Counted from the stretch's first letter, positions 1-35,534 are shown. The stretch is DNA of 35,534 nucleotides from Microcystaceae cyanobacterium (GCA_041746575.1 JBGTGT010000069.1:1-35534), one strand, 5' to 3'. The notes: a model not told the origin generated them from the sequence alone. Made by a program: numbers and translations.

Positions 1-138
1 GATTACTGTTTCCCCGCATCTGGTCTTTAGAGTCGATCTTGCATTGGTCATTTTGGCGCAGAACCCATCAGGCTGTAGCTCGCTATTATCACTACTGCAA
101 ACGTGCCCAAGCCCCCTAATTTCTATCTACAACTGTAG
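1..138 (+). mobile_element. Right end of an IS701-family insertion sequence (boundary approximate)
   Basis: The transposase stop at 117-119 is followed by TATCTACAACTGTAG (124-138), which resembles IS701-type termini as I recall them. The left end is outside the window. Confidence 0.55.
3..119 (+). CDS. 3' end of IS701-family transposase (partial, runs off the window start)
   Basis: Frame 3 reads LLFPRIWSLESILHWSFWRRTHQAVARYYHYCKRAQAP*. The W-S-x-W-R-R-x-H-Q-x-x-A-x-x-x-H-Y motif is the typical IS701-type transposase C-terminus. Not in the ORF track. Confidence 0.75.
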   Translation, partial: LLFPRIWSLESILHWSFWRRTHQAVARYYHYCKRAQAP

Positions 139-156
139 AGCGGAGTCAGCAAGGTG

Positions 157-432
157 CTAATCGTTGTCCCAGATTTCAGAGGCAATTAAGTCTCCGATTT
201 GATCTCTCAACAGATAGTCGCATTGTTCGAGTTCACATTCAACGCAGAGCCACTCACGAGGCGGAATGTACTGGCAGAGAACATAAATAGGTTGATGACG
301 ACTAACAACTCCTTGTTCCACTAAATGACGGACTTCATCTTTGATGACGTTGATAGAGTAATGAGTTGGAGTTGAAGATGTGGCAGGTGATGCTAAGGTG
401 CTAAGGCTCATGGGAGATATACCTAGACTCAA
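157..432 (-). CDS. DUF4327-family small cyanobacterial protein
   Basis: YSINVIKDEVRHLVEQGVVSRHQPIY...EWLCVECELEQCDYLLRDQIGDLIASEIWDND matches the DUF4327 pattern. The start may be the ATG at 411 rather than the TTG at 432. Confidence 0.8.
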   Translation of the reverse strand: MSLGISPMSLSTLASPATSSTPTHYSINVIKDEVRHLVEQGVVSRHQPIYVLCQYIPPREWLCVECELEQCDYLLRDQIGDLIASEIWDND

Positions 433-489
433 ATTAAGGTCTAAAACTAATATAATCTAATTTTTAGATAGAGGGAAGGGCTTCGCTGC

Positions 490-505
490 TGTATCTCAGA
501 TTACA
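490..505. promoter_or_regulatory. NtcA box upstream of the DUF4327 gene
   Basis: TGTA-TCTCAGAT-TACA is a perfect TGTA-N8-TACA. Confidence 0.6.
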
Positions 506-589
506 TTTTATTGCGTTTTTGGACGAAACCCTTTTAGGCTCTTCTAAGAATTGTAACAAAAGCGACGAAAACCCATCATGGATCAGGGG

Positions 590-619
590 TTGACGAAGGT
601 AGATTCATTCTGCTATGCT
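590..619 (+). promoter_or_regulatory. Putative sigma70-type promoter facing the 3' end of the Uma2 pseudogene
   Basis: TTGACG (590-595), 18-nt spacer, TATGCT (614-619) with an extended -10 TG at 611-612. Confidence 0.4.
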
Positions 620-688
620 GACAATCGGCCATTTTGCAAATAATGAATTTCGATACATGGCAGGGGGATTGATAAGCAATTCAAAAGG

Positions 689-1273
689 TTAGGACGATGC
701 CTTTTCTGCAAGCGTGTCAAAAGTGACATCTTCACAGAGATCATCTAGTATTTCTGTAAAATCAAGACTTTTCAGGGTAAATATTTTATGTTCTGAAGCA
801 TAATTTTCTAAAATCCACAATCCCTCGCTATTTCTGCTAAGGCATTCTACTCGCTGACGTTTACTATTAATCAAGACATATTCTTCTAAGCTCTGATAGT
901 CAATCAATTTATCTCCTTGGTCAAGGCTTCGGTAGAATCAGAAAGGACTTCGATAATCAGCTTAAGGTAACGTTTATAAGTACTTGTCTGTCGCTCTTTC
1001 TCCTCATCAGTTACTAAGATATTAGGATAGTAAAAACGGTTAAAGTTTTCCCGTCTGACTTTCAGATCTCAAATCTACACCCGACACCCTGAACTCTGAC
1101 ATAATTTCGCCATAAAGATCCACTGCAATAGTATAGTAACGTGAACATCAGATGCGCCGGCCATGGCATAGACTTTTCCGTCAAGCAAGGTATTCATGCT
1201 TAACGCGGCTACCTTCTTCTGATTTTAGGTATTCTTCGAGAGTCATTTGGGAAAATTGAGGAGAAGCAATCAT
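689..1273 (-). pseudogene. Uma2-family (PD-(D/E)XK) endonuclease pseudogene
   Basis: The minus strand from ATG 1273 reads MIASPQFSQMTLEEYLKSEEGSRVKHEYL / DGKVYAMAGASDVH...FYYPNILVT...KLIIEVLSDSTEA / DQGDKLIDYQSLEEYVLI. It is broken by a 4-bp duplication (CAAGCAAG 1182-1189), in-frame stops at 1075-1077 and 1069-1071, and a 1-nt deletion near 923. Track ORF 689..907 is its C-terminal remnant. Confidence 0.88.
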
Positions 1274-1836
1274 AATTAGAATCGAAGTGCAGGTTATGAG
1301 ATTTTATCAAGTATTAGAAACTGAATCTCGTCTTTTTTCAACTTTACAACAACTATTGTCTTAAGGAATTTTGACGACAGACTAAAAATTAATAATTCTT
1401 CACTAAAATCTTTTTACCCCTCTATTCCTCATGACAATAATGCTTTAGATGGCAATTTCCTCTAGATAACCATTGACTTTTATCCATCAAAAAGATTGAT
1501 CAAATTCAGGGATAATCCCTAAAATCCTTTAAATTTCGTTCATCTCTTGTGGTTAACTAAGTTCATGGACTGGGTTGCCTCTTGATTTTTGTGTATTGTT
1601 CTTATTTATAAATAATAAAACATACAAATTTGATTTAGTGATTTTTTAAACCAAAAAAGAAAACTTTTAGCTATATTACTCTTTAAAAATCTAATTTATT
1701 TCAATTTTCTCTGACTTAATAGAGAATTTAATTTTGAAAGCCCTTTTTTTTTGTCAAAACTTAGACCATAATGCGAGCAGTACCCAAGCAATCTTATTTC
1801 AAATTTCTTAATTCAGACCCTTAGGAGAATTCAATC

Positions 1837-2706
1837 ATGACATTAACACTAGCCGTTTATGGAAAAGGTGGTATCGGAAAATCAACCACAAGCTGTAACA
1901 TTTCCACCGCTTTAGCTAAAAGAGGCAAAAAAGTCCTACAAATTGGCTGTGATCCCAAACATGATAGTACATTTACCCTAACTGGCTTTCTGATTCCTAC
2001 CATCATTGACACGCTACAAGAAAAAGATTTTCATTATGAAGATATTTGGCCAGAAGATGTTATTTATAAAGGATATGCTGGTGTTGACTGTGTGGAAGCA
2101 GGAGGACCACCCGCCGGTGCCGGTTGTGGGGGTTATGTTGTCGGAGAAACGGTCAAATTACTCAAAGAATTGAATGCGTTTGATGAATATGACGTTATTC
2201 TCTTTGATGTTCTTGGTGACGTGGTTTGTGGGGGATTTGCCGCGCCGCTTAACTATGCAGACTATTGTTTAATTGTCACAGACAATGGGTTTGATGCCTT
2301 ATTTGCCGCCAATCGTATCGCCGCCTCTGTGCGAGAAAAAGCACGTACCCATTCTTTACGTCTAGCGGGATTAATTGGGAATCGTACCTCAAAACGGGAT
2401 TTAATTGATAAATATATCTCTCACGTTGCGATGCCAGTTTTAGAGATTTTACCCTTAATTGAAGATATTCGGGTATCACGGGTAAAAGGGAAAACCTTGT
2501 TTGAGATGGCGGATAATGATTCTTCCTTGAATTATGTTTGTGATTACTATCTAAATATTGCTGATCAAATCTTAGCATTGCCCGAAGGGGTTATTCCTAG
2601 TGAAGCACAAGATCGCGAATTATTTACGCTCTTGTCTGACTTCTATCTTAATCCTGTTAAACCAACGGTTTCTGCTGAAGAAGAAATGGATTTAATGATG
2701 GTTTAA
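1837..2706 (+). CDS. chlL: Light-independent protochlorophyllide reductase iron-sulfur ATP-binding subunit L
   Basis: [12 protein letters not shown]-loop, [17 protein letters not shown] and [19 protein letters not shown]. Directly upstream of chlN. Confidence 0.98.
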
Positions 2707-2740
2707 ATAGTGAATCTTAACGTTCACCAAACAATTGAAA

Positions 2741-2762
2741 GGGGTTAACCGCGTTAATCCCC
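2741..2762. repeat. Intergenic hairpin (REP-like) between chlL and chlN
   Basis: GGGGTTAAC-CGC-GTTAATCCCC followed by TAC. A second hairpin, GGCATAAT-ATC-ATTATGTC, follows at about 2783-2801. Confidence 0.4.
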
Positions 2763-2833
2763 TACAATAGAACCCTTGCAGAGGCATAATATCATTATGT
2801 CCAGTTCAATAATCTAAAATCCAAAATTATTAA

Positions 2834-4255
<1,422 letters not shown>

Positions 4256-4282
4256 CGTTTTTTGAGCTAAATTATGAGAATT

Positions 4283-4303
4283 AGGGTGGGTTATCCCCAC
4301 CTT
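4283..4303. terminator. Probable bidirectional terminator between convergent chlN and cysA
   Basis: GGTGGG-TTATC-CCCACC stem-loop with AT-rich flanks. Confidence 0.55.
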
Positions 4304-4338
4304 ATTTTGTAAGAAGTAAACAAGAGAGCTAACTGGCT

Positions 4339-5355
4339 TTAAGATGCTTGTAAAAAGGGAAAAGAGCGAGTTTTACGGAGTTTAACAAAGATTTTCTGTC
4401 CAGACGACAAATTTAAGTGAGTAAATTGTTCTCGACTCAAATGAGCAACCACGTCATGACCATCGGGTAAGCGAATTTCTGTCTGAATTTCCCAACCTAA
4501 GTGCGTAATACGTTGAATTATTCCCCATGTTCCTTGACCGTCAGCAGAAGGACAAATGGTAATTTCATGAGGACGAATAAACACCTCAGAAGTAGCAATA
4601 CTATCCACACATTGAGATAATAAATGAGCATTACTAGGTAAGATATTGACTTCTCCGACGAAACGGATGACAAAAGGACTAGCAGGATGGTCATAAATGT
4701 CTGTTGGCGTGCCAATTTGTTCAATTTTTCCTTGATTCATCACGACAATCTCATCAGCGACAGCCATGGCTTCTTCTTGATCATGAGTCACAAAAACGCT
4801 CGTCAAATGCACCTCATCGTGGAGACGACGCAACCATGTGCGTAATTCCTTTCTGACTTGAGCATCGAGTGCGCCGAAAGGTTCATCTAATAATAATACT
4901 TCTGGTTGTACGGCTAAAGCACGGGCTAAGGCTACCCGTTGCCGTTGCCCGCCAGAAAGTTGAGCAGGGTAGCGATCGCCAAATCCCTGTAATTGAATTA
5001 AGTCTAGGAGTTCTTCAACCTGTTTTTTGATCCAATGGGGCTTTTTTTTGCGAATTTCCAGTCCAAAAGCGATATTTTGACGAACTGTTAAATGTTTAAA
5101 AAGGGCATAATGTTGAAATACAAAGCCGATATTGCGCCGACGAATGTCTAAATAAGTGGTATCTCGACCATTAATGAGGATTTTACCCGTATCAGGCGGT
5201 TCTAGTCCGGCAATTGCCCGTAGAAGGGTGGATTTGCCCGAACCAGAGGGACCCAGAAGGGCAACCAGTTTACCCGGTTTAATCTCTAGATTGAGGTTAC
5301 TAAGGGCTGAAAAATTGCCAAATTGCTTAGAAACGTTGTGAATTAGAATGCTCAT
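4339..5355 (-). CDS. cysA: Sulfate/thiosulfate ABC transporter ATP-binding protein
   Basis: GPSGSGKST Walker A, LSGGQRQR signature, [12 protein letters not shown]-terminal TOBE-like domain, and operon context. Confidence 0.96.
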
Positions 5356-5378
5356 GCTGTTTTCTCCTTCAATAAAAG

Positions 5379-6209
5379 CTAGATGACTGTTTTGTGAGCG
5401 GTACGACGTTCGAGCATTTCCTTAAGAATAAGAGAGACAATGGCTAATAAAGCCAGAATGACTGCCGCACTAAAAGCCGCTTCAGTTTGATAATTTTTGT
5501 AAGCTAATTCCACAAAAATAGGTAAAGTAGCAGTTTTCCCTAGAATACTACCTGAAACCACGGCAACTGCGCCAAATTCCCCCATCGCCCGCGCATTGGT
5601 GAGCAAAACCCCATAAAGTAAGCCCCAACGGATACTCGGTAGGGTAATCCGCCAGAAAATTTGCCAATCCGTTGCACCTAGTGTCCTAGCGGCTTCTTCT
5701 TGCTCTGCTCCCATTTCTTCTAAAACTGGAATGACTTCACGAGCAACAAAAGGTAAAGTAACAAAAAGAGTCGCTAAAATCATACCGGGCAAGGCGAAAA
5801 TAACTTTTGCGCCAATTTGTTCTAATATTAAACCAAACCAGCTGTTTCGACCATAGACTAATACCAACATTAAACCCGCCACCACAGGAGAAATCGAAAA
5901 AGGAAGATCAATTATACTTATTAATAGGGTTCGTCCTCGAAAGCGTTTACGCGCTAACACCCAAGCAGTACACAAGCCAAATAGCGTATTAAGCGGAACG
6001 ACAATGGCTGTAATCAATAAAGTTAACTGAATAGCAATGAGAAAGTCCGGCTGTTGAATAGCTTCCAAAAAAGGTTCTATTCCTTGATGTAAGGCTTCAT
6101 AAAAAGCGGCAATGGCAGGAATAAATAAGATTAAAAACAGGTAAGTAATGGCTAGGCTAATTAAAGCTAAGGGAATATATTTACCGAGGGACATCTTTGG
6201 TATTTTCAT
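5379..6209 (-). CDS. cysW: Sulfate ABC transporter permease CysW
   Basis: [32 protein letters not shown] loop, [12 protein letters not shown]. Confidence 0.95.
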
Positions 6210-6298
6210 GGTTTTGTTGCACGATTATTCGGTTTATAAGAAACCGTTTAGGGTGTGTTTTTAGGAGCTAAAATTCTTAGAACTTATTCAGGGAATAA

Positions 6299-7138
6299 TT
6301 ATTTAATTTGATAACGTTGTCCCCATTGTTGTAAGCCGTTAATCACGAATAACATTGACAAAGAAACTAACATTAAAACGGTGCCAATGACCGTTGCTCC
6401 TACATAATCATATTGTTCTAAGCGTTGAAATACTAAAACGGGAGCAATTAAATCTTTAAAAGGAATATTAGAAGCCACAATGACGACTGAGCCATATTCG
6501 CCAATGGCACGAGAAAAGCCTAAAGCAACCCCTGTTAAAATCGGTGGAATTAAAGGAGGAAAAATGACTCGCCAAAAGGTTTGCCATGAGTTTGCCCCTA
6601 ATACCCAAGCTGCCTCTTCCAACTCAGGTTCTAATTCTTGTAAAACGGGTTGTAAAGTTCTCACCACAAAGGGTAAAGAAATAAACAACATGGCGACAAA
6701 AACCCCTAATCGAGTAAAGGCAATTTTAAGACCAAAAGGGGCAAAGAATTGACCAATCCACCCCTGTTGACTATAAACCGTTGCTAAAACTAGACCCGCA
6801 ACAGAGGTAGGTAACGCAAAGGGCAAATCAATACAAGCGTCAATCAATTTTCGACCGGGAAAACGATATCGAACGAAGACCCATGCGACTAATGTACCCA
6901 TCACACCGTTAAGGATTCCTGCCAGTAAAGACGTTACAAAAGTGACATTATAGGCAGATAAAGCAACAGAATCAGTGGCAATTTTCCAAAATGTACCTAA
7001 TCCTAAGGTCAAAGATTTTGTCATTAAAGCAGTTGTAGGCACTGCCAATAAGATCACTAAATAGCTAATGGTTACGACCCAAGGAATAGATAAAGAAAGA
7101 GAACGTTGTCTACGACTTTTTACAGGAATAACTGTCAT
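6299..7138 (-). CDS. cysT: Sulfate ABC transporter permease CysT
   Basis: DLPFALPTSVAGL, PFVVRTLQPVL, EEAAWVLGA, SRAIGEYGSV. Confidence 0.95.
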   Translation of the reverse strand: MTVIPVKSRRQRSLSLSIPWVVTISYLVILLAVPTTALMTKSLTLGLGTFWKIATDSVALSAYNVTFVTSLLAGILNGVMGTLVAWVFVRYRFPGRKLIDACIDLPFALPTSVAGLVLATVYSQQGWIGQFFAPFGLKIAFTRLGVFVAMLFISLPFVVRTLQPVLQELEPELEEAAWVLGANSWQTFWRVIFPPLIPPILTGVALGFSRAIGEYGSVVIVASNIPFKDLIAPVLVFQRLEQYDYVGATVIGTVLMLVSLSMLFVINGLQQWGQRYQIK

Positions 7139-7158
7139 AATTAATTATTAATTACTAT

Positions 7159-8187
7159 TTACTTTTTATTAATTTTTAAGAGGATTTTGTCAAAGGTTGC
7201 TCCTTCTTCAAAGAAGTCTTTTTGCACCTTATTCCAGCCGCCTAAATCTTTAACCGTAAAGAGATTTTTAATGGCTGGATATTGCTGAGAGAATTCTTGA
7301 GCAACGGCAGCATCGACCGGACGAAAACCCACTTTTGCAAATTCTTTTTGTGCTTCAGGGGTAAAGAGAAAATTGACAAAGGCTTCTGCTACCTCTCTTG
7401 TGCCATGTTTATCAACATTTTTATCAACAACTGCCACAGGATTATCAATCGAAATATTCCGGTCAGTTGGCACAAGAAACGCCGTTTTATTACCTTTTTG
7501 TTGGGCTAAGATCACTTCATTTTCGTAGTTCATTAAGACATTTCCCTGTCCTTGTTTATAAAAAACATCGCTGGATTCACGAGCATCTTTGGGCAAAACA
7601 GGCGCATTTTTAAAGACATTTGCAACATATTCTTGAGCTTTTGCTTCTGTTCCCCCTTCTTGCGTAACTGCTCCCCATAACGCTAAAAAATTCCATCTTG
7701 CGCCTCCAGAGGTTTTAGGATTGGCGGTAATAATTTGGATATCTGCACGCGTCAAATCTTGCCATCCTTTAATCTTGACCGTTTCATCACGAGGGACGAG
7801 GGCAACGACCGATTTATGGACGATGGATTCATTAGACAGTTCTTTCTCCCATCCTTTATCAATTAACCCTGCTTTTTCGATTTTTTGAGTATCTAGGGCT
7901 AACGCGAGGGCAACCACGTCCGCTTCTAACCCATCAATCACCGCACGCGTTTGTGAACCCGAACCCCCATAACTTTGTTCAAATACTACGGTTTGACCGG
8001 TCATTTCTTTCCATTGCTTTGTAAATTTAGGAATAATCTGCTCATAGGCACTCTGAGTTACTGCATAGGAAACTAACGTCAATTTGATCGGCTTTTCATT
8101 TTTTGGAATCGGAGAACAAGCGGCGATCGCACCACTGATGACGATTCCTAACAGGGGATAACCCAATAAGCGCAAAGGTTTCAGCAT
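7159..8187 (-). CDS. sbpA: Sulfate ABC transporter substrate-binding lipoprotein
   Basis: QSYGGSGSQTRAVIDGLEADVV and NPKTSGGARWNFLA. N-terminal signal peptide with lipobox IAAC. Confidence 0.95.
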   Translation of the reverse strand: MLKPLRLLGYPLLGIVISGAIAACSPIPKNEKPIKLTLVSYAVTQSAYEQIIPKFTKQWKEMTGQTVVFEQSYGGSGSQTRAVIDGLEADVVALALALDTQKIEKAGLIDKGWEKELSNESIVHKSVVALVPRDETVKIKGWQDLTRADIQIITANPKTSGGARWNFLALWGAVTQEGGTEAKAQEYVANVFKNAPVLPKDARESSDVFYKQGQGNVLMNYENEVILAQQKGNKTAFLVPTDRNISIDNPVAVVDKNVDKHGTREVAEAFVNFLFTPEAQKEFAKVGFRPVDAAVAQEFSQQYPAIKNLFTVKDLGGWNKVQKDFFEEGATFDKILLKINKK

Positions 8188-8347
8188 TTTCGATTACTCT
8201 TCATAAATCTTAAATTTGTCTCTCAAGGAGATTGTATATGAAGTTTAAAAAAAATTCAATACATTTTCGATGCGTTTTCAATTAAAATTCAGAATTTACT
8301 GAATGGTGCCATGATAGAAATGGAAAACTAAGATAGTTAAAGTAATC

Positions 8348-9142
8348 ATGGCAAAATCCACCCAAAAGCCTGATTTAAGTCTCTTACAATCGCTAATTCA
8401 GCATAATTTTCTCTTTCGAGAAATGGATGAAGCAGAGTTAAGCCACTATCTTGAGCCAGATAACCTCAAACCCGAAAAACTCTTTTCTAACCGTCCGATT
8501 TATACGGCTTTTCGTCCCCATCAATATATTGACGGCTTATATGTCATGCTAGATGAAGGATTCGTGATTATCCGTAGCGCGCCCCTTGACCGTATTATTT
8601 CAATTACCTATCCCGGCAGTTGTTTTGGCATTCGCAGTCTTCCCTTAAGCTTTGGTTTAGCAGTGCAAGGATTTCCCAGTTTAGTTGAAGCGTACAAAAC
8701 GACGCATGTCCTTAAAATTCCCGTCGCCATTCTTAAGAAAATCTATGAAGAGAGCGAGGTATTTCGCCAAAGATATCATTTATTATTTGAACTGAGAGAA
8801 AAATTTCAATATCATCTGCTCAATTGCAGTACCTATCCCCCTCAAGCTGTTGCTTCTCTTTTGAGAGCTTTAATCTATCAAGAAAGGGAATTAGGCAACC
8901 AACCCAACAACAAGGGCGTCTATGAATTTGACCTTCCCGTGGATGTGATTGCTCGTGCCTGTCAACTCAATCAGCGTACGGTAGAACAGGTATTAAAAGC
9001 AATGCAAAAGGTCGGATTAGTGGCTCCTGCTAAAAATACGGAAATATCTGCCGATTTTATTTGTGTAATTGACCCAGAAGGACTCAAAGAGGTTTATAGT
9101 GCCACGAGAGATAAAGTGCTTTGGTGGCCATTGCGTTCGTAA
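8348..9142 (+). CDS. Crp/Fnr-family transcriptional regulator (CysR-like by context)
   Basis: N-terminal cNMP-binding-like beta-roll and C-terminal winged HTH (LPVDVIARACQLNQRTVEQVLKAMQKVGLV). Divergent from the sulfate operon. Confidence 0.8.
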   Translation: MAKSTQKPDLSLLQSLIQHNFLFREMDEAELSHYLEPDNLKPEKLFSNRPIYTAFRPHQYIDGLYVMLDEGFVIIRSAPLDRIISITYPGSCFGIRSLPLSFGLAVQGFPSLVEAYKTTHVLKIPVAILKKIYEESEVFRQRYHLLFELREKFQYHLLNCSTYPPQAVASLLRALIYQERELGNQPNNKGVYEFDLPVDVIARACQLNQRTVEQVLKAMQKVGLVAPAKNTEISADFICVIDPEGLKEVYSATRDKVLWWPLRS

Positions 9143-9149
9143 AAAGTTG

Positions 9150-9225
9150 ATCTGAAGCAATTTTGTTAAAGCAAGTCGAATCGTTGAATAAAGAATCCTC
9201 ACACTTCTAGGGCGAGGAGTGTCAA
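9150..9225 (+). mobile_element. Orphan right end of an IS200/IS605-family (tnpB-type) element
   Basis: ...GCAAGTCGAATCGTTGAATAAAGAATCCTCACACTTCTAGGGCGAGGAGTGTCAA has the GAATCC-hairpin-GGAGTGTCAA architecture of cyanobacterial IS605/IS1341 right ends. No tnpA or tnpB is present. Left boundary approximate. Confidence 0.7.
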
Positions 9226-9280
9226 CCCTGTAATGAGATAATAAAAAATAATCTTAAAATTATTATAGAGAGGTTTGTGC

Positions 9281-10267
9281 GTGAACGAGCAAATTCGGGT
9301 CGGAATTTTAGGTTTTGGAGGATTAGGGCAAGCGGCGGCAAGAGTGCTTCAGCTTAAACAAGAAATGCGCTGGATTGCGGCGGCAGATAAGCAAGGTTAT
9401 ATTTACAACGTCGACGGCTTAGACCCCGATCAGATCATCCCCCGTTACCATCAAAAAGGATCAGTGGGGTACGTTGATCCTTTTGGAACAATCAGTCAAG
9501 ATAGTATCGCAGAATTAATCCAAAACGCCCCAGTAGAGGGCTATTTTCTGGCTTTACCCAATTTACCCAATACCTTCATGGCTGATGTCGCTAAAATGTT
9601 CATTGCCTCAGGATGGCAAGGGGTATTAGTGGATGCCTTAAAGCGTACCAGTGCGGTAGAACAATTATTAACCCTGCAAAATGACTTGAAAGACGCAGGA
9701 ATTACTTATTTAACCGGATGTGGTGCAACCCCCGGCTTACTAACCGCCGCCGCTGTCATTGCCGCCCAAAGCTACGCCGAGATTCACAGCGTCAAAATCA
9801 CCTTTGGTGTAGGAATTGCTAACTGGGAAGCCTATCGTGCCACCATTCGCGAAGATATTGCTCATTTACCCGACTTTGACCTTGAAACAGCAATGGCAAT
9901 GAGTGACAAAGACATTTCTGCCTTATTAGACACAACCAACGGAATTCTGGCTTTAGAAAATATGGAACACGCCGATGATATTATGCTGGAATTAGCCGGT
10001 ATTTGTTCGAGAGAGCAAGTAACCGTAGGAGGAATTGTTGATACCCGTAACCCCCAAAAACCCTTAAGCACAAATGTACAAGTCACAGGACGAACCTTTG
10101 AGGGCAAAATCTCCACCCATACCTTTACGTTAGGAGATGAAACCAGTATGGCGGCCAACGTTTGTGGACCTGCTTTCGGTTACTTGAAGTCCGGTATTTC
10201 TTTACATCAAAAAGAGCTTTATGGCCTAGTCACCGCCGCCGAGATCATGCCCAAATTTGTACGTTAA
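9281..10267 (+). CDS. bioU: BioU, single-turnover biotin biosynthesis enzyme (saccharopine-dehydrogenase-like)
   Basis: GILGFGGLG Rossmann motif, [26 protein letters not shown] (amino-donor Lys), [10 protein letters not shown] and a C-terminal MPKFVR, all as I recall for Synechocystis Slr0355. The GTG start at 9281 is favoured by the GAGG 7 nt upstream. Confidence 0.9.
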
Positions 10268-10500
10268 TCGCCTTAGACTTAACCGATTTTGTTTTTAGTC
10301 AAGTTATCCGAAAATTTGACGGAACGAGTCAAGTCATAAATCTCCTCTAAATTATAACAACGCAAACAAATTTAAAAACAGTCGAGGTACAGCGTTATCG
10401 TATCGCCTCAATATCAGCCTTTGAATAGGGTTCAATCCCTTTCCCCACTTGTTAATTTATAATAGATTCAGATCCATCAGGAGCAATCATTCAATTTACT

Positions 10501-10938
10501 ATGAGCTTACCGCCCCACTTAGAACGCCTTGTTGAACGCTTTAAACGGAAAACTGACCCCAAAAAACGCTACGAACAACTGTTATGGTATGCCAAAAAGC
10601 TAGAACCCATGCCAGAGCCTAGTAAAACCCCTGAAAATAAGGTCAGTGGCTGTGTTTCCCAAGTTTATATTACCGCCGATTATCAAGACGGCAAAGTCTG
10701 GTATAAAGGGGATTCTGATGCGCAACTGGTGAAGGGATTGGTGGCTTTTTTGATTGAAGGATTGAACGGCTTAACCCCAGAAGAAATTATTGCCGTTGCC
10801 CCCGATTTTATCGAAGAAACGGGTCTAAAAGTCAGTTTAACCCCTTCCCGCGCGAACGGATTTTATAACATCTTTAAAATGATGCAAACAAAAGCCATGG
10901 GGTTCAAACTGGGAGCAATGGTGCATTCAGAAGCATAA
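10501..10938 (+). CDS. sufE: SufE-family cysteine desulfuration (sulfur acceptor) protein
   Basis: KVSGCVSQV active Cys, GDSDAQLVKGL, LTPSRANGF. Confidence 0.95.
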   Translation: MSLPPHLERLVERFKRKTDPKKRYEQLLWYAKKLEPMPEPSKTPENKVSGCVSQVYITADYQDGKVWYKGDSDAQLVKGLVAFLIEGLNGLTPEEIIAVAPDFIEETGLKVSLTPSRANGFYNIFKMMQTKAMGFKLGAMVHSEA

Positions 10939-11862
10939 ATGGCTAAAAAATGGGTGCTAATGGATCATGATGGGGCAATTGATGATTTTTTGTCTTTGAT
11001 TCTCCTAATGACGATGGAGCATCTTTGTCCTGTCGGTGTCATTATTACACCTGCCGATTGTTACCTGCAAGCGGCCACACGGGTTACCCGTAAGATTTTA
11101 GACCTGATCGAAAAAGAGGACGTTCCCGTTGCGCAGAGTCCTGTCAGAGGAATTCATCCTTTTCCTCCTGAATATCGCAAAGATTGCACCATTATTGATA
11201 ATTTTCCGATTCTCAATACCCAAAAATCCTTAAAAACGCCCCTCATCGCTGAATCAGGGGTCGAATTTATGGTTAAGGTCTTGCAAGAAGCCCCCGAACC
11301 CGTTAAGCTCCTCATCACCGGCCCCCTGACGACCCTTGCTAACGCATTACGCCGCGATCCCCTCGTTGAAGCTAAAATTGACAAAATCGTCTGGATGGGG
11401 GGTGCATTGGAAGTTTCAGGCAATGTAGAACGGGTTTTTGCCCTAGAACACGACGGCTCAGCAGAATGGAATGTTTATTGGGATGCCATGGCCGCTAAAC
11501 AGGTTTGGCAGACTCAGATTCCGATTATTTTATGTCCCCTTGATTTGACGAATACCGTCCCCGTTACCCCCCATCTGATTCGTCAATTAACACAACAAAG
11601 ACACTATCCTTTATCCGACTTAGCCGGTTTATGTTACGCCTTGGCCATCCCTCAAAATTATTATTGTTGGGATGTGTTGGCCACCAGTTATTTAGGTCGT
11701 CCCGACTTATTCACTTTACAGGAAAGAGAAATAGAAATTATTACTACTGGCATCAGTGAAGGCAGAACCCAATTGATTGAGAACGGTCGCAAAGTGCAAG
11801 TGATGACAACCGTTGATCATACTCAATTTTATGATTATTTTCTGACCCAACTGGCACGATAA
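10939..11862 (+). CDS. Nucleoside hydrolase (IAG-NH-like, probably purine-preferring)
   Basis: DHDGAIDD Ca-binding motif, TGPLT, WMGG, AEWNVYWD, YYCWD. The start abuts the sufE stop (TAA-ATG). Confidence 0.9.
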   Translation: MAKKWVLMDHDGAIDDFLSLILLMTMEHLCPVGVIITPADCYLQAATRVTRKILDLIEKEDVPVAQSPVRGIHPFPPEYRKDCTIIDNFPILNTQKSLKTPLIAESGVEFMVKVLQEAPEPVKLLITGPLTTLANALRRDPLVEAKIDKIVWMGGALEVSGNVERVFALEHDGSAEWNVYWDAMAAKQVWQTQIPIILCPLDLTNTVPVTPHLIRQLTQQRHYPLSDLAGLCYALAIPQNYYCWDVLATSYLGRPDLFTLQEREIEIITTGISEGRTQLIENGRKVQVMTTVDHTQFYDYFLTQLAR

Positions 11863-12083
11863 ATCTTGTCCCTTCACGTTAAACCTTAAGAACCCCTAAA
11901 AGTCGCCAAAATTCGTCCTCCTAAATAACAATCGCCATTCTCATTCAGGCGTGGTACTTTAAAACAGGGATAACAACTTAATACCCACCCTTAAAATAGG
12001 GATGCTCCAATCAGTCGCTCAAATCGCCTATTTTCTAGGTTTATCTGCATCATTTCCCCGTATCAATCGGATTTTAGGATTAT

Positions 12084-13169
12084 ATGACCATCAGAAATAT
12101 TATTTCCCTAGGACTCCTGATCTTTGTTCCCTTTGCTATTGTCGCCGAACAGCTTCACTGGAGTGCGTTAACGGTTTTTATTCTCTCTGCAATCGCCATT
12201 ATTCCCCTTGCAATCTGGTTAAGTACAGCCACCGAAGAAGTTGCCATTATCGTCGGCCCCTCCATTGGCGGCTTACTCAATGCGGTGTTTGGTAATGCTA
12301 CCGAGTTAATTATTGCCGTTGTTGCCCTCAAATCGGGTTTAATCGATATCGTCAAAGCCAGTATTACAGGAAGTATCATCAGCAATTTGCTATTATGTAT
12401 GGGTTTATCAATGTTTTTGGGCGGATTACGCTACAAAGAGCAAGATTTTCAACCTGTTGTCGCCAGAGTTAATGGTTCGACGATGACCCTAGCCGTTATT
12501 GCCATTGTGCTACCGGCCTTAGTGGTTTCAACAACAGACGGCAAAATCGGGGAAATTGAGGTGACTGAACTCTCCATCACCATCGCCGTTATCCTCATAA
12601 TTGTTTACGCCCTAACCCTGATTTTTTCTTTAAAAACCCATAGTTATCTTTATGATGTTGGCTTAGCCGATTTAGAGGAAGAAATCGAGAAAGAAGGCGA
12701 ACATAAGCCGAATTTATGGCTATGGATAGGCGTTCTGGTAGTAGCAACGATTGCCGTCGCTTTTATCTCAGAAATCTTTGTCGGGGCAGTAGAAGAAGCC
12801 ACAGAAGGATTAGGGTTAACCCCGCTTTTTACTGGGGTGATTTTGGTACCTTTAGTCGGTGGTGCGGCGGAATATGTCACCTCAGTAAGGGTAGCCATGA
12901 AAAATAACATGGATTTATCTATATCGGTCGTTATGGGGTCAAGTTTATTGATTGCCCTCTTTGTTGCGCCGCTTTTAGTCCTAGTCGGCCAATGGATGGG
13001 TCAACCGATGGATTTCAACTTTAATTTATTTGAAGTAGTAGCGGTCACCATTGCGGTTACTTTTGCTAATTTAATTAGTTTGGACGGCCGTTCTAATTGG
13101 TTAGAAGGCGCATTATTATTGGCAACGTACATCATTTTAGGTTTTGTTTTCTATTTTCATCCGGCTTAA
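12084..13169 (+). CDS. chaA: Ca2+/H+ antiporter (CAX/ChaA family)
   Basis: GGLLNAVFGNATE and GGAAE alpha-repeats, acidic central loop, NWLEG, about 11 TM segments. Confidence 0.9.
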   Translation: MTIRNIISLGLLIFVPFAIVAEQLHWSALTVFILSAIAIIPLAIWLSTATEEVAIIVGPSIGGLLNAVFGNATELIIAVVALKSGLIDIVKASITGSIISNLLLCMGLSMFLGGLRYKEQDFQPVVARVNGSTMTLAVIAIVLPALVVSTTDGKIGEIEVTELSITIAVILIIVYALTLIFSLKTHSYLYDVGLADLEEEIEKEGEHKPNLWLWIGVLVVATIAVAFISEIFVGAVEEATEGLGLTPLFTGVILVPLVGGAAEYVTSVRVAMKNNMDLSISVVMGSSLLIALFVAPLLVLVGQWMGQPMDFNFNLFEVVAVTIAVTFANLISLDGRSNWLEGALLLATYIILGFVFYFHPA

Positions 13170-13194
13170 TTTTTCATGATCTCAGCAAAAAGTG

Positions 13195-15045
13195 TTACTG
13201 ACAAGATTGGTCAAACATTCGTTTTTTTTCTACGGTTTGAACTTCATTGGGGGGAACCGTTTGTTCATCCATAAAATAGATCGTTAAACGTTCTAACTGC
13301 CGCTCACTAGGATGATTACGATTCCAGTTACGACATAAATAATCAGCAAAAGGAGGCATGAGAATTTTACTATCTAACCCTTGAATTTTAATAAAAAAGA
13401 TACGCCATTGCATATTCGGATAAATTTCATAGCGTTGCGTGGGGGTTAACTTTTCCCAACGAATGGGTTTATCTTCTTGTAAAACATTGACTTCCGTACC
13501 ATCTTTGAGGGTACCCACAATTACGTGCCATCCATCGAATCGGGGAGGATTAGGTGCAAAAATACTCCAAACTTGGTCTAAACGGGTGAGATATCCAATA
13601 TTATGAATTTTTTGAAAGGTTCGGCGGTTAAAGAGTTTATACGTCTGGGTAGCAAAATCCTTCGGTTGTTCTTGACGACGAAGAACGGTTTGGGTGACGA
13701 AACCTCTTAAATTCCACAACGTTGTCAGAAATAATAATCCTAAGATAATCACATTAAGAAATGCAGGATCTTTATCCCTCAGAGGACGAAATTTAAAAGG
13801 CCGAGTCAAGATTCCTGCAGTTTTGCGATTCGTGGCAATGGTTTCATAGAATTTAGTCCCGACCTTCATCAGGGGTTTCCAGCGCAAAAGCGGTGCAAGA
13901 GCCCATAAAATTGGCGAAATTGAGCAAACATAAGCGATCGCTTCAAATTTATGATGATGATTGCCTTGATAATCCACCACCACCCAAGAATTAATTCGTT
14001 GCATTTCCTCGCAAATATCTTCTTGACTCTGGGCTTCTAAGAGAGGTGTATGAGGTAAAATAGCTAAAGTTCGGATAAAATAAACAACTTTCTTGCAAAA
14101 TCCACAATCTGCATCATAATATACTGTCAAACCTGCTCTTTCTGCTATGCTAATCCGTTTTTCCAGACGATCCCAAATCTCAGTCGGGATCAAAATGAAC
14201 CAATTAACAATACTTAAATAACTAAAAATGCCAAGTTCAAAGGTTAAACCAAAGACAAGATGAAGTAAGGTAAAAGAAGCAATGGCAATACAACGAAATC
14301 CCCAATTCCAAAACGGAATAAAGATTAATAAAGAGCCTAACCATTCAAATAATAAGGTAGAATAGGTCATCAATCTGAGAATTTCTTGGGGAAAATTCGC
14401 CAAAAAAAGCGCAAGATTACGAGCATATTGCTCAAAATGAACCGAATAATAAACTGCGTCCCCATCGGGAAACCAAATCGGGCTTTTCGTTTTATAGGCC
14501 GCTGACCAAATATAAATAAAGCAAAGTTGTATCATGAAGGCAAAGGTCGCCCCACTGACCAATCGCTTCGATAGGGGTTTAGGCGCATTATTTAAGGCAC
14601 TATCTACTGAATAACACGATCCCAAGGGCAAAAACATTGACCAAAACAAAACTGCCCGTAAAACATCATCTCCGGCAAACAGCAAAACAGGCGCACGATG
14701 TTGTAAAGAGATAGTCAAAGCCCAAAGAGCGATAGTTGCTAAACGGGTGCGATAACCGATTAAAAGCGCAACAGCGACGGCAAAAGCCAGCACAAACAAG
14801 AAAATTTGCCACCAAACGCTCCCACTCAGTAAATGAAATGACCAATACAGAGGATGAAGCAGTTGCTCGATGACCACTGGTCGAGGTAAAACCCCCGCAT
14901 CCGTGTAATGGGCTGTTAGACTGCGAGAACGACCGATTAAATCAGCCATAACGACTAAGGCAAGACCCATCCGAAAAACCGCCATTGATCGCCGATCAAA
15001 GGCTAAAACGGTGGTTAACCGATCTTTTAAGGTTGGAGAACTCAT
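13195..15045 (-). CDS. HTTM-domain (vitamin K-dependent gamma-carboxylase-like) membrane protein with an inserted DCC1-like thiol-disulfide domain
   Basis: HTTM features (HYTDAGVLPR, LIGYRTR, FLPLGSCYSVD, WFPDGDAVYY), internal YYDADCGFC (DxxCxxC), C-terminal LDQVWSIFAPNPP. Confidence 0.8.
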   Translation of the reverse strand: MSSPTLKDRLTTVLAFDRRSMAVFRMGLALVVMADLIGRSRSLTAHYTDAGVLPRPVVIEQLLHPLYWSFHLLSGSVWWQIFLFVLAFAVAVALLIGYRTRLATIALWALTISLQHRAPVLLFAGDDVLRAVLFWSMFLPLGSCYSVDSALNNAPKPLSKRLVSGATFAFMIQLCFIYIWSAAYKTKSPIWFPDGDAVYYSVHFEQYARNLALFLANFPQEILRLMTYSTLLFEWLGSLLIFIPFWNWGFRCIAIASFTLLHLVFGLTFELGIFSYLSIVNWFILIPTEIWDRLEKRISIAERAGLTVYYDADCGFCKKVVYFIRTLAILPHTPLLEAQSQEDICEEMQRINSWVVVDYQGNHHHKFEAIAYVCSISPILWALAPLLRWKPLMKVGTKFYETIATNRKTAGILTRPFKFRPLRDKDPAFLNVIILGLLFLTTLWNLRGFVTQTVLRRQEQPKDFATQTYKLFNRRTFQKIHNIGYLTRLDQVWSIFAPNPPRFDGWHVIVGTLKDGTEVNVLQEDKPIRWEKLTPTQRYEIYPNMQWRIFFIKIQGLDSKILMPPFADYLCRNWNRNHPSERQLERLTIYFMDEQTVPPNEVQTVEKKRMFDQSCQ

Positions 15046-15050
15046 AAATA

Positions 15051-15071
15051 CAGTTATCAGTAAACAGTGAC
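15051..15071 (+). repeat. Three degenerate tandem heptamers (STRR-like)
   Basis: CAGTTAT-CAGTAAA-CAGTGAC in the 46-bp rsmH-HTTM spacer. Confidence 0.5.
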
Positions 15072-15091
15072 CCGTAAATCTTAATCTAAAA

Positions 15092-15958
15092 TTATAAATT
15101 AAACTTGCGCTGAGCTATTCTTAACTTAGCAGAACGAGAACGGGGATTGCTTTGAATTTCCTTTTCTTTTGGGGTAATAGGCTTTTTGGTAACCACATCT
15201 AATAGATCGCAATCCCGAAACCCATATTTTACCCGACGATCCTCCAAACTGTGAAAACTAATAATCCCGATTTTGCCTCCTGCTTTTAACCATTGGGGAG
15301 AGTGAAGGAGAAATCGCTCCAAAGAACCTAATTCATCATTTACCGCAATGCGTAACCCTTGAAAAACCCTTGTTGCAGGATGAATCCGTCCATAACGGGC
15401 TTTGGGGGGGTAACAAAGAGCGATCGCTTCTGCCACATCTGTAGTGGTTTGAAAAGGCCGATTTTGAACAATTTTGCGGGCAATGCGACGAGATAGTCGT
15501 TCCTCCCCATATTCATAAAAAATATCAGCCAATTGCTTTTCAGACCAATGATTAATCATCTCAGCGGCCGTTAATTCTTGAGAAGCGTCCATCCGCATAT
15601 CCAAGGGAGCCGTGTTACGAAAACTAAAGCCTCGTTCAGCTTGGTCAAATTGGGGAGAACTGACTCCTAAATCTGCAATAATACCATTAAATTCTTCTAA
15701 ATTTCCTCTATAATCAGCAAAATTTCCTCGCCAAAAATGAATTCTTGCCGCAAAATCAGGCGACAAAAGAGATTTCGTGATTTCTAAAGCCGTCGCATCC
15801 CGATCAATCGCAGTAACCGAGACATCAGGATGAGCAGACAAGATTAAACGAGTGTGACCACCTCTGCCGAGGGTTGCATCCAAGTAATGACCTTGAGGTT
15901 GAATGGCTAACCCTTCAATCAGTTCTTGGGCTAAAACGGGAAGATGAGCCGAGGACAT
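15092..15958 (-). CDS. rsmH: 16S rRNA m4C1402 methyltransferase
   Basis: [56 protein letters not shown]. Confidence 0.97.
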
Positions 15959-16121
15959 GGTTTAAGAAAACAGAGACAAGAGAGAGGGGATAAGAGAATT
16001 TTTACCCAATCCTCAGAAAATGTTACCATTTGATCGGGAAATCATTAAGCACATCTGGCTTAATTCTTTAGATCCCACCGACTTCTCCGTTTTGTTTCCG
16101 TCGCTGAGACCCGAAAAATCC

Positions 16122-16448
16122 ATGAAATCTAAAGTTGCCATTGTTCAACCTTCCGGTATTTTAGACGGGACAAAAGCCGCAGGGTTCCGTCAAGAGATCA
16201 GTAATTTGATGGAGAATAAAGCAGATATCGTGATTATTGACTTTAAAAACGTGACATTTATGGATAGTTCTGGCTTAGGGGCCTTAGTATTATCGTTAAA
16301 GACAGTGAGAGCGGCACAAAGACAGCTATTTCTCTGTTCGATTAACGATCAAATTAAAATGCTCTTTGAATTAACCAGTATGGATCAAGTGTTCGAGATT
16401 TTTGCCAATCGCGAAGAACTAGAACAGAAAATCCTGAATCAAGCTTAA
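16122..16448 (+). CDS. STAS-domain anti-sigma factor antagonist
   Basis: VTFMDSSGLGALV phospho-acceptor motif. ATG 16122 gives the usual ~108-aa length (the track extends it to 16020). Confidence 0.9.
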   Translation: MKSKVAIVQPSGILDGTKAAGFRQEISNLMENKADIVIIDFKNVTFMDSSGLGALVLSLKTVRAAQRQLFLCSINDQIKMLFELTSMDQVFEIFANREELEQKILNQA

Positions 16449-16548
16449 GGTGAGGATATACCTACCCAAAGCGTCTTTAACTTGAGTCAAACTTCAGGAT
16501 AAGATGAACCAAAGACTTTTGTTCACCCCACTTAAGGAATTTTAATTG

Positions 16549-17292
16549 ATGTTCTCAGCCCTTGCTAAAGATTTTAAAATTATCTTTGAGCGTGATCCGG
16601 CGGCACGTAATTGGTTGGAAGTCCTATTTTGTTACCCCGGCTTTCAAGCTTTGCTCTTTCATCGTTTTGCCCATCGCCTCTACCGTTTAGGTTTTCCTTT
16701 GATGCCTCGACTCATTTCTCATTTTTCTCGCTTCATCACGGGCATTGAAATTCATCCGGGTGCCCAAATTGGCCATGGGGTTTTTATTGATCATGGCATG
16801 GGGGTTGTGATCGGGGAAACGGCGATTGTTGGTGATTATACGCTGATTTATCAAGGCGTCACCCTAGGGGGAACAGGCAAAGAAACCGGCAAACGCCATC
16901 CCACGTTAGGGGAAAATGTCGTCGTTGGTGCAGGCGCAAAGGTATTAGGAAATATTTATATCGGCAATAATGTCAGAATAGGGGCAGGTTCAGTGGTTTT
17001 GCGGGACGTTCCCTCGGATTCAACCGTTGTTGGGGTTCCGGGTCGAATTAAGCACCGTTCTGAAGCGAAAATTAATCCCCTTGCTCACAATAATTTGCCT
17101 GATTCTGAGGCGGATGTGATTCGGACGCTACTTGATCGTATTGAATCTCTAGAGCAAGAAGTCCAGTTACTCAAAAAGGCTTCAGCCAGAGAAACGGTCT
17201 TAATGGGCAGTTCTGCTGAATTATCTTATCATCATGATAATTGTCGCTTGAGCGATCGGGAAATAGAAGAATTTTTAGGCGGAACAATGTGA
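16549..17292 (+). CDS. cysE: Serine O-acetyltransferase
   Basis: [47 protein letters not shown], hexapeptide repeats. Confidence 0.97.
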
Positions 17293-17410
17293 TTTGAATG
17301 AAGGTCGACAAACGGAGCGAAGAATTTTCTTTAACGTCGCTCATTCTACTGCTTTCTTCTTATTCTTACTTGCCAAGCGTGACCAGTAACCCAGAACTTA
17401 AAACGTTGTA

Positions 17411-18382
17411 ATGTCTCAAGTTATTTGTATCGGAGAAATTCTATTTGACGATTTGGCCGAACAACTCGGTCGTCCGCTAGAAGACGTCACCTCATGGCAA
17501 TCCTATCCCGGTGGCGCACCCGCTAATGTGGCCTGTGGATTGGTTAAATTAGGCACATCTGCGGCATTTTGGGGGTGTGTTGGCCAAGATTTGGCAGGCA
17601 AGGAATTGGTGGAGCTATTACGAACGATTGGGGTAAATACTGAAGGCATCCAATATCATGAAACGGCTCCGACTCGGAAGGTTTATGTAACTCGCTCTTT
17701 AGTGGGAGAACGCCATTTCGCAGGATTTGGCAAGATAAACACGACGCAGTTTGCCGATACTCGCTTGCAAGCCGATTTACTCCCTTTATCAGCCTTGAAA
17801 AAGGCTCAATATTTGGTAACAGGAACGTTAGGATTAGCCTATCGGGATAGTCGTCAAGCCATTCTCAAAACCCTAGCATCGGCGCAACAACAAGGGGTTA
17901 AGGTATTTGTAGATATTAATTGGCGTCCCGTTTTTTGGACGAACCCTGAAGACGCCCCTTCCATGATTGAATCCATTTTAAGCCATGCCACGATTCTGAA
18001 ATGTTCAGATGAGGAGGCACAGTGGTTATTCGCAACGGAAGATCCTTCAGTGATTAAAGGCAAATTTCCCCATCTTCAAGGGATCTTAATTACAGCAGGG
18101 GAAAAAGGGTGTACTTATTGCATCGGAGCGTCTCAAACGCATCAGTCCGTTTTTCGGGTCAATACGATTGATACAACGGGCGCAGGAGATAGCTTTGTGG
18201 CGGGATTTTTACACCAATGTTGTCAAATGGGAAATGATATTTTCAAAGACGCCAATTTAGCCCAAAAAGCGATTATTTACGCCAGTGCGGTCGGTGCATT
18301 AACGACTACCCAAGCCGGCGCGATCGCCGCTCAACCCACAGCAGAAGAGGTTCAACGTTTTTTAATCTTGAATCGTCACTGA
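17411..18382 (+). CDS. PfkB-family carbohydrate kinase (fructokinase-like)
   Basis: PGGAPANVA, DINWRPVFW, DTTGAGDSF signature. Confidence 0.92.
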   Translation: MSQVICIGEILFDDLAEQLGRPLEDVTSWQSYPGGAPANVACGLVKLGTSAAFWGCVGQDLAGKELVELLRTIGVNTEGIQYHETAPTRKVYVTRSLVGERHFAGFGKINTTQFADTRLQADLLPLSALKKAQYLVTGTLGLAYRDSRQAILKTLASAQQQGVKVFVDINWRPVFWTNPEDAPSMIESILSHATILKCSDEEAQWLFATEDPSVIKGKFPHLQGILITAGEKGCTYCIGASQTHQSVFRVNTIDTTGAGDSFVAGFLHQCCQMGNDIFKDANLAQKAIIYASAVGALTTTQAGAIAAQPTAEEVQRFLILNRH

Positions 18383-18495
18383 GCTGGACTTAGGTGACTA
18401 TGAAGAATTGTGAATAGGAAGTTATCGTTTGCGAAATTCGGTAGAAGGTCAAAGTAGCAGTAACCCATAATAAATAAAGTTACCCCAAAAAAACG

Positions 18496-20439
18496 ATGGC
18501 CAATAAAGCTGTTTTATGCGGCATCAATCAATATCAAACCCAAACAGACCTGAGAGGCTGTCTGAACGATGTGGACAATCTTTCGTCTCTGCTTACCCAG
18601 TCTTTTGCCTTTGATCCCGCTAATATCCATTCATTACGGGATGAGCAAGTAACCAAACGTGCCATTGAAAAGGAATACAATTGGCTCATCAGGAATGTTC
18701 ACTCCGGCGATCAACTCGTTTTTCATTTTTCAGGTCATGGCTCTTATGTTCCCGATGATCAAGGAGATGAAAGCGATGGAGCAGATGAAATTCTCTGTCT
18801 TTATAATATGGACTTCTACAATCCTGAAACCTATATTCGGGATGATGAATGGCAGGCGATGATCGAACGTGTTCCCGATGGGGTACATTTAACTTTTATC
18901 TTTGATAGTTGCCATTCAGGAACAGGAACAAGAAGCATCACAGTAAATGTGGATGGAAATCAGCAAACACTCCTTCTAGATACTGAAACAGCAACTCAAC
19001 GCGGTCTTTACACCCCTTTAACCGTTAGTCGTTCAGGAAGTGAGTCAGACACCCTTGATTCAGCAGAATATCAGCAATTAGTACAAGAACAATCGGTGAT
19101 TTTACCCCGTTTTCTGCCCCCTCCACCAGAATTCGACAATAAAATTCGCTCCTTCGCCCGCTCAGGCACACTCAGAACCACCGTCCTCCCTTTGGAAAAA
19201 CATCTTCTTTTAGCAGGGTGTCGGGACGATCAAACCTCGGCAGATGCTTATATTGACAATAATTTCAACGGTGCATTCACCTATTATCTCTGTCAAACCC
19301 TGAGAGAAAATCCTAATTTGGGATCTCAGCAAACGATTCAACAGGTTACTCAACAGCTTACCAACAATCACTTTTTCCAAGAACCTCAACACGAGGGGCA
19401 ACCTCGAATCGGTTCACTTTTCGGTCAATCTTCTTCTAATACGGTTATTTCCGATAACGATATGCTTGATTCTATTCCCGATCCCAGAAACGTACCGAAT
19501 CTCACCCCAGAAAACCAGAAACTTCTGATAGAGGCCTATATTAAGCTTCTAGATACGCTTGGCGGCACAGGCGGTTTAGTCACCGAAGACAAAGAGATTA
19601 CCCTACGTCGCACTGCTAATCGGTATTTGGTCTATGTCCACGGCATTGGGACGCATCCGAAGGGCTATTCTGAGGATTGGTGGAACGCGCTTAAACCATT
19701 TGTTCCGGCTATCTTTGGCGATGGCAGCCTCAATGATACTCGACGAGAAGTCTTCTGGAGTGATTTAGTCAATCAAAAAAGCCGTTCTCTAGGCGATATC
19801 GCTCAAGAAGAACAATTACGCCGAGAAATTGAGTTAATTTTAGAAGAACGACGTAAACAGATGATTGCTGAACAGACGGGCGGTGGACAGGCGGCACGTC
19901 AAGCGATTCAAGCTCCTACTGCAAGAGGAGAGGGGCTATCTTGGGATGATTTTTTAGTTTATATGGTCAACCCGACGATGCGCCAAAACATTCTTAAACG
20001 TTTTACTGAGGTTGTTCAACCTTTACTAGCAAGCGGGGCTGAAATTGACATTATCTCTCACAGTTGGGGAACAGTGGTATCTTACGAAGGATTACGAGAA
20101 TTAGAACAGCTATCCTTATCAGGACGAGTAAATGCCTTCTTTACCGTCGGGAGTGCCTTATCCCTTGGGCCGGTTCGTATTGCTTTACGGTCAGAAAATA
20201 AAAATGGCCGTCGTCCAACCATGGTCAATCAATGGATTAATTTGGACGCTAAAGGAGATCTCGTCGGTGGACTCTTAGGAGACCAATTTGAAGTTAATCA
20301 AGAATATTTGAAATTAGAACCGACAGGTTGCCCCGGTTTCTTAGGAATTTATAATCTCGTCTGCGCTCACAGTTCCTATTTTGATCGTCGCAATTTGACC
20401 GTTAATGATGATATTTTTGCTCGATATATCAATGGTTAA
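18496..20439 (+). CDS. Caspase-like (peptidase C14, ortho/metacaspase) protease fused to a C-terminal alpha/beta-hydrolase
   Basis: Protease: LRGCLND, FSGHG (H81), DSCHSG (C139) and p10-like ACRDDQTSAD-type segment GCRDDQTSAD...GAFT...QEP. Hydrolase: VHGIG oxyanion loop, SHSWG elbow (S523), DAKGDLV (D588), AHSSY (H625). Confidence 0.88.
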   Translation: MANKAVLCGINQYQTQTDLRGCLNDVDNLSSLLTQSFAFDPANIHSLRDEQVTKRAIEKEYNWLIRNVHSGDQLVFHFSGHGSYVPDDQGDESDGADEILCLYNMDFYNPETYIRDDEWQAMIERVPDGVHLTFIFDSCHSGTGTRSITVNVDGNQQTLLLDTETATQRGLYTPLTVSRSGSESDTLDSAEYQQLVQEQSVILPRFLPPPPEFDNKIRSFARSGTLRTTVLPLEKHLLLAGCRDDQTSADAYIDNNFNGAFTYYLCQTLRENPNLGSQQTIQQVTQQLTNNHFFQEPQHEGQPRIGSLFGQSSSNTVISDNDMLDSIPDPRNVPNLTPENQKLLIEAYIKLLDTLGGTGGLVTEDKEITLRRTANRYLVYVHGIGTHPKGYSEDWWNALKPFVPAIFGDGSLNDTRREVFWSDLVNQKSRSLGDIAQEEQLRREIELILEERRKQMIAEQTGGGQAARQAIQAPTARGEGLSWDDFLVYMVNPTMRQNILKRFTEVVQPLLASGAEIDIISHSWGTVVSYEGLRELEQLSLSGRVNAFFTVGSALSLGPVRIALRSENKNGRRPTMVNQWINLDAKGDLVGGLLGDQFEVNQEYLKLEPTGCPGFLGIYNLVCAHSSYFDRRNLTVNDDIFARYING

Positions 20440-20459
20440 GACATAAAGAGTTAAGGGGT

Positions 20460-20496
20460 AAAAGAAAGGTAAAATCTCGCTTTTTCCCTTTCTTTT
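20460..20496 (+). terminator. Hairpin downstream of the caspase-hydrolase gene
   Basis: AAAAGAAAGG (20460-20469) pairs with CCTTTCTTTT (20487-20496). Confidence 0.5.
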
Positions 20497-20598
20497 CTGA
20501 AGAGATAACTGTCATCCCTTGATCAACTGAGCGTCATAGCACCGACATATCGCTTTTCTACACTCATAGGTATCAAACGAAGAAGTGGAGAAGCAACC

Positions 20599-20790
20599 AT
20601 GTTTCAGCAATGGTTACAAAATATCAAAAATACGATCGTCCAAGATGTTCCCCCTGCTATCTCTCGGTGTGAGTTTGATTGTCGTAAAAGTGTAATGTGT
20701 CACGATTGTCCTTTGAGACAACGTTATACTCAGATGAGCCATCGGTCTTTGGGCAAAATTAACAGAAAAGTTGCAGAAATTAGCGGTTAA
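20599..20790 (+). CDS. Small Cys-rich hypothetical protein (63 aa)
   Basis: GGAG RBS, ATG start, and the motif IVQDVPP..CEFDC-x5-CHDC. Confidence 0.55.
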   Translation: MFQQWLQNIKNTIVQDVPPAISRCEFDCRKSVMCHDCPLRQRYTQMSHRSLGKINRKVAEISG

Positions 20791-20884
20791 TTCCGATTAC
20801 GATTTAAACAGCCCTTAGCGACTTAATGAGGCGTACGTTTGCGCCCAAACGTGTATTGCTATCAATAATAAATAACCTAAAATT

Positions 20885-21049
20885 ACGTGAGTTCGACCAT
20901 CAGAAAATCTACGAGAATTCTTTATTTAATTTTTTTTTGTGCAGGGGGTTTGGGGGGCTAGTCCCCCAATCAAGAATTTGTTTTTCTTTTCCTAATCCCA
21001 ACGAGAATGGACAAAAAAATTGAGATAATTGCCCTCGTCGAACTCACGT
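20885..21049. mobile_element. 165-bp MITE, probably IS982-family derived
   Basis: Perfect 13-bp TIRs ACGTGAGTTCGAC (20885-20897) and GTCGAACTCACGT (21037-21049), flanked by a 7-bp direct repeat TAAAATT (20878-20884, 21050-21056). No transposase. The family assignment is from recall of TIR shape. Confidence 0.85.
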
Positions 21050-21075
21050 TAAAATTAGTCCAAGTCCGAATAAGC

Positions 21076-21095
21076 AAAAAGGGGCAATGCCCCTT
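21076..21095 (-). terminator. Intrinsic terminator of ftsH2
   Basis: AAGGGGC-AAT-GCCCCTT stem with a U-tract on the minus strand, 27 nt after the stop. Confidence 0.75.
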
Positions 21096-21122
21096 AATAA
21101 GAATCTTAAGCGAAATGAGAAT

Positions 21123-23012
21123 TTAAGTCAGTTGGGGGATATAGGATTCCTTTTCAGGAACATGGGTATATTCCGCCACAATTTGCCGAAATTCTGCACC
21201 ATCAATGGTTTCTTTCTCAATTAAGAGATCCACCACTCGATCAACCACTTCACGGTTTTCCCGAATTAATTTCCGTGCCAGTTGATGAGCATTTTCAGCG
21301 ATGGTTCGCACTTGATCATCAATACGAGAAGCGACTGTTTCTGAATATTCTGAGCGATTCATTAAGCCACCCCCCAAAAAGACCTCACCCCCTGAACTTT
21401 CGAGGGAAACCGGCCCTAGATCACTCATACCGAAGCGAGTCACCATCTGACGTGCCATTTCAGCGACTTGTTGTAAATCGCCTCCTGCTCCCGTGGTGAC
21501 CTCTTCATAACCAAATACTTCCTCTTCCGCCGCGCGGCCGCCTAATGCTCCAGCAATGCGCGCCATGATTTGGGATTTGGTGGTTAATCCTTGTTCTTCG
21601 TTAGGGGTGAACCAAGTTAACCCTTGTGCCTGTCCACGAGGAATTAAGGTCACTTTTTGGACGGGATCGTGGTCTTTTAGGAGTGTACCCACCAACGCAT
21701 GACCTACTTCATGATAAGCAATTAACCGTTTACTCTTGCTATCTACCAAGGGCGTGCCTTCCATGCCAGCCACAACGCGATCAACAGCATCATCAATCTC
21801 TAACATGGTAATCGCTTCTTTACGACGACGAGCCGTTAAGATAGCCGCTTCGTTCAGTAGATTGGCTAAATCTGCCCCACTAAAGCCAGGGGTGCGACGG
21901 GCGATCGCTTCAAGGGAAATTTCAGGAGCCAGTTTTTTATTACGGGCGTGAACCTCCAAAATAGATAAACGTCCTTTAAAATCAGGCGCATCTACAATGA
22001 CTTGACGATCAAAGCGACCCGGACGCATTAAAGCAGAATCTAGCACATCAGGACGGTTGGTAGCCGCAATGATAATAATCCCCGTATTGCCTTCAAACCC
22101 ATCCATTTCCGTTAAGAGTTGGTTAAGGGTTTGTTCCCGCTCATCGTTACCGCCGCCGATGCCTGCGCCTCTCTGACGGCCAACAGCGTCAATTTCATCG
22201 ATAAAAATGAGACAAGGGGCGTTTTCTTTCGCTTTTTTGAATAAATCTCGTACGCGGGAAGCCCCAACCCCGACAAACATCTCCACAAATTCTGAACCAG
22301 AGATGCTGAAAAAGGGGACACCGGCCTCGCCAGCGATCGCTTTGGCCAACAAGGTTTTACCCGTTCCGGGCGGTCCTACTAAAAGAACACCTTTGGGAAT
22401 CTTAGCACCAACGGCAGTAAATTTCTCTGGTTGTTTGAGGAAAGTAACGATTTCCTGCAATTCTTCTTTGGCTTCATCAATTCCGGCTATATCCTCAAAG
22501 GTAATGCCGGTTTTTGCGTCCATCTGAAAGCGGGCGCGGGATTTACCAAAGTTCATCGCTTGGCCAGGCCCACCCGGTAAGTTACTGGAACGACGAAAGA
22601 GGAAGAATAACGAGCCAATTAATAGAATAGGAAAGAGTAAATTTCCTAAAAATCCCCATAGTGCGCCATCATTACGCAGAGGATGGGCATCAAAGCGAAT
22701 ATTGGACTCTCTCAGCTTGGCAATCAGATCGGGGGAATTGACGGGCAAATCTACCCGCGCTTGTTGCACTTGGTCGGTAATTTCGGGATCTACAGCTTTT
22801 ACGATGGCGGTACGACCACCTTCATACAGATCAACGCTGACAATGCGGCCAGCATCTAGATATTCAAGGAAACGCCCGTAAGTCATCCGAGTTTTAGCAA
22901 CATTGTTGCCCGCAATACTGGTAGCTGGGGCAAACGTGCCTTGCCACAAGAAAAAGCCGATGACCAACAGGGGCATCATCCACAGTAATAAGTTTCTCCA
23001 AGAAATTTTCAT
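21123..23012 (-). CDS. ftsH2: ATP-dependent zinc metalloprotease FtsH2
   Basis: Two TM helices, [18 protein letters not shown] and HEVGH. The lumenal [29 protein letters not shown] segment is typical of cyanobacterial FtsH2. Confidence 0.93.
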
Positions 23013-23204
23013 GTTTACGTTGTTTCTCTAAAGGGGGTTTTCTCTATGATACGTTGTCGCTTTTGTCAAGTTCGTTAACATAACTTGCAAAAAATGGCTA
23101 TAAACCATTCACTCTGCTTAATCAAATTTAACGTAATTCTCAGATTTCTGGCAAGTCACCTGCCATCGGTAATCCGCAAATGGGGAACGGGAATTAGCCA
23201 TCAA

Positions 23205-23942
23205 TCATGAATCTAAATTGATTTGGCTAAAAAGACTCAAGTCGTTGGAAATAAAGCGATTAACACCTAAATCGTATAATTGCTGAGCAATGTGAACCTC
23301 ATCCACCGTCCAGACCACTAAGTCAATGTTATGTTGAAGACTATCCTGCACAATCGGGGGATAATCGAAAATAACCGAGTAGTGACAGCTTAAACATCCT
23401 TTATTGATTGCTTTTGCTTTGTGAAATTGCTGTTGATAATCAGCCGCATGGGTTAAAAAATAGCCTATTTTAAGTTTTGAATCAGAGAAAAGACAACGAG
23501 TTAAAAAATCTTCGTTAAATGAAGTAAGAATTGACTTTTTTTGAAGCCCTGATCTTTGCAAAAATAGGACAAAAGATTGGATTTCGGAATCCCTCCATTG
23601 AGCATGATTTTTAATATCAAAATAAAGGAAATGGGGAACTCGCTTCAGCAAGGGTAAAGCTTCCTCTAAAGTTGGAAGGGTTTGAGTTTCGTCAGTTATA
23701 TTCTGCTCTGTTTTAATGCTCAATTGCTGTAATTGTGCAAGGGATTTTTCTCGAATCGTTCCCTCTGTTTGCGTCAGACGATTTAAGGTTTGATCATGAA
23801 AAATGACCGGAACACCATCTGCAGAAATTTGCAGATCAAATTCAAGGGAATGGACGCCCCATTCTATTGCTTTTTGAAAAGCGAATAAAGTGTTTTCAGG
23901 CGCAATTTTACTATAACCGCGATGAGCAATGATTTCTAACAT
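23205..23942 (-). CDS. Glycerophosphodiester phosphodiesterase
   Basis: IIAHRG, PENTL, EFDLQ.SADG.PV.FHD, VWTVD. Confidence 0.92.
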   Translation of the reverse strand: MLEIIAHRGYSKIAPENTLFAFQKAIEWGVHSLEFDLQISADGVPVIFHDQTLNRLTQTEGTIREKSLAQLQQLSIKTEQNITDETQTLPTLEEALPLLKRVPHFLYFDIKNHAQWRDSEIQSFVLFLQRSGLQKKSILTSFNEDFLTRCLFSDSKLKIGYFLTHAADYQQQFHKAKAINKGCLSCHYSVIFDYPPIVQDSLQHNIDLVVWTVDEVHIAQQLYDLGVNRFISNDLSLFSQINLDS

Positions 23943-24030
23943 GAGCGATGGATAAGATGAAAAATGACCCCTATATTTTCTAACCTTTCACCCTCTATCT
24001 TGGAACGGAGTATCGAGTTGATGGGAAAAT

Positions 24031-24073
24031 GTATCCAAATCTACCGAATTAAGTTCCCTAAATCCACTATTGT
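24031..24073 (+). promoter_or_regulatory. NtcA-activated (class II-type) promoter of ntcB
   Basis: GTA-TCCAAATC-TAC (24031-24044), then 23 nt, then TATTGT (TAN3T, 24068-24073), 42 nt before the ATG. Confidence 0.7.
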
Positions 24074-24115
24074 CAAAATAGCAGACTTCTACCCTATTTT
24101 ATCTATCCTCGCACT

Positions 24116-25081
24116 ATGCGGATTGAGCAATTACAGGCTTTTTTGGCAGTCGCAGAAACGGGAAATTTTGGACAAGCCGCCCGTCGATGCGGTGTTACAC
24201 AATCCACCATTAGCCGTCAAATCCAGTCGTTAGAAAGCGATTTGGGACTTCCGCTCTTTCATCGTAGTTCTCAAGCAAAACTGACGGTAGCTGGCGAGAA
24301 GATGCTCCCCAGAGCGCGAAAAATGTGTCAAGAATGGTTGACCTTAAGCCAAGAGATCTTAGACTTGAAAGCCGGAAAGCAACCTGAATTATGTGTGGCG
24401 GCGATTCATTCGGTATGTTCTTTTTATTTACCTCCCATTTTACAGCAATTCTGCCGAGATTATCCCGATGTACAATTACGGGTTACTGCCTTAGGAAGCG
24501 ATCGCGCCCTTAAAGTGCTGCGGGATGGGTTAGTAGATGTAGCGATTGTGATGAATAACCGATTTTTGACCACCAGTCCTGAAATGGCTGTGGAAAGCCT
24601 ATACGAAGAACCGATAGAAGTTTTAATGTCCGTCAATCACCCGTTAACTCGCTACAACCCTATTCCTTGGTCAGAATTGGTTCACTATCCCCAAGTGGTG
24701 TTTAAGGATGGCTATGGGATGCAACGCTTGGTACAAGAATGGTTTGCCCGACAAGGGACAATTTTAAAGACGGTGATGGAGTTAAATACCCTCGACGCGT
24801 TTCGTGGCGTTGTCCGTCAGGGGGATATTATTGCATTATTACCGAGAATGGCGTTAGTAGAGGTGGAAACGGATCCTTCTTTGGCAGTTCGCTCCCTTGC
24901 CCCTTTTCCCGATGGGATGACGGTTAATGGTCGTTCTTCGCCCCAATTAACCCGTCAAGTGGTCCTCGTTACCACCCAAGATCGCTTACAAATTCCCCCG
25001 ATCGCACATTTTTGCCAGTTAGTGAAAACGTTAAATCAAGGGATTATTGAGCCTCATCCGCAGCCTAAAGTATCGGTATAA
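24116..25081 (+). CDS. ntcB: LysR-family nitrate/nitrite assimilation activator NtcB
   Basis: LysR HTH (VTQSTISRQIQ). ELCVAAIHSVC, LRVTALGSDRALKVL, YPQVVFKDGYGM and DRLQIPP match NtcB as I recall it. Upstream NtcA box. Confidence 0.88.
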   Translation: MRIEQLQAFLAVAETGNFGQAARRCGVTQSTISRQIQSLESDLGLPLFHRSSQAKLTVAGEKMLPRARKMCQEWLTLSQEILDLKAGKQPELCVAAIHSVCSFYLPPILQQFCRDYPDVQLRVTALGSDRALKVLRDGLVDVAIVMNNRFLTTSPEMAVESLYEEPIEVLMSVNHPLTRYNPIPWSELVHYPQVVFKDGYGMQRLVQEWFARQGTILKTVMELNTLDAFRGVVRQGDIIALLPRMALVEVETDPSLAVRSLAPFPDGMTVNGRSSPQLTRQVVLVTTQDRLQIPPIAHFCQLVKTLNQGIIEPHPQPKVSV

Positions 25082-25145
25082 GTTTCTTCATTGGCTAGAA
25101 GGTGTCTTCAAATAAATCTTAAGAAGTCTTTCAATACTTATCCTC

Positions 25146-25193
25146 GGTGGGTTACGTACGGCAAATTATTTCATTTCACCTAACCTACCCTAC
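25146..25193. repeat. GTAG-type REP-like inverted repeat between convergent ntcB and GNAT genes
   Basis: GGTGGGTTA ... TAACCTACC-CTAC. The minus strand begins GTAGGGTAGGTTA. Confidence 0.5.
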
Positions 25194-25213
25194 CCAAAGG
25201 TTTAATATTTTCT

Positions 25214-25720
25214 TTATGGATACCCTCTCGAAGAAAAAGGCCGTTGTGAGTTTGACTTTAATTTTTTCCCCGTTAAGCGACAAATTCGCCATTCTTCTAA
25301 AATCGTCGCCCCCATTTGTTGATAAAAAGCGATCGCCGGTTCATTCCAGTCCAAAACACTCCATTCTAAGCGACCTGCTCCCCGTTGAGCCGCTAATTGG
25401 GCAACATGATTCAATAAAGCTTTCCCGATCCCCCGACGACGATAGTCGGGTAAAACAAAAATATCTTCGATATAAATGCCCGGTTGAGTCAGAAAAGTCG
25501 AGTAATTCGGGAAAAATAAGGCGAATCCTACAGTCTTACCTTCCCATTCTGCTACGACAGATTCAATAAAGGGATGATCACCGAAAAGATGTTCTTTTAA
25601 CTGGGCAGAATTGCCTATCACGAGATGAGACAACTGTTCATATTCTGCTAAGGCTTTAATTAGACGAAAAAGCGTCGGAACATCCTGAGGCGTCACCGAA
25701 CGAATCAGACAGGAAGTCAT
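25214..25720 (-). CDS. GNAT-family N-acetyltransferase (SSAT-like)
   Basis: LAEYE, NYSTF, YIEDIFV, RRRGIG acetyl-CoA motif, LEWSVLDWNEPAIAFY. Start is ATG 25720 or TTG 25726. Confidence 0.92.
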   Translation of the reverse strand: MTSCLIRSVTPQDVPTLFRLIKALAEYEQLSHLVIGNSAQLKEHLFGDHPFIESVVAEWEGKTVGFALFFPNYSTFLTQPGIYIEDIFVLPDYRRRGIGKALLNHVAQLAAQRGAGRLEWSVLDWNEPAIAFYQQMGATILEEWRICRLTGKKLKSNSQRPFSSRGYP

Positions 25721-25839
25721 TGCCAATACAAGGTTAAATTTTTAGAGAAAAATCTATTATAAGCAATTTAAAAGCAGTCTTTAGCAAAAAAAACTTGTTT
25801 TTACTGACTATTGCTCATAACTTGACTTCCCAATCAAGT

Positions 25840-26949
25840 TTAAGATAACCATCCTTTCAGGCGACGAGCCACTTGAGGACGACGTAATTTACGCATGGCT
25901 TTGCTTTGAATTTGGCGCACTCTTTCGCGGGAAAGATTAAAGATGCCACCGACTTCTTCAAGGGTATGGGGTTGGCTAGTAGTTAGACCATAACGCAAGG
26001 AAATAACATCTTTTTCGCGTTCGGTGAGAACATCACTCAAAACAGCCGATATTTCGCTTTGGAGCATACGCTCGCTCATTTTTTCTTCGGGAAGCAATAA
26101 ATCTTGGTCTTCCAGTAAATCCACTAACTCGGTGTCTTCTCCTTTGCCGACACGATGATTAAGAGAGAGAGATTGTCGCCGCAGTTGCAAGAGTTGATGT
26201 AATTGATGAGTGTTAATTTCTAATTCATCGGCTAATTCTTTTTCTGTGGGATTCCGTTGCAATTGTTGCTTCAAAACTCGTTGGGCTTTTTTTAGCTTAT
26301 TGAGTTTTTCAACGATATGAATCGGTAGGCGAATGGTGCGGGCATCGTTAGCAATGGTACGGGTAATCGCTTGACGAATCCACCAGTAGGCATAGGTAGA
26401 GAATTTGTAACCTTTGTTGGGGTCAAATTTTTCTGCCGCCCGGTTTAAACCAATCGCACCTTCTTGAATTAAATCTAAGAAAGGGACACCTCTGTTGAGA
26501 TAACGCTTGGCAATAGAAACAACTAGCCGCAAATTAGAGCGAATCATTTTTCTTTTGGACATTCGTCCTCGATAGAGGCGATTTTCTAACTGGCGTTCGT
26601 TGTCTAATCCGAGATGGTTCGCAAGTTCCAGTTTGGTGGGAAAACGATTGAGGTTGGCTTGGAGTGCTTGCTGGGATTCTTCGGCTTTGAGTAGAAATTG
26701 AACGGATTGGGCGAGTTCTATTTCTTCATCCGGATCTAACAACGGATAACGCGCCATTTCCTTGAAAAAAGCTCCCACTGTATCTTCAGCGACTGCCTTA
26801 CTGTATCTAGGACTAGCGGTGGCCTCTAAATCTTCATCGAGTTCTGAAAAATCAACTTCTATCTGCGGTATTTCTGAGGGTTTGCCATCGAAATTGTTTT
26901 CGATTGAAGAGAGGGTAACATTAGGGGGTATAGGGTTAGTAGAATTCAT
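25840..26949 (-). CDS. sigE: Group 2 RNA polymerase sigma factor SigE
   Basis: [72 protein letters not shown]. Divergent from priA. Confidence 0.92.
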
Positions 26950-27324
26950 AGGCGAATAATTAAATTAGATTCAGAAAAACAGGGAAAACCTTAAGGTAAA
27001 TCGGATTATTTCGTTGGGTTCTTATGGGCTTGATTGTTGCATTGAAAGGTCATTCTTCAATTTTTTTAAGGTTTTTTTAATAAAGGGATCAGAAGACGAG
27101 AAAGATAGATTTGAAGACCAAGAGGAGCAGAAAGCGTTGTTTGCTGGCTTGAGAATATTTAGAGAGAAATCTGTTCTTTGTCTCCATCAGAGTACCAGAA
27201 ATTTCTAAATGTTTTGTTTTTCTAATCACAAAATGAAGCAAATTAGATTGAGAAATTTTAAGAGAGCAGCTTCTTTGTCAAGCTTTCTTGAAATTCAAGA
27301 ATTTCTCCGAAAAACCCCTGAATG

Positions 27325-27338
27325 GTAACTGCCTATAC
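27325..27338. promoter_or_regulatory. NtcA box in the sigE-priA divergent region
   Basis: GTA-ACTGCCTA-TAC. sigE is a known NtcA target in Synechocystis. No clean TAN3T at the canonical 22 nt on the sigE side. Confidence 0.55.
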
Positions 27339-27570
27339 TTTAACCGATTTCCTTAAAATTGGGGAGAGAAGCAGAAAATCTCTTAATACTTAATTACAAA
27401 CAAATCTAAAGAAAAGTTTAAGAAAAAGGAGGAGCAGAAGGCAGGGAGAATGACTAAGCTGATACGATGGATCAATGAGTTTTTAAAAAGCGACAGGAGG
27501 GACTTAAAATAGGTCGTTGAAATTAAGGCACAACCGCTTAACCCAGTCAAAATTGATTTTACGTGGAACG

Positions 27571-30180
27571 ATGTCTCTTTTTTCCGTTGCAGAACCCAAT
27601 AGTCGTTACCAAACGGCTTTTTTTAACCCTCAATGGGTTGAAGTCTTGGTTGATTGTCCGATTACCGCCGCTTCAACCCAATCATCTCTCGATCATCAAG
27701 ATTCCGCCACCGCCTCCGCCGAAAATGAATTAACTTCTGCGCAAACGTTATCATTTCAACCTTTCACTCCGTCAAATTATCAAGCTTATACCTATCGAGT
27801 TCCTTTACATTTAAGCGTTCAGCCGGGGTATCTTGTGCTGGTGCCTTTTGGAGGACAAAAACTGAGCGGCATGGTGCTGAGAACAATCGACACCCTTCCT
27901 GAAGATTTATTGCCTCATGATATTAAAGAAATTGTCGAAATTTTAAGCGATAATTTACTCCCGTCTTACTATTGGCAGTTATTAAATAAAGTAGCGACCT
28001 ATTATTATACGGATCTTTATAAAGTCGTCAAAGCCGCTTTTCCACCCAAACTTTTTGTGCGATCGCAGAAACGAATTCGACTTTGTTTAGATAACATTCC
28101 GAAAGGACACGAACACTTCTGCAGTTCAACGGCTCAACGCATTATTACGCTTTTGAAATCATCTAAAGAAGGTCATTATAGCTGGAGTTATCTTAAGCAA
28201 CAAATAAAAACAAACCATTTACAACGCGGCATCAGCGAATTATTAAAACGAGGCTGGATCGAAAGTTATGAAGAATTACCTCAAGAAAATCAACCGAAAA
28301 CCCAACGGGTGATTACGCTTATTGGTGATCGATTTTCTCTTGATCTCAATCAACGTCAGCAAGAAATATTACAAGTTCTCAAAAATGAAGGAGGAGAGGT
28401 TTTTGTTACTGATTTTTTGAAAATTGCTAAAACAACAATCCCGACCTTAAGAAATTTAGAGCAAGCCGGTTTTATTACGATTGAAGAAAGGGAAATTTTA
28501 CGAATTGCCAGAGGCATTGAGCAAGAAAAAGATGAAATCAAATCTTTAATGCCTGCTCAACAAAATGCCCTAAAAGTCATAAAAAGCACTCTAAACAAAT
28601 ACGCTCAGATATTATTACATGGTGTCACCGGATCGGGCAAAACAGAGGTTTATTTACAAGCGATCGCTCCTATTTTAGCCCAAGGAAAATCTGCCTTGAT
28701 TCTTGTTCCTGAAATTGGCTTAACTCCTCAATTAACTGATCGTTTTCGGGCGCGTTTTAATCAACAGATTTGTGTTTATCATAGCGGTTTATCCGATGGC
28801 GAAAGATACGATACATGGCGACAGTTGTTAACCCCTCATCAACCTCAAGTCATTATTGGCACAAGATCAGCGATTTTTTTGCCTATTTTGAATTTGGGAA
28901 TGATTATTCTTGACGAAGAACACGATAGTAGTTTTAAGCAAATTAATACTTTACCCAACTATCACACCCGCACTGTCGCACAATGGCGCGCTGAATTAGA
29001 CAATTGTCCCTTAATTCTGGGATCAGCGACCCCTTCGTTGGAAAGTTGGTTAAATATTAAAGTCAATCCGCTTAATTTTCCTGCTCAAACTTATTATCTC
29101 TCTTTGCCTGAACGAATCCAATCTCGTCCTCTTCCTCCTGTCACCCTTGTCGATATGCGTCAAGAATTACAACGAGGTAACCGTTCAATTTTTAGTCTTT
29201 CCCTACAAAATGCCTTAAATAAACTCCAAGAAGAACAAAAACAAGGAATTCTTTTTGTCAACCGTCGAGGACACAGCACGTTTGTTTCCTGTCGTAACTG
29301 TGGTTATGTCCTAGAATGTCCCCATTGTGACGTTTCTCTGTCTTATCATTACACCCATCAAGGTGCAACGGAATTGCTTCGCTGTCATTACTGTAATCAT
29401 ACCGCTTTACAACCCCGTCACTGTCCTGAATGCCGCTCTCCTTATCTTAAATTCTTTGGCAGTGGTACGCAAAAAGTCACCCAAGAGCTAACTCGTCAGT
29501 TTCCCTCTCTCCGTTGGTTGCGCTTTGACAGCGACACTACCCGTAAAAAGGGCGCACATCGCCAATTATTAGACCAATTTACTCAAGGAGAGGCGGATTT
29601 ATTGGTAGGAACGCAAATGCTAACCAAAGGACTAGATTTAGCTCAAGTCACGCTAGTCGGGGTAATTGCGGCTGATGGTTTATTGTATCATTCGGATTAT
29701 CGGTCCGCAGAAAGAGCCTTTCAAACCTTAACACAAGTGGCAGGACGGACAGGACGAGGGGAAGATCCCGGTCGAGTGATAATACAAACCTACTGCCCTG
29801 AGCATCCCGTTATTCAAGCCGTAAGAAATCACGATTATGTGAGTTTCGTTGAAGCAGAATTACCAAAACGGGAAGAATTATATTACCCACCCTACGGAAG
29901 CTTGATTTTAATCCATTTTGCAGGTTTAAACCTTGAAGAAGTCCAACAAACGGCCGAGTCAGTTGCAGAAGCTTGCCGTGATCGGGTCAATACCGATTGT
30001 GAAATCTTGGGACCAGCACCCGCTACGATTATGAGAGTGGCGAATCGTTACCGTTGGCATCTTTTATTAAAGTTTTCGACGCTCAATGTTGATCAACTGC
30101 CTCAATTGAACACTTTACAGTCTTTGTGTCCTCGCTCAGTAACAATGACCTTAGACGTTGATCCTTTAAGTATTAATTAG
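27571..30180 (+). CDS. priA: Primosomal protein N' (replication restart helicase)
   Basis: HGVTGSGKTEVY, LVPEIGLTPQ, DEEHD, four CxxC zinc pairs, QVAGRTGR. ATG 27571 is preferred over TTG 27517. Confidence 0.97.
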   Translation: MSLFSVAEPNSRYQTAFFNPQWVEVLVDCPITAASTQSSLDHQDSATASAENELTSAQTLSFQPFTPSNYQAYTYRVPLHLSVQPGYLVLVPFGGQKLSGMVLRTIDTLPEDLLPHDIKEIVEILSDNLLPSYYWQLLNKVATYYYTDLYKVVKAAFPPKLFVRSQKRIRLCLDNIPKGHEHFCSSTAQRIITLLKSSKEGHYSWSYLKQQIKTNHLQRGISELLKRGWIESYEELPQENQPKTQRVITLIGDRFSLDLNQRQQEILQVLKNEGGEVFVTDFLKIAKTTIPTLRNLEQAGFITIEEREILRIARGIEQEKDEIKSLMPAQQNALKVIKSTLNKYAQILLHGVTGSGKTEVYLQAIAPILAQGKSALILVPEIGLTPQLTDRFRARFNQQICVYHSGLSDGERYDTWRQLLTPHQPQVIIGTRSAIFLPILNLGMIILDEEHDSSFKQINTLPNYHTRTVAQWRAELDNCPLILGSATPSLESWLNIKVNPLNFPAQTYYLSLPERIQSRPLPPVTLVDMRQELQRGNRSIFSLSLQNALNKLQEEQKQGILFVNRRGHSTFVSCRNCGYVLECPHCDVSLSYHYTHQGATELLRCHYCNHTALQPRHCPECRSPYLKFFGSGTQKVTQELTRQFPSLRWLRFDSDTTRKKGAHRQLLDQFTQGEADLLVGTQMLTKGLDLAQVTLVGVIAADGLLYHSDYRSAERAFQTLTQVAGRTGRGEDPGRVIIQTYCPEHPVIQAVRNHDYVSFVEAELPKREELYYPPYGSLILIHFAGLNLEEVQQTAESVAEACRDRVNTDCEILGPAPATIMRVANRYRWHLLLKFSTLNVDQLPQLNTLQSLCPRSVTMTLDVDPLSIN

Positions 30181-30225
30181 AATAAGGACACTAAGGGTAA
30201 AGTTGGAAAATTGTCAAGAAATGAG

Positions 30226-30254
30226 TTGACAATGGAGTAGATATATCTTAGTCT
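30226..30254 (+). promoter_or_regulatory. Putative sigma70 promoter P1
   Basis: TTGACA-N17-TAGTCT. The -35 is one arm of the inverted repeat TTGTCAA-N8-TTGACAA (30211-30232). Confidence 0.55.
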
Positions 30255-30426
30255 ATGTGATGTCACCTAAGTATATATCCGACGGCTGATTGCTGCTCCA
30301 AGTTTTTTTTACGACTATAGGCAGAAGGAAAAAAAGCTTTTAAGTGTGCGCCTGAGCTCTAAAGACGTAGAAAACTCATGTATTTGCCTAGTAGGCGACA
30401 ATGTTATGCAATTTTTGGGCTATTCC

Positions 30427-30455
30427 TTGACAAAATCAATAGCTCATAGTAGAAT
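30427..30455 (+). promoter_or_regulatory. Putative sigma70 promoter P2
   Basis: TTGACA-N17-TAGAAT, near-perfect consensus. Confidence 0.7.
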
Positions 30456-30832
30456 GGTTGGCATCGTTTAAGTAAATACTCGGAACAACGGTTTCCACCC
30501 CCTAGTAGTTTTACTACTATAGAGGACGGAAGAAAGACACCTTTGAGTGCGCTTCCCAATCTTGGAGAGATAGAATAACTGTGTCAAAATTGACTATCTT
30601 TCCTTGGTTAACTCAACCCGATCAATTTTTAACAGTGAATAAAGACAATGTTGACAGGTGGTTTGCAATCAACTCAAGCCAAAAAGATTGAGGTTGTTTT
30701 GATTCGTACGATGAAATGAACGAACACTTACCGACCGTAAAACGATTCTTTCGCTAACTAGAAAAGCAATTCGTTTAAGACAAAAGGAGAAAGCGGATCA
30801 TTACAAAGTCCTTTGGGGAAGTTCTGTCTTTT

Positions 30833-30850
30833 TATGTAAACTTTTGTAAC
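30833..30850 (-). promoter_or_regulatory. HLR1 (RpaB-binding) motif
   Basis: The minus strand reads GTTACAAA-AG-TTTACATA, an exact match to (G/T)TTACA(T/A)(T/A)-N2-(G/T)TTACA(T/A)(T/A). Confidence 0.65.
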
Positions 30851-30884
30851 AAAATTCTATTTTTGCAATTATCAGGAGGAAATT

Positions 30885-31067
30885 ATGTCTCTTCAACTGA
30901 GAAAACTCTATCAAACCCAATTAATCCAGCAAGGTGTCCCCTTATCGAAAGCAGAACAAGCTGCCCATCATATTTCTTTAGATCAATTAAAACTGATCAT
31001 GCAAATTTGGCCGCATTTTTCTGCAATTGTCGCGCAGTCCAATTTTGTCGAGCTTGAAGAAAGTTAA
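30885..31067 (+). CDS. Small hypothetical protein (60 aa)
   Basis: Strong AGGAGG RBS about 6 nt before the ATG. Helical, protein-like composition. Confidence 0.65.
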   Translation: MSLQLRKLYQTQLIQQGVPLSKAEQAAHHISLDQLKLIMQIWPHFSAIVAQSNFVELEES

Positions 31068-31144
31068 CCAGAGATGATCCTTGAAACGCCGTTCTTTAAA
31101 GTTAAACGACATCTACTCTTACTTAAAAGCTTGTCTCTCTTGCC

Positions 31145-31804
31145 ATGAACGACACCATTTTTAGTCCTGTTTTAGCAAATATCCCGCTAGAATCTCATCC
31201 GTCTGCTCATTCTCCCGTCAAACGGTTAATCGATCTCATCGGCAGTTTAGCGGGTTTGCTCATTCTGGTGATCCTCTTTTTGCCAATTGCGATCGCTATC
31301 CGAGTGGATAGTCCAGGTCCTGTTCTGTTTACCCAAGTCCGTTGTGGTCTTCTGGGCAAACCGTTCCGAATTATCAAATTTCGGACGATGTATCTCGACG
31401 CAGAACGACGCAAAATGAGTATTTACAACCAAGTTAGTGGGCCTTTTTTCAAGAATGTCAACGATCCGCGCATTACCAAAGTGGGGCGATTTCTGCGGCG
31501 TACCAGCTTAGACGAATTACCCCAATTTTGCAATGTTTTTCGGGGAGAAATGAGCCTAGTCGGGACTCGCCCTCCAACACTAGATGAAGTTGCTCAATAC
31601 GACCGTTTAGCGTGGCAACGCTTACGAGTCAAAACAGGGATGACAGGAGAATGGCAAGTTAGTCGAAGATCTCAAGTTTCTTCATTCGATGAGGTTCTCA
31701 ATCTCGACTTAAAGTACCAGCGCAATTGGAGTTGGCAATACGATCTCCTCCTTATTCTTAGGACAATACTCGTTTTATTCTCCAAAAATAACGGTGCTTG
31801 TTGA
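31145..31804 (+). CDS. Stand-alone bacterial sugar transferase (small monotopic phosphoglycosyl transferase)
   Basis: KRLIDL plus one membrane helix, DSPGPVLF.Q.RCG, KFRTM, DPRITKVGRFLRRTSLDELPQ, GEMSLVGTRPP, GMTGEWQV. Confidence 0.93.
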   Translation: MNDTIFSPVLANIPLESHPSAHSPVKRLIDLIGSLAGLLILVILFLPIAIAIRVDSPGPVLFTQVRCGLLGKPFRIIKFRTMYLDAERRKMSIYNQVSGPFFKNVNDPRITKVGRFLRRTSLDELPQFCNVFRGEMSLVGTRPPTLDEVAQYDRLAWQRLRVKTGMTGEWQVSRRSQVSSFDEVLNLDLKYQRNWSWQYDLLLILRTILVLFSKNNGAC

Positions 31805-31851
31805 CTCGACTTTTTCCCTTAATTCTCTAAGGCTTGTCGAGTCTTTTTTTT
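31803..31851 (+). terminator. Intrinsic terminator after the sugar transferase
   Basis: GACTCGAC/GTCGAGTC outer stem and CCTTA/TAAGG inner stem, followed by T8 (31844-31851). Confidence 0.7.
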
Positions 31852-32128
31852 AGGTAAAATTCTATACTACTTAAGAGAGATTTAGATCTGTGAAGATCTA
31901 TGGTGAGGACATTAGTCCTTAAGCTAAGATAGACAACGTAAGATTACGTACAGCTTTCAAAAAAGCAATAGGCTTTCCTAAGTAGTTTCCCAGTCTACAA
32001 AAGAACGAAAATTTCTTTATCTCTTTTGAAAATGTGTACGGGAAAAAATCTGTTTAAAAAAATGCTTTGTTGTTAATCCCTGACTTTGAATCCTTTATTA
32101 AATCATTAACAACAGTTTTTTATTTCCT

Positions 32129-35100
32129 ATGGCTCTCTCTACCGACTTTATTCCCGTTCCTGTCGATCTAAAAGGGGTTCCCCTCAACAATCCGACCTCA
32201 ATCCAATTTGGTCCTGACGGCCGCCTCTACGTTTCCCAGCAGGATGGCACCATTCGCTCCTTTAATGTTAAGCCCCAATTCAAAAACGGTCAAATCGAAA
32301 AATTTGTCATCAACAATGCCGGCGGCAGTGACGCTACTAGCTTAGTCAAGAATATACCCAACCACAACGACGATGGGACGTTAGCGTCCTTAGGTAGTCG
32401 TCAAGTCACCGGTTTAGTGGTCACCGAAGGTGCAAACGGTGAAGTGGTTATCTATGTCGGATCAAGTGATCCTCGCGTTGGGGGGGGAAGTAGCGGTAAT
32501 GAACAAAACCTAGATACGAATTCTAGTATGATTTCCCGTCTGGTGCGAAATGCCAGTGGCACTTGGAGCAAAGTTGACCTAGTCATCGGTTTACCCCGTT
32601 CTGAAGAGAACCATTCCATCAATGGTATGGACATTCGGCAGGAAATGGTCAATGGCGAATTACACCAGATTATGTACGTCATTACTGGGGGAAACACCAA
32701 TCGAGGCGCGCCCAGTAATAACTTTGCTTGGACACCGGAATATTACTATTCTGCAGGGATTTTGCGGGTAGATTTAACGCACCTAGAATCCATTGAAGCG
32801 AATTTGATAGCCAATGGGGGCTTAAAGGGCGGTACCAGTTATGTTAATCCCTACGTTTACGCCCTTCCTACCTTAGATGACCCCACCCGACCCAATAATG
32901 CCAATGGACAAGATACGGTCGTCGGTGTGACAAACCCAGTCGATGCTGAAGCGGCAAATACCTTTGGGGGCAATGATGGTCGAAATCAAGCGAAATATGA
33001 CCCTAATGGGCCGGTTCAGATTTATTCGATGGGCTATCGCAATGCTTTTGACCTAGTCATTACGGAAGCCGGTCATATTTATACGTTTGACAACGGCCCC
33101 AATAATGGATGGGGGGATGTTCCTCTAACGGCCGGCGGGGTTGCCGTCACCAATAGCAATCAAGTCGCCACAAATAATCCGAATATTGATGTTGACACCG
33201 GCAACGATAACTTACCCGATCAATTACATTTAGTCACTTCAGGTTTCTACGCCGGTCATCCTAACCCTGTTTACGCATCAGGGGCGGCGGCTGGACTGTA
33301 TAGCGTAGATGCCAGCAGTGGTGTACCCATCGTAACTCGACTGACCTACACAAACGATCCCAATAACAATCCCAACACCACCTTAGATGATCTCCCCGTT
33401 GATTGGGATACGATTACGGGAGGCATAACCCATCCTGAAGCCGGAGTTTACCAAGTGCCGGGATTTAATCCTAATGGCACCCTTAAAGGGCCTGATGGCT
33501 CTTTAATCACCATTAATAGCTCCACCAATGGTATAACAGAATACATCTATAAAGACCCTATCACTGGTCTTAGCCCAGTTACAAATAATCCCAATGCCGA
33601 GGTGCTGGTATCTGCGTCATTTAATGGGGATATTAGCTTCATTGAACTTGTTTCCAACGGAACCCTAGCCGGAACAAGTGTCACGGATAAGAAAGCCTTA
33701 AAGGTCAATGGTGTACCCTTAGATTTGACCTCAGTCGATTCTTTTGCTATTGGCACAGAAGAATTTGCCAGTAGCATTTGGGTTGCTCAATTTTCTGCCG
33801 ATAGTATTGTCGCTCTTGTTCCCTCGGATTTTCAACCCCCACCCGACATTGACCAAGATGATGATGGGTTAAACGACAATATTGATCCCCTTCAATTTGA
33901 TGCCAACAATGGCTTAAGCACCGTTATTAATGGGGGAGAAACCCTGTTTTGGGATTTTAATCCCTCTGATAGTGGGGTTTATCCCGGCCCTCCTGGGGAT
34001 TACAACATCGGCATGACTGGTTGGATGATTAATGGCGTGGATTTGCTCGATGGCTTAACGGATTTGTCCAATACCATTCGAGGCGGCGCACCGGGAATTG
34101 TACAGGTCAAATCAGCGACGGCCGGCGATAGTGCAGGAACGACCAATAATCAACGGGATGCCCTACAAACAGGCTTTTCGGTCGGTCAAAATGTCCAAGA
34201 TTTGACGATTAAAGTCCCTGTTTTTAATCCTTTCTCTAGTGATGCCAATGGTACCGTCATCTTCAATGCCGCCGCCTCTCTAGGGATTGCCTTGGGAACG
34301 GGTAGTGCGTCCGACTTTATTCGTCTGGCCATTGCGGCTAGTAATCCCAGTGGTTCACCTGTTGCCCCTCAATTACAACTATTGCATGAGGAAGGGGATG
34401 TTCAACAGTCTTTGGTGGCTGTGAATGCGCCAGAGCTTTTAAATGCGGTGGATGATGATCAAATTGAACTGCTGTTGAATGTAGATGTAGAGACCTTCCA
34501 AGTCACCGCCGGTTTCCGCTATCAAGTTAACGGTAGTTGGCAAGGACAAGAAACCACTATTGGAACGGTGCAATTAGCCGCCAATAGTCCCATTCGTCGG
34601 GCTTTAGCAGGACAATACTTAATTGATGGGAAACTCAGTTCCCCTGTGATCACGCTAACGGCAACTTCCCGTAATGCCGAACCCTTCACTGCCGATTTTC
34701 TGGACTTAACGATTGAATCTACCGCTAAACCGGGGGTTCTTTTGCAAGAAACAAATGGGTCAACCACCGTTACAGAAGCCGGTGCAGGAGATACCTATTC
34801 CCTTGCTTTGAGTTCTCAACCTACGGGAAATGTCACTATTAATCTAACGCCCAATGCTCAAATCGCCCTCAGTACCGCTCAAGTCACCTTCACCCCTCAG
34901 AATTGGAATCTGCCGCAAGTCGTGACGGTCACGGCGGTTAATGATGCCCTCAATGAAGGAGAGCAAACGGTCAGCATCGCTCATAATATCAGTAGCACTG
35001 ATCCGAATTATGCAGGATTAACCCTTCCCAATCTTTCAGTAACGGTCATTGATAACGATATTCCTCCCTTTATGACGATTAATGACGTTTCAGTCAATGA

Positions 35101-35534
35101 AGGGGATGGCACGGCTACATTTACCGTTAGCCTTTCTGCGGCGAGTGAATCCGAAATCACTGTAGATTATACCACTGACGATGATTCGGCCACCAGTGGG
35201 AGTGATTACATCGCCACTAGCGGAACATTAACCTTTGCGCCTGGTACTCGCACCCAAACCATCACAGTCGATATCGTCGACGATACGGACGTTGAGGGAG
35301 ATCACTATTTTGAGGTCAATCTTTTTAACGTTAACAACGCTATCTTTGAATTCAGCGAAGAAGCTAGTGGGATTGGCACCATCAGAGACAATGATACCAA
35401 CGTACTGTATCGCATTAACGTCGGAGGAAACACCGTAGCTGCCGCCGATGGGGGACTCAGCTGGAGTGCTGACACCGTCACCAATCCTTCCCCCTATATC
35501 GTCACCAGCGAGAACAAATTCTACTCCACCCCTC
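32129..35534 (+). CDS. Giant extracellular protein (partial, at least 1135 aa): sugar-dehydrogenase-like beta-propeller, Ca-binding Asp loop, Calx-beta domains, start of a malectin-like domain
   Basis: Open frame from ATG 32129 to the window end: MALSTDFIPVPVDLKGVPLNNPTSIQFGPDGRLYVSQQDG...GLPRSEENHS...GYRNAFD; DIDQDDDGLNDNIDP (~33845); TFTPQNWNLPQVVTVTAVND; Calx-beta SVNEGDGTATFTV..DY..SGTLTFAPG (~35072-35396); VLYRINVGG (35402). It is absent from the track because there is no stop. Confidence 0.9.
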   Translation, partial: MALSTDFIPVPVDLKGVPLNNPTSIQFGPDGRLYVSQQDGTIRSFNVKPQFKNGQIEKFVINNAGGSDATSLVKNIPNHNDDGTLASLGSRQVTGLVVTEGANGEVVIYVGSSDPRVGGGSSGNEQNLDTNSSMISRLVRNASGTWSKVDLVIGLPRSEENHSINGMDIRQEMVNGELHQIMYVITGGNTNRGAPSNNFAWTPEYYYSAGILRVDLTHLESIEANLIANGGLKGGTSYVNPYVYALPTLDDPTRPNNANGQDTVVGVTNPVDAEAANTFGGNDGRNQAKYDPNGPVQIYSMGYRNAFDLVITEAGHIYTFDNGPNNGWGDVPLTAGGVAVTNSNQVATNNPNIDVDTGNDNLPDQLHLVTSGFYAGHPNPVYASGAAAGLYSVDASSGVPIVTRLTYTNDPNNNPNTTLDDLPVDWDTITGGITHPEAGVYQVPGFNPNGTLKGPDGSLITINSSTNGITEYIYKDPITGLSPVTNNPNAEVLVSASFNGDISFIELVSNGTLAGTSVTDKKALKVNGVPLDLTSVDSFAIGTEEFASSIWVAQFSADSIVALVPSDFQPPPDIDQDDDGLNDNIDPLQFDANNGLSTVINGGETLFWDFNPSDSGVYPGPPGDYNIGMTGWMINGVDLLDGLTDLSNTIRGGAPGIVQVKSATAGDSAGTTNNQRDALQTGFSVGQNVQDLTIKVPVFNPFSSDANGTVIFNAAASLGIALGTGSASDFIRLAIAASNPSGSPVAPQLQLLHEEGDVQQSLVAVNAPELLNAVDDDQIELLLNVDVETFQVTAGFRYQVNGSWQGQETTIGTVQLAANSPIRRALAGQYLIDGKLSSPVITLTATSRNAEPFTADFLDLTIESTAKPGVLLQETNGSTTVTEAGAGDTYSLALSSQPTGNVTINLTPNAQIALSTAQVTFTPQNWNLPQVVTVTAVNDALNEGEQTVSIAHNISSTDPNYAGLTLPNLSVTVIDNDIPPFMTINDVSVNEGDGTATFTVSLSAASESEITVDYTTDDDSATSGSDYIATSGTLTFAPGTRTQTITVDIVDDTDVEGDHYFEVNLFNVNNAIFEFSEEASGIGTIRDNDTNVLYRINVGGNTVAAADGGLSWSADTVTNPSPYIVTSENKFYSTP

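Follow-up and report, generated by a model that had tools for sequence, protein, structure and literature searches.

Pairs of a caspase-like protease and an alpha/beta-hydrolase are known from bacteria as two-gene modules. Caspases of the MoxR-vWA conflict systems were described by Kaur et al. in 2020 as always having a neighbouring alpha/beta-hydrolase gene (PMC7159879), and a two-gene module from Lysobacter capsici AZ78, LcCaspase/LcHydrolase, was tested in 2025 by Evans et al. (bioRxiv 10.1101/2025.11.14.688446). According to the available text of that preprint, LcHydrolase is cut by LcCaspase at two sites assigned to R73 and R117 (each between Arg and Gly, 44 residues apart) into fragments of 8.1, 4.7 and 19.8 kDa, of which the N- and C-terminal pieces together kill E. 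coli; the activation model involves two protomers of a caspase tetramer, the substrate is given as unknown, and no phage protection is reported in it. The logic of a protease unlocking an effector is known already, as is the hydrolase superfamily, and the concept is less new than a preliminary description of the locus analysed here had supposed, since the two-gene form had been predicted in 2020 and tested in 2025. What is new, judged from the open literature, is a single-chain, sensor-less metacaspase form, its hydrolase clade, and the swapping of proteases together with a change in the lid of the hydrolase. We found no paper on the fusion in the open literature, with subscription papers outside that search and a fused case possible in the supplement of Evans et al.; the fusion is also absent from the available text of the bacterial metacaspase surveys PMC3501461, PMC4933709 and PMC7475262, and of PMC8195603. 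Surveys of domain architecture based on Pfam would miss it, because no Pfam model matches its hydrolase half above cut-off (Abhydrolase_6 comes closest, E 0.017).

The locus lies in a 35,534-nt stretch of a Microcystaceae genome (the window, which was analysed at its full length) and carries both enzymes in one polypeptide (Table 1). The preliminary description had read the gene as an intact fusion in a single frame, which was borne out: the 647 codons are open, Pfam recognises the C14 half, a confident model accounts for the hydrolase half, and both active sites are invariant in the homologues, with H81, C139, VHGIG, S523, D588 and H625 all at the positions it had named. Its reading of the protein as free of membrane helices and signal peptide also holds, as the highest 19-residue Kyte-Doolittle mean is 1.21 and the first strand of the caspase begins at residue 3, too early for a signal peptide to precede it, the latter a judgement from structure. 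The gene is flanked, as described, by a PfkB kinase gene (113 bp upstream, same strand) and by an FtsH protease gene facing it from the other side (both by Pfam), with no small open-reading frame of at least 80 aa between pfkB and the fusion gene. The neighbours at this locus are housekeeping genes, and the three tested had no PADLOC match. In two same-genus genomes (G001 and G002) and in family members, pfkB and ftsH stand beside different genes, so that no empty site there gives evidence of an insertion here. Elsewhere the window holds what we take to be chlL/chlN-like genes, a sulfate ABC transporter and a group 2-like sigma factor, a gene content that, like the names of the closest homologues of the fusion, marks it as cyanobacterial. 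The GC3 of the fusion gene is 0.36, and eight host genes span 0.30-0.44, so recent horizontal transfer is not supported.

Table 1 Features of the fusion gene and its 3' flank, in window coordinates
Feature	Position	Strand	Basis or remark
Metacaspase-like protease + alpha/beta-hydrolase fusion gene, 647 aa	18496..20439	+	open ORF, Pfam, homologues
C14 metacaspase domain, aa 1-310	18496..19425	+	Pfam, Foldseek, phmmer, alignment
H81 of catalytic dyad, in FSGHG at 78	18736-18738	+	
C139 of catalytic dyad, in DSCHSG at 137	18910-18912	+	
R146, position of fourth Ca ligand in TbMCA2 (D220), C+7	18931-18933	+	
Linker, aa 311-374	19426..19617	+	low-confidence stretches 315-328, 356-368
Alpha/beta-hydrolase domain, aa 375-647	19618..20436	+	predicted model, structure search, alignment
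R430, candidate cut site 1, start of lid segment	19783..19785	+	conservation
R477-G478, candidate cut site 2, end of lid segment	19924..19929	+	conservation, alignment
S523 nucleophile, SHSWG at 521	20062-20064	+	
D588 of triad	20257-20259	+	
H625 of triad	20368-20370	+	
Hairpin, 15-bp arms, 7-nt loop (possible terminator)	20460..20496	+	shortly 3' of stop codon
MITE-like repeat, 13-bp terminal inverted repeats 20885-20897/21037-21049	20885..21049	.	genome-wide repeat

Downstream of the gene, the hairpin is a possible terminator; a consensus scan called none there, and the promoter and terminator scans returned no more than shuffled sequence (4 v 5.8; 4 v 2.7). The MITE noticed earlier beside the gene is real, with its inverted repeats, but has no bearing on the gene: it begins 445 bp past the stop codon and has 71 BLAST matches in this genome, itself included, and as such a common genome-wide repeat it was rejected as part of the system. 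An Rfam scan of the whole window gave no match.

The N-terminal half was assigned by several searches. Pfam on the whole protein returned Peptidase_C14 alone (aa 3-300, E 2.6e-30), and Foldseek (E 5e-18 to AtMC4) and phmmer (E 4e-31) agree, the best matches being the plant, fungal and trypanosome metacaspases AtMC4 (6w8s), AtMC9 (8a53), Yca1 (4f6o) and TbMCA2 (4afr), together with Geobacter GSU0716 (3bij). Both the p20 (aa 3-143) and the p10 segment (aa 237-299) align to solved metacaspases, the latter to the p10 of four entries, with an insertion of ~90 aa between them, so that the earlier reading of a complete p20 plus p10-like part stands. As the p10 region distinguishes metacaspases from orthocaspases in the available text of PMC5756287, its presence makes this half a metacaspase and not an orthocaspase. 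PADLOC matched the protein only to its generic 'caspase' model (E 2e-21), NCBIfam gave nothing above cut-off, and the model for EACC1-associated caspases (NF047832) reached 40 bits where its cut-off is 140. No sensor domain was found by Pfam, PADLOC or NCBIfam, in line with the preliminary description.

We aligned 114 full-length homologues, omitting six partial or split matches. C22, D25, H81, D97, D116, D137, C139, H382, S523, D588, C612, C623 and H625 are invariant among them, and conservation of the dyad, H382 and the triad in 114 of 114 is not chance. Mapped by motif and offset and not by superposition, C22, D25 and D137 are the counterparts of C92, D95 and D211, which form the S1 pocket of TbMCA2 (PMC4357240, in part), an acidic pocket of the kind that gives Arg/Lys specificity (PMC5756287, in part). 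In TbMCA2 the calcium site is made of D173, D189, D190 and D220 (PMC4357240); mapped by offset from the catalytic residues, the first three are kept as D97, D116 and D117, and the fourth position, seven residues after the catalytic Cys, holds Arg in 108 and Lys in 6 of the 114. The protease half is thus predicted to be an active metacaspase, with a specificity for arginine that we infer from the acidic pocket, and its dependence on calcium may be altered. R146 itself could be an additional site of self-cleavage.

Between the two enzymes lies a linker in which a conserved helix (aa 338-355) separates two stretches of low confidence; an Arg near position 371, present in about half of the homologues, is a possible release site. 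The full-length model has a pTM of 0.60, which does not fix the relative placement of the two domains. The hydrolase half, modelled with high confidence (pLDDT 92.8, pTM 0.92), carries VHGIG at 381, with HGI at 382-384, and a Cys pair (C612/C623) next to the catalytic His, and matches lipases and phospholipases along its full extent (Z 15.2, rmsd 2.7, 164 aligned). The metagenomic lipase Lip_vut1 (6nkc) and lysosomal PLA2 (4x90) are tied at the head of the VIA matches (Z 15.2 and 14.6), whilst Foldseek places first the DDHD domain of Nir2 (9jyx, E 1e-4), which also gives the longest alignment (209 residues, Z 12.4, rmsd 4.9). Nir2 DDHD is described as catalytically dead in the available text of PMC12582312 (background on DDHD also in PMC12663969), and the likeness to it is structural only, with no match to DDHD Pfam among 68 members at E 0.1. 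A search of PDB sequences with the hydrolase profile gave a best E of 0.39, PADLOC had no match to this half, and the related ESM Atlas clusters are unnamed or tagged LCAT/PGAP1/DUF900, with no function. Dozens of hydrolases of other function fall within 3 Z units, so the fold does not fix the substrate, and the modelled likeness to lipases offers a lipid ester as a lead only. A helical lid (~aa 427-482) is inserted after the third strand and ahead of the helix that leads to the nucleophile, and nowhere is the hydrolase model less confident than at the two ends of this lid.

By profile comparison, this hydrolase is a distant homologue of the caspase-activated hydrolases of the two-gene modules. 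HHalign of its profile against 11 two-gene-type hydrolases (plasmid and cyanobacterial members) gave a match at a probability of 99.5% (E 4e-23), spanning 99 columns in the region of the catalytic Ser and Asp and stopping short of the lid, and the profile recovered all four plasmid hydrolases tested at E about 1e-16 to 1e-19. The weak tblastn matches of the hydrolase to plasmids, together with a follow-up search, led to 14 regions. In six of them the annotation places a caspase gene directly upstream, and several more adjoin a caspase-like gene by translation. Three of the two-gene hydrolases (L119, L121 and L123) carry the motifs around the second LcHydrolase site, LcHydrolase itself being compared by eye only; identity to L119 is 22%, and the fusion hydrolase lacks the helix seen after site 2 in the two-gene family. 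The split versions that the preliminary description suggested looking for were found on plasmids and also in two genomes of the same family as the host (G004 and G322), so both forms occur in the host's group.

Two arginines at the ends of the lid are candidate cut sites. R430 is Arg in 109 of the 114 homologues and Lys in three, followed by a residue of the S/A/T type; R477 is Arg in 111, followed by Gly in 87 and Ala in 16. Both sit in loops where the model, confident elsewhere, is at its least certain; they lie 47 residues apart (median 49 in fused homologues), and cuts there would give fragments of 6.9 (counted from aa 372), 5.3 and 19.0 kDa. In the joint alignment R477-G478 coincides with the ER|GP motif of the two-gene hydrolases, and site 1 aligns with that family to within about ten residues only. 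The middle helix of the lid is rich in Arg, such that a window of eight residues contains one 76% of the time, and the surface arginines R416, R452 and R496 are equally conserved.

The presence of the two sites goes with that of the fused caspase. From 344 distinct full-length hydrolase domains, 307 were parsed. Where a caspase is fused, both lid arginines occur in 157 of 187 if it is intact and in 10 of 14 if it is partial; the other counts are 7 of 39 for stand-alone forms, 6 of 37 where a different N-terminal extension is present, and 11 of 30 for probable fragments. In a stricter set, which omits 5'-open loci, 13 frameshifted or uncertain loci, three unparsed proteins and the partial caspases, and in which filtering at 75% identity brought 275 rows down to 128, both are found in 86 of 93 caspase-fused and 4 of 34 caspase-less hydrolases, one trypsin fusion apart (the site windows, chosen after the alignment had been seen, differ slightly between the two counts). 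Arg density in the two site windows falls from 0.181 to 0.037 and from 0.097 to 0.025 between fused and caspase-less members, whereas the Arg content of the core is equal (0.079 v 0.075), the triad is kept in both groups, and the equivalents of R452 and R496, unlike R430 and R477, are retained without the caspase. Fisher's test for the association gives p 3e-18, treating kin as independent; a tree-aware test found 13 state changes and four independent pairs on supported branches, on average 2.5 pairs with the caspase and 0.0 against, and with so few pairs it cannot reach significance (median p 0.25). The nearest caspase-less example, stand-alone forms of Nostocales at 59-60% identity, lacks both arginines.

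Many caspase-less members have a different protease. An S41 protease adjoins four of them (L051, L053, L054, L064) and is fused in two (L056, P0286), thermolysin M4 is fused in L018 and P0239, an astacin/M10-like protease in P0265 and a trypsin in P0251; S8 proteases adjoin L008, L009 and L187, and an M36-like protease L055. Several have no protease alongside (L006, L011, L042, L161, L164), and others are fused to non-proteases (ferritin-like, tyrosinase, EEP). This pattern is as one would expect, from comparison of sequences, of a lid that has to be cut by its partner, and falls short of proof. Taken with the homology to the two-gene module, the two candidate Arg sites at the published positions and spacing, and their loss without the caspase, it speaks for the zymogen proposed in the preliminary description.

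The fusion is rare and scattered. A whole-protein search gave 546 matches among 8000 scored candidates, most of the best 120 covering the full length at 39-63% identity, and the best 80 of 117 genome loci belong to cyanobacteria (Pleurocapsales-, Nostocales-, Leptolyngbya- and Cyanobium-type records), Planctomycetota and two Caldilineaceae. Among 60 relatives only one, G002 of the same genus, has the fusion, as an intact 644-aa gene in another context, and the same-genus G001 (92% complete, 8% contaminated) lacks it; the gene is not syntenic within its genus, and the patchiness anticipated for it is evident. Among 401 cyanobacterial genomes, with six candidates scored per genome, the fusion occurs in this genome only (G000) and a 345-aa caspase-less form in four, giving any family member in 5 of 401 (about 1%), and occurrence in Planctomycetota and Chloroflexota is likewise scattered. 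At E 1e-30 the hydrolase profile draws 173 clusters, a number that rises to 2683 at E 1e-3, and so describes a tight clade within a large family. No longer protein (1134-3235 aa) with this hydrolase scored, which is weak evidence, and viral contigs gave one weak match only (E 1e-6).

Elsewhere the fusion often has neighbours of a conflict type. A partner from our list (CHAT-lipase, SLOG-CHAT, TPR-S, MBL, other protease or peroxidase) lies within 2.5 kb of the fusion at 32 of 62 loci in genomes and at 23 of 50 in metagenomes, and at 30 of 62 and 27 of 50 there is none. The list was itself drawn up from these loci, many of which are short, and related loci are included in the counts. Neighbours of this type are found at about half of the genome loci and not at this one. 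In Cyanobium, an operon combines CHAT/DUF7379-lipase/TPR-S with the fusion, in Planctomycetota the fusion stands with SLOG-CHAT or with an HExxH metallopeptidase-like protein and an MBL, and DyP or haem peroxidases lie beside it in a few cyanobacteria. The MBL neighbour matches PADLOC LmuA (E 1e-10), RTasMBL and Avs1a, and the CHAT, TPR-S and S8 neighbours have weak or generic PADLOC matches. One Cyanobium group (L032-L043) has a conserved, non-defence context with an aspartate kinase downstream. For a stand-alone subgroup of ~280 aa, contexts were obtained at three close loci, of which one is informative (L132), a caspase-less member inside a type I restriction-modification locus. This genome has three further caspase-like genes, one of them with nSTAND1 and WD40 repeats; its product could act upstream of the fusion, and nothing links the two.

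The reading we favour, and consider somewhat probable as a whole, is that the metacaspase cuts the hydrolase after R430 and R477 and so frees a toxic, lipid-hydrolysing enzyme for defence suicide. A signal would activate the metacaspase, which would cut after both arginines and perhaps in the linker too; the 47-residue lid segment with its middle helix would be released, the lid would re-form, and the opened hydrolase would attack membrane lipids and kill or arrest the cell. The cuts, activation by them, the lipid substrate, toxicity and the role in defence are all steps that we infer; cutting after the two arginines is in itself likely, and once there is cutting a toxic or defensive outcome would be likely too. 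As there is no sensor domain, the likeliest triggers would be an ion signal, to which the three kept calcium-binding aspartates would lend themselves, or an upstream protease, such as the nSTAND1/WD40 protein, with half of the homologues lying next to genes for CHAT, TPR-S or other proteases. The linker (~60 residues, partly disordered) leaves both cis and trans cleavage possible. A bolder version, which we regard as rather doubtful, is a sensor-less, single-chain suicide metacaspase that is triggered directly by a change of ions or redox state in an infected or damaged cell and opens its own membrane lipase, with a lid re-tuned for each protease family (C14, S41, M4, M12-like, S1, S8) and a hydrolase that is perhaps a bacterial relative of the eukaryotic DDHD lipases.

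The same proteolytic switch might instead govern a lipase or esterase for membrane remodelling, signalling or recovery from stress, and not death or anti-phage defence. The housekeeping neighbours and host-like GC3 of this locus, the non-defence context in Cyanobium, the want of a sensor, the single weak viral match and the closeness of the fold to ordinary lipases and phospholipases all fit such a role, which is nonetheless unlikely given that the family is so rare and scattered, that its neighbours are frequently of conflict type (up to the restriction-modification locus of L132), and that the tested homologue, LcHydrolase, is toxic. The hydrolase could also be opened by another protease, with the fused metacaspase mainly cutting the CHAT-lipase, the MBL or host proteins and the fusion merely co-localising two effectors of a cascade. 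Operons such as those of metallopeptidase-like protein, MBL and fusion, or of CHAT-lipase-TPR-S and fusion, do hold further proteases and effectors, the genome has its other caspase-like genes, the nSTAND1/WD40 one included, and CHAT and trypsin proteases could likewise cut after Arg. The arginines, however, track the fused caspase: fusions that stand without partner genes, this one included, retain them, and they are mostly lost along with the caspase, which makes this account quite improbable.

A constitutive hydrolase, active without cleavage, in which R430 and R477 are structural, or bind an anionic lipid or a partner surface, would suit a lid that is Arg-rich overall, the equal conservation of R416, R452 and R496, and a tree-aware test short of significance. 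We rate it very unlikely, as R430 and R477 lie in variable, low-confidence loops, have a small residue next to them, are rarely replaced by Lys and vanish in caspase-less members where the R452 and R496 equivalents stay, and as both their placement and the sizes of the predicted fragments agree with what was published for LcHydrolase.

If cleavage by the fused metacaspase is right, the locus would be a self-contained caspase-hydrolase death module of one gene, with cut sites predicted to the residue, in which cis or trans activation, the trigger and the substrate of the hydrolase could all be tested in a single protein. It would give a cyanobacterial metacaspase a concrete substrate and function, with a bearing on cyanobacterial cell death, and the loss of the arginines on a change of partner protease would amount to a natural experiment on the rewiring of protease-effector pairs.

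Among known systems, LcCaspase/LcHydrolase is the most alike, with a homologous hydrolase, a caspase-like partner, two Arg sites flanking the lid (candidate sites in the fusion), and a cut-site spacing and fragment sizes similar to those predicted for the fusion. It consists of two genes where the fusion is one polypeptide, and the protease of the two-gene form is a caspase of ~600 aa or one fused to a sensor, whereas ours is a metacaspase with p10 and calcium-site aspartates and no sensor. The fusion hydrolase clade, and not LcHydrolase, has two invariant Cys residues next to its catalytic His and no helix after site 2, and it swaps to S41, M4, M12-like, S1 and S8 proteases, unlike the LcHydrolase module; the fusion occurs mostly in cyanobacteria and Planctomycetota, the two-gene module in Actinobacteria and Pseudomonadota. 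With lipase- and phospholipase-type alpha/beta-hydrolases, the C-terminal half shares the fold at identities of 14-17%. Known metacaspases have the dyad, the S1 pocket and p10 in common with the fusion protein, and type II metacaspases also the lack of a prodomain and the long insertion between p20 and p10, a likeness by architecture and not by tree; the fusion differs from them in the Arg or Lys at the D220 position (114 of 114) and in the C-terminal enzyme. PADLOC 2.0 gave no full match to any catalogued anti-phage system. The bacterial gasdermin, Pepco, EACC1 and MBL pairs follow the same logic, in which a protease unlocks a latent effector, but with unrelated effectors and in separate genes.

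Elsewhere, the fusion of a C14 metacaspase and an alpha/beta-hydrolase recurs in a Planctomycetota-type operon, together with an HExxH metallopeptidase-like gene, whose product of ~670 aa has no Pfam match, and an MBL gene that matches defence MBL models. This MBL protein may be activated by the metallopeptidase or by the fused caspase. At other loci, genes for large DUF7379-lipase/CHAT/TPR-S and SLOG/CHAT proteins directly adjoin the fusion, and such operons therefore encode an additional protease and an additional lipase. In several cyanobacteria, either the fusion or the stand-alone hydrolase has DyP-type or haem peroxidase/catalase-like genes on its upstream side.

A stand-alone hydrolase of 281 aa is flanked by the specificity and methylase genes of a type I restriction-modification locus. 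It lacks the first lid arginine (the equivalent of R430 in P0001, the 647-aa fusion protein of the window), and in its subgroup, which has no known protease partner, the ends of the lid are rich in Met and Ala. Where hydrolase and caspase are separate genes, several rhizobial hydrolases carry Met-Gly or Leu/Gln-Gly at the Arg-Gly position of LcHydrolase (Lysobacter capsici AZ78), substitutions which hint at caspases with another P1 preference.

Features located in the window, in P0001 and at loci (L numbers) with family members
Feature	Location	Strand	Remark
Metallopeptidase-like/MBL/fusion operon	L074:3122-6819, L037:9094-11118, L045, L050, L061, L147, L166, L186, L192, L205		
DUF7379-lipase/CHAT/TPR-S and SLOG/CHAT genes	L022:762-6680, L026, L029, L068:9010-12810, L080:3498-7163		
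Peroxidase/catalase-like neighbour genes	L005, L011, L013, L017, L023		
Stand-alone hydrolase in restriction-modification locus	L132:186-2819		
Rhizobial two-gene hydrolases without Arg-Gly	L091:3518-4390, L094:3584-4393, L117, L118		
Cys pair C612/C623	P0001 aa 612 and 623, window 20329-20364		adjoins catalytic His
Small ORF	window 20599-20790	+	63 codons, between fusion gene and MITE
MITE-like element	window 20885-21049		13-bp terminal inverted repeats

Of the fused members, 92 of 93 keep the cysteine pair of the hydrolase half, as do 33 of the 34 that have no caspase, whereas the two-gene type hydrolases lack it; P0001 looks cytoplasmic, and the pair could form a disulfide or a redox switch. 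Downstream of the gene, the small ORF encodes four cysteines in a CxxxC...CxxC pattern and is single-copy in the source genome (G000) by BLAST coverage. The MITE-like element gave 71 BLAST matches in this genome, many of them at contig ends, and a longer subtype is also present.

The same genome carries three further caspase-like genes, at L213, L214 and L215 (G000:C28, C40 and C56): the first has a substituted dyad motif; in the second, the dyad is intact and the C-terminal half has no annotation; the third has nSTAND1 and WD40 repeats. The metacaspase half of P0001 (aa 1-310) has plant type II metacaspases as its top structural matches and resembles them in lacking a prodomain and in its long p20-p10 insertion; a passage of one review describes type II metacaspases as confined to the green lineage (PMC5756287).
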